Below are positions 1-64,000 of a DNA stretch of 64,000 bases, one piece after another (positions within the stretch are counted from its first letter, which is position 1; every line of letters begins with the position of its first letter). The position numbers and the translations under genes are program-made. A model generated the notes under the pieces. That model did not search any database, was not told the origin of the DNA, and worked only from the letters and a program-made list of their open reading frames with translations. Origin of the DNA: an uncultured Gemmatimonadales bacterium (GTDB taxonomy: Bacteria; Gemmatimonadota; Gemmatimonadetes; Gemmatimonadales; GWC2-71-9); NCBI GenBank assembly GCA_963771275.1, contig CAVYSW010000003.1, positions 864,001 through 928,000 on the forward strand, in the 5' to 3' direction.

Positions 1-255
1 CAGCGCCTCGAGGTGAACCCGGCGATGCAACTCGTCCAGATGCCCGATCCCGCGGATCACGGCGCGGAGGAACAACGCGGCTGGGATCACCGGGATCAGC
101 GCCACGAGGAACCGAATCCACGCGGCAAGCTGGAGGCGCTGCTGCAGGTCGTGGTCGAGAAAGGCGCGGGTACCGAGGAAGGTCACCACCCAGACGATGG
201 TCACCAGGAGGTCGTACCGCGCGTGGCGCTGGTGTGCAGCATCTGGAGTAGTCAT
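1..255 (-). CDS. Small membrane protein, partial (runs off left edge; not in the ORF track)
   Basis: ATG at 255 with GAGG upstream. Reads MTTPDAAHQRHARYDLLVTIVWVVTFLG...FLVALIPVIPAALFLRAVIRGIGHLDELHRRVHLEAL: two hydrophobic helices then a DELxRR motif. Confidence 0.7.
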   Translation of the reverse strand, partial: MTTPDAAHQRHARYDLLVTIVWVVTFLGTRAFLDHDLQQRLQLAAWIRFLVALIPVIPAALFLRAVIRGIGHLDELHRRVHLEAL

Positions 256-297
256 GGCATCCTCGAGAAAGAAGCTCGTTGGTAGAACGAGTCGAAG

Positions 298-334
298 GTA
301 AAGCTTGCTTGTCTTGATGTCAAGTATACTTGTC
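298..334. promoter_or_regulatory. Tandem imperfect palindromic operator, 21-bp period
   Basis: GTAAAG-CTTG-CTTGTC (298-313) and GTCAAG-TATA-CTTGTC (319-334) in an AT-rich patch upstream of the 1..255 gene. Confidence 0.55.
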
Positions 335-491
335 TAAGCGTGCCCCGCATGATATCATCCGTCATGCCAGCGCAGGAGCCGGCGCCGTCCGGGCGTTCCC
401 GTCCCGAGCAGCGGGATCGCAGTAGCTCGACCAATGCGCGGGACGCCAGGCGTCGCGCATCCACGTCCGTGGAGGCTCGCTGACCCGAATC

Positions 492-1703
492 GTGGTGGTG
501 GGGGCCGGTGCCGCCGGCACCATGGCGGCCATCGCCGCCGCGTCCGCCGGAGCGGACACCGTCCTGCTCGAGCGCACCGCCGACGGCGGCCGGAAGATCC
601 TCATCTCGGGCGGCGGCCGGTGCAACATCCTGCCGGCGCAGCTCGACGAGTCCCGCTTCGTCACCGACTCATCGGCGGCCACGCTACGGAAGATCATTCG
701 CTCGTGGCCTCTCGCCGAGCAGATCGCGTTCTTCGAGCGGGAGCTCAAGCTCCCGCTCGTCGAAGAGAGGGAATCGGGCAAGCTCTTCCCCGCCTCTCAT
801 CGGGCCCGTGACGTGCGCGACGGGCTGCTGGTGCTGGCCGGCCGGCGCGGGGCGCGGTTCTGCCCCAACACGATGGTGACCGGCGCCTCGCCGACCCCGC
901 GAGGGTGGCAGGTCGAGCTCGCGTCTGGCACGCCGCTGGAGGCGGACGCCCTGATCTTCGCGACCGGCGGGCTGTCGGTGCCCCGGACGGGAAGCGACGG
1001 GCACGGGTTGAAGATCGCCGAGCAGCTCGGCCATACGCTGCACCCCACGTACGCCGCGCTCACACCGCTCACGGCGACGCCGCCGCCGTTCGGCCACCTG
1101 GCCGGCATCTCGCTCCCCGTCACCATCACGGCCCGCGATGGGCGCCGCACGGCGACGGCGACGGGCGGGTTCCTCTTCACCCATCAGGGCTACAGCGGAC
1201 CGGCGGTGCTCGACGTGTCCCACGTCGCCGCGCGCGCGGACCCCGCATCCCCGGCCGAAATCCGCGTGCGCTGGACCGGGCTCGACGAGAGTGGGTGGGA
1301 GGCGGCGTTGCGTCCCGAAGGAGTCCGCACCGTGCTGGGGGCGCTCCGGGCCCGACTGCCCGAACGCCTGGCGCTGGCGCTGCTGGGCGTGGCGGGGGTG
1401 GATCCCGCGAGCCCGTTGGCACAGTTGCGGCGGGCCGAACGCTTCCGGCTCGTGGAAACGCTGGTGCGCGGTGTGCTGCCCTGGTCGGGGCACGAGGGGT
1501 ACAAGAAGGCGGAAGTGACGGGCGGGGGCGTGAGCCTCGCGGAGATCGACCCACGGACCATGGAGAGCCGACGACACCGCGGCCTGTTTCTCTGCGGAGA
1601 GATGCTCGACGCCTTTGGCCCGATCGGGGGATACAACTTCCTGTGGGCCTGGGTGACGGGCCGCGCGGCGGGACTGGGTGCGGCACGACAGCCCGCCCGA
1701 TGA
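492..1703 (+). CDS. HI0933/YhiN/BaiN-family FAD-dependent oxidoreductase
   Basis: GAGAAG, GRKILISGGGRCN, ATGG.S.P.TGSDG.G, FTH.G.SGP, AEVTGGGV, GE.LD..G.IGGYN. True start may be CTG 480 (GGAGG at 471-475). Confidence 0.92.
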   Translation: MVVGAGAAGTMAAIAAASAGADTVLLERTADGGRKILISGGGRCNILPAQLDESRFVTDSSAATLRKIIRSWPLAEQIAFFERELKLPLVEERESGKLFPASHRARDVRDGLLVLAGRRGARFCPNTMVTGASPTPRGWQVELASGTPLEADALIFATGGLSVPRTGSDGHGLKIAEQLGHTLHPTYAALTPLTATPPPFGHLAGISLPVTITARDGRRTATATGGFLFTHQGYSGPAVLDVSHVAARADPASPAEIRVRWTGLDESGWEAALRPEGVRTVLGALRARLPERLALALLGVAGVDPASPLAQLRRAERFRLVETLVRGVLPWSGHEGYKKAEVTGGGVSLAEIDPRTMESRRHRGLFLCGEMLDAFGPIGGYNFLWAWVTGRAAGLGAARQPAR

Positions 1704-1730
1704 GCGCCGCCCCGCCTCCGGCGGCGCCGT

Positions 1731-1759
1731 TTGCGTCCGCCCCCGGGCTGTGCTACGAT
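1731..1759 (+). promoter_or_regulatory. Putative sigma70 promoter with extended -10
   Basis: TTGCGT-N17-TACGAT with TG-n before the -10 box. Confidence 0.4.
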
Positions 1760-2039
1760 GCAATGAGGCGAACGACCATGCGTATCGACGTCCGGATCCC
1801 GTCCCACGCGGTCACGGCGTTCTCATTCCGCGGTTGCGTTCCGCACCTGCCGGCCCCCGGCTGCTGGCCCGAGCGGGGAGGGAAGGTCCCGCGGCTGTGC
1901 TTCCCCGCCCTCGACATCCTCGGGGGCCAGCGTGCCGACACCCCGCAGATTCCCACCCCGGGATCGAACCTCGACCATGGAGCACGGCGCCGCTGGTAGC
2001 GACCGCAGCCGTTTCGCACCGTCCTCAGCTCGTGAGTCC

Positions 2040-2888
2040 ATGATGCGCCCACTTCGCTTTTCGCGGATCACGGCGGGCATGCTGCTCGCGCTCGCGATGC
2101 CCCTCTCACGACTGCCGGCGCAGGGTATGACGTACGAGGTCTACGCCGTGCGGTACGGCACGCTCGCCGGGTTTCCGGTGAACGGCCTGGTGGCGGGCGC
2201 GGACAGCACCCGCGTCATGGACATCGCGATGATGGTCTGGGTGCTGAAGGGCGCGGGACGCGTCGTCCTGGTGGACGCCGGGTTTCACCGCCAGAAGTTC
2301 CTCGATGAGTGGAAGCCCGCGGATTTCACACGACCCTCCGACGCCCTCGCGCCCCTGGGGATCGCGCCGCGCGACGTGACCGACATCATCGTGACCCACA
2401 TTCACTGGGACCACATGGACGGGCTCGATCTCTTCCCCAACGCGCGGGTGTGGATTCAGCGCGCCGAGTACGAGTACTACGTCGGCGACGATGGGAGTGC
2501 CCGACATCGCGCCATCGACCCCGACGATGCGAAGATGCTGGCGGACCTCAAGGCCGCCGGCCGCGTCGAGCTGGTGGACGGGGACGGGCGCGAGGTCATG
2601 CCGGGTGTGACCGCCTACACCGGCGGCCGCCACACCTACGCGTCACAGTACCTGGGGGTGCGGACGGCGGCGGGCACGGTCGTGGTCGCGTCCGACAACT
2701 GCTATCTCTACGAGAACCTCGAGAAGCACGCGGCGATTGCACAGACGCTGGACGCCGCCTCCAACCTCGCCGCGCTCGACCGGATGGCGTGGATCGCCAG
2801 CAGTCCCCGCCTCATCGTGCCGGGACACGACCCGGCCGTGTTCGAGCGGTTCCCCAGGCCCGGGAAGGGCATCGCGAAGATCGAATAA
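2040..2888 (+). CDS. Secreted metallo-beta-lactamase-fold hydrolase, N-acyl homoserine lactonase family
   Basis: Signal peptide, LVDAG, THIHWDHMDG (HxHxDH), GRHT, ASD, PGHD. Confidence 0.85.
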   Translation: MMRPLRFSRITAGMLLALAMPLSRLPAQGMTYEVYAVRYGTLAGFPVNGLVAGADSTRVMDIAMMVWVLKGAGRVVLVDAGFHRQKFLDEWKPADFTRPSDALAPLGIAPRDVTDIIVTHIHWDHMDGLDLFPNARVWIQRAEYEYYVGDDGSARHRAIDPDDAKMLADLKAAGRVELVDGDGREVMPGVTAYTGGRHTYASQYLGVRTAAGTVVVASDNCYLYENLEKHAAIAQTLDAASNLAALDRMAWIASSPRLIVPGHDPAVFERFPRPGKGIAKIE

Positions 2889-3034
2889 GGCGGCGGGATG
2901 GCCCGTTCACGGGCAGGACGGGCCGAGTTGGGGCTTGAGCGGCATTCGAGGCAGCGCTGCGACGAGACCGCTGCCGCCCCGGGCCGGTGTGCCAAACGCT
3001 GGCGGCCCCGCCCAAATCTCCGTATCATGCTCCC

Positions 3035-3379
3035 ATGCGCCGCCCCAGTCGCGCGCTCCATTGGACCTACCTCCTACTCGCCAGCCTGCAGCTCTCGCTG
3101 CCGGCGGCGGCGACCTTGGCGGACGCCCGCCTCGAGGCCGCGACCGCCAGTCTGCCGGCCCACGTCGAGCACGTCCGCCACGGCTGCGCGCGGGTCCACC
3201 CGACTGATTGTGCGCTTTGTCAGTTCCTCGCGCTCAACTACCTGGGTGGCGGCCCGGTTGCGGTCGCGATCGCCGTCGAGGACCAGGTATCCGCGGTCTC
3301 ACACGATGCCGTGCTGCCTCACGCCGCAGCCGCGCCGCGGCTCCCCCATCAGCGCGCTCCGCCCCTAACGCTCCTCTAG
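3035..3379 (+). CDS. DUF2946-like leader protein (signal/TM helix, His/Cys motif with CxxC, C-terminal RAPP)
   Basis: MRRPSRALHWTYLLLASLQLSL...HVEHVRHGCARVHPTDCALC...PHQRAPPLTLL, directly upstream of a TonB-dependent receptor. TATCAT lies 6 nt before the ATG. Confidence 0.75.
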   Translation: MRRPSRALHWTYLLLASLQLSLPAAATLADARLEAATASLPAHVEHVRHGCARVHPTDCALCQFLALNYLGGGPVAVAIAVEDQVSAVSHDAVLPHAAAAPRLPHQRAPPLTLL

Positions 3380-3507
3380 CACCCACATCAGTGATCCTCC
3401 CCGCCGTCCGGCGGGGCCACTCGGACTCGTGCGCCAGCGCGCACCGCCTCGGCTTACGCCCGAGCGCGGAGCGGGTGACGCACGCACACGTGGTGAGGAG
3501 CGTTTCC

Positions 3508-5775
3508 ATGCGTCGTCTGCACCCTTGGGTGGACTTGCCGCTCGTGCTGTTTTCGCTGACCATCATCACCCCCCCGGCCGCGGCCGCCCCTGCGGCCCCC
3601 TCCGTCACCGGCCGAGTGACGACGCCCGACGGGGCCCCGTTGGCGGGCGCGACTGTCGAGGTCCTCGATCTCGGCCGGTCCGTCCAGACCGACCCGGACG
3701 GCCGCTACGTCCTCCGCCAGATGCCGTCCGGCAGCTTCAGCGTGTCGTTCCGGGCGATCGGCTACGCCCCGGAGCTCCGTCGCGTGACTGTGGGATCGGC
3801 CGATCTCACGATCGACGTAACGCTCAAGCCGTCGGCCATCGAGCTGCCGGCCGTGCAGGTCACGGCGAGCGCCAATGCCACCAGCGCGCTCGAGTCCCCC
3901 CAGCCAACCACCGTGCTGGACGCCGATGCGATCCGGCGCGCGGAGGCGCCCAGCTTGGGCGAGACGCTCGAAGGCGTCGCGGGCGTGCACAGCCTCGGCA
4001 CCGGGGTGGGAATCGGGAAGCCGGTGATCCGCGGCCTCACCTCCAACCGGGTCCTCGTGCTGGACGACGGGCAACGCCTCGAGACGCAGCAATGGGGCGA
4101 TGAGCACGGACCGCAGATCGAGGCCGCCGGCGCCGAGCGCATCGAGATCATCCGCGGGCCGGCGAGCGTGTTGTATGGCTCTGACGCGCTGGGCGGCGTG
4201 ATCAACGTCATTCCGCCGGGCCTGCCGGACGCCATCGGCCGCTCGCCGTTCATGCACGGGAGCCTGAGCGGCGGGTTCTCGACCGACAACCGCCAGCCCG
4301 ACGGGACGATGTCCCTCGAAGCGGCCAGCGGTGGCTTCGGATTCCGCGCGTCCGGAACGGGGCGCACCAGTGAGAACGTCCGGACTCCCACCTACGAGCT
4401 GTGGAACAGCGGGAATCGCGCCCTCAACGGCAGCGCCGAGCTGGGCTACCGCGGGCCCTTCGGCGTGGTGACCGGGCGCTACACGTACCGCGACGAGCGC
4501 ATCGAGCTCACCGACGAAGACCCCGCCGCGACCCCATTCCAGCGCATCGGCGAGCACCGCGCGCGTGTCGACCTGCTGCTGCCGGTCGGCGCGTGGCGCC
4601 TCGAGGCCAACGCGGGCTACGAGCGGAACCGGCGGCGCGAGTTCGAGGAAGCCGGCGCCACCACGGTGACACTCGGGCTGCTGTCCACCAGCTACACCGG
4701 GGAAGTGCATGTCCACCACCCGACCGTCGGCCCGTTCGCCGGCATCCTCGGCGTCGCAGGGCAGCACACCGGGTTCGACAAGTTCGGAGCGGAGACGTTG
4801 ATTCCCGGCACGCGGGCCGGCAACGTGGGCGCGTTCGCGTTCGAGCAGGCCGACCTGGGCCGCTGGCAGCTGTCGTTCGGCGCGCGCTACGACTACCGCC
4901 ACCTCGAGGTCTCCGACGACGCCGGCCTCGGCGTAGCCGCGCAGACCCGCAGCTGGAATTCGCTCACCGGCAACCTCGGTATCCTCTACCACGTGGCGCA
5001 GCCGGTGGCGCTGGTGCTCAACGTGGGACGCGGGTTCCGCGCCCCCTCGAGCTTCGACCTGTTCTCGAACGGCGTCCACGAGGGCACCCTGGCGTTCGAG
5101 CGTGGCGACCCGGCCCTCAAGACCGAGAAGTCGCTCAACACGGACCTCGCCCTGCGGATCCTCTCCGCCACCACGGTGTTGGAGATCGGCGGCTTCGCCA
5201 ACGTGATTCAGGACTACATCTTCACGGTGCCCACTACCGACGTGGACTCGGCCTCCGGCTTCCAGATCTTCGATGTCGCGCAGGGGAACGCGTTGCTCAC
5301 CGGCGTGGAGTCGAGCATCGAGTTCCACGCCACCCCGTTTCTTCACCTGCACGGCACCGCCGACTACGTTCGCGGTCAGAACACGACGACCCACGAGCCG
5401 CTGCCGTCCATGCCGCCGCTGCGGGCGACCTACGGCGCGCGCCTGGAAGGCGACCTCGGCCATGGGTTGCGCGACGCCTACTTCTCGGTGGGCGGAGAAA
5501 CCAACGCGCGTCAGAGCCGGCTCGACCCCAACGAGGCGGGCTTCTTCGCCGCGGCGTTCGACGGCGCGGGCTATCAGTCACGGGGCTACACCTTGTTGAA
5601 CCTGGCGGCCGGATGCGCGCTCCCGACCGGTCCGGGGTGGGCGATGCGGCTCGACGTCACGCTGCGGAACGTCTTGAACACGGCGTACGCGGACTTCCTG
5701 AGCCGGATCAAAACGAACGCGCTGAACCCCGGTCAGGGGCGCAATCTGCTCGCCCGGGTGACGATGGAGTTCTGA
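3508..5775 (+). CDS. TonB-dependent receptor, probably metal uptake
   Basis: SD GAGGAG, signal peptide, carboxypeptidase-regulatory-like N domain, plug motif ERIEIIRGPASVLYGSDALGGVINVI, QQWGDEHG, NGVHEG, C-terminal Phe. Confidence 0.93.
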   Translation: MRRLHPWVDLPLVLFSLTIITPPAAAAPAAPSVTGRVTTPDGAPLAGATVEVLDLGRSVQTDPDGRYVLRQMPSGSFSVSFRAIGYAPELRRVTVGSADLTIDVTLKPSAIELPAVQVTASANATSALESPQPTTVLDADAIRRAEAPSLGETLEGVAGVHSLGTGVGIGKPVIRGLTSNRVLVLDDGQRLETQQWGDEHGPQIEAAGAERIEIIRGPASVLYGSDALGGVINVIPPGLPDAIGRSPFMHGSLSGGFSTDNRQPDGTMSLEAASGGFGFRASGTGRTSENVRTPTYELWNSGNRALNGSAELGYRGPFGVVTGRYTYRDERIELTDEDPAATPFQRIGEHRARVDLLLPVGAWRLEANAGYERNRRREFEEAGATTVTLGLLSTSYTGEVHVHHPTVGPFAGILGVAGQHTGFDKFGAETLIPGTRAGNVGAFAFEQADLGRWQLSFGARYDYRHLEVSDDAGLGVAAQTRSWNSLTGNLGILYHVAQPVALVLNVGRGFRAPSSFDLFSNGVHEGTLAFERGDPALKTEKSLNTDLALRILSATTVLEIGGFANVIQDYIFTVPTTDVDSASGFQIFDVAQGNALLTGVESSIEFHATPFLHLHGTADYVRGQNTTTHEPLPSMPPLRATYGARLEGDLGHGLRDAYFSVGGETNARQSRLDPNEAGFFAAAFDGAGYQSRGYTLLNLAAGCALPTGPGWAMRLDVTLRNVLNTAYADFLSRIKTNALNPGQGRNLLARVTMEF

Positions 5776-6035
5776 TTCAGATCGTGGCGCGGTGCCCGAT
5801 GGGCGTTCCCGGGCACCGCCCCTGGCGCGCCGGGCGCCTGGCGGACCACCACCCCGGGGGGAGTTCGCCGTCAGAAGCTCGTCGACCAGTGGGAAGCCTG
5901 CGGCGTTCACGCGCCCGTCGGACGCGCTGGCCCCCCGGGGACTGCGCCGGGCGACGTGACTGCCACGATCATGACTCTCGTGCCCTCGGATCACACAAAC
6001 GGGCCCGCCGACTTCCCAGCCCTGGCCTCGTGGGC

Positions 6036-6074
6036 TTGTCGCGCATGTCATATTATGGTATGATAATGGTATGA
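6036..6074 (+). promoter_or_regulatory. TA operon promoter and operator repeats, probably leaderless
   Basis: TTGTCG(6036)-N17-TATGAT(6059) with TGn extension, ATG 6 nt later. ATGGTATGA direct repeats at 6055 and 6066. Confidence 0.65.
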
Positions 6075-6334
6075 CAAAACGTAAGGTCGCGGTCACGGTG
6101 TCGCCCGAGGCGCTCGCGGCCGCCGAGCGGCTGCGCAAGCGCACGGGCGAGAGCCGGAGCGCCGTCTTCGAGCGGGCACTCCAGCAACTGGCGGACGACG
6201 AGCTCCGCGCCGAGCAGAGTCGCCGATACGTCGCGGGGTACCGGCGCGCCCCCGAGACGAGGCGCGACATCGACGCGGCGCTCGCGACGGCTGTCGTCGC
6301 ACTCGGCACGGAGCCCGCGGATGCGGAGGGGTGA
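6071..6334 (+). CDS. Ribbon-helix-helix (CopG-like) antitoxin
   Basis: KVAVTV beta strand, SRSAVFERAL helix, YVAGY..PE motif; overlaps the toxin gene. Confidence 0.8.
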   Translation: MTKRKVAVTVSPEALAAAERLRKRTGESRSAVFERALQQLADDELRAEQSRRYVAGYRRAPETRRDIDAALATAVVALGTEPADAEG

Positions 6335-6647
6335 GGTCTGGTGGGCTGAGCTTCCTGCGCCGGTGGGACGCCGTCCAGTCGTGCTGATCTCGCGCGATGA
6401 AGCGTACTCGGTGCGGGAGCTCGTCACGATCGCCCCCGTTACCACGCGCGCGCGCGATATTCCCGTCGAGATCCCCGTGGGGCGCGACGAAGGCCTCCCG
6501 AGAAGGTCGGTGGTCAACGCCGACACGATCACCACGATCCCGAAGCGCGCACTCGTCGACTACGCTGGCGTGCTGGACGGTGCGAAGCTCACCCAGTTGG
6601 ACGCGGCCATCCGGTTCGCGCTGGGGCTGAAGCGGGGATACCGCTGA
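6321..6647 (+). CDS. mazF: PemK/MazF-family endoribonuclease toxin
   Basis: MRRGEVWW, RRPVVLIS, IAPVTT, GLPRRSVVNADTITTI, G.L...L..LD.AI..ALGL. Confidence 0.92.
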   Translation: MRRGEVWWAELPAPVGRRPVVLISRDEAYSVRELVTIAPVTTRARDIPVEIPVGRDEGLPRRSVVNADTITTIPKRALVDYAGVLDGAKLTQLDAAIRFALGLKRGYR

Positions 6648-6668
6648 AGCCACTGGCGCGCCGGGCCC

Positions 6669-7730
6669 CTAGCGGGGCACCACCCCAACGTTCGCGATCG
6701 TCTCGCCCGCAGTCATCGACGGCACGCCACGCACAAACAGCACGATCCCGGCGACTGGCGCCCGCGCCTCGAACACCGTGCGACCCACGTAGTCCGTGAC
6801 GTAGCCCAGCATCATCCCCTCGGCGACGTACGTGCCGCGATCGACCAGCGGGTAGAAGATCCCGGTCGCCTCGCTGGCCACCGACACCACTCGCTCGATC
6901 CATACCGGATGCTCGACCGGCCGCGCGTGGCGGTCGAGCATGCCGAAATACCCCATCACGTTGAGGCAGCCGGTGATCAGCACTTCGACGTCCGCCGGCG
7001 CCACCGTGCCCACGCGGCCCGCCTCGACGGTGATCGCGGGCTTGCCGCGCGTCGCGGCGGTGTTGTCGAGGTAGCGGGAAGCGTTGGCGTCCTTGGGGCG
7101 GTCGGTCGAGATGATGACGTGGTCGAGGCCGAACGCCAGCACCATGGCGCGCGACACCGAGTCCTGCGCCGGCCGGCCGGTGGGCGACCAGTAGCTGTAC
7201 GGGCGAAGGTCCTCGTCCAGGTCCCCGCCGTGGAGGTCGATCAGGTAGTCGCTCTGCTCGACGACCTGCCGGGTGATGAGATACGAGGCGCGCTCCGTCT
7301 GGGTACCGTCGGGATTCCCCGGGTAGAAGCGGTTCATGTTCTTGCCATCCACCGGGTTCACGTGCGGCACCATCTGCTGAAACGACGCGATGTTGACGAG
7401 TGGCACGATGATCACCGTGCCGGCGAGCGCCGCCGGATCGAGCCGCCCGGCCACCCGCTCGAGCGCGACGATCGACGCGTACTCGGTGCCGTGCAGGCCC
7501 GCGACGAGCGCCAGCACCGGGCCGGGCTTCGCGCCGTTCACGACGACGACCGGGATGCTCATTCCCGAGTCCACACCCGGCGGCACGACGATGGCACCCG
7601 TGGCCACCGCGCCGCGCGCGGCGGTCGCGGAGCCGACGGTCACGCTGGCGTGCGGATCGCCACCGCGCTGCTGCGCGGCGGCGGGGACGGTGAGACCGGC
7701 GAGCATCAGGAGGAGAGAGACCGGCCGCAT
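6669..7730 (-). CDS. Secreted succinylglutamate desuccinylase/aspartoacylase (M14-like) family protein
   Basis: Signal peptide, AGLHGTEY, DGKNMNRFYPG, IDLHGG, TVEAG, C-terminal biotinyl-like hairpin. Confidence 0.88.
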   Translation of the reverse strand: MRPVSLLLMLAGLTVPAAAQQRGGDPHASVTVGSATAARGAVATGAIVVPPGVDSGMSIPVVVVNGAKPGPVLALVAGLHGTEYASIVALERVAGRLDPAALAGTVIIVPLVNIASFQQMVPHVNPVDGKNMNRFYPGNPDGTQTERASYLITRQVVEQSDYLIDLHGGDLDEDLRPYSYWSPTGRPAQDSVSRAMVLAFGLDHVIISTDRPKDANASRYLDNTAATRGKPAITVEAGRVGTVAPADVEVLITGCLNVMGYFGMLDRHARPVEHPVWIERVVSVASEATGIFYPLVDRGTYVAEGMMLGYVTDYVGRTVFEARAPVAGIVLFVRGVPSMTAGETIANVGVVPR

Positions 7731-7782
7731 GGTGCACACTCCGCTATGGGGTGGGCGAAGGTGCGGCCCGCCCGCCGCCGCG

Positions 7783-9939
7783 TCAAGGCGGCGGCTTGGT
7801 AACGGCGATCGGGCGGTGGGCGGTAAAGGACTGACCGGTCAGCAGGTCCGTCACGGTGATGAACACGCGATAGGAGCCGGCTTTCAGGCCCGGCAGCTCA
7901 AGGCGCACATGCTCGACCACGGCGCCGTCGCCACGGGGCACGCGACCCACGTCCCACTCGACCCGGTTCTCATGCCGACCCTCGATGAGCGCGCGCAGAC
8001 CTTGAATGAGCACGATCTCGTGGCGCTCATTGGCCAGCTCGGCCCGGATGCGATAGCGCGCGACGCCGGTGGAGTCGGTCCGCAACCCGTAGATCTCCCA
8101 CAGCACGCCGATCGGGGCGTCGGTGCGAAAGAGCGATGTGTGCGAAACGACCGGGGCGAGCGCGGCGCGATCGTCTCCCGCCGCGTCCTCCGCGTCGAAC
8201 CGATCCACGAGCAACAGGTCCGAGAGCGCGAGGGTGCTGTCGAACTTGCGCACATCCACGCGCTGCCGGCGCTGCGCCGCGACGTTCCAAGCCACGGCTT
8301 CGAGGCTCACAACGTAGCTCCCCGGCTCGAGCGGGACCCGGGCGTCGAGCAGCGTATCCGCATCGGTCAAGGCCCGCGTCTGCCGCAGGGCGGCCCGCGG
8401 CTCCCAGAGATCGCCGGTCACCACGAACACCCCGGTTTCGATCTGCGGGGCATCCGTGGCCCTCCGCAGCTCTTCCGTGGGAAGACCGCCGTACACCTCG
8501 AGTACGGCTCCCCCGGTGCTGTCGCGGAACACCGCAGCCTGGAAGGGGATGCCGGCCACGAACCGCGGGTACTCCGGCGCGTACACCTCCGGAACACGCT
8601 CCCGCACGTTGCGGAGGTACTCCTCGCTCATGTCCTCGTTGCGGGCCCAGCGGTAGGTGCGCTGGCGGGTGAAGACGAGATCCGGCGAACCGGCTCCATA
8701 GTCCCAGAACTCAAGAAGGCCACTCCCACGGACGACCCGGATCTGGATGGGACGCCCGTAGCGGAGCCACGCGGCTCCGCGGTCCGTCCAGCGCCCCGCG
8801 ATGCCGGACTGCGGTGTCCCGTAGGCGACATCCACGTACGCCAGGCGGGCCAGATGCTCTGCCAGCCGTTCGTTGCCGGGCGTGAGAAACAGGGGGTCGC
8901 GGGCCCGCCAGAACACGTCACCCAGGAGCGCCCGCTTCTCCTCATTGAGAGCCAGGAACGTCACGGAATCGTGAGATCGCAGCAGCTGGGCGGGCTCGAG
9001 CAGGTCATGGCGCAGGGCCGGAGTGGCGCGTTCCAGGGCGAGGGTGAAGGCCGAGTCCGCTCCCTCCTGGCGACCCGTCAGGTGGTACCCGAGGCCGAGG
9101 TAGAGGAGCACGTTGGGGTCATCGGGCCGGCGCCGCGCGAGCTGCTCCACCACCTCGGTGTATTCCTCCCAGCTATCGGCGGCTACCAGGTGCCGCATGA
9201 GCCGGAAGGCGGCGTCCGTCCGCATCGGATCGAGGCGCAATGCCTCCTTGAAGTGCAGGACCATGGACGCGTGATCGGCCTCATAGATGTCGAGGGGCTG
9301 CCAATTAGCCATCAGCTCATCGAACACGTCCGGGCAGTAGTAGTTGTACAACAGCAGATTGGCCCGCGGTAAGGAGGAGAATCGGCCCCACGCCAGCTCG
9401 GCGCTCTGCGGCCACAGGATCTGCGAGCAGCTCCCGATGCTGAAGTCGGAGTTGAGCTCTCCGAGGTGCTCGGCGTCCTCCCACCACGTCTCGTAGGCCA
9501 GCGCCATCTGGTAGTGCATCTCGGCGAGATCCTCGGGGGGAAGCACGAGGCCAGCGGTGCCCGCCCGGCCCTCCGCCATGCGCATCAGCCGCACGGCATC
9601 GGGCCGGAACCCCTGCTTGCGCAACAGCATGCCCATCTCGAGCAGCGGGCGGGGGTCGTCGTCCCGCATGCGCATGGCTTGCTCCAGGTACTTCTTGGCC
9701 TCGACGCGCTGGCGCCACCCGGTGCTGCGCTCGGTAGTCGAGCGCGCGAGTGCCTTGCCAAGGGCGAACACGAGGGGGAAGCTGTCGTGGTGGGCTTTGA
9801 CGTCGGCGCGCAGGCGGGCGAGGACGACCGCGGCGCCGGAGTCCGATTGTGCGCGCGCGGCAGGCAGAACGCAGAGCCCCAGGGCCAACGGCAGCCCGAC
9901 GACCACCAGTCCGAGCAGTGATCTCAGCACGGCCAGCAC
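7783..9939 (-). CDS. GWxTD-domain protein with TPR repeats
   Basis: FWRARDP..LTP.NER..EH..R..Y, GRWTDRG...LRYG.P, LSDLLL; TPR-like helices; N-terminal signal. Confidence 0.8.
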   Translation of the reverse strand: MLAVLRSLLGLVVVGLPLALGLCVLPAARAQSDSGAAVVLARLRADVKAHHDSFPLVFALGKALARSTTERSTGWRQRVEAKKYLEQAMRMRDDDPRPLLEMGMLLRKQGFRPDAVRLMRMAEGRAGTAGLVLPPEDLAEMHYQMALAYETWWEDAEHLGELNSDFSIGSCSQILWPQSAELAWGRFSSLPRANLLLYNYYCPDVFDELMANWQPLDIYEADHASMVLHFKEALRLDPMRTDAAFRLMRHLVAADSWEEYTEVVEQLARRRPDDPNVLLYLGLGYHLTGRQEGADSAFTLALERATPALRHDLLEPAQLLRSHDSVTFLALNEEKRALLGDVFWRARDPLFLTPGNERLAEHLARLAYVDVAYGTPQSGIAGRWTDRGAAWLRYGRPIQIRVVRGSGLLEFWDYGAGSPDLVFTRQRTYRWARNEDMSEEYLRNVRERVPEVYAPEYPRFVAGIPFQAAVFRDSTGGAVLEVYGGLPTEELRRATDAPQIETGVFVVTGDLWEPRAALRQTRALTDADTLLDARVPLEPGSYVVSLEAVAWNVAAQRRQRVDVRKFDSTLALSDLLLVDRFDAEDAAGDDRAALAPVVSHTSLFRTDAPIGVLWEIYGLRTDSTGVARYRIRAELANERHEIVLIQGLRALIEGRHENRVEWDVGRVPRGDGAVVEHVRLELPGLKAGSYRVFITVTDLLTGQSFTAHRPIAVTKPPP

Positions 9940-10349
9940 CTCGCGTCGGCGCTCTGCGGTGCGTCTCCCACGTTGAGACTAGCATGAGCCGTGCCTGACC
10001 CAGCGCTGCCATCTAAGGCATAGGCGGTCAAGAGCTTACGTCGTTCTGCGTGCTCCAGGATCGGCGCGGCGGTGTCCTCCACAGAGGACTGTGGCTTGTC
10101 CCGTTTGGTCCTCGTCGCGTCACGGTCCGTGGCCGGTTTCCGGTCGGCGGTGAGGCAGGCGCCTATCCCGGTGCCCAGGTCGTGGCGCCCGCCAGCAGCT
10201 ACGTGTAGCTTCGCGCTCTCGGTCTCGTTCCCTTCGCAGCCGGAGACTCCCATGAGACGCTACCCCGATAGTCGTCATCGCCGTTCTTCGCGCTCACCGC
10301 CTGCGCCGGCGGCCAGCCGCGCCTCACGCCTGGAGAGGGCTACGTCGAG

Positions 10350-11198
10350 ATGCCGGGCGGGCGGGTGTGGTACCGGGTGGTGGGCACGGGCCCCGGCACG
10401 CCGCTCGTGCTGCTCCACGGCGGACCCGGCGCGCCGAGCTACTACCTCGATCCGCTCGCGGCCTTGGGCGACGACCGCCCGGTCGTGTTCTACGATCAGC
10501 TCGGCGCCGGCCGCTCGGACCGCATCACCGACACGACGCTCATGACGGTGGCGCACTACGTGGCGGAGCTGGACAGCCTGCGCCGTGCCCTCAAGCTCGG
10601 GCAGTTCCATCTGCTCGGGCACTCGTGGGGCACGATGCTCGGCGCCGAGTACGCGCTCGCGCACCCCGATGCCGTGAAGAGCCTCATCCTCGCGAGCCCG
10701 GCCCTCAGCACGGCGCGCTGGCTGGCCGACGCCGACACCCTGCTCGCCACCCTGCCCGATTCGTTGCAGCGGATCATCGCCCGGCACGAGGCGGACGGCA
10801 CGTTCGACGCCCCGGAGTACCAGGACGCCGTGATGGCGTTCTATCATCAGTATCTCTCGCGCCGCGATCCGTGGACGCCGGAGACCGACACCACATTCGC
10901 GCAGCTCGGCATGGCGGTGTACGGCTACATGTGGGGGCCGAGCGAGTTCACCGCGACCGGGACGCTCAAGGAGTTCGACGTGACGGACTCGGTGGGGATG
11001 ATCCGCGTGCCCACGTTGTTCACGACGGGCGAATACGACGAGGCGCGGCCGGTGACCGTGCGGTACTACGCAAGCCTGATCCCGGGCGCCGAGGTCATCG
11101 TCATCCCGCGCGCGGCACACCTCACGATGCAGGATAGTCCAGAAGAGAACATCCGGATTGTGCGGCAGTTCCTGCGAAGGGTGGACGCGACAAAGTAG
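10350..11198 (+). CDS. pip: Proline iminopeptidase family alpha/beta hydrolase; 5' signal region frameshifted
   Basis: LLHGGPG, YDQLGAGRS, GHSWG, MWGPSEF..TGTL, GEYDE, AAH. The frame extends upstream through a lipobox LTAC to a stop at 10269. Confidence 0.88.
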   Translation: MPGGRVWYRVVGTGPGTPLVLLHGGPGAPSYYLDPLAALGDDRPVVFYDQLGAGRSDRITDTTLMTVAHYVAELDSLRRALKLGQFHLLGHSWGTMLGAEYALAHPDAVKSLILASPALSTARWLADADTLLATLPDSLQRIIARHEADGTFDAPEYQDAVMAFYHQYLSRRDPWTPETDTTFAQLGMAVYGYMWGPSEFTATGTLKEFDVTDSVGMIRVPTLFTTGEYDEARPVTVRYYASLIPGAEVIVIPRAAHLTMQDSPEENIRIVRQFLRRVDATK

Positions 11199-11270
11199 GC
11201 GCCCGCGGCGTCGCAGCATGCCGCTGAAGCGGCCACTCGGCGCGACCTGCCCGTGAGACGGGCGGCGCGC

Positions 11271-12926
11271 CTACCCCAGCGCGATCTCCAGCTTCGTCAC
11301 CGACGCGGGCGGGAACGTGTACAGGAGCGGTGCACCACGAACGGCGACGTCCGCCTGACGTGGCGTGATCGCGTCCGGCCGCTCGAACGTGTTGACGTCG
11401 TGCGGGTCACGCGCGGTGAGACTGGTGGCGCGCACCGTCCGCACCGTCGCGCCGCGCACGGCGATCTCCGTCTCGCGCGGCTCCGTGAGGTGCGGGTTCG
11501 TCACCGTGAGCGTGAGCCGCCGGTCCGCCAGCGAGGCCGAGCCGTTCAGGCCCCAGATCTCCCGCGCGGCCTTCTCCGCGTTGGTCCAGCGCACCCTGGC
11601 GGCTGAGAAGACAGCGCGCACGGCCTGCGCGGCCTGATGGGGCGCGTACATCGCGAACACGTGATAGCTCGGCGTCCGGACGAACCGGTCGCCGTCGGCC
11701 AGGAACAGCGAGTGGATACAGTTCACCAGCTGGGCGAGGTTGGCCATCGCCACCTTGTCGGCGTGCCGGTTGAACGTGTCGAGCGTGAGCGCCGCGACCA
11801 GCGCGTCACGGATGGTGGACTGCTGGCCGAACAGATGCTCCGGCGCCACGTTGGTCGTCATCTTGTGCCACGCGCCCCACTCGTCCACCACGAGCGTGAC
11901 CCGGTGCTCCCTATCCACCTCGCGCATCACCTGCCAGTGGTCGGTGATCAGCCCCTCCATGCGGTCGGCGCTCGCCAGCAGATCGTACCAGTCGGTGTCG
12001 GAGTACTTCACGGCCTCGCCGCCGGCGCTGCAGTAGTGGTGCAGCGCCCAGCCCCACATTGAGCCCACGGCATTCCGCTCCCGGAGCGCGCGGAAGAAGC
12101 GGCGCGTCCAGTCCACGTCGCCGCCGCTCGGACCGGCGCCGATGAACGACAGCGGCTGCCCGTAGCTCGGCACCGCCCACGTCGAGAAGCGCCGGAACTC
12201 GGCGGCGTATTCCTCCGGGGTGAAGTCGCCGCCGCAGCCCCACGACTCGTTGCCCACGCCCCAGTAGCGGATGCCGAGCGGCTCCTTCTCCCCACCGGCC
12301 ACGCGCACGTCGGACCACGTCGTGCTCCCCGCCGGCGAGTTGCAGTACTCGATCCACTGGTGGAACACGCTGGCGGGGAGCGTGCGGACGTTGGCCGCGA
12401 GGTAGGGCTCGGCGCCGATCAGCCGGCAGAACCGCGCGAACTCGTTCGTCCCGAACGCGTTCGGGTCGAACCGCTGGGGGATGTTCCCCAGGTCGCGGAT
12501 CTCGCGGCTGTCGGCCCAGGTGTTGGTGCGGCGGGGCCGTCGCTCGCGCGGGCCGACGCCGTCCCGCCAGTCGTACCAGTCGGCAAAGCAGCCGCCCGGC
12601 CAGCGCATCACGGCGGGGCGGATCGCCCGCAGGGCGTCGACCAGCTCGCGGCGGATGCCGCCGACGTTGGGTATCGGCGAGTCCTCACCCACCCACACGC
12701 CGTCGTAGATCACCCCACCCAGGTGCTCGATGAAGTGGCCGTAGATCTCGGGCGCGATCGTGCCGATCGGCTCGCCCGGCAGCACCTCGATGCGCGCGTC
12801 GGCGGTACCCGGGCCGGTGCGCCGGTGCGGAATCGGCCACCTGCCCAGGCCAGCCGGCGCGCCCACGGTCGCGAGGCCGCCCGCGGCCAGGACGCGGAGC
12901 ACGTCACGCCGATCCCAGGATCGCAT
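11271..12926 (-). CDS. abfA: GH51 alpha-L-arabinofuranosidase with Tat signal
   Basis: DRRDVL Tat motif, IYGHFIEHLG, RWPGGCFAD.Y.W, FGTNEF, WGVGNESWGCGG, VVDEWG.W, MANLAQLVN. Confidence 0.93.
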   Translation of the reverse strand: MRSWDRRDVLRVLAAGGLATVGAPAGLGRWPIPHRRTGPGTADARIEVLPGEPIGTIAPEIYGHFIEHLGGVIYDGVWVGEDSPIPNVGGIRRELVDALRAIRPAVMRWPGGCFADWYDWRDGVGPRERRPRRTNTWADSREIRDLGNIPQRFDPNAFGTNEFARFCRLIGAEPYLAANVRTLPASVFHQWIEYCNSPAGSTTWSDVRVAGGEKEPLGIRYWGVGNESWGCGGDFTPEEYAAEFRRFSTWAVPSYGQPLSFIGAGPSGGDVDWTRRFFRALRERNAVGSMWGWALHHYCSAGGEAVKYSDTDWYDLLASADRMEGLITDHWQVMREVDREHRVTLVVDEWGAWHKMTTNVAPEHLFGQQSTIRDALVAALTLDTFNRHADKVAMANLAQLVNCIHSLFLADGDRFVRTPSYHVFAMYAPHQAAQAVRAVFSAARVRWTNAEKAAREIWGLNGSASLADRRLTLTVTNPHLTEPRETEIAVRGATVRTVRATSLTARDPHDVNTFERPDAITPRQADVAVRGAPLLYTFPPASVTKLEIALG

Positions 12927-12937
12927 GCGCTCCTCCC

Positions 12938-14701
12938 TCACCCTCGGAAGTAGAGGTAGGCGAGCAGGATCAGGAGCAGCACGGCCCCGGAGCTGATCAC
13001 GTCGCCGCGCGACCAGCTGCCGCGCGATTCGCGGCGGTGCGTGTCGGTGATGGTGCCGTACGTCAGGCCCGCGATCCGCTCGTAGGCCGGAGCCGCCGTG
13101 AGGTAGCTGACACCCACCATGACGGCGACCGACACGAGGAAGATGAACAGGCTGTAGTACTGGAAGTAGACGTTGTTGACGATCCAGAGGAACGACCCGG
13201 GCGCGTAGCCATCGGCGAAGCCTGGGAGGTGGAGGCTCACCGGCGTGTCCACCGCGAGGCGGAACACGCCGAGCACGAACCCCACCACGAGCGCCGCGAG
13301 ACACCCCTTGGCGTTCAGCCGTTTGTGGAACACGCCGAGGAAGAACACCGTGAAGATCGGCGGCGCGAGATAAGCCTGCACGCCCTGGAGATACTCGTAC
13401 AGTCCCCGCGCCCCTTGAATCACGGGAATCCAGGCCAGCCCGATCAGCACCATGACGGTCGTCGCGACTCGCCCGATCCACACCAGTTGATGCTGGCTCG
13501 CACCGGGCCGGATCTTCTGATAGAAGTCCATCGTGAACAGCGTGGAGCTGGCATTGAACACGCCCGCGAGCGAGCTCATCAGCGCGGCGAGCAGTCCCGC
13601 GACCACGATGCCGCGGAGGCCCACCGGCAGGACGTACTTGACCATCATAGGAAACGCGGCCTGCGCCACGAGCGGGACGGCATTGCCGTCCGGTCCCACC
13701 ATGGACTGCAGCGCCGGCACCTTGCCCGACTTGGCGAGCGCCAGCGCGATCATGCCGGGGATGATGAAGATGAACACCGGCAGGAGCTTCAAGGCCGACG
13801 CGAAGATGCTGCCGCGCCGGGCCTCACGCTCATTCGGCGCGCCGAGCGCGCGCTGCACGATGTACTGGTCGGTGCACCAGTACCACAGGCCGATGATCGG
13901 GGCGCAGAACAGCATGCCCAGCCACGGGTAGTTGGTGTTGAAGTACCACGCGACCCGGCCCGCTTCCTTGACCGGCGCCCAGGTGCCCGCCATCCCCGCG
14001 GGGACGAGCGGCTTCCAGAGGTTGAACATGTCGGGGTCGAGCACGGCACGCAGCTCGCTCCAGCCGCCCAGCTTGGCCAGGCCAAACAACGTCAGCACGG
14101 CGGACCCGACGACGAGAATCAGGGTCTGCAGCGCCTCGGTGTACGCCACCGCGCGCATGCCGCCGAGCACCGTGTAGAGGCCGGTGAGCAGCACAACGGC
14201 CATCGAGCCGATCCAGAAGGCGTTGAGCGTGACCGACCCGATGCGCAGCATCATCTCGGGCAGCAGCGTGGCGAACACGATGCCGCCGGCGAAGATCCCG
14301 ACGGCGATCTTGGTGAGGACATAGGCCACCAGCGAGATGATCGACAGCACCCAGCGCGCCGTGGGCGAGAACCGCTTCTCGAGGAACTCCGGCATGGTGT
14401 AGACCATGGACCGGGCGTAGAACGGCACGAACACCCACCCGAGCACCAGCAGGCACCACGCGTGCAGCTCATAGTGCGCCAGGGCCACGCCGCTCGTGGC
14501 GCCCGCGCCGGCGAGCCCCACCAGGTGCTCGGACCCGATGTTGGACGCGAAGATCGACGCGCCGACGATGAACCAGCCGAGGTTGCGGCTGGCGAGGAAG
14601 TAGTCGGCGGCGGTGTCCTTGTTGCGTTTGAACACCCACCAGGCCAGCCCCATGAGGCCGACGAAGTACGCGAGGATGATGAGCCAGTCGAGCGCCGCCA
14701 T
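12938..14701 (-). CDS. Sodium:solute symporter (SSS), probably pentose
   Basis: DYFLASR, SIFASNIGSEHLVGLAG, WYWCTDQYIVQR, LAALMSSL; many TM helices. Confidence 0.93.
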   Translation of the reverse strand: MAALDWLIILAYFVGLMGLAWWVFKRNKDTAADYFLASRNLGWFIVGASIFASNIGSEHLVGLAGAGATSGVALAHYELHAWCLLVLGWVFVPFYARSMVYTMPEFLEKRFSPTARWVLSIISLVAYVLTKIAVGIFAGGIVFATLLPEMMLRIGSVTLNAFWIGSMAVVLLTGLYTVLGGMRAVAYTEALQTLILVVGSAVLTLFGLAKLGGWSELRAVLDPDMFNLWKPLVPAGMAGTWAPVKEAGRVAWYFNTNYPWLGMLFCAPIIGLWYWCTDQYIVQRALGAPNEREARRGSIFASALKLLPVFIFIIPGMIALALAKSGKVPALQSMVGPDGNAVPLVAQAAFPMMVKYVLPVGLRGIVVAGLLAALMSSLAGVFNASSTLFTMDFYQKIRPGASQHQLVWIGRVATTVMVLIGLAWIPVIQGARGLYEYLQGVQAYLAPPIFTVFFLGVFHKRLNAKGCLAALVVGFVLGVFRLAVDTPVSLHLPGFADGYAPGSFLWIVNNVYFQYYSLFIFLVSVAVMVGVSYLTAAPAYERIAGLTYGTITDTHRRESRGSWSRGDVISSGAVLLLILLAYLYFRG

Positions 14702-14889
14702 GATGCTCCTCGATGGTCGTGGAGTCGCGCCGCTGCACCGGGCGCCGGGCCGGGTAGAGAGCCTACACGCAAGCCTCTCCGTGTCAATCGAGGCGGGGCG
14801 CTTCCCCGGCCGTCAGCCCGTGCTGTCGGCTTGCGGGAGGGACGCGCGGCATGGCACCTTTGCCCCGACGCCGGAGGGAGAACGTCGAC

Positions 14890-16023
14890 ATGACACGGTT
14901 CGCCAAGGACCAGATTGGCTACGCGCTCGCCCGGAAGACGCCGCTGGCGCGGGCCGAGGCGATCGAGTTCCTGAAGACGCTGGACATCCGGATGAGCGTG
15001 GGACACTGGTCGGCGGGCGAGTTCTTCGACCGGTTCGCCCCGTTGGGCTATCACTCCGACGATCCCACGTTCACGAGCGACTTCGCAGCGCAGTGCCGCC
15101 GCACCAAGGCGGCCGGGATCGACGCGATCGAGATCCACCAGCACGTGTTCGAGAAGACGCTGAACGGCGAGATCGACTGGCCGGCGGTCGAGCGGGCCAA
15201 AGGGGGCTACCTCGCCGAATTGGGGATGACGATCCCCGCGTGCAACATCAACACGTGGACCAACCCCAAGTTCCGCCTCGGGGGACCGTGCAATCCGGAC
15301 CCGGGCGTACGGCGCGCCGCGCTGGACGAGATCCTGAAGGCGGTGGAGATCTGCCAGGCGCTGGAGATCCCCGTGCTCAGCGTCTGGCCGGGATCCGACG
15401 GCGCCGACTACCACTTCCAGATCGACTACCGCCAGTCGCTCGAGTGGTTCACCGAGGCCCTGGTGGCAGCCAACACGGCCTGCCTCGCGGCCGGCATCAG
15501 GCTCGCGATCGAGCCCAAGCCCTACGAGCCGCGCGAGCTGTACATGATCATCCCGACCGCGGCATCAGCGGTCCTCGTGGCGCAGCGCGTCAACGCGACG
15601 TGCGGCGGAACGAATTGCGGGCTCACCGTGGATTACGGGCACCAGAAGATGGAGGGGACCACCGCGTCGACCGCGTGCGATCTCGCCGCGTACGCCCGCG
15701 TGCCGATCCACAAGTTCGACATCAACGACGCGCGGCAGGGGCGGAACGACCAGGACTGCATCTTCGGGACGATCTCCATCCCCGAGGCGGTGGAGTACCT
15801 GTTCACCACATTCCTGCGCGGCTACCGCGGCTACTACAGCCAGGACCAGTTCACCTACCGGGACGACCCGACGCGCGCGATGGAGCGGAGCATGGTGAAT
15901 TTCGCCAACCTGGCGCTCAAGGCGGTGCGGGTCTACGCGAAGCGCGACGAGCTCGACCGCGCGCGGACCGCGGGCACCGGCCCGGACGTGCTCGATCTCG
16001 TGAGCCCGATCCTGCTGGGGTAG
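14890..16023 (+). CDS. Xylose-isomerase-like TIM-barrel sugar isomerase
   Basis: SD GGAG. Motifs NTWTNPKFRLGG..NPDP.VRR, WPGSDG, IEPKPYEPR, DYGHQKMEG, DIND, NDQD parallel the XylA metal and substrate motifs. Confidence 0.8.
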   Translation: MTRFAKDQIGYALARKTPLARAEAIEFLKTLDIRMSVGHWSAGEFFDRFAPLGYHSDDPTFTSDFAAQCRRTKAAGIDAIEIHQHVFEKTLNGEIDWPAVERAKGGYLAELGMTIPACNINTWTNPKFRLGGPCNPDPGVRRAALDEILKAVEICQALEIPVLSVWPGSDGADYHFQIDYRQSLEWFTEALVAANTACLAAGIRLAIEPKPYEPRELYMIIPTAASAVLVAQRVNATCGGTNCGLTVDYGHQKMEGTTASTACDLAAYARVPIHKFDINDARQGRNDQDCIFGTISIPEAVEYLFTTFLRGYRGYYSQDQFTYRDDPTRAMERSMVNFANLALKAVRVYAKRDELDRARTAGTGPDVLDLVSPILLG

Positions 16024-16026
16024 TAC

Positions 16027-17721
16027 ATGACCCGCGCGTTCACGATCGGGGTCGATTTCGGGACCAGCTCGGTGCGGGCGGTCGTGGTCGACTGCGCCGA
16101 CGGCCGGACCCTGGGGACGGACGCGTTCGACTATCCCTCCGGCGAGCGTGGCGTGCTGCTGGACCCGCGGGATCCGCACCTGGCGCGGCAGCACCCGGGC
16201 GACTACGTGGCCGGCCTCGAGGCGTCGGTACGGGGCGCGCTCGCCGCCGCTCAAGCCGAGCGCGGGTTCTCGCGCGAGCGGGTGATCGGGATCGGCGTGG
16301 ACACCACCGGCTCGACCCCGATCCCCGTGGACGCCGCCGGCCGGCCGCTCGCGCTCGATCCGCGGTGGCGCGGCAACCTCGCCGCGCAGGCGTGGCTCTG
16401 GAAGGATCACACCGGCGCCGAAGAGGCGGCCGCGATCACGGAAACGGCGCGCCGCCACGCCCCCCAGTACCTGGCGCCGATCGGCGGGACGTACTCGTCG
16501 GAGTGGTTCTGGTCCAAGATCTGGCACTGTCTCAAGGTGGCGCCCGACGTGTTCGCGGCGGCCGACAGCTGGGTGGAGCTGGCCGACTACGTGCCCGCGC
16601 TGCTGGCCGGCGTGACGAGCGCCCGCGCGATCGCGCGCTGCGTGTGCGCCGCGGGGCACAAGGCGATGTACTCGGAGGCGTGGGGCGGGCTTCCCTCCGC
16701 GGAGTTTCTGGCACGGCTGGACCCGCGCCTGGCAGAGCTGCGCGGGCGGCTGTACGACAAGGCGCATCCGGCCGATCGGCCGGCGGGGCAGCTCGCCGCG
16801 CCGTGGGCGGCCGCGTTCGGCGTGCGCGTCGGAATCCCGGTGGCCATGGGCGGGTTCGACGCGCACTACGGCGCGGTGGGGGCCGGCGTGCGGCCGGGCA
16901 CGTTCGTCAAGATCATCGGGACCTCCACCTGCGACTGCGCGGTCGCGCCGATGGGCGTCGTGGTGCGCGACATCCCGGGTATCTGCGGGATCGTCGACGG
17001 CTCCATCATGCCGGGCTGCCACGGCATCGAGGCCGGCCAGTCCGCCGTGGGGGATCTGCTCGCCTGGTGGGTGGAAGCAGTCTGTCAGGGGGACGAGGCG
17101 CTCCACACGAGACTCTCCGCGGACGCCGCGCGGCTCCGGCCGGGCGAGAGCGGGCTCGTGGCGCTCGACTGGAACAACGGCAACCGCACGATCCTGGTGG
17201 ACCCGCGGCTCACGGGACTGCTCGTCGGGCAGACGCTGCACACGTCCCGCGCGGAGGTGTACCGCGCGCTGATCGAGGCCACCGCCTTCGGCGCGCGCAC
17301 CATCGTCGAGCGGCTCGAGGAGTACGGCGTGCCAATCGAGCGCGTGGTGTGCTGCGGTGGGATTGCCGAGAAGAACGACCTGTTCATGCAGGTGTACGCC
17401 GACGTGCTCGGCCACCCCATGCTGCTCGCGGGCTCCGCCCAGACGCCCGCCCTGGGCGCGGCGATCTCGGCGGCGGTGGCGGCCGGCACCGCCGCAGGCG
17501 GCTACGACGGGTTCGAAGCCGCGCAGCGCCACATGACGTCGCTCCAGGAGCGACGCTTTACCCCCGACACCGGCGCGCAGGCGGTGTACGACGAGCTGTA
17601 CGGGTTGTACCGCGAGCTGCACGACGCGTTCGGCGGCGTGCCGCGCGCGGGCGCGGACCTCGCGACGTTCATGAAGCGCCTCCTGGCCGTGCGTGAGCGC
17701 GCGGCAGGCGCCGGGCACTGA
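16027..17721 (+). CDS. araB: L-ribulokinase
   Basis: IGVDFGT.SVRA, ARQHP.DY, GIGVDTTGST, LWKDHT, YSSEWFWSKI, CAAGHKA, FDAH, IIGTSTCD, EAGQSAVGD, LDWNNGNR, GGIAEKN. Confidence 0.93.
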   Translation: MTRAFTIGVDFGTSSVRAVVVDCADGRTLGTDAFDYPSGERGVLLDPRDPHLARQHPGDYVAGLEASVRGALAAAQAERGFSRERVIGIGVDTTGSTPIPVDAAGRPLALDPRWRGNLAAQAWLWKDHTGAEEAAAITETARRHAPQYLAPIGGTYSSEWFWSKIWHCLKVAPDVFAAADSWVELADYVPALLAGVTSARAIARCVCAAGHKAMYSEAWGGLPSAEFLARLDPRLAELRGRLYDKAHPADRPAGQLAAPWAAAFGVRVGIPVAMGGFDAHYGAVGAGVRPGTFVKIIGTSTCDCAVAPMGVVVRDIPGICGIVDGSIMPGCHGIEAGQSAVGDLLAWWVEAVCQGDEALHTRLSADAARLRPGESGLVALDWNNGNRTILVDPRLTGLLVGQTLHTSRAEVYRALIEATAFGARTIVERLEEYGVPIERVVCCGGIAEKNDLFMQVYADVLGHPMLLAGSAQTPALGAAISAAVAAGTAAGGYDGFEAAQRHMTSLQERRFTPDTGAQAVYDELYGLYRELHDAFGGVPRAGADLATFMKRLLAVRERAAGAGH

Positions 17722-17743
17722 AGGAAAGGACGGGCGGATCGCG

Positions 17744-18448
17744 ATGATGCGGATTGCCGTGGAGCTGCGCGAGGCCGTCTACCGGGCGAACATGGAGCTC
17801 GTGGAACGCGGCCTCGTGCTCGGCACGTTTGGCAACGCCTCCGCCGTGGACCGCGCGGCCGGCGTCTTCCTCATCAAGCCGAGCGGGGTGCCCTACGATC
17901 AGCTCACGCCGGCGCACGTGGTGGCGGTTTCGCTCGAGACGGGCGAGGTCAGGGACGGCGACTACCAGCCGTCTTCGGACGCGCCAACGCATCGGGAGCT
18001 GTACCGGGCGTTCGCCTGCGGGGGCATCGCGCACACGCACTCGGAATGCGCGACCGCCCTCGCCCAGGCGCGGACGCCCGTGCGCTGCCTCGGGACCACG
18101 CACGCCGACTACTTCCGCGGTGACGTGCCGGTCACGCGGCCGCTCACGCGGGCGGAGGTGGAGGGCGATTACGAGCGCAACACGGGCCTGGTGATCGTCG
18201 AGACGTTCCGCGCGCTGGGACGCTCGGCGGCGGAGGTGCCGGGTGTGCTCGTGGCCAATCACGGCCCGTTCACGTGGGGGAGCGACGCCGACGCGGCCGT
18301 CGAGCACGCGCACGTGCTCGAGTACCTCGCGCGGGTCCAGCTGTGGATGCGCCTGGTGGCGCCCGAGGCACCCGCGCCGGATGCGTTCCTGGTGGACAAG
18401 CACTATCTGCGGAAACACGGCCCCGATGCCTACTACGGGCAGCCGTAG
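17744..18448 (+). CDS. araD: L-ribulose-5-phosphate 4-epimerase
   Basis: TFGNAS, IKPSGV.Y, PSSD.PTH, HTHS, GTTHADYF, YE.NTG, NHGPFTWG, KHYLRKHG..AYYGQ. Confidence 0.95.
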   Translation: MMRIAVELREAVYRANMELVERGLVLGTFGNASAVDRAAGVFLIKPSGVPYDQLTPAHVVAVSLETGEVRDGDYQPSSDAPTHRELYRAFACGGIAHTHSECATALAQARTPVRCLGTTHADYFRGDVPVTRPLTRAEVEGDYERNTGLVIVETFRALGRSAAEVPGVLVANHGPFTWGSDADAAVEHAHVLEYLARVQLWMRLVAPEAPAPDAFLVDKHYLRKHGPDAYYGQP

Positions 18449-19115
18449 GCCGCCGCCCCGCTCGTCTCTACCTCGGGCCGTTCTCTGGGATCTGGACGGC
18501 ACCCTCATCGACTCGCGGGACCAGCACTGGCGCTCCTGGCGCGCGGCGCTCGCCGCCGAGGGGATCACCGTCACCGAAGCGCAGTTCGCCACCACGTTCG
18601 GCCAGCGCAACGACGCCATCCTCACCGCGTGGCTGGGCCGCGCCGCCGCCCCCGAGCTGATCGCGCGGATCGGCGACGACAAGGAGCGCCGGTTCCGCAA
18701 GCTGGTGGAGCGGGAAGGCGCCGTGCTGCTGCCGGGCGCGACGGAGTGCGTGCGGCGCCTGGGGGAGGCCGGATGGCTCCAGGCCATTGCCTCCTCGGCG
18801 CCACGCCTGAACGTCGAGGTGGAGCACGCAGCGCTCGGCATCGAGGGGCGGTTCGCCGCGCTGGTGAGCGCCGAGGATGTGCACGCCGGAAAACCCGACC
18901 CAGCCGTGTTTCTCGTCGCGGCCACGCGGCTGGGCGTGCCGGCCGCCCGCTGCGTGGTCGTCGAGGATGCGGCGCCCGGCATCGAGGCCGCGCGGCGCGC
19001 GGGGATGCGCAGCATCGGCGTGGGCCCGGGGGTCGGCTCCGCAGCCGACGTCAGCGTGGCGTCACTCACAGAGCTCGCGCCGGATGCGTTCGAGAGGCTG
19101 ATCGAGAGTCGCTAA
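18426..19115 (+). CDS. HAD-family sugar phosphatase (beta-PGM-like); start uncertain
   Basis: WDLDGTLIDS, ASSA, GKPDP..F, VVEDAAPGIEAA..AGM. Confidence 0.85.
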   Translation: MPTTGSRRPPPRSSLPRAVLWDLDGTLIDSRDQHWRSWRAALAAEGITVTEAQFATTFGQRNDAILTAWLGRAAAPELIARIGDDKERRFRKLVEREGAVLLPGATECVRRLGEAGWLQAIASSAPRLNVEVEHAALGIEGRFAALVSAEDVHAGKPDPAVFLVAATRLGVPAARCVVVEDAAPGIEAARRAGMRSIGVGPGVGSAADVSVASLTELAPDAFERLIESR

Positions 19116-19180
19116 CGCGGAACTCGGCCACCAAGCGGTGCAGCGGCTCTGAGGTGAGAGGAGGCCGCTTCAGCGGCATC

Positions 19181-20806
19181 CTACAGACGACGCCGCGCGC
19201 CTGCTATTCTCGCCTCGGTCGGATCCCCACCCAGCCCCAACGCCTGTGCCTCGCACACCCCGTAGACCCGCGCGAGCTTTGCGTAGATCGCGACGTGCGC
19301 CGGGACCGGCCGGATGCGCGTCGCGGCCACGGGCTCCGCGAATCCCAAAACGACGTCCTCCCAGCTAGTTGGCTGGCCGTCGGCCATCCGGTCCGCGTGG
19401 TACGCGCGGAGCGCCGCGCCGAGGCAGGCTGAGTTGCCGACCTCGAGCTGGTACACGTCCGCATCGTGCGCGTCGGCCATCACCTGGAGGATGGCCCGGT
19501 TCCGCGCGGCGCCGCCGGTGGCATGGATCTGGTCCACGTCCACCCCCATCCAGCGGGAGTGGAGCAGCAGCGTCAGCATCTGCGCCTCCACCACGGCGCG
19601 CACGTTGGCCGGCCCGTCCGCGGGGTCGAGGTTGTAGCGGCGCACGCCTTCCTGCAGCACGGTCGGCGTGATCTCCGGCTCGAACCACGGCAGCATGATC
19701 GCGCCGCCGTTCCCGGGAGCAGTCGCCTCGAGACAGCGCGAGAACCCCGCCCAATCCAGACCGTACGCGTCCCGCACGCGCTCGCGCGCCAGCGAGCCGT
19801 TTCGGCAGCAGACCAAGCTCATGTAGTCGCCGGTGGGTGCGCCGAACAGGTGGCCCGTGCCGCTCGGGTCCACCCGCGGCTCGTGCAGCAGGCCGAACAG
19901 CGTGTCGCTCGTGCCAAGCGAGATGGCGATGCGCCCCTCGCGCACGATCCCGGTGCCGATCAGCGAGCACGGGTTGTCGCCGGACCACGCCACCACGCGG
20001 GCCGCTGGGAACCCGTACCGCTCGGTCCAGTAGCGGGCGAGCGAGCCCACCACGGTCCACGAGGGCGCGACCTGCGGCAGCCGGCGCAGCAGGTCCGGCG
20101 CCGTCGCCGCGAGCGCAGCCGGAGCCCACTCGCGCCGCGCGATGTCCATCAAGTTCATGCCTGAGCCATCGCCCGGCTCGATCGGCGCGTGACGGCCGGC
20201 GAGCAACGACGCCAGGAAGCTGCTGACCAGGTGAATGCGGTCGGTACGGGCGTAGCCAGCGGGATCACGCTCGGCGTACTTCCGGATCTGCGGGCCGGTG
20301 AAGCGCTCGAACCCCCGGGATCCGGTGAGGCGGGCCATGGCGTCCCCGCCCCCCACCTCCAGTGTGATTGCCGCGCATTGTGCAGCGGTGCTCGCGTCCA
20401 TCCAGATCGGCGCGTCCGCGCGCGACAGCATGCCCGACACCTGCTGCGCGAGCGGCTGCGCCGGGTCGAGGCCGGCGAGGGTCGCGGTCGCGGTTGCGTC
20501 GAGATACACGCTGCCGTGCTGCTGCGCGGACCCCGAGATCGCCCGCACGTTCCGGAGATCGAACCCGCCTTCCCGCGCGATCACCGCCATCATGCGATCG
20601 AGCGCTTCGGCCCACATCAACGGCGACGATGTCGCGACCAGCGGATCGTCCCCGGGTAGGATGCCGTGCCGCGTGCCGTAGTGCGGCAGCTCCGTGTCGA
20701 ACTCGAACGCGTGCTGGAACGCCACGCGCCGTCGCGCGCCGTCCACCTCGATCGCGATCGCCGTGAGGCTCTGGGTGCTCAAGTCGAAACCGAGGTAGAT
20801 CGCCAA
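19181..20806 (-). CDS. xylB: Xylulokinase, eukaryote-type (XYLB/Xks1-like) FGGY kinase
   Basis: YLGFDLSTQ, SGSAQQHGSVY, WMD.ST..QC, TGSRGFERFTGPQIRK, HLVSSFLAS, DGSGMNL, GDNP, SLGTSDT, NGSLARE. TTG start after GAGGAG. Confidence 0.88.
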   Translation of the reverse strand: MAIYLGFDLSTQSLTAIAIEVDGARRRVAFQHAFEFDTELPHYGTRHGILPGDDPLVATSSPLMWAEALDRMMAVIAREGGFDLRNVRAISGSAQQHGSVYLDATATATLAGLDPAQPLAQQVSGMLSRADAPIWMDASTAAQCAAITLEVGGGDAMARLTGSRGFERFTGPQIRKYAERDPAGYARTDRIHLVSSFLASLLAGRHAPIEPGDGSGMNLMDIARREWAPAALAATAPDLLRRLPQVAPSWTVVGSLARYWTERYGFPAARVVAWSGDNPCSLIGTGIVREGRIAISLGTSDTLFGLLHEPRVDPSGTGHLFGAPTGDYMSLVCCRNGSLARERVRDAYGLDWAGFSRCLEATAPGNGGAIMLPWFEPEITPTVLQEGVRRYNLDPADGPANVRAVVEAQMLTLLLHSRWMGVDVDQIHATGGAARNRAILQVMADAHDADVYQLEVGNSACLGAALRAYHADRMADGQPTSWEDVVLGFAEPVAATRIRPVPAHVAIYAKLARVYGVCEAQALGLGGDPTEARIAGARRRL

Positions 20807-20899
20807 CTGACGCTCCTCGTTCGAGCGCGGACGCCCTAAGCATAGCGGACTTGGGCGTCGCGCTCTATGCTATCAGTCCCTCGAACGGCGGATGGTGCT

Positions 20900-22672
20900 G
20901 TGAGCGATTCCCTCTCGCGCCGCGATTGGCTCAAGGTGATGGGCGCCGCCGGCGCCGGCTCGATCCTGGTACCGGGCGCGGCCCAGCCGGCCCCGGCGCA
21001 AGAGCCCCGCGTGCTGCCGCTCACCTCCACCAGCGAGGTGTTCGTGCCGGGCCGCGGACGCGGGTTCATGAAGTTCAGCTTCGATTTCCCCGAGCCGTCC
21101 GTCGAGCTGGACGGGCTGCGCTACGGATGCCTCGTGTTCACCCGCGAGAACGTGTATGGGCTCGACCGCGAACGGATGACGGTCGAGGCCAACGCGGACG
21201 GGCTCACAATGAGCGCCTCGGGGCTGGTGTGGGCCGGCGGGCAGGAGCGGGCCGCGGGAACGCTGGTGGCGCGGTTCCGGAGAAGCGGCAGCACCGTTGA
21301 GTGGGACGTCACGGCCGAAATGGCGCAGCCGATCAAGGCGGTCACCACCGTGATCCGCGGCCTCCCGCGCGGCCGCCTCTCGGCCGGGGGTGGCGAGCCG
21401 TTCGATCCCGAGGACAACGAGGTCCTCTACGGCTATCCGTTCAGCGGCGGCGACCTGTTCGGCGCCAACACCGCGTGGGGCCTCACGACCCCGCTCGTTG
21501 CACTGCAGCGCGGCGACACGGATTTCCATTTCATCGCGTCACTCGACGACCGGGTGCGCACCAAGCGGTTCTACTTTCAGCCGGGCCCGGCGGGCTACCG
21601 CGTGGAGGCGGTGCACGAGGTCGAGGGCTGGCTCGACCAGACCCGCGTCGTGGTCCCGACGTGGCGCCTCGGCCGCACGGCCACGCTGGACGCGGCCGCG
21701 GCGCTGCACTATGCCCACCTCGAGCTCGCCTACGGGATTCCCGCCTGGGAGACCCGCGACGACGTCCCGGCATGGCTCCGCGACGTGGCCCTGGTGATCA
21801 CGCTGCACGGCGAGCACTACACGGGCTACGTGTTCAACGACTACGCCCGCATGCAGGAGATCCTGCGCTGGGTCGCGACCCGGATTCCGGCGGGCCGCGT
21901 GCTGGTGTTCCTCTCCTCCTGGGACGGCCGCTACTACTGGGACTACCCGCTCTATCGCGCGTCCGAGCGGATGGGCGGCGAGGCCGGGTTCCGCCGACTC
22001 ATGAAGGAAAGCCAACAGCTCGGCTTCAAAATGATGCCGATGTTCGGCGCGAACGCCGCCAACCGGCGCCAAGCCGTCTTCCAGCGCGTGGCGGACGCGG
22101 CCACGCGCAAGGTGGACGGCGACGTCATGGATCTCAATTGGGTGGACTGGGACAACGACCGCCATCAGGAGGGCTGGCTCGCCTACATGAACCTGGGCGT
22201 CGATTCCTGGCGGCAGCACCTCACCGAGCGGATCGCCGACGCGATCGACCGGTACGGGGTGGACGCCTATTTCCTCGACATCATCGGCGGGTGGGTGAAC
22301 AACACCGAGGCCGACATGCACGAGGGGGCGCGCCGGCTGGTGGCGGACCTGCGCCAGCGCTACCCGCACGTCCTCGCCTGCGGGGAGATGCTGTACGACG
22401 CGCTGCTCGGCTTCATTCCGCTCTACCAGGCGTCGAACTCACGCTACCACCGGAAGTACGCCCGGTTCTTCAGCCACCTGAGTCACCCCGCGCCGGGCCG
22501 CGGGAGCAGCGGGGTCCACGAGTCCGGATTCGGGCGGTGGGATCCCGAGAGCCTGCTGCTCCGCCCCGGCACCATCCCCACGCTGAACGTGGTGGACGAC
22601 ACGTTCACCACCTACCGTGAGGCGATGGCGGCGGTGATCGCGCGGGCGAGGTCGCAGGCCGGCCTTCCCTGA
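20900..22672 (+). CDS. Tat-exported unclassified glycoside-hydrolase-like protein
   Basis: SRRDWLK Tat motif; beta-rich N domain, then a Trp/Tyr-rich barrel-like region (WDGRYYWDYP, GGEAGF, YGVDAYFLD, CGEM); located in the pentose locus. Confidence 0.55.
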   Translation: MSDSLSRRDWLKVMGAAGAGSILVPGAAQPAPAQEPRVLPLTSTSEVFVPGRGRGFMKFSFDFPEPSVELDGLRYGCLVFTRENVYGLDRERMTVEANADGLTMSASGLVWAGGQERAAGTLVARFRRSGSTVEWDVTAEMAQPIKAVTTVIRGLPRGRLSAGGGEPFDPEDNEVLYGYPFSGGDLFGANTAWGLTTPLVALQRGDTDFHFIASLDDRVRTKRFYFQPGPAGYRVEAVHEVEGWLDQTRVVVPTWRLGRTATLDAAAALHYAHLELAYGIPAWETRDDVPAWLRDVALVITLHGEHYTGYVFNDYARMQEILRWVATRIPAGRVLVFLSSWDGRYYWDYPLYRASERMGGEAGFRRLMKESQQLGFKMMPMFGANAANRRQAVFQRVADAATRKVDGDVMDLNWVDWDNDRHQEGWLAYMNLGVDSWRQHLTERIADAIDRYGVDAYFLDIIGGWVNNTEADMHEGARRLVADLRQRYPHVLACGEMLYDALLGFIPLYQASNSRYHRKYARFFSHLSHPAPGRGSSGVHESGFGRWDPESLLLRPGTIPTLNVVDDTFTTYREAMAAVIARARSQAGLP

Positions 22673-22719
22673 GGGGGTCCGTCCTTCCCTAGCGTTCCGG
22701 GCGACATATCTTGTCAGGC

Positions 22720-24651
22720 GTGTCGGCGGCCCTCCCAGCGGACCTGCTCGACGCCCTCGCAGGGCGATTCGCGGTCGAGCGCGAGCTCGGTCGCGGCGGC
22801 ATGGCGACCGTCTTCCTGGCCCACGACCGCAGCCTCGATCGTCGCGTGGCCATCAAGGTGCTGGCCCCGGAGCTGTCGGCGGCGTTGGGCCCGGACCGGT
22901 TCTCCCGCGAGATCCGCCTCACGGCGCGGCTCGTGCACCCCAACATCGTCCCGCTGTTCGATTCGGGCGAGGCCAGCTCCTGCCTCTACTACGTCATGCC
23001 GTTCATCGACGGTCAAACCTTGAGGAGCCTGGTCGTGAACGGCGCGAGACCGGCGGACGAGGTGGCGCACATCGTCACCGACCTCGCCGAGGCACTGGCA
23101 TACGCGCACGGCATGGGGATCGTGCACCGCGACCTGAAGCCGGAGAACGTGTTCTGGTATGGCGGGCGCGCGCTGCTCGCCGATTTCGGGATCGCGACCA
23201 CCACGAGCACCACGCTCGCCGGAGGCCCGCTGACCGGCACCGGCACGATCGTCGGCACCGTGGCGTACATGAGCCCGGAGCAGGCGTCCGGCGCCCGGGA
23301 CATCGACGGACGGTCCGACCTCTACAGCCTGGGCTGCGTGGCGTTCGAGCTGCTCACGGGCCAGCCCCCGTTCACAGGCGACACGCCCATGGCCCTGCTG
23401 GCCGCCCACCTCACCGCTCCGGTGCCCTCGGTGCGGGCGCTCAAGCCCGAAGTGCCGCGCCGCATGGCGACGGTCGTCGAACAGCTGCTCTCGAAACAGC
23501 CCGCGGAGCGCCCGCCCACCGCCGCCGCGTTCCTCGAGCTGGTGCGCACGGATCCGGGGCTCGCGCCCATGGCGCGGCCTGCGACACCGGCCGCCGCAGC
23601 TGCGTCAACCGGCGCCATGAGCCGCGCGGCGCCCGAGATCCGCGATCTCCTGGTGAAGGCCCGCACGCTCCTCAACCGCGCGATGCAGGGCGGTGACGCG
23701 GCCCGCGCCAAGCTGGACATGGCGCGCGTGTACTTGGAGAAGGCGCTGACGCTGGCGCCCGACGATGCGCTCGCGCTGGTCCTGCTGTCGGACGTGATCT
23801 TGGTGCTCGGCGTCCGCGGGTACACCGACTTCGCGGAAGCGACCGAGCGGGCACACGAGCTCCGGATGCGGGCGCTTGCGACGGACGACATGGTGGGTGA
23901 AGTGCACATCTCCCTCGGTGTGGACTTCCTCTATTGGCAGGACGATTTCGAGACCGCCGGAATCGAGCTACAGCGCGGCGTGGAGATGTCTCCCGACTCG
24001 ACGGAGGGCCGGCGCCTCTACGGCGCGTGGCTCAAGATCGCCGGCCGGACCGCGGAGGCGCTCGAGGAGATGCGGGCGGCGGTCCGGCTCGAGCCGCAGG
24101 CGCCGTTCATGCACGTGGGTCTGGCCGACGTCCTCATGACCATGGGTCGCTATCACGAGGCCATCGGCCCGTTGCGGGACGCGCTGCGATTGCTCCCCCG
24201 TTACGAGGCGGCGCTCGAGCGGCTGGAGATGAGCTGCCACCGCGCCGGGCGGCACGAGGAGGCGCTCGACGCGCGCCGCATGCTGCTCGGCATCCGCGGA
24301 GAGACCGAGCGCATGGAGCAGTTGGCGGCCGACGCGGTTGCCGACGGCTGGCTGGTGGCGCGCGAGCGCGATCTCCGGCGTGAGCTCGACGCCCTGCTCC
24401 CGCGAGCGGAGCAGGAGGACCCATTCCGCGATCTCGGGGGCAGCCGCCAGCTGGCCGACAAGATCGTGATCGTCCTGGCGGAGCTGGGGGAGTGGTCGCA
24501 GGCGATGGACTGGATCGAGCGGGGCTACCATCGCCGCCCTGGACGCCTGCGACGCGTCCTGACCGATCTCCCCTACGACCACCACGGCCTGGCGAGCGAT
24601 CCGCGCTACGTGCGGCTGCTGCGGACGGCCGGGCTCGAGGATCTGCTGTAG
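22720..24651 (+). CDS. Hanks-type Ser/Thr kinase with TPR repeats
   Basis: LGRGGMATV, VAIK, HRDLKPEN, DFG, YMSPEQ, SDLYSLG, C-terminal TPRs. Alternative start TTG 22711. Confidence 0.92.
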   Translation: MSAALPADLLDALAGRFAVERELGRGGMATVFLAHDRSLDRRVAIKVLAPELSAALGPDRFSREIRLTARLVHPNIVPLFDSGEASSCLYYVMPFIDGQTLRSLVVNGARPADEVAHIVTDLAEALAYAHGMGIVHRDLKPENVFWYGGRALLADFGIATTTSTTLAGGPLTGTGTIVGTVAYMSPEQASGARDIDGRSDLYSLGCVAFELLTGQPPFTGDTPMALLAAHLTAPVPSVRALKPEVPRRMATVVEQLLSKQPAERPPTAAAFLELVRTDPGLAPMARPATPAAAAASTGAMSRAAPEIRDLLVKARTLLNRAMQGGDAARAKLDMARVYLEKALTLAPDDALALVLLSDVILVLGVRGYTDFAEATERAHELRMRALATDDMVGEVHISLGVDFLYWQDDFETAGIELQRGVEMSPDSTEGRRLYGAWLKIAGRTAEALEEMRAAVRLEPQAPFMHVGLADVLMTMGRYHEAIGPLRDALRLLPRYEAALERLEMSCHRAGRHEEALDARRMLLGIRGETERMEQLAADAVADGWLVARERDLRRELDALLPRAEQEDPFRDLGGSRQLADKIVIVLAELGEWSQAMDWIERGYHRRPGRLRRVLTDLPYDHHGLASDPRYVRLLRTAGLEDLL

Positions 24652-24716
24652 AGGAGTGAAAAAGGGAAACGTGAGAAGGCCACTCTTCACTCGCCGAACC
24701 CCCACCGGAGGCTGAC

Positions 24717-25199
24717 ATGAGCAAGCGAGCCCAAGCCCTCGCTGAACGCCTGGAACAGGGAGCCGCGGCCCTCGCCGCCTTTGCCGAGAGCATGACCGAC
24801 GCCGAATGGCGGTCCGGCGGGAAGCGCATCGACAAGCGCCCGTTCGGGGTCATCGTGCATCACGTCGCGAGCATGTATCCGATCGAGATCGACGTGGCGC
24901 GCGGCGCGGGGGCCGGCAAGCCCATCGCCGTCACGTGGGACGCCGTCAACGACATCAACGCGAAGCACGCCAAGCAGCACGCGAACGTCACCAAGCGTGA
25001 GGCCATCGACCTCCTGCGGAAGAACAGCGCGGCCGCGGCTGCGGCCCTTCGGGAGTTCTCCGACGAGCAGCTGGACACCGCGGTCCCGAACGGCCTCAGT
25101 TTCAACGCACCCCTGACCACGCAGTTCTGGATCGAGGACCACGCCGTGCGGCACAGCTACCACCACCTGGCGCGCATGCAGGAAGCGCTCGGTCGCTGA
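24717..25199 (+). CDS. DinB-family helical protein
   Basis: SD GGAGG; VHHVA and H..HH metal-site pattern; four-helix DinB layout. Confidence 0.7.
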   Translation: MSKRAQALAERLEQGAAALAAFAESMTDAEWRSGGKRIDKRPFGVIVHHVASMYPIEIDVARGAGAGKPIAVTWDAVNDINAKHAKQHANVTKREAIDLLRKNSAAAAAALREFSDEQLDTAVPNGLSFNAPLTTQFWIEDHAVRHSYHHLARMQEALGR

Positions 25200-25317
25200 C
25201 ACGCCATGCAACGCCATCGGCCGTGGCTCCTGCTCGCCGCCGCCGCGCCGCGTCTGCTTCCGGCACAGCGGGGCACGCCGTCCCCGGACCTCGACAGTTG
25301 GCGGACAGTCAGTTCCC

Positions 25318-25414
25318 GCCGAGTAGCTGCCTTGGCGGCGTCCTACGAAACGTCGCCTGCTTCCGTCTCGCCCGTCTCTGCGCTCGTAGGAGGCCGCTGA
25401 AGCGGCTACTCGGC
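25318..25414. repeat. Inverted pair of REP-like elements
   Basis: 25318-25348 is the reverse complement of 25384-25414 (TCGTAGGAGGCCGCTGAAGCGGCTACTCGGC) at 26 of 31 positions. Confidence 0.75.
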
Positions 25415-25534
25415 CACGATCTGTCGCGTGAGAGCGACCCAAGGCCTCCACCTGGCCATCGTCACCCTCCGCACGCAGTTTAGGGATGAGACGTAGGCAT
25501 CAGTAGTCGTCCCCCCACGTACGAGGGTCGCTCG

Positions 25535-27442
25535 ATGCAGCGCCGAGATTTCCTCACCGCCACGGCGGTCGCAGCCGCACTTCCCCTGAGGGCGCACCGC
25601 GCCGGCCGTGCGCCGCTCGCCGCCGACGAGCCGCGCATCAAGGTGCAGCCGTTCGATCTGTCCCACGTGCGCCTCCGGCCCGGGCCGTTCCTCGACGCCA
25701 CGCTGGTGAACCGCCGGTTCATCATGGGGCAGGACCCCGACCGGCTGCTCCACACGTTCCGCCTCACCGCCGGCCTGCCGACGAACGCCGAGCCGCTCGG
25801 CGGCTGGGAGGCCCCTGAAAACGAGCTGCGCGGCCACTACACCGGCCACTACCTGTCCGCCTGCGCGATGCTCGCGGCGAGTCTGGGCGACGACGAGGTG
25901 AAGACGCGCGGCAACTTGATGGTGACCGAGCTGGCGAAGTGCCAGCAGGCCATCGGTAACGGCTACCTGAGCGCGTTCCCGATGGAGCTGCTCGACCGGC
26001 TGCGCGAGGGACGCCGCGTCTGGGCTCCGTGGTACACGCTGCACAAGATCATGGCCGGCCTGCTCGACATGCACACCCTCGGCGGCAACGCGCAGGCGCT
26101 CGACGTGCTCAAGGGCATGGCCGCGTGGACCCGCGGCTGGAGCCAGCCGCTGAGCGAGGCGGCCATGGCGCGGGTGCTCGAGGTCGAGTACGGCGGCATG
26201 AACGAGCTGCTCTACAACCTCTCGGCGGTTACCGGCGACCGCGGCTACCGCTGGACGGCGCGCCGGTTCGATCACGAGCGGTTCTTCGCGCCGCTGGCCG
26301 ATGGGCGGGACGAGCTCAAGGGGCTGCACGCCAACACGCAGATCCCCAAGATCATCGGCGCCGCGCGGCGCTACGAGCTGACCGGCGAAGTCCGCTACCG
26401 TCGCGTCGCCGAGTACTTCTGGCGCGAGGTGACGGGCCGCCGGTCGTACTGCACGGGTGGCACCAGCAACGGCGAGGGCTGGGGCGCGGACCCCGGCGTG
26501 CTCTCGACCCAGCTCTCCGGCTACACCGAGGAGAGCTGCGTCACCTACAACATGCTGAAGCTCACGCGCCACGTGTTCGGCTGGACGGCCGATCCCGCCT
26601 GCGCCGACTATTACGAGCGGGCGCTGTTCAACGGGATGCTCGGCACGCAGCACCCGGCCGACGGCAACAAGCTCTACTACCTGCCGCTCGCCTCGGGCTT
26701 CTGGAAGCTGTTCGGCACGCCGGAGCACGACTATTGGTGCTGCACCGGGAGCGGCTCCGAGTCGTTCGCCAAGTTCGGGGACAGCATCTACTTCCACGAC
26801 GACCAGGGGATCTACGTCAACCTGTTCATCGCCTCCGAGGTGGATTGGCCCGAGCAGGGGATTCACCTGGTGCAGGACACGCGTTTCCCGGAAGAGGGGA
26901 GGGTCACCCTCACCGTGCATGCGTCGGGATCGCATCGCATGCCGCTCCGCATTCGCGTGCCGTCGTGGGCCGGCCGCGGCGCCATGGCGACGCTCAACGG
27001 GCGGGCGCTGGAGGGATTCGCCGCGCCGGGCGGCTACTACGTGCTCGACCGCTCGTGGAAGGACGGCGACAGACTGGAGCTCTCGTTCCCGATGAGCCTC
27101 CACGCGGCTCCTATGCCGGACGACGACTCGGTCCAGGCGATCATGGTTGGACCGCTCGTGCTGGCGGGCAAACTCGGCACGGAGGGCCTCACGCCCGCGG
27201 TCGTGCGCGCCGAGCCCACGAAGCCGCGGACCATCCCCGAGTACCACGCGGATCCCGTGCCCGCCCCGGCGCTCAAGCCCATGGGCAATGCGCTCTCCGA
27301 CTGGATCACTCCGGTGCCGGGCCGGCCGCTCGAGTTCCGCACCCGGGGGCAGGAGCGGGATGTGACGCTCGTGCCGCTGTCCGGCGTGTTCGACGAGCGG
27401 TACGCGGTGTACTGGCAGGTGACGCGCGAGGCCGTTCCCTGA
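25535..27442 (+). CDS. GH127/GH146 beta-L-arabinofuranosidase with Tat signal
   Basis: QRRDFL, GGWE, LRGH..GHYLSA, WAPWYTLHKIMAGL, EYGGMNE, HANTQIPK, ESC.TYNMLKL, YYERAL.N, WCCTGSG.E. Confidence 0.92.
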   Translation: MQRRDFLTATAVAAALPLRAHRAGRAPLAADEPRIKVQPFDLSHVRLRPGPFLDATLVNRRFIMGQDPDRLLHTFRLTAGLPTNAEPLGGWEAPENELRGHYTGHYLSACAMLAASLGDDEVKTRGNLMVTELAKCQQAIGNGYLSAFPMELLDRLREGRRVWAPWYTLHKIMAGLLDMHTLGGNAQALDVLKGMAAWTRGWSQPLSEAAMARVLEVEYGGMNELLYNLSAVTGDRGYRWTARRFDHERFFAPLADGRDELKGLHANTQIPKIIGAARRYELTGEVRYRRVAEYFWREVTGRRSYCTGGTSNGEGWGADPGVLSTQLSGYTEESCVTYNMLKLTRHVFGWTADPACADYYERALFNGMLGTQHPADGNKLYYLPLASGFWKLFGTPEHDYWCCTGSGSESFAKFGDSIYFHDDQGIYVNLFIASEVDWPEQGIHLVQDTRFPEEGRVTLTVHASGSHRMPLRIRVPSWAGRGAMATLNGRALEGFAAPGGYYVLDRSWKDGDRLELSFPMSLHAAPMPDDDSVQAIMVGPLVLAGKLGTEGLTPAVVRAEPTKPRTIPEYHADPVPAPALKPMGNALSDWITPVPGRPLEFRTRGQERDVTLVPLSGVFDERYAVYWQVTREAVP

Positions 27443-27453
27443 CGCGCCTCGGT

Positions 27454-28131
27454 GTGGTGATCGTCGGCGTCGACGCGTCCCCGCCGCCGCCGCTGTGCTT
27501 TGGCCTGCCGGGCGCGCCCGACTTCCGCGGGTTCGAGGTGGACCTGCTCGGCGCCATCGCCGCAAGGCTGGGAGCGACCATGTGCTACAGGAGCGCTCCG
27601 TGGCGCGAAATCCTCGCTGAGCTGCAGGCGGGGCGGCTCGACATGATCTGCACGGCGGCGACCATCACGGCGGAGCGCCGTCGGATCGTCGAGTTCAGCG
27701 ACCCGTATCTCGAGACGACGTTGGCGCTCGTCGCCCGCGGCGATCGCCCCATTGCGCAGGCGGACGACCTGCGGGGCAAGACCATCGGGGTCCGCGTGGC
27801 CACTGTGGCGGAGAATTTCGTCCGCGAGCGATGCCATCCGGGCGTCGTTCTCACGTTCGACCTCAATGTGGACGCGTACCAGGCGCTCCGAGACGGGCGC
27901 GTCGAGGCCGTGGTCGACGATTGGCCGATCGCGGACCACTTCACGCGCTCGGTGGACGGTCTCGAGGCCGTGGTCCCGATCCCGGAGGTGGGCTTCGCCT
28001 ACGGGATCGTGTTCGCGAGGGGGAACGATGCACTGCGCGCGGCGGTGAACGCCGCGTTGGCGGAGCTCCAAGCGGACGGCACTCGGGAGCGGCTCTCCCG
28101 GCGCTGGCTCCGGGGAGGAATCACGGCATGA
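27454..28131 (+). CDS. Family-3 substrate-binding-protein domain, no signal peptide
   Basis: GFEVDL, W..IL..L..GR.D, TIT.ER...V.FSDPY, DL.GK.IGV, L..GRV.AVV.D, VN.AL..L..DGT. Start uncertain. Confidence 0.8.
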   Translation: MVIVGVDASPPPPLCFGLPGAPDFRGFEVDLLGAIAARLGATMCYRSAPWREILAELQAGRLDMICTAATITAERRRIVEFSDPYLETTLALVARGDRPIAQADDLRGKTIGVRVATVAENFVRERCHPGVVLTFDLNVDAYQALRDGRVEAVVDDWPIADHFTRSVDGLEAVVPIPEVGFAYGIVFARGNDALRAAVNAALAELQADGTRERLSRRWLRGGITA

Positions 28132-28247
28132 TCGCACGTCTCTGGCACGGCGCCGTCCCCCGCCCGAAGGCGGACGCGTATGACGACGCGTTCTTGGTGG
28201 AGCGCGAGCCGACCGTGACGCATTACGAGGTGCTGGCGGCGCCGTGA
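28128..28247 (+). pseudogene. Internally deleted antibiotic-biosynthesis-monooxygenase-like gene
   Basis: SD GGAGG. MIARLWHG...ADAY is joined directly to DDAFLVERE.TV.HYEV: the N and C ends of a roughly 100-aa family in only 39 aa. Confidence 0.65.
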
Positions 28248-28275
28248 ACGGGGCCGCATCGACTGCGTCGCGCTT

Positions 28276-29232
28276 TCACCGCCCTTCGATCAGTCCCTCC
28301 ATCTTCACCACCTCGAAATCCGAGCCGCTGAGGCGCTTCATCGTGTCGATGTTGGCGTCGTTCCACCGCGGGTCCGGCGCGCCGCTCACGAAGAACCCGC
28401 CCCCGTTGTCGGCGAGGAACATCCCGTACGCCTTGAGCGCGGTGAGAATGACGCGGACCTCCGGCGGAAACCCCGCGATGTCGACGCTCGCCTTGAGTCG
28501 CACCCGCATCCCCATGGGCGGCAGGTTCGGGTCCGTGCTGCTGCTGGCATAGTGCCTGGCCGGCGGCACGTACGCCCGGCGCGTGGCGGGACAGGTGAAC
28601 CGGAGCGCGTGGGTGATTGCTCCTGCAATCACCGCCTCATCGTACCGTGCGAGGCCGGGGAAGATCGGGAGGCCGGCCGCGTCGGCCGACGTCCAGCCCT
28701 CGGGCCGGAGTGCGTTCGAGGAGAGATCGAACACCGCGCCGGAGCCGGCCTGCCAGCTCGCCCCGCCGTTCACGGGATGGGCGTCGAACAACTCGTAGAG
28801 CCTCCAGGCATCCACGTCGATCACCAGGACGTGGCGGTCTCCGGTCGCACCTGCCCCGCCCTCGATCGGCGCGTCGGGCGGGATGGGATAGGGACCGGGA
28901 TCGCTCTCGTCGGCGTAGTCGAACGTGATGGGAACCCGCTGCGCGGTGCCGCGCACCGTGACGAACGGGATGCCCCACGGCGCGCCGTCGTACGTCGTGC
29001 CGAAATCGGGGTGCAGGCTCCGCGTGGCGCCGCAGGCGGCGATCAGGTTGTCGGAGTTGGGATCGACCGGATCCGCCGAGATGTCGCGATTCCACGGATT
29101 GTCGAGCGGAAACACCGTGCGCGACGGCAATGGCGGCGGCTCGGTTCCCGCGCCCGGGTCCAGCGCGTCGCGGCACGCAGTCAGGACGCCGAGGGTCACG
29201 AGGAGGGCGGGCATCACGCGGCGCGGAATCAC
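28276..29232 (-). CDS. Conserved hypothetical lipoprotein
   Basis: Lipobox LTAC; FP.DNPWN.DIS, ESDPGPYPIP, GDRHV, WTSADAAGLPI, HALRFT, PMG.R.RL, YGM.LADNG. Confidence 0.75.
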   Translation of the reverse strand: MIPRRVMPALLVTLGVLTACRDALDPGAGTEPPPLPSRTVFPLDNPWNRDISADPVDPNSDNLIAACGATRSLHPDFGTTYDGAPWGIPFVTVRGTAQRVPITFDYADESDPGPYPIPPDAPIEGGAGATGDRHVLVIDVDAWRLYELFDAHPVNGGASWQAGSGAVFDLSSNALRPEGWTSADAAGLPIFPGLARYDEAVIAGAITHALRFTCPATRRAYVPPARHYASSSTDPNLPPMGMRVRLKASVDIAGFPPEVRVILTALKAYGMFLADNGGGFFVSGAPDPRWNDANIDTMKRLSGSDFEVVKMEGLIEGR

Positions 29233-29338
29233 CGTCCCAACATGCACAATGCTCGGGTCCCGGGTCGGTGACGTCGCGCACACTGACGCGCGGGCCGGCT
29301 CGTGCCGGGGACTCGGATTCGGGGTATTCTACGATGCC

Positions 29339-30136
29339 ATGCGCGCGCCTTGTCTCGCCCTGCTGATTCCCGCGGTCGTCGCGGCTCAGACCCCTCCGGG
29401 CCTCGCGGCCGAACGGGCGGATTTCGCCCGCTGGCTCGAGACGTCGCCCACCTCACCGTTCGCGGCCATCTATCACCAGCCGCTCGCAGATCAGCTCGTG
29501 CTCGGCCCCGGCGGCGATGCCGCGCTCAGCGGCCTTCCCGCGGCCACCCTGCGTCAGGGCCGGCGGGGGCTCATGCTCGAGGCCGCCGGGACCACCCGTG
29601 CCGTCCCGCGGAACCGCGACGTGCAGTTCGGCGCATGGTACCTGCGGGTGAGCGGCGAGCGCGGGAACAGCATCGTGACCGTCTATGGGCCGACCCGGAA
29701 TTTCCGGGCACCCGGCTGGTACCGCTACGTGGCCGATCTCGTGGTGGACGGGACCATCGAGCCGCCCGCGCGGCGCGAGTCGCGCCGCATGCTGGGGCTC
29801 GATGGCGTCGAGGTCGAAGCCTCGCTTGCGGGGACGTTCGTCGCGCGGGTGGGCGGGGCACCAGTGCGCCTCACCGTCTATCGCCTGCCCGAGCCGGGGA
29901 CTGAGGAATCGGACCTCACGGTCTTCTTCCGCGACGCGACCAATGGTCAGGGAACGTATCCCGCCGGTCGGTTTCTCGCGCTCCGCCCTCTCGGCGGGCC
30001 TCGCTATCGCGTGGATTTCAACCGGGCCCGGAACCCGTTCTGCGCGTACAACGGGATCTTCCCCTGCCCACTCCCCTGGTCCGGTAACGCGATCGCCGCC
30101 CCGATCCCGGCCGGAGAACGGTACGTGACGAAATGA
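29339..30136 (+). CDS. DUF1684-domain protein
   Basis: FRDATNG..TYPAGRFL, DFNRA.NP.CAYN...CPLP...N. Confidence 0.85.
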   Translation: MRAPCLALLIPAVVAAQTPPGLAAERADFARWLETSPTSPFAAIYHQPLADQLVLGPGGDAALSGLPAATLRQGRRGLMLEAAGTTRAVPRNRDVQFGAWYLRVSGERGNSIVTVYGPTRNFRAPGWYRYVADLVVDGTIEPPARRESRRMLGLDGVEVEASLAGTFVARVGGAPVRLTVYRLPEPGTEESDLTVFFRDATNGQGTYPAGRFLALRPLGGPRYRVDFNRARNPFCAYNGIFPCPLPWSGNAIAAPIPAGERYVTK

Positions 30137-31374
30137 CCCGGTTTCCACGTTGGGCCCTCGCGGCGGTAGTGGCCGCGGGAGCGGCGACAGGGACGGCATG
30201 TACGCGTGGCGAGGAACGCGTTCCGGCGTACCTCGACGGGCCGTGGCGTGCCGTGCTCGACCTGGCGGGCGGCCCGCTGCGATTCCGCATCGACCTCGCA
30301 AGGCAGGACGACCGCCTCGGCGGCCGGCTCTGCAACGCCGACGCGTGCAATGACTTCTCGTCGATCTTCTGGGTCGCGGGGTTTCGCGATTCCGTGATCT
30401 TCGAGATGGCCGACTACGCCGCCACGATCCGCGCGCGGGTGACCAATGACTCCCTGACGGGCTTCTACCACAACATCGGTAACCGCGGACCCCGCACGAT
30501 CCCGTTCCATGCGAGCCGCGGCACCTGGCCCGTGGAGCCGCCGCCCGCGGACCTGGTCGGACGCTGGGACGCCACCTTCAATCCGGCGGAGCAGCCGAGC
30601 CGGCGCGTCATCGAGCTGAGGCGCACCGAGCGTGGCCTCGAAGGGACGATCATCTCGAACAGCGGCGACTACGGGCTCTTCTGGGGCGCTGCTAGCGCCG
30701 ACTCGCTCAGCATGGCGCACTTCGACGGTTCGTTCGTCTATCTGCTCACCGGCCGGCTCGCAGGCGACACGCTGCGGGGCACGTTCCACGCGGGGCTCCG
30801 GAGCCAGACCCCGTTCGTGGCCGTGCGGGCGACCGGCCGGCCGTTTCTCACGCCCCCCACCGAGGTCGTCCACGCCACCGCCACCGACCGGTTCCAGTTC
30901 GCATTCCCGAGCGTGGACGGCGGCATGGTGACGAGCGACGATCCGCAGTTTCGCGGCAAGGTCGTGATCGTGGAGGTGTTCGGGACGTGGTGTCCCACCT
31001 GTCACGACGCGGCGCCGACCCTCGTGGACCTCTACCGGCGCTACCACGAGCGAGGGCTCGAGATCGTCGGTCTGGCCTATGAGGTCACCGGCGATTCGGC
31101 CACGGACGGCGCGCTCGTGCGGCGCTTCCGCGAGAAGTTCGGGATCCAGTTTCCGCTGCTCCTCGCAGGCGTGAACGACGACGCGTCGCCCGCCGCGACG
31201 CTGCCGCAGCTCTCCGGGCCGATCGCCTTTCCCACGACCGTCTTCCTCGACCGCGCGGGGCACGTGCGCTTGGTGCACGCCGGCTTCTACGGACCGGCGA
31301 CCGGCGCGGCCTACGACGGCCTGCGCCGCGAGTTCGCACAGACCGTAGAGCGGCTGCTGGCCGAAGGGCAGTAG
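30133..31374 (+). CDS. TlpA-family thiol-disulfide oxidoreductase lipoprotein
   Basis: TAC lipobox-like site, GKVVIV..FGTWCPTC, GLEIVGLAYE, AFPTT.FLDR.G.VR..HAGF.GP. Confidence 0.88.
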   Translation: MTRFPRWALAAVVAAGAATGTACTRGEERVPAYLDGPWRAVLDLAGGPLRFRIDLARQDDRLGGRLCNADACNDFSSIFWVAGFRDSVIFEMADYAATIRARVTNDSLTGFYHNIGNRGPRTIPFHASRGTWPVEPPPADLVGRWDATFNPAEQPSRRVIELRRTERGLEGTIISNSGDYGLFWGAASADSLSMAHFDGSFVYLLTGRLAGDTLRGTFHAGLRSQTPFVAVRATGRPFLTPPTEVVHATATDRFQFAFPSVDGGMVTSDDPQFRGKVVIVEVFGTWCPTCHDAAPTLVDLYRRYHERGLEIVGLAYEVTGDSATDGALVRRFREKFGIQFPLLLAGVNDDASPAATLPQLSGPIAFPTTVFLDRAGHVRLVHAGFYGPATGAAYDGLRREFAQTVERLLAEGQ

Positions 31375-31496
31375 CGCCGCGCGCCTCACGGCGATCTCAC
31401 GGCCCCTTCACGTACGCCTCCCTACCCTGCCACCGTCAGGGGGCGGCAATGGCTGCGCCACGCGTGGCGGACCCGCCCTCGCGTTCCGGAGGACCA

Positions 31497-31931
31497 ATGA
31501 AGAAGGTGACCAAGAAGCAGCTCATCGCTGGGCTCAACGAGGATCTCGCCGGCGAGCTCGGCGCGATCATCCAGTATCTCACGTACGCGGCCAAGGCCAC
31601 GGGCCCTTACCGTCCGCAGCTCGCGCAGTTCTACCTCGCCGAGGTGGCCGACGAGCAGCTGCACGCCCAGTTCCTCGCGAACAAGATCGTGGCCCTGGGC
31701 GGTGAGCCGGCCACCACGCCGCGCCCCGTGCCGCCGGCCACGACGAACCGCGCCATGCTCGAAGCCGTGCTGGCCGCCGAGCGGCGGGCGGTGGCGGACT
31801 ATACCAGCCGGGCCCAGCAGGCCGAGGCGTTCGGCGACAAGGGTCTTACGGTGCAGCTCGAGGACATGGTGCGGGACGAGAGCGGCCACTCCGAGGAAAC
31901 CGAGCGGATCCTGCGAGACTGGCCGCTCTGA
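31497..31931 (+). CDS. Ferritin-like (bacterioferritin-type) protein
   Basis: SD GGAGG; diiron pattern E..AI.QY, DEQLHA, E..A...Y, DESGH. Confidence 0.85.
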   Translation: MKKVTKKQLIAGLNEDLAGELGAIIQYLTYAAKATGPYRPQLAQFYLAEVADEQLHAQFLANKIVALGGEPATTPRPVPPATTNRAMLEAVLAAERRAVADYTSRAQQAEAFGDKGLTVQLEDMVRDESGHSEETERILRDWPL

Positions 31932-32237
31932 AGCGGGGCGCTGACCAGAGGAGCGGGTTGCCAGATGCTCGGCCTCGCGATCTGGTGCCCGGGTTGGAGC
32001 GATGCCGGGGCGCGCATCCGATAGCTCACCCGGCGGCTTGCAGTCCACTCGGCTCATAGGCATCGCGACGGCGCGGGGCGCCCGATCGCGGGCGGCCCGC
32101 GCCCGCGGGCCGCCGGCCGAGGCCGTCCGACTCAACATCCCCGCCCCGTTGCGCATATAGAGTACCGGCGGTACATCTGGGCCTGCCGGCTCCGCCGGCC
32201 ATTCCCTCATTCCGTGAGTCCATCAGCAGGAGGTCGC

Positions 32238-35177
32238 ATGTCGCGTACGACAGGGTCGGTGCGCCGGCACGTCTGGGCATTGGCGCTTGCCGCGGGCGCG
32301 CTCGGGCCCGCGTCCGTGAGCTGGGCGCAGGCTGCCGGCCAGAAGATCGATCAGGAGTACACGCAGAAGATCAAGGAGTACCTGCGGGACCCCCGCATCA
32401 CGACCGAGCTGGTGGACCACCTGCCCGCATCCGCCACGGTGCCCACGCCGCTCAAGTTCTTCGGCCACATCGTGGGCACGCCCGGGGAGCTCTCGTACGC
32501 GAAGGACATGCAGCGCTACTACGAGGCGCTGGACAAGGCCTCCGACCGCATCGCGGTCTGGACGATCGGCAAGACCGAAGAGGGCCGCGACATGATCGTC
32601 CTCGCGGTGGCGGACGAGGCGACGATCCGCGACCTGAGCAAGTACAAGGGGATGCTCGCCGCGCTCACGGACCCCCGGAAGACGACCGAGGAGCAGGCGC
32701 GCCGCATCATCGGGACCGCGAAGCCGATCTACTGGATCACCGCCGGCATGCACTCGGGGGAGACCGGCGGGCCCGAGATGCTGATGGAGCTGGCCTACCG
32801 TCTGGCGGTCGAGGAGACCCCATTCATCCAGACGATCCGCAACAACGTGATCACGTTCATCACGCCGGTGCTCGAGGTGGACGGGCGCGAGAAGCAGGTC
32901 GACACCTACTACTACAACAAGAAGCTCCCGCGCGGGGCCCAGCGTCTGCCCCTGATCTACTGGGGCAAGTACGTGGCGCACGACGACAACCGCGACGGGA
33001 TGGGGCAGTTCCTGGCCCTCACGCGGAACGTCACGAAGCTCTTCCTCGAGTGGAAGCCCACCATTCTCCACGACCTGCACGAGGCGCAGACCTACCTGTA
33101 CGCCTCGACGGGGACCGGCCCGTACAACGAGTCGCTCGACCCCATCACCATCGACGAGTGGTGGATGCTGGCCAACACCGAGGTGATGGAGATGGCCAAG
33201 CGCGGCGTGCCGGGCGTCTGGACCTACGGGTTCTACGACGGCTGGGTGCCGAATTACATGTTCTTCATCGCGCACTCGCACAACGCGGTCGGCCGGTTCT
33301 ACGAGGTGGCGAGCTACGGGCCCGATACCACCACGGTGCGCGCCGGCGCCGCTGTGGCGAGCCGCGAGTGGTTCCGGCCCAACCCGCCGCTGCCGTCGAT
33401 CGCCTGGGGCCCGCGGAACAATACCAACATCCAGGAATCCGCCATCCTGATCGCGTTGAACCACGTGGGGCGCAACAAGGACATCTACCTCGAGAACTAC
33501 TGGCTCAAGAACAAGCGGTCGGTCGAGAAGGGACGGGACGGGCCCACCTACGGGTGGGTGATTCCCGCCGGACAGCGCCGCAAGGCCGACGCGGCCGACG
33601 CGGTGAACGAGCTGCGCCGGCAGGGGCTCGAGGTCCAGCGTGCGGCGTCCGATTTCCAGGCAGGCGGAGTGGCGGTCAAGGCCGGGGACTATGTGATCCG
33701 CGCCGACCAGCCCTACCGCACCCTGGCCGACATGTACTTCGCGCTACAGAACTATCCGCCGGCCAACCCCCGCCCGTACGACGACACCGGCTGGACGTTC
33801 CAGTTGATGCGCAACATCCAGGTGACGGCGGTGACCGACAAGGGCATTTTCGATCAGCAGGGGACGCCGCTCACCACCGACGCCCGCGCGGCCGGCGGGA
33901 TCGAGGGTGTCGGTCCGGTGCTGGTGGTCGAGCACACCACCGACAACAACCTGATGCTGTTCCGCTACCGGCACAAAGACGTGCGCATGCTCGCGGCGGA
34001 AGACGATTTCGATGCGGCCGGCCATCACTTCCGGGCGGGCGCCTTCATCATCCCCGACGCGCCGCGCGCGACGCTGGAGCCGAGCATCACGACCCTCGGC
34101 CTCTCCGCGTGGGCGATGGGCACCGCGCCGGGAGTCGCGACCCACGAGCTCGATCTGCCGCGGATCGGGTACGTGCACTCGTGGCAGCGCACCCAGGACG
34201 AGGGATGGGTGCGGGCGGCGCTGGACTCCTACGGCATCCCCTACACCTACTTCGGTGACGTGAAGCTGCGCGAGGGCAACCTGCGCGCGAAGTACGACGT
34301 GATCGTCTTCCCGAGCGTGGGCGGAACCGCGACGTCGCAGGTGAACGGCATCGCCAAGACCGGCGACACCCCACTGCCGTACCGGAAGACCGACGCAACG
34401 CCCAACCTCGGCATCGAGGACCAGAGCGACGACATCCGGGGCGGTATGGGCTTCGAGGGACTGGGCGAGCTGGCCCAGTTCGTCGAGGACGGCGGCACGC
34501 TGATCGTCGAAGGGGCGACCTCGCTCATCTTCCCCGAGTATGGCCTGACGCCGGGCGTGACCGTGGAAGAGCCGGATAGCCTGTACGCCCGCGGGGCGAT
34601 TCTCCGCGGGATCGTCGCGGATTCCAGGAGCCCTCTGGCCTACGGCTACGACACGCAGGTTCCCGTCTACTTCAACCAGGGCCCCGTGCTCAACGCCGGC
34701 GGCGGGGGCGGGGGCTTCTTCGGCGGGCGGGGCGGTGGCCCGGCCGGCGTGGGACAGAATGTGACGCCGATGGCCCAACGGCTTCGGCTCTCGCCGTGGG
34801 AGCAACAGCAGGGCCAGGGGCAGCGCGGCCGGACCGGAGGGGCCGACACAGCAACGGCTGGCGGTCCCGGCGGGCGGTTCGGCGGACAAGCTGCGGGCCC
34901 CAGACCTCGAGTGGTGCTCCGGTTCCCGGCGAGCGCCGATCAGATGCTCCTCTCGGGCATGCTGGTCGGGGGCGAGGCTCTGGCCAATCGCGCCCAGGTC
35001 CTGGACGCGCCGCTGGGGAAGGGCCACGTCGTGATGTTCGCGATTCGTCCGTTCTGGCGCTGGCAGACCCAGGGAACGTTCTTCCTGGGCTTCAACGCCA
35101 TCCTCAACTGGAACGACCTCGACGCGGGGCGGCCCGCGCCGGGTCGTGGGCCGGTGAGCGACGGGTCGGATCAGTAG
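32238..35177 (+). CDS. Secreted M14 zinc carboxypeptidase
   Basis: Signal peptide, G.TEEGR, MHSGE, HDDNRD, HDLHE, PYDDTGW, DEGWVR; Gly-rich insert. Confidence 0.88.
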   Translation: MSRTTGSVRRHVWALALAAGALGPASVSWAQAAGQKIDQEYTQKIKEYLRDPRITTELVDHLPASATVPTPLKFFGHIVGTPGELSYAKDMQRYYEALDKASDRIAVWTIGKTEEGRDMIVLAVADEATIRDLSKYKGMLAALTDPRKTTEEQARRIIGTAKPIYWITAGMHSGETGGPEMLMELAYRLAVEETPFIQTIRNNVITFITPVLEVDGREKQVDTYYYNKKLPRGAQRLPLIYWGKYVAHDDNRDGMGQFLALTRNVTKLFLEWKPTILHDLHEAQTYLYASTGTGPYNESLDPITIDEWWMLANTEVMEMAKRGVPGVWTYGFYDGWVPNYMFFIAHSHNAVGRFYEVASYGPDTTTVRAGAAVASREWFRPNPPLPSIAWGPRNNTNIQESAILIALNHVGRNKDIYLENYWLKNKRSVEKGRDGPTYGWVIPAGQRRKADAADAVNELRRQGLEVQRAASDFQAGGVAVKAGDYVIRADQPYRTLADMYFALQNYPPANPRPYDDTGWTFQLMRNIQVTAVTDKGIFDQQGTPLTTDARAAGGIEGVGPVLVVEHTTDNNLMLFRYRHKDVRMLAAEDDFDAAGHHFRAGAFIIPDAPRATLEPSITTLGLSAWAMGTAPGVATHELDLPRIGYVHSWQRTQDEGWVRAALDSYGIPYTYFGDVKLREGNLRAKYDVIVFPSVGGTATSQVNGIAKTGDTPLPYRKTDATPNLGIEDQSDDIRGGMGFEGLGELAQFVEDGGTLIVEGATSLIFPEYGLTPGVTVEEPDSLYARGAILRGIVADSRSPLAYGYDTQVPVYFNQGPVLNAGGGGGGFFGGRGGGPAGVGQNVTPMAQRLRLSPWEQQQGQGQRGRTGGADTATAGGPGGRFGGQAAGPRPRVVLRFPASADQMLLSGMLVGGEALANRAQVLDAPLGKGHVVMFAIRPFWRWQTQGTFFLGFNAILNWNDLDAGRPAPGRGPVSDGSDQ

Positions 35178-35200
35178 CATCGCGTTAGGGTGGAAGACGT

Positions 35201-35237
35201 GGCGGCCCGCGCTGCGAGGCGCGGGCCGCCGCATTTT
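35201..35237 (+). terminator. GC-rich hairpin between convergent genes
   Basis: GGCGGCCCGCGC-TGCGAG-GCGCGGGCCGCC followed by GCATTTT. Confidence 0.55.
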
Positions 35238-35246
35238 GGGGCACCA

Positions 35247-37157
35247 TCAGGACGGCGTGGTCGCCGTCTCCTTCGGGAAGGCCAGTCCGCGCTCCACTTC
35301 CTCACGTGCGGCGAGCAGCCGCTCCACGTCGGCGGACACTTCGGCGGCCAGGCCGAGGTGGGTGGTGAATCCCTCGACCGTGCCGGAGCCCGCGTGCAGC
35401 CGCAAGAGGTTCAGCCGGATGGTCTCCAGCGCGGCCACCGCGTCCCCGAGTCGGGCGTGGACGGCGTCCCGTGTGGCCCGGACCTCGGCGTAGGCGTCGG
35501 AGGCCCCCGCGTCGCCGGCTCCCGCGATCGCTTCCTGGAGCTCGTCGTACCGCTGGCGCAGACCGTGCGCGTCCTCCTGGAGACGGCGGAGCACACCGGG
35601 GACGTCCCCGAGCGCCCGTCGCGTCCCCTTGGGCAGGCTCTCGAAGAGCTGCTCGGCCGCCAGCCCGAGCGACAGCTCCGTGGCGCGATGCGTCATCGCC
35701 GGACCAGCCGGGCGCCGGCCCACGAGCTTCCGCGCCAGCCCGAACATCAGCTTGCCGATCCGGCCCAGCCAGACCTTGGCCCAGAACTCGGTATCGATGT
35801 CCGTCCGGCGCTGCACCAGTGCGAGGTAGCCGACCGTGCTGACGGCGGACAACGGGCCTGAGAACCCGAAGACGTTCAGCACCGCGACTTCGAGGACCCT
35901 CGACCAGGGGTGCACCAACATGGCCATCATGGTGGCGGCGCTGAGCCCGAAGGCGCTTCCCGAAGCCACTGCGGTGACCTTCAGGACTCGCTCGAGCATG
36001 GAGACCCCCGGCGCGCGCTCGATCGCGTACTCCTCCCGTGCCCGCTCGATCTCCCCGCGAAACGCGGGTTCGAGATCTCCGTGGGCGAACCCCATGCGCA
36101 ACAACCGCCGCGCCGCATTCACGAGGTACGCGAACGGCGCCACGGTCATTCCCAAACCCAGAGTCAGGAACCCCGTGGTCGGGCCGGAAAACGTCGAGAT
36201 CCACGTCGCACCAACGAGTAGGACGGAGGTGTAGACAATGGTGCCCCCGCCGGCCACCCGGCCATGGCGCTTCACGAACGCCCGCAGTGCGGCCGGCGGC
36301 TCGCGGCGCTGCTCGAGCGTGACGCCGAGCTGGTCCGCGAGCGCTTCGGCGGTGGCCGGACGCTGGCGCGGCTCCTTCGCCAGGCACCGATCGACCAGCG
36401 TCGCCACCTTCCGCGGCACCGCCAGGCCGAGCGCCGCAAGTGACGGCGGTGCTGCGGTCACGTGCTTCGCGAGCACGGCGGTCGGGCTGTCGCCTTCGAA
36501 GGGCACCCGCCCCGAGAAGGCGAAGAACGCCGTGGCTCCCAATCCGTAGAGATCGCTTCGCGCGTCCACGTCCTGCCCCAGGGCTTGTTCCGGGCTCATG
36601 AACTCGGGCGTGCCGGTCACCCCGTCGCCCCGCGCGTCGCCCGCGGCGGCCGCGATCCCGAAGTCCGCCACGAGCGCGCGACCGGTCGCGGATTCGATGA
36701 GGATGTTGTCCGGCTTCACATCGCGGTGCACCAGCCCCTGGGCGTGCGCGTGCGCGAGTGCCCAAGCGACCTCGCGCAGGACCCGCGTGCCCTCCGACGG
36801 GGAGAGCGGGCCGCGTGTCCGTACCCGATGCGCTAGAGTCTCGCCGTCCACGTACGCCATGACGTAGAAGACGAACCCGCCTACTTCGTCCACGGCGTGA
36901 ATCGGGATGATGTTGGGATGCGAGAGCTTGGCGGCGAGTCGAGCCTCACGCAGAAAGCGCCCGCGCAGCGACGGGTCGCGCGCCCGGCCCGGTGGGAGCA
37001 ACTTGATCGCCACCAACCGATCCAGGTGGACCTCTCGGGCCAGGTACACGATCCCCATGCCGCCGCGGCCCAGCTCGTGATCGATCGAGTATCGGCCGGC
37101 CAGCGCGAGCTGGAACGAGAGGAACAGTGGATCCGCGGACGGGTCTGGGGCGTCCAT
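35247..37157 (-). CDS. Membrane-associated Hanks-type Ser/Thr kinase
   Basis: LGRGGMGIVY, HRDVKPDN, DFG, GTPEFMSPEQ; about four TM helices and a C-terminal coiled coil. Confidence 0.92.
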   Translation of the reverse strand: MDAPDPSADPLFLSFQLALAGRYSIDHELGRGGMGIVYLAREVHLDRLVAIKLLPPGRARDPSLRGRFLREARLAAKLSHPNIIPIHAVDEVGGFVFYVMAYVDGETLAHRVRTRGPLSPSEGTRVLREVAWALAHAHAQGLVHRDVKPDNILIESATGRALVADFGIAAAAGDARGDGVTGTPEFMSPEQALGQDVDARSDLYGLGATAFFAFSGRVPFEGDSPTAVLAKHVTAAPPSLAALGLAVPRKVATLVDRCLAKEPRQRPATAEALADQLGVTLEQRREPPAALRAFVKRHGRVAGGGTIVYTSVLLVGATWISTFSGPTTGFLTLGLGMTVAPFAYLVNAARRLLRMGFAHGDLEPAFRGEIERAREEYAIERAPGVSMLERVLKVTAVASGSAFGLSAATMMAMLVHPWSRVLEVAVLNVFGFSGPLSAVSTVGYLALVQRRTDIDTEFWAKVWLGRIGKLMFGLARKLVGRRPAGPAMTHRATELSLGLAAEQLFESLPKGTRRALGDVPGVLRRLQEDAHGLRQRYDELQEAIAGAGDAGASDAYAEVRATRDAVHARLGDAVAALETIRLNLLRLHAGSGTVEGFTTHLGLAAEVSADVERLLAAREEVERGLAFPKETATTPS

Positions 37158-37223
37158 CGCTACCAACTTAGGCACTTCGAGTCCGGCGAGGGAGGGACGG
37201 GCGGCGGGGCCCCCGAGACGCCG

Positions 37224-37261
37224 AACGGCGCCGTCGAGACCGAATGCTCGGCGGCGCCGTT
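37224..37261 (-). terminator. Long hairpin, putative terminator
   Basis: AACGGCGCCGTCGAG-N8-CTCGGCGGCGCCGTT, a 15-bp stem with one mismatch or wobble; weak U tract. Confidence 0.45.
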
Positions 37262-37343
37262 TCCTTTGGCCTGCGTCAGTCCAGTGCGATCGTCGTTCGG
37301 ACGCCGATCGGTCGGCGCAGGTGCTGCGATTCGGTCCCGGAGA

Positions 37344-37406
37344 TCAGCCCCGCGGACGGCGATCGCTTGCCCTTACCGGACTGCCGCCGGTAGTACCATC
37401 AGACAA
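37344..37406 (-). CDS. Putative 20-aa small ORF (MSDGTTGGSPVRASDRRPRG) with very long SD
   Basis: The minus strand reads AAGGAGGTGATCCA-TTG; AT-rich upstream segment and downstream hairpins. Confidence 0.4.
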   Translation of the reverse strand: MSDGTTGGSPVRASDRRPRG

Positions 37407-37535
37407 TGGATCACCTCCTTCGTTGAGTGGAGAGTGCGGGCGTGAACGAATCTAGTATTAACAATCCCGTTTTCGCGCGCAAGAGCAGTGACACCACCAC
37501 CCGTCTCACCGGGCTGACCGCGCGGAGTGGCCGCT

Positions 37536-38228
37536 TCAGCGACCTCCTCCGCCCGCCGTCGAGTCCGGCACCAGATGGAAGTCGTACTCGAGCCGGATGC
37601 TGTCGGCGACGGTCAGCACGACGGCCACCCGCGGCTTCGTCATCCCAAAATCGGGAAAGGCGAACGTCGTGGACGCGGTACCCGAGAAGCCGCCGTGCTC
37701 GGCGACCGCGTTCACCTGCCACGTGGTGGAGCGCGTCACGCCGTGGACCGTGAGGTCACCGATCAGCTCGAAGGCCAGCGGCCCCGACGCGGGCAGCGGG
37801 TGAGGCAGCCCCTTGAGTGCGGTGGGCACCAGCACCGTCGTGGGGAAACTGTCGGTCTGCAGCGTGCGGCGCTGGATGAAGCGATCGCGCCGCTCCTTGT
37901 CGCTCGTGAGCGTCGTGATGTCGACCACGAACTTCGACTCCGCCGGCACGACGTTGCCCTGCCTGTCGAGCGCGATCCCGCCCGTGATGTCCTTCGTCAC
38001 GCCCACCGCGTCGTTGGGGAAGTCCACACCCGCCAGCTGCTCGCGCACGCGATAGCGCGCCGCGTTCCCGTCCGCCGCGAGCACGAGCCGGAGCCCTCGC
38101 TCGCCTTGTTCCCAGTCCCGCGGGGCGGTCCCGACCGCTGCCGGCCGGCTACCAGGCGCAGCCCCGCCCACCACCACCGCAAGACCGACCAGACCCAACA
38201 ACCCCCCTGACCCGAGAACCTTCATCAT
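37536..38228 (-). CDS. YceI-family protein
   Basis: Signal peptide, ARYRVREQL, L.SD...RD, GDLTVHGVT, F.FPDFGM..P. Confidence 0.85.
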   Translation of the reverse strand: MMKVLGSGGLLGLVGLAVVVGGAAPGSRPAAVGTAPRDWEQGERGLRLVLAADGNAARYRVREQLAGVDFPNDAVGVTKDITGGIALDRQGNVVPAESKFVVDITTLTSDKERRDRFIQRRTLQTDSFPTTVLVPTALKGLPHPLPASGPLAFELIGDLTVHGVTRSTTWQVNAVAEHGGFSGTASTTFAFPDFGMTKPRVAVVLTVADSIRLEYDFHLVPDSTAGGGGR

Positions 38229-38415
38229 CCCCCCTGACCTTGATGGTATGTCCGAAGCGGGCCCCCGGCGACCACAGCCAGCCGGCGCTGGGTACCAAAC
38301 CCGTCCTGATACCCGCCCGACGCCCGGAGGAGCCATGGCCGGACCCGGTTGGCGGTTCGCCGGAAGCAGGTTAGATACCAGCGAGCCGCCCCACGCAATG
38401 CGATGAAAGGCGACC

Positions 38416-38949
38416 GTGGATCGCGCCATCCTCCTCTGGATTCACCAGCACGGCACGCCCACGCTCGACGCGCTGTTCTCCTTTTCCAGCCAGCTCGGCA
38501 CGATCCCGTTCTGCGCGGCGCTCGTGCTGGCGGCGGCCGTGTGGCACTCGGCCCGCGGGGAGCGGCGCGAGCGAGCCGCCTGGGTGGTCGCGGGATGCAC
38601 CACCCTGCTGCTCACCGAGACCATCAAGCTCGCCGTCGGACGCCCGCGACCGGGCCTGTGGCCCTGGCTGGTGCCGGTCTCCGGATTCGCCTTCCCCAGC
38701 GGCCACGCGGTGGCGAGCGCGACGTTCTTTCCACTGCTCGCTTGGCTGATCCTGCGGTCCCGGCCGCGCTGGAGGAAGATCGCGTACGCCATCGGCCTCG
38801 TCCCCGCGGCGTACGTCGGCATCGGGCGGCTCTACCTCGGCGTCCACTGGCCCACGGACGTGCTCGGCGGTTGGGCGCTCGGCGTGGCTCAAAGCGCGGC
38901 GGCGATCCGGTGGATCGGCCTTCGACCGACCCGCCATGACACCGTATAG
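38416..38949 (+). CDS. PAP2-family phosphatase
   Basis: K....RPRP, FPSGHA, RLYLGVHWPTDVLGG. Confidence 0.9.
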   Translation: MDRAILLWIHQHGTPTLDALFSFSSQLGTIPFCAALVLAAAVWHSARGERRERAAWVVAGCTTLLLTETIKLAVGRPRPGLWPWLVPVSGFAFPSGHAVASATFFPLLAWLILRSRPRWRKIAYAIGLVPAAYVGIGRLYLGVHWPTDVLGGWALGVAQSAAAIRWIGLRPTRHDTV

Positions 38950-39058
38950 GAGGCGGCTCAAGCCGCTACTCGGCGCGCTCTGTCGCACGAGGGCGACTCG
39001 CGCGTACCGCCTCTCATCGGGCAGATCGTGCCGAGTGAGCGCTTCAGCGGCTTCCTAT
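38946..39058. repeat. Second inverted pair of REP-like elements
   Basis: ATAGGAGGCGGCTCAAGCCGCTACTCGGCGCG (+, 38946-38977) and ATAGGAAGCCGCTGAAGCGCTCACTCGGCACG (-, 39027-39058). Confidence 0.7.
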
Positions 39059-39160
39059 TGGGGACGACGCCGGGCGACCCCACTCGGCGCGCCAGTCCGG
39101 CGTGACCTCACGCTTGCCAGCGCCGCGCGCGGGGAATCATCGTTCAGGAGAGGAGAATCC

Positions 39161-39622
39161 ATGCCCATAGCACGAATCCTCACGGCGGCCGTCGCCACGG
39201 CGCTGCTGCTCGCGGCCTGCTCCGACGCATCGGTCCCGGCGCCGCCAGCCGGTTACGGGTTCGCATACGCGACGCCCGATTGCGGGCCGGCGGACGGGCC
39301 CGCCGTCCGGCTCTTTCTCCTCCCCCAGGAGGTCGAGCTGTGGCCCCCGTCGGGCGCGCGCGTCGAGGTCGCGGTGTGGCGTCCGGCCACCGGGCTGCCC
39401 GGAGCCGAGATCTCGTGGTCGGGCGCAACGAGCCTGGGCTGGGCCGGCCGCTGTGACGACCTGGGTCAATGCGAGGCCGCGACCGACGCGCGCGTGACAT
39501 TCCGCGGCTTCGCCGCCGACAGCACACTCACCGGCAGCCTCGACCTCGGGTTCGCGGACGGTGCGCGCGTCGCGGGTGGCTTCAACGCGGTTTGGCACTC
39601 GCTCACGCCGATCTGCGGGTAG
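39161..39622 (+). CDS. Hypothetical lipoprotein
   Basis: SD AGGAG, lipobox LAAC, CGPADGPA, Cys pairs, ends ICG. Confidence 0.65.
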   Translation: MPIARILTAAVATALLLAACSDASVPAPPAGYGFAYATPDCGPADGPAVRLFLLPQEVELWPPSGARVEVAVWRPATGLPGAEISWSGATSLGWAGRCDDLGQCEAATDARVTFRGFAADSTLTGSLDLGFADGARVAGGFNAVWHSLTPICG

Positions 39623-39683
39623 CGGGACCCCGGCTCCCAGGACGATCACCCCTGCCGCCTCAATCGACCGGAGACAGCGCCTG

Positions 39684-41069
39684 ATGCCCACCCGATTCGG
39701 CCGCGCCTCACGCCTCGCCGCCGCGACCCCGCTCCTGCTGCTCGCCGCATGCTCCGCGCGCCCATCCCCCGCCACGGAGGCCGCGGCGGTGCGCCAGGCG
39801 TTCCGCCACGCGTGGACCGGGTACGAGCGGTACGCCTGGGGACACGACCAGCTGCTGCCGCTGAGCCGGGGCGCGCGTGACTGGTACCCGGCGTCGCTCG
39901 TCATGACGCCGCTCGATGCGTTCGACACGATGCTGCTGATGGGGCTCGACAGCGAGGCGACGCGCGCCAAGGCGCTGATTCTCGACAGCCTCTCGTTCCA
40001 TCGCGATTTCCCCGTCCAGGTGTTCGAGGTGACCATCCGGCTGCTGGGCGGCCTCAACACCGCGTACCAGATGGACGGCGACACGCGGTTCCTCGCGCTC
40101 GCGACCGACCTCGGCAACCGGCTGCTGCCGGCATTCGGCTCGAAGACCGGCATGCCGTACCGGTTCGTCAACCTGCGGACCGGCGCGGTGAGCGGCCCCC
40201 TGAGCAACCCGGCCGAGATCGGGACCCTGATGCTCGAGTTCGGCACGCTCTCCAGGCTCACCGACGACGCCCGCTACTACGACGCGGCCAAGCGCGCCGT
40301 GGCCACCCTGTTCGCACACCGCTCCGCGATCGGGCTCGTGGGCAGCACGATCGACGTCGAGACCGGCGCCTGGCAGGACCACGAGAGCCACGTCAGCGGG
40401 GGAATCGATTCGTATTACGAGTACCTGCTCAAAGCGTGGCTGCTGTTCGGCGATCCCGATTTCAAGCGCATGTGGGAGGAGAGCATCGCCGCCGTCAACC
40501 GCCACCTCCCGGACGAGCGTCCCAGCGGCTATTGGTACGGCCACGTGGACATGGACACGGGGACGCGCACCGCCACGCAGTTTGGCGCGCTCGATGCGTT
40601 TCTCCCGGCCGTGCTGGCGCTCGGCGGCGATGCGGCGCGGGCCGGCCGCTTGATGGAGTCGGTGTACCGCATGTGGACGACGTTCGGCATCGAGCCCGAG
40701 CTGCTGGACTACGTCACGATGCAGCCGGTGGCCGCGGGCTACGAGCTTCGGCCCGAGGCGATCGAGTCGGCCTACTACCTCTTCCGGCTCACCGGCGACG
40801 AGCGCTACCGCGACATGGGGCGCGTGATGGTCGACAGCCTGCTGCACTACACGCGTACCGAACCGGGGTTCGCCGCCCTGGAGAGCGTGGTGACCAGGCG
40901 GCAGGCCGATCGGATGGAGAGCTTCTTCCTGGCGGAAACGCTCAAGTACGCCTACCTGCTGTTCGCGCCGGCCGAGACGCTCGATTTCAACGCGGTGATC
41001 TTCAACACCGAGGCGCACCCAATCCGGCGGGCCGGCATGGCCGCGCCGGCGGGGGAGGGGAGTCGATGA
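39684..41069 (+). CDS. GH47 alpha-1,2-mannosidase lipoprotein
   Basis: HAW.GY..YAWGHD.L.PLS, FEVTIRLLGGL, AEIGTL.LEF, GIDSYYEYLLK, LRPE.IES, MESFFLAETLKY.YLLF, FNTEAHP. Confidence 0.92.
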   Translation: MPTRFGRASRLAAATPLLLLAACSARPSPATEAAAVRQAFRHAWTGYERYAWGHDQLLPLSRGARDWYPASLVMTPLDAFDTMLLMGLDSEATRAKALILDSLSFHRDFPVQVFEVTIRLLGGLNTAYQMDGDTRFLALATDLGNRLLPAFGSKTGMPYRFVNLRTGAVSGPLSNPAEIGTLMLEFGTLSRLTDDARYYDAAKRAVATLFAHRSAIGLVGSTIDVETGAWQDHESHVSGGIDSYYEYLLKAWLLFGDPDFKRMWEESIAAVNRHLPDERPSGYWYGHVDMDTGTRTATQFGALDAFLPAVLALGGDAARAGRLMESVYRMWTTFGIEPELLDYVTMQPVAAGYELRPEAIESAYYLFRLTGDERYRDMGRVMVDSLLHYTRTEPGFAALESVVTRRQADRMESFFLAETLKYAYLLFAPAETLDFNAVIFNTEAHPIRRAGMAAPAGEGSR

Positions 41070-41530
41070 AGGCGTTCCAGGATTTCTACCCGGCGGACCT
41101 CAGTCACTGTTATGGCTGCGGCAGCGCGAACGCGCACGGCCATCAGCTGAAGAGCTACTGGGACGGCGAGGAGTCGGTCGCCGTGTTCCATCCACAGCCG
41201 TACCACACGGCCATCCCGGGCTACGTCTATGGCGGCCTGATCGCCTCGATCATCGACTGCCACGGCACCGGGACCGCCGCCGCCGCCGCGTATCGCGCCG
41301 AGGGGCGCGAGATGGGCACCGAGCCGCCATTCCGGTTCGTCACGGCGTCGCTGCACGTGGACTACCTGCGCCCCACCCCGTTGGGTCCGCCGCTCTTCAT
41401 GCGCGGTCGGGTGAAGGAGATCAAGGGTCGCAAGGTGGTGGTCGAGGCTACCGTCTCGGCCGAAGGCCAGATCTGCGCGCGCGGCGAGGTCGTCGCGGTG
41501 CAGATGCCGGCCAACATGATGCCGAAGTGA
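41066..41530 (+). CDS. PaaI-family hotdog thioesterase
   Basis: CYGCG..N..G, YGGLIASIIDCH, VTASL.VDYLRPTP. Confidence 0.88.
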   Translation: MKAFQDFYPADLSHCYGCGSANAHGHQLKSYWDGEESVAVFHPQPYHTAIPGYVYGGLIASIIDCHGTGTAAAAAYRAEGREMGTEPPFRFVTASLHVDYLRPTPLGPPLFMRGRVKEIKGRKVVVEATVSAEGQICARGEVVAVQMPANMMPK

Positions 41531-42786
41531 GCGGCGCCCCACCAGTGGGCCGGACCGTCTTGCTGCTGGGATGCGGGATGCAGGGGAAGGCGGCGCTCTA
41601 CGACCTCGTGCACCATGGCGACGTCACGCGGGTCATCGTCGCCGACAACCGGTCGGATCTCGAGGCGGACCTCGCCGCGTATTCCCCGGACCACGTGTCG
41701 GGACGGGTGCTGGACGCCGAAGATCAGCCGGCTCTCGCCGCGCTGATGCGCGAAGTCGATCTCGTGATCGAGGCGTTGCCCGGGCCGTTCGCGCTTCCCG
41801 TGGGGCGCCTGGCCGCGGAGGTCGGCGTCCCTCTTGTGAGCTCGATGTACTACGTGGATCCGGGCGAGACGGACCCGGACCGCGTTCGTGCAGCCGAGCG
41901 CCACGTCCGGGACATCCACCGCCGTGCGGAGCAGCGCGGCGTCGCGATCCTCACGGAGTTCGGACTCGACCCGGGGCTCGATCTCGTGCTTGCCGTCGAG
42001 GCGCTGCGCCAGGTGGACGAGGTGCACGAGCTCCACGCCTACGGCGCCGGCATTCCGGCGCCCGGCGCGCGGGACAATCCCCTGGCCTACAAGTTCTCGT
42101 GGTCCCCGCTCGGCGTGATGCGGGCGTACCGCCGGCCCGCGCGGATCATCGCCAACGGGGCAGTCGTGACGATTCCGCCGGACCGGCTGTTCGAGCCCGG
42201 CACCTTCCATCGGCTGGATGTGCCGGCCATCGGCTCCCCGCTCGAGTGCTTTCCCAACGGCGACAGCGTGCGCTACGCCGAGTTACTCGGCATCCGGGAC
42301 ACGGTGAGGGAGATGGGACGCTACACCGGCCGGCTGCCCGGGCATTGCGCGTTCTGGGAGGTGATGGTGAAGAGCGGCTTCCTCGATGATGCCGCGATCC
42401 GGGTCGGAGACAGCCGCATCGCGCCAATGCGGTTCGTCGAGGCGCTGCTCGCCTCGCGGCCCGCGTTCCGGTACGCCGACGACGAAGCGGACATGACGTT
42501 CCTCAGGGTGGACGTGCGTGGCCTGCGAAACGGCGTCAGGCGGCGGGTATGCTACGACCTCGTGGACACGCGTGACTTCACGACGGGCTTCACGTCGATG
42601 CAGCGCACCGTGGGGTTCACCCTGAGCTTGGGGGCGCAGCTGATTCTCGGCGGTACGCTCCGGAAACCCGGCGTCCTCACGCCGGTGGACGTTCCCTACC
42701 ACCACGTGTTTCCGGCGCTGGAGCGGCACGGGATGCACGTGGTGCGGAAGGCGATGCCATGGGAGGTGAGCGAGCCACGCGGCTGA
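41527..42786 (+). CDS. Saccharopine/lysine dehydrogenase family protein
   Basis: LLGCGMQG, EFGLDPGLD, NPL.YKFSWS, LECFPNGDS, SMQRTVG. Confidence 0.85.
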   Translation: MSGAPPVGRTVLLLGCGMQGKAALYDLVHHGDVTRVIVADNRSDLEADLAAYSPDHVSGRVLDAEDQPALAALMREVDLVIEALPGPFALPVGRLAAEVGVPLVSSMYYVDPGETDPDRVRAAERHVRDIHRRAEQRGVAILTEFGLDPGLDLVLAVEALRQVDEVHELHAYGAGIPAPGARDNPLAYKFSWSPLGVMRAYRRPARIIANGAVVTIPPDRLFEPGTFHRLDVPAIGSPLECFPNGDSVRYAELLGIRDTVREMGRYTGRLPGHCAFWEVMVKSGFLDDAAIRVGDSRIAPMRFVEALLASRPAFRYADDEADMTFLRVDVRGLRNGVRRRVCYDLVDTRDFTTGFTSMQRTVGFTLSLGAQLILGGTLRKPGVLTPVDVPYHHVFPALERHGMHVVRKAMPWEVSEPRG

Positions 42787-42923
42787 GATGCCGCTGCGAT
42801 CCTGGGGCTGTGAGGCCGCCGTCCACTACGGGCACGCGGCGGGATAGCGATCGGGCCGGACACCGAAACACGACGGGCCGGTCACGCCTCTGGAGCGCGA
42901 CCGGCCCGTGTGCGTGGGCAGGG

Positions 42924-43697
42924 TTAGCGGTGGAAGCCGACTTCCCCTCCGCGGCCGCGCCAGTGGCGGCCCTCACCGCATTGCCGGTTCGCGAGATCCA
43001 CCGTGAACGTCTCGCCGTTCACCGTCACCGTCGCGTACTGCGTGCCGTCGAACGCGATCATGACGTCCCGCTGGTGCGTCGTCCCGTCGTGCGGGCCGCC
43101 GGTGATCGTCACCTTGAAGTGCTTGACGATCGTGCCGCTCAGCGGCCAGCTGGTCTCGGTGCGCGGCACCGGGATCACGACGTTGTCCACCGTGTCGGCG
43201 CTCGTCATGTCGTACTGCACGTCGGCACCGTCCCGTGACCGCACCTTCGTCGTGGTGTCGCTCCCGGTTCCGTTCCAGGTGATGGACGTCTCGTCACCCG
43301 CCAGGCCTGACGCGGTGTAGTCGCGCACGCGGTTCACCGCCCCGGTCCACCGGTCCCGGCTGATCGTGCCGCTCACCGCGGCCTGGAGCCGCACCGTGTC
43401 CGTGGTCGCGGGATCGTACGCGTCCTGGACGGCGCCTGCGGCGTCGACGAACGTGCAGGTCCGGATGATCGTGATGTCACCCCGCGTGAACGAGCCGCAC
43501 TCGAACCGGCTGGGGTCGGCCGGCAGGCGGAGCCCGAACATGCCGCCCGGGCCGCGCATCAGCTCGACGTCCTGCGCCGCGGCATCCGACGCCACGACCG
43601 CCACGTCGGCGTTCGGCAGCGCCGACGTGTCCGGCGCCGCCGCATCGCGGGCGCAGGCCCCCAGTACCAGGGCGACCGGGACCACCGCGTAACGCAT
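42924..43697 (-). CDS. Hypothetical lipoprotein
   Basis: MRYAVVPVALVLGAC lipobox; beta-rich; WPLSGTI, FDGT..A motifs. Confidence 0.7.
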   Translation of the reverse strand: MRYAVVPVALVLGACARDAAAPDTSALPNADVAVVASDAAAQDVELMRGPGGMFGLRLPADPSRFECGSFTRGDITIIRTCTFVDAAGAVQDAYDPATTDTVRLQAAVSGTISRDRWTGAVNRVRDYTASGLAGDETSITWNGTGSDTTTKVRSRDGADVQYDMTSADTVDNVVIPVPRTETSWPLSGTIVKHFKVTITGGPHDGTTHQRDVMIAFDGTQYATVTVNGETFTVDLANRQCGEGRHWRGRGGEVGFHR

Positions 43698-43996
43698 TGC
43701 GATTCTCAAGGTTGCCTCCCTGTACACCATGTTGCCCGCGGCGCGCCTGCTTGCCGCGATCCACCCGTATGACGCGAGACGCACCAAGATAGTAACCCGG
43801 TTTGCGCTCGCCCGTTCCGACCGCGATTCTTGAGGGCAATGTCCAACCCCAACCCGACGCCCCGGCAACCGACCCTTCCGGACGACGGCCGCAGCGCCGC
43901 GCAGCGCCCGTGGGAGGCCTGCGGGACGCGGCAGGAGGTGGCGCGCTCCTGGATCGCCGCGCCGCCTGGTGGGAAGCGGGACGCACGGGACTAGCC

Positions 43997-44606
43997 ATGG
44001 ACACCGCCAGGCGCGTCATCGGCATCCTGCTGGTGGTCGCCGTACCGCCCGCCATCCTGTTCTGGCTGCTGATCCACCCGCTGGCGGCGTTCTGGCGGCG
44101 GCTCGGGGCCGCGGTCACCTATTCACTGGCCGGCATCGCGTACGCCGTCGCGGCTTTCCTTCTATACGGACTGCGGGAGACGCTGCTGGGACGGAACCTC
44201 GGCACCCGGTGGCCGCTGGTAGCGTGCGGCGGCGCGCTCTACGCGCTCACGGTGTGGATCGACGTGCTATGTCGCAGACACCTGAGCCCAACCGCGCTGC
44301 TGGGAGCTCCTGAGCTGTCGCAGCGCGCGTATCCCGGGCGGTTACTCCGGGACGGCATCTACCGCGTGGTCCGGCACCCGCGGTACCTGAGCGTGATCGT
44401 CGGGACAGCCGCGTTCGCGCTGGTGGCCAACTACCTGGGCGCGTATCTCGTGCTCGCCGCCTGTCTGCTCGCCTCTGTATCCGGTCATCGTGCTCGAGGA
44501 GCGCGAGCTGGTCCGCCGCTTCGGCCGGGACTACGAGGAGTACCGCGCGCGGGTGCCGGCCATCGTTCCCCGCCGCGGGCGACCGCCGTCGCGGGCGGGC
44601 GGCTGA
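43997..44606 (+). pseudogene. Isoprenylcysteine carboxyl methyltransferase (ICMT/PEMT) family, frameshifted near 44474
   Basis: The first frame has L...GIY.VVRHPRY. The conserved tail EERELVRRFG.DYEEYRARVP is in another frame, ending TGA 44604-44606. Confidence 0.75.
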
Positions 44607-44634
44607 ATCTCCCCCTTTCAGCAAGGAGTGGCAC

Positions 44635-45957
44635 ATGCAATTGGCACTGAGGCTCCGGACGGGCGCGCGCGCCGCGCTGCTGCTGGCGTGCGCCGCGGCG
44701 CCCGTGGCAGCGCAGGTGACCGCCATTCGCGCGGGTCGGCTGGTGGACCCCGAGACCGGTACGGTGGCCGCGAACCAGGTCATCCTGATCGAGGCCGGGA
44801 AGTTCACGGCGGTCGGCCCCAACGTCGCGATCCCGCGCGACGCTCAGGTGATCGACCTGTCGCAGCTCACTGTGCTCCCCGGGCTGGTGGACGCCCACAA
44901 CCACCTGGCGATCACCTATAAGGAAGAACCCGAGAGCAACGTCTACTACCTCACCTACGTGCTCGACCCGACGCCGCTCCGCGCGATCCAGGCGGCGTCC
45001 AACGGCATGCAGATGCTGAACGCCGGCTTCACGATCGTGCGCGACATGGGGAACGCCGGCAACTACGCCGACGCGGCGCTCCGGATCGCGATCGAGCAGG
45101 GCTGGATTCCGGGGCCCACGATCATCAACTCCGGCATCATCATCGGCGGGATGGGCGGGCAGTTCTGGCCCACGCCCGAGATGGCCGTGGATCACAAGAT
45201 CGTCTACCCGGAGTACCTCGACGCCGACACGCCGGACGAGATCGTGAAGGCGGTGCGCCAGAACGAGCTGTTCGGCGCGAAGGTCATCAAGATCTGTGTG
45301 GACTGCAAGCCGTGGGGCTACACGGTGGACGAGATCAGGCTCGTGATCACCGAGGCCGCGAAGGCCGGGCTCAAGGTCGAGGGGCACGTGCAGACGCTGG
45401 ACGGGGCGCGCCGCGCGATCGAGGCCGGCATCTGGTCCATCGCACACGACGTGGGGCTCAACGAGGAGATGCACAGGCGCATGGCCGAGCAGGGCATCTG
45501 GCGCGCCGGCACCGAGACGCCGATCACCCTCACCGGGCACACCACCCAGGCGCGCTACGACCGCACCGTGCGGCTGCTCAAGGACGCCTACGACCAGAAG
45601 GTGCCGCTCACGTTCTCGACCGACGCGGACTATTACGTGCCCGGCAAGACACGGGGCGAGGTGGCGATCGAGTTCCTCGTGACGTGGAAGGCGGCGAAGA
45701 TCCCGCCGGTGGACATCCTCCGCGCCATGACGGTGAACGGCTACAAGGTGAGCGAGACGGAGAGCACGCGCGGCCTCATCAAGCCGGGCCTCGCGGCGGA
45801 CCTCATCGCCGTGCAGGGCAACCCGCTCGAGAACATCGACGTGCTGCGCGACGTGCGGTTCGTGATGAAGGACGGGATGGTGTTCAAGCGGGACGGGGTG
45901 ATGACGCCCGCCGCGTTCTTCCACGGTGGACCGGTGAACGGGTGGCGGATTCGGTAG
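44635..45957 (+). CDS. Secreted amidohydrolase (Xaa-Pro dipeptidase-like)
   Basis: DL...TVLPGLVDAHNH, GFTIVRDMG, GAKVIK, EGH, IAH, STD, G.IKPG..ADLIAV.GNPL. Confidence 0.88.
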   Translation: MQLALRLRTGARAALLLACAAAPVAAQVTAIRAGRLVDPETGTVAANQVILIEAGKFTAVGPNVAIPRDAQVIDLSQLTVLPGLVDAHNHLAITYKEEPESNVYYLTYVLDPTPLRAIQAASNGMQMLNAGFTIVRDMGNAGNYADAALRIAIEQGWIPGPTIINSGIIIGGMGGQFWPTPEMAVDHKIVYPEYLDADTPDEIVKAVRQNELFGAKVIKICVDCKPWGYTVDEIRLVITEAAKAGLKVEGHVQTLDGARRAIEAGIWSIAHDVGLNEEMHRRMAEQGIWRAGTETPITLTGHTTQARYDRTVRLLKDAYDQKVPLTFSTDADYYVPGKTRGEVAIEFLVTWKAAKIPPVDILRAMTVNGYKVSETESTRGLIKPGLAADLIAVQGNPLENIDVLRDVRFVMKDGMVFKRDGVMTPAAFFHGGPVNGWRIR

Positions 45958-45976
45958 GGGGGTCTTCCTGGGGGGC

Positions 45977-46005
45977 GACTACCCTGCCCCCCAGGGCCCA
46001 CCAGC
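45977..46005 (+). terminator. Hairpin after the amidohydrolase gene
   Basis: CCTGGGGGGC-N9-GCCCCCCAGG; no U tract. Confidence 0.35.
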
Positions 46006-46103
46006 GGCCGGTCTGACGTCGGGGAGGCTTCACCCTCTGTTCATCACGCTTTCAGGGTCCAGATCGCATGGTAACGTAAGGCCGTATCCCTGGAGGACGG
46101 CCC

Positions 46104-47525
46104 GTGACTCGACCGGCGTTCGTCGCTGCTTTCCCCCTGACCGCCCTGACGCTGCTTTGCTCCTGCACCGCCTGCGGAAACGACGACATAGTTCCGCCTC
46201 CACCAACACCGCAGGACACCATCCCACCGACCATTACGGTCGTCTTTCCCACGGACTCGGCCTTCGACCAGGACGGTGACGCCCTGCTGGACGTCCGCCT
46301 CTCGTTGTCGGACTCCGGCGGGCGCGTGGATCCGGCGGCCATCATGGTGCGGAGCCTCCGGGGCGTGAACGGCCCGGCGGGTAACAACGCCAATCTCCTC
46401 AACTACTGGCAGGTCGAGACGCGCGATAGCGCGACCCTCGTCTTCCACGAGACGATCGAGAATCTGCTCCACGGGGGCGAGAACGGGCTGGAGGTCACGG
46501 TACCCGACACTGCGGGCAACGTGGCGACCGACACTATCACCCTCGTCCTGCCACATGGGCAACTCCAGCAGACGCTCGAGTCCGGCGTGCCGTACAACGG
46601 GTTCGCGCACGGCATCGGGGTGGTGGTGTGCCCCGATGACGACCGAGTCTACATGGCCGCGGGGAAGAACATCGTGGTGGCCGACGCGCTGGAGCCGAAG
46701 ATCCTGGCCGCCGTCCGGTACACTCTGGCCCCCGACGACTTCTATGTCCCGCTGTGTGTTCCAGATGACCCAATCCTCTACGTGACGCTCGCCGTCATGC
46801 GCTTCGACCGCACCAGCCTGCAGTGGCTAGCGGAGGTGACGCCGTCGTACGGGTCGATCGGCATCGTGCAGTCCCGGGCGGACCCCAACCTGCTGTACGT
46901 GGGCGAGAGCTACACCGGGGGGGTGGGAATCATCGACCGCGCGCAGGCAGCCCGCATCGGATCACTCGCTTTGCCCCCGGCGGCCTCGTACCCCGAGTGG
47001 GTGCCCGACCTCGCGGTCCTTCCCGGCGACACCAAGATCTACGTCAGTCGGTCCGAAGACCAGGGCATTCTGGCCGCCAATCCAGCCACGGGTGAGGTCT
47101 CCACGTACATCGCGATCGGCGGGCCCAACTGGCCCGGCCTGGGGGTCACCGATGAGTTCGTTCTAAGCCACGACGACCGCTGGCTGTACGTCGCCGTGCT
47201 GGCTGGGGACCCGCGCGGCGTGGTGGTGGTGGACACGCAGACCGACCGGGTCGTCCGCACGCTGCCGCTCCCCGACTACGTCCCGCAGTCGCTCGACCTG
47301 AGCCCGAGCGGCAGCCGGCTGTTCGTGACGACGCAGGACCGGGGCTCGATGCCGTCCAACAACGTGCTGATTGACGTGCCGGGCTGGCGGGTACTGCAGG
47401 AATTCCCGCGCCCCCGACCTGCGGGGGTGATCCGTTTCGACGGCGGGGTTGCGTTCCGGCGGGACGGAAAGCTGGTGTTTGTGGCTCACAACATGGACAT
47501 CGACGTCTACCTGATTAGGGAGTGA
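46104..47525 (+). CDS. Lipoprotein with Ig-like domain and YncE-like beta-propeller
   Basis: SD GGAGG, TAC lipobox, DTIPPTITV, DTAGNVAT, repeated LS.D...LYV / LSPSGSRLFV blades. Confidence 0.7.
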   Translation: MTRPAFVAAFPLTALTLLCSCTACGNDDIVPPPPTPQDTIPPTITVVFPTDSAFDQDGDALLDVRLSLSDSGGRVDPAAIMVRSLRGVNGPAGNNANLLNYWQVETRDSATLVFHETIENLLHGGENGLEVTVPDTAGNVATDTITLVLPHGQLQQTLESGVPYNGFAHGIGVVVCPDDDRVYMAAGKNIVVADALEPKILAAVRYTLAPDDFYVPLCVPDDPILYVTLAVMRFDRTSLQWLAEVTPSYGSIGIVQSRADPNLLYVGESYTGGVGIIDRAQAARIGSLALPPAASYPEWVPDLAVLPGDTKIYVSRSEDQGILAANPATGEVSTYIAIGGPNWPGLGVTDEFVLSHDDRWLYVAVLAGDPRGVVVVDTQTDRVVRTLPLPDYVPQSLDLSPSGSRLFVTTQDRGSMPSNNVLIDVPGWRVLQEFPRPRPAGVIRFDGGVAFRRDGKLVFVAHNMDIDVYLIRE

Positions 47526-49057
47526 CGGCCATGTCCTCGAATCGCACCATCGAGACGGTGCGTGCTGCCACGATCCTCACCGTCGTGGCAGCCCTGTGCG
47601 GCACCTGTTCCCGGGATCGCACCACCGGGCCGGACCCCACCCTGCAGTCGATGGGACCGCTCACGGCCGAAGGGGAGTTCATCGGCAATCTGTATGTGAA
47701 TGGGGAGAAGTCGACGCAAGGCTACTACGTGACCTTGCAGCCGTGGGACTCGGCAACGTGGTCCCGCCTGGACACCGTGCATAGCATCTCGATGTGGGGC
47801 AATCCCAGCCTGCCGCGCATGTGGGAGTGGTACGACCCCAAGGCCGCTGGGGCATGCGGCAACCTCAGCAGCTACCTGGCGGGGGACACGACGGCACGGG
47901 AGAGGGAGGGACACTGGTCAGGTCCCAACTCCCCGCCGGATCCCAACACGAAGGAGCGCCACTGCATCCGGCCGGGCGTGTATCGGTTCTCCGTCGCCGG
48001 CAAGTCATTCCTCGTGGACTACCTCTCTGTGAAATCGATTTCCGGCGGCGTGCTGTGGGTGTGGAACGATTCGGCCGGCGTCTACGAATCGTTGGAGGGC
48101 GATCCGGACGACACGGCCAACATATGGACGGATCTTCTCGTCAATGTGGATCTCGGCACAGGCCCGGACACTGAGACTCGCGTGCTCAACGTGGAAAACG
48201 CCGGGCACAACCCCGATACCACGGTATTTCGGAATCAGGACAACCCGTCCGGGCGCAGACGCGACTGGTTCCGCTTCTCGGTCGCGGGAAGCTCGTCCGG
48301 ATGGGTGGGCGACTCGTTCGGGAAGGCATTGGCACGACTGTATTGGGACTACGGGCGGGACAAGACTCGAAGGACGAACTACTACGACCCAATCAGTCCC
48401 ATGGGCCGGATCATTCGGCTTCACAGCTTCTATAGCCATGTGCAGAGCGATACAGATGTGAGCGTCGCGCTGGAGCTAATGCGCCCGGATGAGGAACCCA
48501 ACGATACCGTCAGCGTCGCGCAACGCTCCGTGCACATCGAGGGGAATGCACGGCCGAGCGCGAGTTTCAGCGTATCCTGCCAGCAACTGCCGTGCACGTT
48601 CGCGGACAGCAGCACGGACTCGGACGGCTCGATCGTCGCCTGGCGCTGGACGTTCGGCGACGGCGACTCGTCCACCGTCCAGAACCCGTCGCACACGTAC
48701 GCCCAAGGCGGTGAGTACCTGGTGCGGCTGATCGTGAGGGACAATGAGTCCGCCGTGGACACCGCTACTGGCACGGCGGCGCCGCTACAGCTCGCGATCA
48801 GCGGGCGTACCACCGTCAAGCCCAAGGTCACGTGCGAGTGGGATGCGTTCCCGCACGGCGGGAGCGGCGGCATGAGCTACTCGTGGCGAATCGGTGGACA
48901 AGAGGTGGGGACCGACGACTACCTGTACTGGTATACCGGCACCTTCGGCTTCCAGATTACGCTCATTGGTGCGGCCGGCGACGGGCAGGTGGACACGGCG
49001 GCGGTGACGGTCACGCTCAACAAGAACGCGCCGAGCTGCGTGCTCAAGCGGGGTTGA
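47522..49057 (+). CDS. Secreted PKD-domain protein
   Basis: Signal or lipobox-like N terminus; F.DSSTDSDGSIVAWRWTFGDG...NPSHTY...G.Y.V.L.V.D. Confidence 0.75.
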   Translation: MTAMSSNRTIETVRAATILTVVAALCGTCSRDRTTGPDPTLQSMGPLTAEGEFIGNLYVNGEKSTQGYYVTLQPWDSATWSRLDTVHSISMWGNPSLPRMWEWYDPKAAGACGNLSSYLAGDTTAREREGHWSGPNSPPDPNTKERHCIRPGVYRFSVAGKSFLVDYLSVKSISGGVLWVWNDSAGVYESLEGDPDDTANIWTDLLVNVDLGTGPDTETRVLNVENAGHNPDTTVFRNQDNPSGRRRDWFRFSVAGSSSGWVGDSFGKALARLYWDYGRDKTRRTNYYDPISPMGRIIRLHSFYSHVQSDTDVSVALELMRPDEEPNDTVSVAQRSVHIEGNARPSASFSVSCQQLPCTFADSSTDSDGSIVAWRWTFGDGDSSTVQNPSHTYAQGGEYLVRLIVRDNESAVDTATGTAAPLQLAISGRTTVKPKVTCEWDAFPHGGSGGMSYSWRIGGQEVGTDDYLYWYTGTFGFQITLIGAAGDGQVDTAAVTVTLNKNAPSCVLKRG

Positions 49058-49322
49058 CTCTCGCCCGGCACCTCCGCTGGATGCTCTGCCATGATCTCCG
49101 CCAGCGATCGCGCGGGTGGGCGCTGCGCAGAGGCCCTGCCCCAGCGTTTGCGGGAGGGCGACGAAGGCCAGCAACGCCCAAATTGCCCCGCCCTTCTTCT
49201 TAGGGGTCCCCGCTGGCCGCCGTTCACCTGCTAGCGCATTCGGCTAATGCCCGTTGCGGCGGCCCGCGGCCCGCTATCTTCCGGAGGCGGCCGCGGGGGC
49301 CCGTGCCGCATCGAGGAGACGC

Positions 49323-50642
49323 ATGACGCAGCGACGGAACCTGGCAATCCTGGTGGCGGGCGGCCCGGCGCCCGGCATCAACAGCGTGATCGCCGCGGCC
49401 ACGATCCGCGCGCGGCTCGAGGACGTCGAGGTCCTCGGCCTGCGCGACGGGTTCGAGTGGATCATGCAGGGCAACATCGACCACGTGACCTCGCTCGACA
49501 TCGACGACGTGAGCCGGATCCACTTCCGCGGCGGCTCGCACATCGGCATCTCGCGCGCCAATCCCACCAAGGATCCGCAGCATCTCGAGAACGCCGTGAT
49601 CTCGCTGCTCCGCCTCAACGTCTGGCAGCTCATCACCATCGGCGGCGACGACACGGCCTTCTCGGCGATGCGGCTCGCGGAGAAGGCGGCGGGACGGATC
49701 AACGTGGTGCACGTGCCCAAGACCATCGACAACGACCTCGATCTGCCGCCGTACGTCGACACGTTCGGGTTCCAGACGGCGCGCCACCACGGCGTGGACA
49801 TCGTCAAGAACCTCATGGTGGACGCCTGGACCACCTCGCGCTGGTATTTCGTGATCACCATGGGGCGCAAGGCCGGTCACCTGGCGCTCGGCATCGGCAA
49901 GGCGGCGGGGGCGACCCTGACCCTGATCCCCGAGGAATTCCAGGGGCGGCGCATCCGGCTCAAGACCATGGTGGACACGCTGGTCGGGGCCATCATCAAG
50001 CGCCTCTCCTACGGCCGCCTCGACGGCGTCGCCGTGATCGCCGAGGGGCTGGTGCTCGACATGGACTCCGAGGACCTCGCCACCCTCGAGGACGTCGAGC
50101 GGGACGCGCACGGGAACGTGCGCGTCGCCGAGGTGAACATCGGCGAGATCCTCAAGACGCGGGTGCAAGCGCGGCTCAAGGAGTTCGGCATCAAGACCAC
50201 CATCGTGGCCAAGAACATCGGCTACGAGCTGCGCTGCGCGGACCCCATTCCCCTCGACATGGAGTACACCCGCGACCTGGGCTATTGCGCCGCGAAATAC
50301 CTGATCGGCGGAGGGAACGGGGTGATGATCTCGATGCAGGCTGGCCGCTTCGTGCCCATCCCGTTCGCCGAGCTGCTCGACCCCGAGACCGGCCGCACCA
50401 AGGTGCGGCTGGTGGACATCAACTCGACCCGCTACGCCATCGCGCGGCGCTACATGATCCGGCTCAGGCGCGACGATTTCGAGGACCCGCACGAGCTCGC
50501 GCGGTTCGCGGCCACCTGCGGCATCACGCTGGCCGAGTTCCGCGCGCAGTTCGAGTACCTGGTGGGAGCCGAGCCCCCGCCGCTGGTGCTGGACGGCTCC
50601 CCTAGCCCTCCTGCGCCACGTCCGCCGGATACTCGGCCGTGA
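49323..50642 (+). CDS. pfp: 6-phosphofructokinase, probably PPi-dependent
   Basis: GGPAPGIN, GGDDT (Asp at the donor-determining position), PKTIDNDL, MGR.AGHLA, GYELRC. Confidence 0.88.
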   Translation: MTQRRNLAILVAGGPAPGINSVIAAATIRARLEDVEVLGLRDGFEWIMQGNIDHVTSLDIDDVSRIHFRGGSHIGISRANPTKDPQHLENAVISLLRLNVWQLITIGGDDTAFSAMRLAEKAAGRINVVHVPKTIDNDLDLPPYVDTFGFQTARHHGVDIVKNLMVDAWTTSRWYFVITMGRKAGHLALGIGKAAGATLTLIPEEFQGRRIRLKTMVDTLVGAIIKRLSYGRLDGVAVIAEGLVLDMDSEDLATLEDVERDAHGNVRVAEVNIGEILKTRVQARLKEFGIKTTIVAKNIGYELRCADPIPLDMEYTRDLGYCAAKYLIGGGNGVMISMQAGRFVPIPFAELLDPETGRTKVRLVDINSTRYAIARRYMIRLRRDDFEDPHELARFAATCGITLAEFRAQFEYLVGAEPPPLVLDGSPSPPAPRPPDTRP

Positions 50643-51861
50643 TGTCCGCGCGCGCGATGGCGCGCGCGGGACCTGCCGCGGGCTCGGGCCGCGGCGCCGG
50701 CGCCAGCGTGCGGGCCAGCGGCAGCGTGATCAGCACCAGCAGGGCCGAGATCCAGAACGGCACGCCCACCCCAAACCGGTCCATCAGGAGCCCCGCGCCG
50801 ATCGGGAACACCACGCGCGACACGCCCCCGAACGTGTGTTGGACCCCCATGTAGAGCCCGCGCTCGCCGCTCCCCACGACCTGCGACAACATGCCCGTGA
50901 CGCAGGGGAAGAGGAACCCGGTGCCGATCGGCATGAGCGTGAACCCCGCGAGCAGCACCGGCCCGCTCCGTGCCACGCCGGTCGCCGCGAGCCCCCCCGC
51001 GAGCGCGAGCGCGCCGAGCCGCGCCACCCGCACCTCCCCCAGCCGGTCCACCAGCCGCCCCAGCGCGACCGAGCGCACCACCACGCCCATCCCTCCCAAG
51101 TACATGATGAAGTAGCCGACCGTATGCTCGGTGACGCCGAACCGCCCGCTCAGCAGCAGCGGCACGGTCTGAATCGTCCCGTAGAAGGCGCCGATCGCGA
51201 CGGTGTAGATCCAGATGAGCCTGGAGGCGGGCTCCCGCCACTGCGATACCACGCGCGCGATCGCGGCCCGGCCGCTCCGCGGTTCGGCGGGCTTCGCGTG
51301 GGCCACCGACGCGCGCAGCTCGCGTGATTCCCGCAGGAAGCGCAACGCGAACGCGGCCACGAGGAGCGAGAGGGCCGCGGCCCCCAGCCCCGGCGCGTGG
51401 CGCCCGCCCGCCCCAACCAGCACCGAGCCCAGCGCGGGCCCCGCCACCGCGCCCAGGCTCGTCACGGCCGACAGCCAGCCGAGGCTCTTGGTGCGCTGCT
51501 CCGGCGGTGACGCGTCGGCGACATAGGCCTGCACCACCCCGATCGTCCCGCCGCCCAGACCCTGCACCACCCGCGAGAGCAACAGCAACCACACGTTGCC
51601 GGCGAACGCGAACACCACGTAGGCCACGGCGGTGATCGCCAGTCCCGCCAGAATCGCCGGCCTGCGGCCGTACCGATCCGAGAACCGCCCCCACGCCGGC
51701 GCGCACGCCAGCTGGGCCAGCGAGAACGCGGAGATGAGGAGGCCGACCACCAGCGCGGAGGCGCCGAACTCCTTGGCGTAATAGGGCAGGAGGGGCACGA
51801 TCATGGCGAGCCCCACCATGTCCACGAACGCCGTCACGAACAGCACGAGCAGACGGGCCAC
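50602..51861 (-). CDS. MFS transporter, Tet/DHA1-like
   Basis: D.VG....VP.LPYY, G.FSDRYGRRP, RVVQGL.GG, AYVAD, G...GP..G. Confidence 0.9.
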   Translation of the reverse strand: MARLLVLFVTAFVDMVGLAMIVPLLPYYAKEFGASALVVGLLISAFSLAQLACAPAWGRFSDRYGRRPAILAGLAITAVAYVVFAFAGNVWLLLLSRVVQGLGGGTIGVVQAYVADASPPEQRTKSLGWLSAVTSLGAVAGPALGSVLVGAGGRHAPGLGAAALSLLVAAFALRFLRESRELRASVAHAKPAEPRSGRAAIARVVSQWREPASRLIWIYTVAIGAFYGTIQTVPLLLSGRFGVTEHTVGYFIMYLGGMGVVVRSVALGRLVDRLGEVRVARLGALALAGGLAATGVARSGPVLLAGFTLMPIGTGFLFPCVTGMLSQVVGSGERGLYMGVQHTFGGVSRVVFPIGAGLLMDRFGVGVPFWISALLVLITLPLARTLAPAPRPEPAAGPARAIARADITAEYPADVAQEG

Positions 51862-52109
51862 GCGACCTCGAAGGGAACGGGCTTGTCAGAACGGCTGGGT
51901 GGTGCAAGTTCGCTCCCCCGGACCGGCGGCGCAAATCCCCCTTTCCCTGCGTTCTCGGTCTGCCCGCTCCCCACCGGCCAATCGCCCGCCGCTCGCGGTC
52001 ACCGCCGGGGGGAAGCGGCCGCACTGATCCGGTACCGCCGGCGTCATTGCGGCACTCGGCCGGCCGAGCGTATGCTGCATGGTGGGGACCGGCTCAACGG
52101 GGAGATCCC

Positions 52110-52427
52110 GTGCCGGTCACTGCCAAGCTGTCCCGCAAGTTCTACGACGCGCTCGGCGACGACGTCGCCAACGAGCTCGTGGAGTGGTTCAACCAATTGG
52201 ACCTGACCTACCGGACCGAGCTCCGAGACCTGAACGAGGTGAACTTCGCGCGCTTCGACGCGAAGCTCGAGCAGCGCGTGGCGCAGCTTGACAGCCGGAT
52301 AGACCGGCTCGAAGCAAACGTCGACGCCAAGCTCGACCGGCTCCGCGTCGAGTTGATCAAGTGGATGTTCCTGTTCTGGCTGGGCACGGTGGGACTCGTC
52401 TTGACGTTGGTGACGCAGCTCCGGTAG
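52110..52427 (+). CDS. Coiled-coil protein with C-terminal TM (DUF1640/CCDC90-like)
   Basis: SD GGAG; KLS.KFYD.LGD.VANELV.W, heptad region, LIKWMFLFW tail. Confidence 0.7.
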   Translation: MPVTAKLSRKFYDALGDDVANELVEWFNQLDLTYRTELRDLNEVNFARFDAKLEQRVAQLDSRIDRLEANVDAKLDRLRVELIKWMFLFWLGTVGLVLTLVTQLR

Positions 52428-52435
52428 GAGCGGCA

Positions 52436-52564
52436 GAATGCTGAAGAAGGTAGAAGGCTGAGGGTAGAAGGATCGGAACCCCGCGGCTCCGCCCTGGGAT
52501 CTGCAATCTGCAATGCCGAGCCCGGTTTGGTATCCTCGTTTCCCGTTCCCCCTTTCCCGTTTCC
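52436..52564. repeat. Short heptanucleotide tandem repeats
   Basis: GAAGGTA/GAAGGCT/GAGGGTA/GAAGGAT (52446-52473), ATCTGCA x2 (52499-52512), CGTTTCC-like x4 (52537-52564). Confidence 0.65.
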
Positions 52565-52631
52565 CTCCCCGAGTACCGCTCCCGCCGCCATCGACATATC
52601 CTACCGTCGGCATGACAATCCCGGGGACGCA

Positions 52632-53687
52632 ATGACCGACCAGCGGCAACGCATCCGCCTCACGGCGCTGTCACACGGCGCGGGTTGAGCCTGCAAGCTC
52701 GGTGAAGCCGAGCTGACGCAGGTCCTGCGCCACGTGCCCGCCGTCGAGGACCCGCGGGTCCTCGTGGACGCCGCCACGCGCGACGACGCCGCCGTATTCC
52801 AGGTGGCGCCCGATCGCGCCCTCGTGGTGACGGTGGACTTCTTTTCGCCCATCGTGGACGACCCGCATACGTTCGGCGCGATCGCCGCGACCAACGCCCT
52901 GAGCGACCTGTACGCCATGGGCGCCCGCCCGCTGTTCGGGCTCAACCTCGTCGCGTGGCCTCGTGCCTCTGAGGTGCTCGCGCTGCTCGGCGAGACCCTG
53001 CGGGGTGGCGCCGACGTGGCCCGGCGGGCGGGGCTCCTGATCCTGGGCGGCCATTCGATCGACGACCCGGAGCCCAAGTATGGCCTCGTGGCAGTGGGCG
53101 AGGCCCACCCCGACCGGATCGTCCGGATCTCGGGCGCGCGGCCCGGCGATCAGCTCGTGCTCACCAAGCCGATCGGGACCGGCATCCTGAGCACGGCGCT
53201 CAAGCGGGACCTGATCGCCGAGCGCGATATGGCCGAGGCGGTACGCAGCATGACGACGCTGAATGCCGCGGCGATGGACGCGATGCTGGCGCTCGGAAAG
53301 GACCTCCACGCCTGCACCGACGTCACGGGCTTCGGGCTGCTTGGCCACCTGCACAACATGATGCGGGCGAGCGGCGTCGGCGCGCGCCTCCAGGCGGGCG
53401 CCGTGCCGGTATTCGCCAAGGTGCCGGAGCTCGCCGCCGCGGGCGCGGTTCCAGGCGGCACGACGCGCAACCTCGAGGCCGCGGCGGAATACGCCCGCTG
53501 GGGGGCCCACGTCTCCGGCGTGCTGCGAACGGTGCTGGCCGATGCGCAGACCTCGGGCGGACTGCTCATCGCCGCCGCCCCCGACGCGGCGCCGCGGCTG
53601 CTGGGCGAGCTGGCCGCGCGCCAGACGCTCGCGGTGATCGTCGGTGAGGTCATTGCGCACCCGACGGGCGTCGTGGAGGTGGCATGA
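52632..53687 (+). CDS. selD: Selenophosphate synthetase, selenocysteine-containing
   Basis: MTDQRQRIRLTALSHGAG-TGA-ACKL (UxxK); DDAAV, TVDFFSP, NALSDLYAMG, GGHSID, LTKPIGTG, TDVTGFGLLGH, DAQTSGGLL. Confidence 0.95.
52689..52723 (+). promoter_or_regulatory. Bacterial SECIS-like hairpin
   Basis: GCCTGC-A-AGCTCGG-TGAAG-CCGAGCT-GAC-GCAGGT directly 3' of TGA 52686-52688. Confidence 0.7.
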
Positions 53688-54268
53688 CCGCGGCGGTCGT
53701 GCACGCGGACGAGAGCTGCCTGGGGAACGGCCGGGAGGGGGCGAACCCTGGCGGGGCCGGCATGCTGATCGAGGTCGCGCCCCAGGGGCAGATCGTCCGG
53801 CGGGATCTCTACCTCGCCTCGCTCGACACCACCAACAACCGCATGGCCCTGTCGGGCGCGATCGCCACCATGGCGCTGCTGTCCGGCAAGGGCGAGCGGC
53901 TCGCGATCGTCTACGTGTCGGACTCGGAGTATCTGGTCAAAGGCATGCGGGAATGGGTGCCGTCGTGGCGGGCCCGCGGCTGGAAGCGGAAGGGGGGCGC
54001 GATCGAGAACCTCGAGCTGTGGCAGACCCTGCTCCAGGTCGCCTCGCGACACGCGGTCGCGTGGCGCTGGGTGCGCGGGCACGCCGGCGACCCTAAGAAT
54101 GAATACGCGGACCATCTGGCAGTCCGCGCGGCGGAGGAACAGTCGACGTCCGCCGGGGCGGTCGAATCCGGATTCATGGCATGGCTGGAAGCGCGCCGCG
54201 CGCGCGGCCGGTTCACGGACTACGACCCCGACGCGGCGTTCCAGGACCTCGTGAGCGAGCTCGCATGA
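53684..54268 (+). CDS. rnhA: Ribonuclease HI
   Basis: DESCLGN..NPGG.G, TTNNRM, SDS.Y...G...W, N.ELW, WVRGHAG...NE.AD.LA. Confidence 0.92.
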   Translation: MTAAVVHADESCLGNGREGANPGGAGMLIEVAPQGQIVRRDLYLASLDTTNNRMALSGAIATMALLSGKGERLAIVYVSDSEYLVKGMREWVPSWRARGWKRKGGAIENLELWQTLLQVASRHAVAWRWVRGHAGDPKNEYADHLAVRAAEEQSTSAGAVESGFMAWLEARRARGRFTDYDPDAAFQDLVSELA

Positions 54269-54771
54269 ATCCCAACATCTTCTTCAAGGACGGCGTGCCG
54301 GAGAACACCCACCCGCTCAACGTGGGCTTCGATGCGCCGGGCGAGCCCGACCGCATTCCGTTGTACGAGGTGTACATGCGGATGGCGGAAGAGCTGGCGA
54401 AGCGCTCGACGTGCTCGCGGCTGCAGGTGGGGACCGTCGTGACCGACGCCCGGCTCGAGAACGTCCTGGCGATCGGCTACAACGGCAACGCGCGCGGGCT
54501 GCCCAACCGCTGCGATTCGACCGTTCCGGGCCAATGCGGCTGCATTCACTCCGAAGTGAACGCGCTGATCAAGGCACCCGGCGCGGTCAAGGACAAGGTC
54601 GTCTTCGTGTCGAACAGCCCGTGCGTGATGTGCGCCAAGCTGATCATCAACTCCGGCGTCACCCACGTGTACTACCGGCGTGTCTACCGCGACCCGAGCG
54701 GCGTCGAATTGCTCGCTTCCGCAGGCGTGACGCCGGTGGTGTATACGCGGTGGGAGTCCGCGTGGCGCTGA
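54265..54771 (+). CDS. dCMP deaminase family (ComEB-like)
   Basis: RSTC.R.QVG, GYNG, HSEVNAL, SPCVMCAKLIINSG. Confidence 0.9.
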   Translation: MNPNIFFKDGVPENTHPLNVGFDAPGEPDRIPLYEVYMRMAEELAKRSTCSRLQVGTVVTDARLENVLAIGYNGNARGLPNRCDSTVPGQCGCIHSEVNALIKAPGAVKDKVVFVSNSPCVMCAKLIINSGVTHVYYRRVYRDPSGVELLASAGVTPVVYTRWESAWR

Positions 54772-55490
54772 TCGAGCCGGCGGACGTCGAGCGGCTGTTT
54801 CGCGCCGTCGTGACGACGCTGGCCGAGCGCGATCCTGGCCGGCTGGCCGCACCGCTGCAGGTGGCCGAGCTGTACCAGCAGATCGTCCCCTACCGCACGC
54901 ACCGCGCGCGGCTCGGATTCGACACCCACCAGGACTACGAGGGCGCGATCCTCGGCCTGCTCGCCGGGCTGGGTGGATACGCCGACCTCGAGCCGACCGA
55001 GGCGCGGAACGCGCTCGCCGCCGAGATCGAGAGTCCGAATCCGGATCCCGGGGCGGTGCGCGAGTTTGCCGGCGCGCGGGTGCGGCTGAACGCGAACCGC
55101 GTGCGCGCGGTCTTGGACGCCCAGAGGGCGTTCGCGCCGCCGCCGGCCGTCACGCCGCCACCCCCACCCCAAGCTTTGGAACCACCGGCTCCGCCCGAGG
55201 CCATGTCCTCGCCCGCGCCCGCGGAGCCGGCTCCCCCCGTGGTGTCTCCCTTCGCGCTCGATGCGGAAGAGCACGCGGGAACCATGAAACAGGCATCCGG
55301 GCGGCCACCGGCCGCATCCACCGAGATGGCCTGCCCGCGGTGCGCTCGGCCGCTGCCGACCGACCGGCCGGTCGTGTTCTGCCCGTATTGCGGGACGACC
55401 GTCGGGGCGGTCACCTGCACCCGCTGCGGCGACGAGCTGCGGCCGGATTGGCGGTTCTGCCCGCGCTGCGGGCACGCGTCCGGTAAGTGA
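54762..55490 (+). CDS. Double zinc ribbon domain protein
   Basis: C-terminal CPRC, CPYCG, CTRC, CPRCG after a Pro-rich linker. Confidence 0.8.
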   Translation: MALIEPADVERLFRAVVTTLAERDPGRLAAPLQVAELYQQIVPYRTHRARLGFDTHQDYEGAILGLLAGLGGYADLEPTEARNALAAEIESPNPDPGAVREFAGARVRLNANRVRAVLDAQRAFAPPPAVTPPPPPQALEPPAPPEAMSSPAPAEPAPPVVSPFALDAEEHAGTMKQASGRPPAASTEMACPRCARPLPTDRPVVFCPYCGTTVGAVTCTRCGDELRPDWRFCPRCGHASGK

Positions 55491-56539
55491 CGGCGCGTTT
55501 CTGCCGCATCGCCACCATCGCCGGCGACGGCGTGGGGCCTGAAGTGGTCCATGCGGTCCTCCCCGCGATCGAGCGCGCCGCGGCGCTCGAACGGGTGCGC
55601 ATCGCCTGGGAGCACCTGCCGCTCGGCGCCGAGCACTACCTCGCGACCGGCGAGACCCTGCCGCAGGCCACGTTCGAGCACCTGCGTGACGACATGGACG
55701 CGATCCTCCTGGGCGCGCTCGGCGACCCCCGCGTGCCTGGCAACGAGCACGCGCGCGACATCCTGCTGGGACTCCGCTTCCGGCTCGACTTGTACATCAA
55801 CTTCCGGCCGGTGCGGCTGTACCACCCCGACCTCACCCCGCTCCGCTCCGGAAGGAGCATCGATTTCGTGATCTTCCGCGAAAACACCGAGGGAGCTTAT
55901 CTGGCGCGCGGCACCTCGGCGAACGTCGGGACGCCGACCGAGGAACAGGTCTCCCACGAGGTGCACACGGCCCCCAAGGTGGCGCGCATCATCCGCGCGG
56001 CGTTCGAGTGGGCGACGGCGCACGGCAAGACCCGGGTCACCCTGACCGACAAGGCGAACGCCATTCCGGCGCACCAGCTCGGGCAGCGGCTGTTCCGGGA
56101 GATCGGCGAGGAGTACCCCGGCGTCGAGCGCGAGCACCGCTACGTGGACACGATCGCGATGGAGTTCGTGCGCCAGCCCGAGCGGTTCCAGGTGGTGGTC
56201 GCCAACAACCTCTACGGCGACATTCTGTCCGACCTCGGCGCCGGGCTCGTGGGCGGGCTGGGGCTCGCCGCGAGCGCCAACCTCCATCCCGGCCGCGCGG
56301 GCCTGTTCGAGCCGGTGCACGGGTCCGCGCCCAACCTCGCCGGCCGAGGCATCGCCAACCCCATGGCGGCGGCGCTCAGCGGCGCGCTGATGCTCGAGAG
56401 CCTCGGCCTCACGCAGGCCGCCACCGCGCTCGAGCGAGCGGTGGTCGCGGCGCTCGACGCCGGGGTCCGCACCCCGGACCTCGGCGGCACGGCGACGACC
56501 GTGGCGGCGGCAGCGAAGATCACCGACCTGATCGCCTAG
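55487..56539 (+). CDS. leuB: 3-isopropylmalate/tartrate dehydrogenase family
   Basis: GDGVGPEV, RENTEG.Y, DKAN, NLYGDILSDL, EPVHGSAP, TPDLGG. Exact substrate not certain. Confidence 0.75.
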   Translation: MTARFCRIATIAGDGVGPEVVHAVLPAIERAAALERVRIAWEHLPLGAEHYLATGETLPQATFEHLRDDMDAILLGALGDPRVPGNEHARDILLGLRFRLDLYINFRPVRLYHPDLTPLRSGRSIDFVIFRENTEGAYLARGTSANVGTPTEEQVSHEVHTAPKVARIIRAAFEWATAHGKTRVTLTDKANAIPAHQLGQRLFREIGEEYPGVEREHRYVDTIAMEFVRQPERFQVVVANNLYGDILSDLGAGLVGGLGLAASANLHPGRAGLFEPVHGSAPNLAGRGIANPMAAALSGALMLESLGLTQAATALERAVVAALDAGVRTPDLGGTATTVAAAAKITDLIA

Positions 56540-56674
56540 CCCTCCCCCTCCCCCACCGCGATATTCCACATCTCCCTGCGTCGAGGCTCGCATCAAGACT
56601 CGGGGCAGGCAAGTGAACCAGGCGGCGGTCAGGACGCAGCGGTGGTCGTCGAGGCTTTCTAGCAGGGGGAGACC

Positions 56675-57514
56675 ATGGAAATCCTGTTCGCGATCGCGGG
56701 CGGGCTCGCGGTCTACATCTTCGCGGGGCTGCGCATTCTCAAGCAGTACGAGCGGGGCGTGAGCTTCCTGCTGGGGAAGTACTGGGGCACGAAGGGCCCT
56801 GGATTGGTGTTCATCCCGGCCGGCTTCGCGCACATGCGGCGGGTTTCGCTCCGCATCGTCGCGATGGACGTGCCGCCCCAGGACGTGATCACGCGCGACA
56901 ACGTCTCGATCAAGGTCAACGCGGTCCTGTACATGCGGGTCAAGAGCCCGGAGACGGCCGTGATCGAGATCGAGGACTACCTCTACGCCACGAGCCAGCT
57001 CGCGCAGACGACCCTGCGCAGCGTGCTCGGCGAGGCGGAGCTGGACGAGCTGCTGGCCGACCGCGAGAAGATCAACGCGATCCTCCAGAAGATCGTCGAG
57101 GAGCGGACCGACTCGTGGGGCGTCGAGGTGTCGGCGGTGGAGGTGAAGGACGTGGACCTGCCGGTCGAGATGAAACGGGCCATGGCGCGCCAGGCCGAGG
57201 CCGAGCGCGAGCGGCGGGCCAAGATCATCGCGGCGGAGGGGGAGTTCCAGGCGGCGGACAAGCTGTCGCAGGCGGCGGCCGTGATCTCCCGGCACCCGGA
57301 GGCGCTCCAGCTCCGCTACCTGCAGACGCTGGTCGAGGTCGCCGCCGAGAACAACTCCACCACGGTCTTCCCGGTGCCGATCGACCTGCTCACGCCGTTC
57401 ATGGAGATGGCCAAGCGGGGCGCGGCCGCGCGGGAAGCCGCGGGGGAGAGGTCGCTCCCCGCGTCCACCGGGACCCCGGTGCCCGCCGCCGAGCCCGAGC
57501 GCACGCGCAGCTGA
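56675..57514 (+). CDS. Slipin/stomatin (SPFH) protein
   Basis: [55 protein letters not shown]. Confidence 0.93.
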
Positions 57515-57518
57515 GCCG

Positions 57519-58343
57519 ATGGCCGACACCGTTCCTCCCGGCAAGCGACTGGAGCGTGCGGCGCTCGAGCGCATCGTGCTCCGCGCCGCGGAGCTGCAGG
57601 CCGGCGAGCGCGACCTCGACGAGGGCCTGACCGAAGCGGAGATCATCCGGCTGGGTGGCGACGTCGGGATCCCGGCCGAGTACCTCCGCCAGGCGATCGT
57701 CGAGGAGCAGACCCGCGCCGTCGTGCCAGCGGAGCGCGATCTCCCGGCGTTCCTCGCGGGTCCGCGCTACGTGGCGGCGGAGCGCACCGTGCCGGGTCAG
57801 GTGTCGGCGGTGGACGAGGCGCTGCAGTACTGGATGACGACCGGCGAGCTGCTCCGGGTGAAGCGCCGATTCTCGGACAAGGCGACCAGCTGGGAGCCGC
57901 AGCGCGGCACGGTGGCGTCGCTCAAGCGGTCGCTGGGTCTCGGCGGGCGGGAGTACCTGCTGGCCCGGACGGCCGAGGTGGCGGGACAGCTGACTACGGT
58001 CACGGCGGAGCGGACCCACGTGCGCCTCGTCGCCGACCTCGGCAACACGCGGCGCCGGTACCTGGGCGGGGCGGGCGTCCTGGCCGGCGCGGGCGGGGGG
58101 GCGACGGGCATCGGCCTGCTGCTCGGCTTCGCGATTCCGGTGGCCGTCCTGCCCGTTCCCGTCGCGCTGATCGTCGCGCTGCTGGTGGCGCGGTCGCGCC
58201 GGGTCGAGCGTTACCGGGTGGCTCTGGAGCAGGTGCTCGACCGCCTGGAGCACGAGAAGATCAAAGTGCCCCCGGGCGGGAGTGACCGGGGACCACCACT
58301 GTCCTGGATCGCCAAGGAGATCAGAAAGCAGCTGGGCACCTGA
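57519..58343 (+). CDS. Hypothetical membrane protein
   Basis: Coding-like ORF 4 nt after SPFH; RAAELQ N domain; two C-terminal TM helices. Confidence 0.7.
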   Translation: MADTVPPGKRLERAALERIVLRAAELQAGERDLDEGLTEAEIIRLGGDVGIPAEYLRQAIVEEQTRAVVPAERDLPAFLAGPRYVAAERTVPGQVSAVDEALQYWMTTGELLRVKRRFSDKATSWEPQRGTVASLKRSLGLGGREYLLARTAEVAGQLTTVTAERTHVRLVADLGNTRRRYLGGAGVLAGAGGGATGIGLLLGFAIPVAVLPVPVALIVALLVARSRRVERYRVALEQVLDRLEHEKIKVPPGGSDRGPPLSWIAKEIRKQLGT

Positions 58344-58372
58344 GATCACGCCCTACCATAGACGACACGGCC

Positions 58373-59260
58373 ATGACGGAAATCAAGACGGTCGGAGTGC
58401 TGGGCTGCGGCCTGATGGGAAGCGGCATCGCGCAGGTCGCCGCGGCAGCGGGCTACCAGACCATCGTGCGCGACATGTCGGACGAGCTCAACGCCAAGGG
58501 AAAGGGCCGGATCACCAAGTCGCTCGACAAACTGGTGGAGCGGGGCCGATTGCCGGCGGCCGATCGGGACGCAGCGCTCCGCCGGCTGCGGTTCACGACC
58601 AGGGTGTCAGACCTCGAGGCATGCGATATCGTGATCGAGGCCGTGACCGAGGAGCTCGATCTCAAGAACACCCTGTGGATCGAGCTGGACGGCACGTGCG
58701 GGCCGGACACGATCTTCGCCTCCAACACGTCCAGCCTCACCATCGCGGCCATGGCGGCGGCCACGCAGCGGCCCGACCGGTTCGTCGGCCTCCATTTCTT
58801 CAATCCCGTTCCGCTCATGAAGCTGGTCGAAGTCGTGCGGACGGTGACGACGTCTCCCGCCACGTTCGAGCGGGCAACGGCGTTCGCGCAGTCGCTCGGC
58901 AAGGAACCGATCGCGGCCAAGGACAACTCCGGCTTCATCGTCAACCTGCTGCTCATCCCGTATCTGCTGGACGCGGTCCGGGCCCTGGAGCGGGGGGTGG
59001 GAACCGTCGCCGACATCGACAAAGGCATGGTGCTCGGCACCGGCTACCCGATGGGGCCGTTCACGCTGCTCGATTTCGTGGGGCTGGATACCACCCACAA
59101 GATCGCCGAGATCATGTTCGACGAGTACCGCGAGACCCGCTACGCCCCGCCGCCGCTGCTCAAGCGGATGGTGCTCGCGGGCATGTACGGCAAGAAGTCC
59201 GGTCGGGGGTTCTACGACTACTCGCAGACGCCCCCGGTAGCGGCCGATCTGGGACTGTGA
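58373..59260 (+). CDS. hbd: 3-hydroxybutyryl-CoA dehydrogenase
   Basis: GCGLMGSGIAQ, IEAV.E, ASNTSSL, GLHFFNPVP.M.LVE, GFIVN, GYPMGP..L.D.VGLD, G.KSG.GFY. Confidence 0.93.
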   Translation: MTEIKTVGVLGCGLMGSGIAQVAAAAGYQTIVRDMSDELNAKGKGRITKSLDKLVERGRLPAADRDAALRRLRFTTRVSDLEACDIVIEAVTEELDLKNTLWIELDGTCGPDTIFASNTSSLTIAAMAAATQRPDRFVGLHFFNPVPLMKLVEVVRTVTTSPATFERATAFAQSLGKEPIAAKDNSGFIVNLLLIPYLLDAVRALERGVGTVADIDKGMVLGTGYPMGPFTLLDFVGLDTTHKIAEIMFDEYRETRYAPPPLLKRMVLAGMYGKKSGRGFYDYSQTPPVAADLGL

Positions 59261-59390
59261 GCGCAGGGCGGTCTCGGGTCTCGTCGCCCAGGGGCCCCTG
59301 TTGACTCCGGGCCGTCCGCGGCACAGGCTTCCGGGGGGGATCCAAGCCCCCGGCACGTTACTTCACCAGCACTGACGGAGGGTGAATCCG

Positions 59391-59864
59391 ATGCGTCGTT
59401 CCACCGTTGCCGGTTTGGCCGTCGTCGCAGTCCTTGGCGCCGCGTGCGGGGCCGGCACCATCCGCCCAAGCTACGCGCCGTTCGAGGGCGCGCGCGTCGA
59501 TACCGTGAGCGCGGGCCCCGCCGCCGTGATCCAGGAGATCGTGGCCCGGGTGAATGCCGAGCGTATGAGCCCGCAGTTCTCCAGCCCCGCCGAAGGCTAC
59601 ATGGAAACGCAGTGGTACGACGTCATCGACCAGAAATCCGGGGCGTTCGATCGGGCCGATCCCAGTCGCTACATCCTGCTCCGCTTCTGGGCGGACTCGA
59701 TCGGTGAGGGCAAGTCCCGCGTGACGTCGGAGGCCGTGTACAAGGCGAGGCCGGATCCCTCCGTGGCGCCGCGCGACCAGGAGATGCTGGTACCGCCGGG
59801 TCACGCGGGTGATCGACTGCTGCGTGCGGTCATGGCCAGCGTGAAGGAGCGTTTCGGCGGATGA
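59391..59864 (+). CDS. Hypothetical lipoprotein
   Basis: SD GGAGG; lipobox GAAC; EGYMETQWYD. Confidence 0.7.
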   Translation: MRRSTVAGLAVVAVLGAACGAGTIRPSYAPFEGARVDTVSAGPAAVIQEIVARVNAERMSPQFSSPAEGYMETQWYDVIDQKSGAFDRADPSRYILLRFWADSIGEGKSRVTSEAVYKARPDPSVAPRDQEMLVPPGHAGDRLLRAVMASVKERFGG

Positions 59865-60325
59865 AGCGACTGGCGTTCGCGGTCCTTGCCGCCTGCGCGG
59901 TCGGCGGGTGCGTGAAGTCGCGGACCCCGAGGCCCATCGCGCCGGTCATCGATGAGGTGCTGCCGGGAACGCCCGACGTGGCGTTCGCCGCGGCGCTCAA
60001 GGCCGTCGGCGATGAGGGACTCCCGCTGCGCCTCCACGACGCGGCAACGGGCAGCATCGAGACCGAATACGTAGACATCGCGACCTACGCGCCGGGGGAG
60101 TCGATCCAGTACCCGACCCCGGAGCGACTGGTGCGCTTCCGCGTCGTGGTGGTGCAGAACCCGCAGGGGCCGGGCACGCGGCTCTCGATCTTCGCGCTGT
60201 ACCAGCCGTTCCGGACGGAACTCAGCACGGAGCGGAACGCGCGGTCCATCCCCAGGGACCACCCGGGGGTGACCGTGGCGCGGCGACTTCTGGAGCGCAC
60301 GCAGAAGGCTGTCGGAGGAGGATGA
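59861..60325 (+). CDS. Hypothetical lipoprotein, distant paralogue of the upstream gene
   Basis: ATGA overlap; VGGC lipobox; GSIETEYVD. Confidence 0.7.
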   Translation: MKRLAFAVLAACAVGGCVKSRTPRPIAPVIDEVLPGTPDVAFAAALKAVGDEGLPLRLHDAATGSIETEYVDIATYAPGESIQYPTPERLVRFRVVVVQNPQGPGTRLSIFALYQPFRTELSTERNARSIPRDHPGVTVARRLLERTQKAVGGG

Positions 60326-61347
60326 GCCCGGGCGGAGATCCGGCGGACCGCGAGTTCTGCCGAGCCATCCTCCCCAAGGTGTCGCGCACGTTCGCGCTTG
60401 GCATCCGGCTCCTGCCGCGCGGGCTCGAAGGAGCGGTGCGGGTTTCCTACCTGCTGTGCCGCATCGCCGACACGATCGAAGACGCGCCCGAGCTCGCCCA
60501 GGACGTCAAGCGGGCGCTGCTCGGACGGTTCCGGTCCTGCCTCGAGGACGGGGTCGCCGCGGGGGCGCCGCTCGGCGACCTGTTTCCCCAGCCGCACTCG
60601 GGCGAGGAGCAGCTGGTGCGCGAGGCCGATCGCGTGCTCCGCTGTTATCGCGGTCTCTCGACGGCGGAGCGGGCCGCGATCCGTCCGTGGGTCCAGGAGA
60701 TGGCCCGGGGGATGGCCGAGTTCGCCGGGCGCCGGGCGTCGCCCGCCGGGCGGATCGCGGCCCTGACGAGCGTCGCCGAGCTGGACCGCTACTGCTACTA
60801 CGTCGCGGGAACGGTGGGGCACCTCCTCACCGGGCTGTTTCGCATCCACTCCGCCCGGATGCCACCCGTCCGATACGCCCGGCTTGAGGCCCTCGCCGAG
60901 AGCTTCGGACTCGGACTCCAGCTCACCAACATCATCAAGGATGTGGGCGATGACCGGCGCCGTGGCTGGAGCTTCGTGCCGCAGGATCTCTGCGCCTTGG
61001 CCGGCATCCGACCGGACGAGCTCCAGGACCCCGACCGCTCGCCCGAGGCCCACCGCGTCATGGTCATGCTGATCGACAAGGCGAAGCGCCACCTGCGGGA
61101 TGCCTTGACCTATTGCACGACGCTGCCGTCCGCGGCGTACCGCATCCGGATCTTCTGCCTCAGCTCGCTCTACTTCGCGGTGCGCACGCTGCGCCTCGCC
61201 GAGCGCGACCCGCGCTTGCTCGACCCGAACCACAAGGTGAAGATCGCGCGGAGCGAGGTGTACAGCACGCTGGCCACCACCTATCTCGTGGCCCCGTTCG
61301 ACCGGTTGGCGCACCGCTATTACGTGCGCCTCGCCGGGGAGGGCTGA
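60322..61347 (+). CDS. Squalene/phytoene synthase family protein
   Basis: [44 protein letters not shown]...D..RG. Confidence 0.9.
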
Positions 61348-63017
61348 TGACCCAAACCGTGGCCCCGCCAGATTTCCGCGGCCAGTTCCGCACCGACCCG
61401 CGGGCCCGCGCCGCCTACAGCGAGGGCGCCGGCCCGTATCGGATCGTGCCCGCCGCGGTCGCCTTCCCGGAAAGTCGCGACGATCTGTGCGCGCTGGTCA
61501 AGTACGCCGTCGCAGCCGGCATCCCGCTCACCCCCCGCGGCGCCGGGAGCGGCATGCCCGGTGGCAACGTCGGCGCCGGCATCGTGGTGGACATGCGCGC
61601 GTTCGACCGCCCGCTCCGGATTGCGCTGAACAAGATCGGGAACATCGGCGCCGCGGCATCGTGGGCCGCGGTGAACCAGGCGGCGGCGCACTTCGGGTTC
61701 CGCCTGCCGCCCGATCCGGCCAGCGGAGCCTTCTGCACGATCGGCGGGATGGTCTCCACCAACGCGGCGGGGGCCCACAGCTTCTCGGTGGGCAGCATCC
61801 GCCGCTGGGTGCGGGGGATGGAGCTGATCTCCACGGACGGCGAGGCGGGCTGGGTCAGCCGGCGGCACGCGGAGCGGAAGCACCGCCTGCCGACCCCGCC
61901 GGCCAAACGGGTCCTGGTCGAGCGCTTCACGATGGAGGATCGGATCACCGCGTTGGGGCCCCGGATCGCGGCCGCCAGGGACGAGATCAGTGCCCGGTTC
62001 CCCAAGACGCGGAAGAACTCGGCCGGGTACGCGTTGGACGCCTACCTCGAGTCCGGCGAGGTCGTGGACCTGCTGGTCGGCTCGGAAGGCACACTGGGGA
62101 TCATCTCGCGCGTGGAGCTCGAGCTCGACAAGACGCCGCCCGCCACCGGCACGCTGCTCGTCGCCCTCGTGACGCTCGACACCCTCGGGGACGTGGTGGC
62201 CGAGCTGACCCGTCATCAGCCCGCCGCGATCGAGCTGCTCGATCGGTCGTTCCTCGACCTCGCCGGCCCCTCTGCTTCGGCGGTCCCGCTCGACGGGGTC
62301 GCGGCCCTGCTGCTGGTCGACTTCGAGCGCGCCAGCGACCGCGAGCTGCGACCGGCGCTCGCCGCGGCACAGCGCGCGCTGCAGCCCGAGGCCCGCTACA
62401 CCCGGATGGGGGTGTCGGCCGCGGAGCGCGAGCACCTCTGGAAGATCCGGCACGGGGCGAGTCCGGCCCTCGCCACGCTGCCCGCCGAGCGGCGCTCGTT
62501 GCAGGTGATCGAGGACGGCTGTGTGCCGGTGGCGGCGCTCGGCCGCTACCTGGCCGGCCTACGGGACGCCGCGCGGGCGGCGGGCATCCCGGTCGTCGCG
62601 TTCGGCCACGCCGGCGACGGCCATCTTCACGTGAACGCGCTGGTGGACACGACGCAGCCCGACTTCGAGGCGCGCCTGGAGCAGCTGTTCTCGGCGGTGA
62701 CGGGGCTCGTCATGGCCTTGGGCGGCACCCCGAGTGGCGAGCACGGGGACGGCCGGCTCAGAGCCCGATTGCTCGAGCAACTCTACGGCCCGGTCGTGAC
62801 CGGCCTGTTCCGCGAGATCAAGCAGGCGTTCGACCCGGCCGGCGTGCTCAATCCCGGGATCATCATCCCGGACGGCACCCCGCCGCTCGCCGCGCTGAAA
62901 GTGGGCCCGAATGCCCAGGAGATCCCCGCGGACATCGCAGCCCAGCTGCGCCGCCGGGAGATGACCGCCGGCTGGGGAGCCCCGGTGCTCGGGATGCTGG
63001 ACGAGCACCCTGGATGA
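61347..63017 (+). CDS. FAD-binding oxidoreductase, GlcD/D-lactate dehydrogenase-like
   Basis: PRGAGSG, PPDPAS...[41 protein letters not shown]. Confidence 0.88.
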
Positions 63018-63808
63018 AGCCGTATCTCGACCTGCTGCGCCACGTGCTGGACCACGGGCGCCCGAAGCGCGACCGCACCGGCACCGGCACCCTCAGCGTG
63101 TTCGGCTATCAGACGCGCTACGATCTTGCCGCCGGCTTCCCCCTGGTCACGACGAAGAAGCTTCACCTGAAGTCCATCATTCACGAGCTGCTGTGGTTCC
63201 TCCGCGGCGAGACCAACGTCCGGTCGCTCCAGCAGCACGGGGTGCGGATCTGGGACGAGTGGGCGGACCCGCAGGGGGAGCTGGGGCCGATCTACGGCTG
63301 CCAGTGGCGCTCGTGGCCGGCACCGGACGGGAGCCGGGTCGACCAGATCGCACAGGTGGTGGACGAGATCCGGCAGTTTCCCGACTCCCGCCGCATGGTC
63401 GTGTCCGCGTGGAACGTGCCGGACATCCCGCGCATGGCGCTGGCGCCGTGCCACGTCCTGTTCCAGTTCTACGTGCTCGACGGCCGGCTGTCGTGCCAGC
63501 TGTACCAGCGGAGCGCGGACCTGTTCCTCGGCGTCCCGTTCAACATCGCGTCGTATGCGCTCCTCACGCAGATGGTGGCGCAGGTCACCGGCCTCGCTCC
63601 GGGCGAGTTCATCCACACCTTCGGGGACGCCCACATCTACGCGAACCACCTCGAGCAGGCGCGGCTCCAGCTCGGCCGCGAGCCCCGGCCCCGGCCGACC
63701 ATGCACCTGAACCCGGACGTCCGGTCGATCTTCGACTTCCGCTACGAGGACTTCCGGCTCGAGGGGTACGACCCGCACCCCCACATCCCCGCCCCGGTGG
63801 CCGTGTGA
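63014..63808 (+). CDS. thyA: Thymidylate synthase
   Basis: [66 protein letters not shown]. Confidence 0.97.
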
Positions 63809-64000
63809 CGCTGTCGCTCATCGTGGCGATGTCCGAAGGCGGCGTGATCGGGCACCACGGCGCGGTCCCGTGGCACCTCCCCGATGACCTGAAACGGTTC
63901 AAGCAGCTCACGATGGGGCACCCGGTGATCATGGGCCGGCGGACCTTCGCATCGATCAGGCGCCCGCTGCCCGGGCGGCGCTGCATCGTGTTGTCGCGCG
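63805..64000 (+). CDS. folA: Dihydrofolate reductase, partial (runs off right edge)
   Basis: GTGA overlap with thyA; LIVAM....VIG....[35 protein letters not shown]. Confidence 0.93.

Follow-up and report, generated by a model that had tools for sequence, protein, structure and literature searches.

A proposed L-arabinose isomerase of the xylose isomerase/rhamnose isomerase superfamily in an araB-araD operon of an uncultured Gemmatimonadales bacterium

Results

The window, that is, the whole 64,000-nucleotide stretch of DNA analysed, holds arabinose-releasing glycosidases (GH51, GH127) and a transporter (SSS), as found by Pfam search, together with a compact cluster of sugar-metabolism genes (Table 1). 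The isomerase gene, with GGAGGGA located 9 nt 5' of its ATG, is separated from araB by 3 nt (TAC), araB and araD lie 22 nt apart, and the HAD gene overlaps the araD stop. Coordinates and strands agree with the tight isomerase-araB-araD-HAD packing described in the original prediction, and the four genes are presumably co-transcribed; a promoter and terminator scan gave no signal exceeding that of shuffled sequences. The SSS and GH51 genes are divergent from this operon and the FGGY kinase gene is convergent with it, as had been described, but the plain label xylB given to the kinase did not hold, its TIGR01312 score showing that it is not the usual bacterial XylB.

Table 1 Genes of the arabinose locus, with positions in the window
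Product	Position	Strand	Profile evidence
GH51 alpha-L-arabinofuranosidase, Tat-like leader, start inferred	11271-~12950	-	PF06964, PF22848; NF051901 below cut-off
Sodium:solute symporter (SSS), probable pentose importer	12938-14701	-	PF00474, TIGR00813
XylA/RhaI-superfamily (beta/alpha)8 isomerase, 377 aa, proposed L-arabinose isomerase	14890-16023	+	PF01261
araB, L-ribulokinase, 564 aa	16027-17721	+	NF003154/PRK04123 625 bits, cut-off 428
araD, L-ribulose-5-phosphate 4-epimerase, ~234 aa (start ATG 17744 likely, inferred)	17744-18448	+	NF006047/PRK08193 298 bits, cut-off 257; PF00596
HAD-IA sugar-phosphate phosphatase-like protein, ~229 aa (start ATG 18426 likely, inferred)	18426-19115	+	PF00702/PF13419; best NCBIfam TIGR02009 (beta-PGM family)
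FGGY kinase, probable D-xylulokinase of non-XylB type	19181-20806	-	FGGY_N/C; TIGR01312 187 bits, cut-off 380
DUF6259-like protein, Tat-like leader	20867-22672	+	weak PF19773
GH127 beta-L-arabinofuranosidase-like protein	25535-27442	+	PF07944, PF20736

Judged by their NF003154 and NF006047 scores above cut-off, araB and araD are genes of the isomerase-type L-arabinose pathway; araB fell slightly below the cut-off of TIGR01234 (546 against 583 bits), and the TIGR00760 score was likewise below its cut-off in the NCBIfam profile search. The parallel drawn originally with the Bacillus order araA-araB-araD-araL proved loose. AraL of B. subtilis is a HAD-IIA protein, whereas HAD-IA (beta-PGM/YqaB-like) models ranked first for the protein here and no subfamily IIA model occurred among 25 of the 31 NCBIfam matches or the four Pfam matches, so that orthology with AraL was rejected and the parallel is one of analogy. 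The HAD-IA protein probably serves as a safety valve against pentulose phosphates. The DUF6259-like protein is a candidate glycosidase, whose gene recurs in arabinose clusters: it was present in 8 of the 80 family loci and in the majority of the FucI-fold ara clusters inspected.

The isomerase scored below every NCBIfam cut-off, and its Pfam content was PF01261 alone. Its AlphaFold model (pLDDT 76) is a (beta/alpha)8 barrel with a C-terminal arm, matching XylA (6n98, Z 26.4), 3KTC (Z 26.2) and rhamnose isomerase (2hcv, Z 25.3), with Z 24-26 to XylA, 3KTC and PsRhI over 304-331 residues. Residues E208, D248, D277, D319, H251, D287, D289, W166, K210 and H83 were invariant in 202 of 202 alignment rows, as was W40, with W40, D248 and H251 having served as the search patterns behind 80 of these rows. 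On the evidence of barrel, arm and predicted two-metal site, the protein is a member of the XylA/L-rhamnose isomerase superfamily, and it belongs to none of XylA, RhaI and AraA. The motifs IEPKPYEPR, WPGSDG, DYGH, DIND and DQD were all present as described, but WPGxDG and D-x-G-H, regarded as oddities of this protein, occur together in 3KTC and its relatives, and rhamnose isomerases also have D-x-G-H.

Class I XylA (Streptomyces, Thermus, Actinoplanes; TIGR02631) shares the fold and the C-terminal arm (rmsd 3.4, 315 residues aligned) and finds equivalents of W16/H54/W137/E181/K183/H220/D245/D255/D257/D287 in the isomerase, but structural identity was 22-24% and the TIGR02631 score 92.5 bits against a cut-off of 447. 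The metal 1 ligands of class I XylA, E181/E217/D245/D287 as given in an excerpt of PMC11485043, are broken at E217, which corresponds to Asp248 in all rows; in addition, T90 is replaced by Asn119 and F94 by Trp123. The isomerase fell outside the XylA clade in a quick tree, and its context is ara rather than xyl operons. With the class II model TIGR02630 it reached 19.9 bits (cut-off 533).

The L-rhamnose isomerases (Pseudomonas stutzeri/Gram-positive type; TIGR02629, TIGR02635) have the fold in common, and their D254, the first variable metal ligand in the same excerpt (PMC11485043), and N-x-N strand recur in the isomerase. Their metal 1 set E219/D254/H281/D327 is not fully matched, as the position of His281 is Asp277, and the metal site is a hybrid, with D248 rhamnose-isomerase-like and D277 of XylA type. 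Scores with the two rhamnose isomerase models were 59 and 38.7 bits against cut-offs of 531 and 647, and the rhamnulokinase/aldolase context is absent. Rhamnose isomerase was weakly the nearest characterised branch in the quick tree, in which the family and a sister family (41% identity) grouped with rhamnose isomerases and not with XylA (support 87, long branches). The Asp248 likeness speaks against an L-arabinose assignment, as the substrates of rhamnose isomerases have the C3 configuration opposite to that of L-arabinose (excerpt of PMC11485043 and textbook stereochemistry).

The best PDB sequence match was 3KTC (E 2e-22), a putative sugar isomerase (YP_050048.1) of Erwinia carotovora atroseptica, followed by class I XylA. 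3KTC and the isomerase share WPGxDG, D-x-G-H, D-x-N-D and DQF but differ in length (330 vs 377 aa), with 21-23% structural identity. The 3KTC-like proteins branch separately, and in most of them the H83 equivalent is missing. Stand-ins for 3KTC (P0158-P0231, 27-37% identity; 3KTC itself not included) fell outside the clade of family and sister (support 99, long branches, quick tree). AraA (PF02610/PF11762) shares the proposed reaction and pathway position but no sequence similarity (best pairwise E 0.15); its absence from the 50 best fold matches carries no weight on its own. The top match of the isomerase in the Atlas was a 718-member cluster.

The absence of AraA and FucI, claimed for the window, holds genome-wide (completeness 96.71%, contamination 0.01%): profile searches of the whole genome gave no match to AraA PF02610 and PF11762 or to FucI PF02952, and the class I and II XylA models matched the isomerase gene alone, far below cut-off. 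Other sources of D-xylulose or L-ribulose were considered and rejected, since D-lyxose isomerase PF07385 had no match in the genome, a D-psicose-3-epimerase-like query found no such gene, and xylitol-dehydrogenase-like matches reached just 26-29%, the best resembling threonine dehydrogenase. The second PF01261 gene gave no match to the isomerase queries, and the third FGGY gene resembles glycerol kinase. GH3, GH2 and transketolase are present in the genome; GH43 had no match there, GH10, GH67 and GH31 were not found with a single query each, and one query found no LacI-type regulator.

Neighbourhoods were counted at 80 listed loci from 133 GTDB relatives. In 69 of the 77 loci with room, the first recognised downstream gene was araB, no more than 450 nt away; GH51 or GH127 occurred in 50/80 (GH127 in 37/80), HAD in 48/80, mutarotase in 24/80 and GH31 in 5/80, while GH10, GH67, GH3 and XylA were found in none of the 80. 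Three of the eight loci in which araB is not next (L069, L088 and L103) carry HAD and a kinase of the xylulokinase type in its place, and their genomes all carry araB elsewhere. The sister family is rarely in ara operons (araB in 1/80 loci, an araD-like gene in 1/80). This, like the eight loci without araB next and the few carriers with AraA described below, weighs against an arabinose role.

In a phylum sample of 301 genomes, 50 were AraD-positive, and these divided into 5 with the isomerase, 8 with AraA, 29 with the FucI-fold protein and 8 with none, with zero overlap (naive P 6e-4, overstated by kinship). That the FucI-fold occupant of the slot is itself uncharacterised counts against the arabinose reading. 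Separately, 50 genomes carrying the isomerase were searched; neither AraA nor any PF02952 protein was found in 38, an absence that is soft since the carriers are all MAGs, while AraA occurred in 5 and some PF02952 protein in 10. Two of the AraA carriers (L124, L125), the earliest branch of the family in the quick tree, have AraA in the same cluster, at a distance of about 11 kb, two (L126, L127) have a separate araB-araA operon, and in the fifth (L128) AraA lies on a short contig end. The original prediction had named, as evidence against itself, a canonical AraA elsewhere together with activity on xylose only, and homologues detached from araB and araD; AraA is seen in this minority of carriers, and detachment is not borne out, with araB in 72 and araD in 64 of the 80 listed loci.

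The same cassette was also found with other isomerases. At L191 it contains AraA (AraB 73%, AraD 68%, SSS 78% identity), and at L346 a FucI-fold gene lies directly 5' of araB (AraB 74%); SSS orthologues in the two operons are 76-78% identical. The AraBs of both loci nest within the clade of the isomerase's AraB partners (support 97). A single AraB lineage has all three as partners, the isomerase, AraA and the FucI-fold protein.

Orthologues of the convergent kinase (at least 53% identity) were found in 42/50 carriers, 34 of these lacking both class I and class II XylA, and canonical XylA or a fragment in 12/50, in xylan/xylose clusters where examined. A xylulokinase role is suggested because orthologues (61-64%) adjoin class I XylA at L236 and L243, and L344 has a XylA-SSS-kinase block. 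The argument that a kinase without XylA proves dual function is weakened, because the kinase is also the last gene of the FucI-fold operon L346, and three of four kinase-positive genomes without the isomerase also lack a TIGR02630 match. Kinase without isomerase was seen in 14/106 genomes of an order sample.

Discussion

We consider it likely that the enzyme is the physiological L-arabinose isomerase of this organism, arabinose-only or dual for arabinose and xylose about equally, replacing AraA non-orthologously. The original prediction to this effect is supported by the absence searches, the linkage to araB and araD, and the mutual exclusion among the 50 AraD-positive genomes, and the family probably represents a separate invention of this step. 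GH51 and GH127 would release L-arabinose, the SSS protein would import it, and the isomerase would convert it to L-ribulose, which AraB would phosphorylate and AraD turn into D-xylulose-5-phosphate, where transketolase would take over. The conserved residues suggest a two-metal 1,2-hydride shift of the kind catalysed by XylA and rhamnose isomerase, in which H83 would open the ring and W166 would act as shield, together with K210, metal site 1 (E208/D248/D277/D319) and metal site 2 (H251/D287/D289).

That the one enzyme serves as physiological isomerase for both pentoses is a tentative proposal, to which the 34 carriers with kinase and without XylA lend some support, tempered by the occurrence of the kinase without the isomerase. 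L-Arabinose and D-xylose differ at C4 alone, and metal 1 contacts O2 and O4 in XylA but O2 and O3 in rhamnose isomerase; if the hybrid E/D/D/D site held O2 and O3, as it could, C4 would not matter. AraB-AraD and the xylulokinase would then both be supplied by one gene, and D-galactose and D-glucose might be accepted by the same stereochemistry.

Action on another aldose in the manner of rhamnose isomerase, with L-ribose giving L-ribulose, or D-ribose or L-lyxose as substrate, and the product passing to AraB or the second kinase, seems very improbable. Asp248, the N-x-N strand, the grouping with rhamnose isomerases and the match to 3KTC, which we take to be the D-apiose isomerase ApsI, point that way, but the neighbours are L-arabinofuranosidases and the slot is interchangeable with AraA. 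AraD would moreover be superfluous for D-ribulose, L-xylulose would need the extra 3-epimerase that our query did not find in the genome, and L-ribose is rare in nature.

We think it very improbable that the enzyme isomerizes D-xylose only, feeding the xylulokinase, while a not-yet-recognised enzyme supplies L-ribulose to AraB. The fold, the XylA-type Asp277, the kinase orthologues in carriers without XylA, the three loci with a xylulokinase-type kinase in place of araB, and AraA in the same cluster at L124 and L125 are consistent with it, but araB-araD would be left without an isomerase in 38/50 carriers and the enzyme's failure to co-occur with AraA or the FucI-fold protein would go unexplained. 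Against it stand also the lack of xylan genes other than GH31 at the 80 listed loci, the carriers that retain XylA or a fragment, and the kinase in genomes without the isomerase. An epimerase of ketoses or ketose phosphates (UlaE/SgbU or D-tagatose-3-epimerase kind) is most improbable: the common PF01261 family, the placing of such a fold next to genes for an FGGY kinase and an AraD-like protein, which is the layout of the L-xylulose route, and the matches to UlaE (3cqh, Z 20.5) and D-allulose epimerases (Z 20-22) favour it, but aldose-ketose isomerases score 4-6 Z higher with the C-terminal arm also aligned, there is no variation at the isomerase-type W40, H83, W166 and K210 or in the D287/D289 second metal site, the kinase scores above cut-off as a ribulokinase, and the clusters showed no upstream dehydrogenase.

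No description of the family or of a TIM-barrel L-arabinose isomerase was found in the literature searched, in which subscription journals were thinly covered. A 2014 study by Langan et al., cited in PMC11194214, to go by its title reportedly provides a precedent for a XylA fold handling L-arabinose. AraI of Caldicellulosiruptor bescii, presumably of FucI-like fold, is a candidate case of non-orthologous displacement. An excerpt of PMC8579813 reports an L-arabinose role predicted from a regulon and a best match to TM0951 (25%). XylA-II of Clostridium acetobutylicum, a FucI-family protein, was established as xylose isomerase by knockout, complementation and assay, and co-occurs with XylA in two genomes (excerpt of PMC2873477); it too is a non-orthologous displacement, but by the reverse swap.

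If the arabinose assignment is true, this would be an L-arabinose isomerase on a xylose-isomerase barrel, those described in the literature examined being all AraA-type, and a mirror-image counterpart of XylA-II with its FucI fold. A missing step in the pathway would then be accounted for in Gemmatimonadota and Acidobacteriota, and the labels of hundreds of proteins now annotated as xylose or rhamnose isomerase would be corrected. The metal site would offer a natural example of how O3 versus O4 recognition is set. Were the enzyme dual, engineered microbes could use both pentoses of lignocellulose with a single gene, and the enzyme might be considered for making L-ribulose or D-tagatose.

Gene organization and host genome

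The original prediction placed isomerase, araB, araD and HAD genes in this order, and all four were found so arranged on the plus strand of the window. The orientation of their neighbours was likewise as proposed, with SSS and GH51 genes divergent and an FGGY kinase gene convergent; DUF6259-like and then GH127 proteins are encoded further along. The window AraB scored above the NCBIfam cut-off of PRK04123 and below that of TIGR01234, and AraD above PRK08193 and below TIGR00760. The gene after araD encodes a HAD-IA phosphatase-like protein; AraL is HAD-IIA. The claimed absence of AraA and FucI held genome-wide, as profile searches of the host genome (96.71% complete) detected no AraA, FucI-fold gene or second XylA, while the control searches were positive for 3-6 of the 14 reference genomes. 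The host genome encodes a transketolase.

Coordinates of genes in the window and at compared loci (L-numbers)
Feature	Locus	Coordinates	Strand	Remark
108-aa ORF	window	6321-6647	+	presumably resembles a bacterial toxin of the PemK/MazF type, from toxin-antitoxin pairs
Isomerase	window	14890-16023	+	
araB	window	16027-17721	+	3-nt gap after isomerase
araD	window	17744-18448	+	likely start
HAD	window	18426-19115	+	likely start
Convergent kinase	window	19181-20806	-	FGGY, non-XylB type
DUF6259-like	window	20867-22672		
Ser/Thr protein kinase with TPR repeats	window	22711-24651	+	between DUF6259-like gene and GH127
DUF5695	L098	2107-4962		
araD directly after isomerase	L113	9968-11900		genome G349
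FucI-fold	L195	1486-2991	-	
FucI-fold	L346	3266-4675		
FucI-fold	L179-L193			further examples
XylA-superfamily clade	L008	1333-2454	-	
XylA-superfamily clade	L009, L011, L021, L025, L027, L137			further members

Fold and family of the isomerase

PF01261 was the sole Pfam match of the window isomerase, whose NCBIfam scores were 92.5 bits for class I XylA (cut-off 447), 59 for RhaI (531) and 20 for class II XylA (533), and no similarity to AraA was found. The best PDB sequence match was 3KTC, which we take to be a D-apiose isomerase, followed by class I XylA. Comparison of the predicted structure (pLDDT 76; below 50 in the active-site loops) gave Z scores of 26.4 for XylA, 26.2 for 3KTC and 25.3 for Pseudomonas stutzeri rhamnose isomerase, with epimerases lower at 20-22. 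A protein search gave 616 matches with E of 1e-3 or lower, and those listed (120) were 79-92% identical; 50%-cluster representatives comprised one full-length family member (81%), one sister cluster (41%) and then only proteins of 30-37%. A quick tree (54 rows, with XylA and rhamnose isomerases included) grouped the family (support 99) with its sister (96) in a single clade (99) that excluded XylA classes I and II; rhamnose isomerases joined this clade weakly (87; long branches). No description of the family was found in the literature searched. It is a real, conserved, uncharacterised isomerase family.

A GTDB scan yielded 133 relatives, and the best 80 loci, mostly from Gemmatimonadota and Acidobacteriota MAGs by record title, were analysed with single-protein queries (two loci share one genome; L107, from the genome G354 flagged as unpublished, is included). 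Where a locus left 400 nt or more of room (77 loci), araB was the first recognised gene after the isomerase, no more than 450 nt on, in 69. Across these best 80 of 133, we counted araB (72), araD (64), HAD (48), SSS (27) and mutarotase (24), the glycosidase-type genes GH127 (37), GH51 (26), DUF5695 (14) and GH31 (5), a xylulokinase-type kinase (30) and AraA (1); GH10, GH67, GH3 and XylA were found in none. Eight loci lacked araB as the next gene (L063, L069, L088, L090, L102, L103, L107, L113): L069, L088 and L103 carry HAD and a kinase (32%) with araB elsewhere in the genome, and the genomes of L090 and L107 gave no araB match. In G349, araD follows the isomerase with araB absent between them, and a separate araB-araA pair (L127) has no araD match in the 19 kb of sequence covered there. 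Whatever their isomerase, arabinose clusters repeatedly include DUF6259-like and DUF5695 proteins, which are candidate arabinan or arabinoside hydrolases.

Interchange of isomerases beside araB and araD

One set of 301 phylum genomes was searched with each of four queries, matching the window isomerase family in 5, AraA in 8, PF02952 in 33 and AraD in 50. The AraD-positive genomes divided with zero overlap into 5 with the family, 8 with AraA, 29 with a FucI-fold protein and 8 with none; the naive P for mutual exclusion, 6e-4, is overstated because kin are non-independent and 7/8 AraA genomes come from one genus. The FucI-fold gene accompanies araB in 11/16 AraD regions examined, and within a single genus G037 carries the window isomerase family while G038, G161 and G237 have a FucI-fold gene beside araB. 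Locus L191 consists of AraA, mutarotase, SSS (78%), araB (73%) and araD (68%), and L346 of mutarotase, a FucI-fold gene, araB (74%), araD, SSS and a convergent-type kinase; the AraBs of both are nested among the AraB partners of the window isomerase family (support 97; FastTree). These shared cassettes and nested AraBs point to one kinase-epimerase cassette served by three unrelated isomerases, one of them canonical AraA, and this interchange is the strongest evidence for a role in the AraA step.

The FucI-fold protein (PF02952, ~470-500 aa) stands beside araB in many Gemmatimonadota and one Acidobacteriota operon, had no NCBIfam model above cut-off and no PDB sequence match, and is a further candidate L-arabinose isomerase family.

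Among 50 of 79 carrier genomes searched, selected by the length of their contigs, AraA occurred in 5, any PF02952 protein in 10 and neither in 38. In G347 and G350, AraA shares a cluster with the family gene; their family members form the earliest branch of the family in the quick tree, and the AraB of G347 groups with that of L191. This sharing is compatible with a replacement still in progress or with the two enzymes dividing the work. An extract of PMC2873477 offers a precedent, in which two non-orthologous pentose isomerases, XylA-I and XylA-II, co-occur.

Possible activity on xylose

The convergent kinase probably acts as a D-xylulokinase, since orthologues are located with class I XylA (L236, L243, L344) and a 31-33% type with class II XylA (L227, L228). 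An orthologue was present in 42/50 carriers, 34 of them without class I and II XylA and 27 also without PF02952; in four carriers without this kinase type, a bacterial-type XylB adjoins XylA. The kinase type occurred in 4/5 carriers vs 1/296 others in the phylum sample, and in 5/5 vs 14/106 in the sample of one order (that of G322). Against a dual role, 3/4 kinase-positive non-carriers examined also had no XylA match, the kinase also terminates the FucI-fold operon L346, XylA or a fragment is kept in 12 carriers, and xylan machinery is sparse in the host genome. On this mixed evidence, the family may also perform the XylA step, though this is somewhat less likely than not. Judging by its title, Langan et al. 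2014 (cited in PMC11194214) concerns the isomerisation of L-arabinose by XylA. C4 is the sole carbon at which D-xylose and L-arabinose differ; binding through O2 and O3, which is our hypothesis, would therefore blind the isomerase to the difference.

Three genomes (G384, G363 and G397; L340, L341 and L345) have a xylulokinase-type kinase with no match to XylA or the family, and in G397 a FucI-fold gene lies ~5 kb from it.

Active site and related families

W40, H83, N119, N121, W123, W166, E208, K210, D248, H251, D277, D287, D289 and D319 were invariant in 202 rows (window isomerase, 80 loci and 121 proteins), many closely related; W40, D248 and H251 had been specified in the patterns used to find the 80 loci, which leaves only the 121 proteins as independent support for these three. 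An extract of PMC11485043 gives metal 1 as E181/E217/D245/D287 in XylA, binding O2 and O4, and as E219/D254/H281/D327 in rhamnose isomerase, binding O2 and O3. Metal 1 of the family is E/D/D/D, its second ligand (Asp) like that of rhamnose isomerase and its third (Asp) like that of XylA, a combination that alignment also shows in 3KTC; the sister family has E/D/H/D (11 rows).

Sugar genes were mostly absent from 80 metagenome loci of the sister family, one lying beside a ribulokinase-like gene and one beside an araD-like gene. At two loci (L302, L327), genes for a zinc dehydrogenase, a psicose-3-epimerase-like protein, an SDR and a xylulokinase-type kinase form a divergent block, which would suit a non-phosphorylated route from L-ribulose through L-xylulose and xylitol to D-xylulose. 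An FGGY kinase together with class II aldolase is encoded at several loci of archaeal appearance. The sister family lends our reading little support either way.

A separate uncharacterised XylA-superfamily clade directly precedes a xylulokinase-type kinase, often with SSS; its second metal ligand is Glu, as in XylA, and it is a candidate unrecognised xylose isomerase.

A non-orthologous AraI predicted in C. bescii, according to an extract of PMC8579813, may be related to the window isomerase family. Taken as a prediction, it is likely that this family performs the AraA step, a role that is easy to test. The pathway and the fold are known; their pairing is new.
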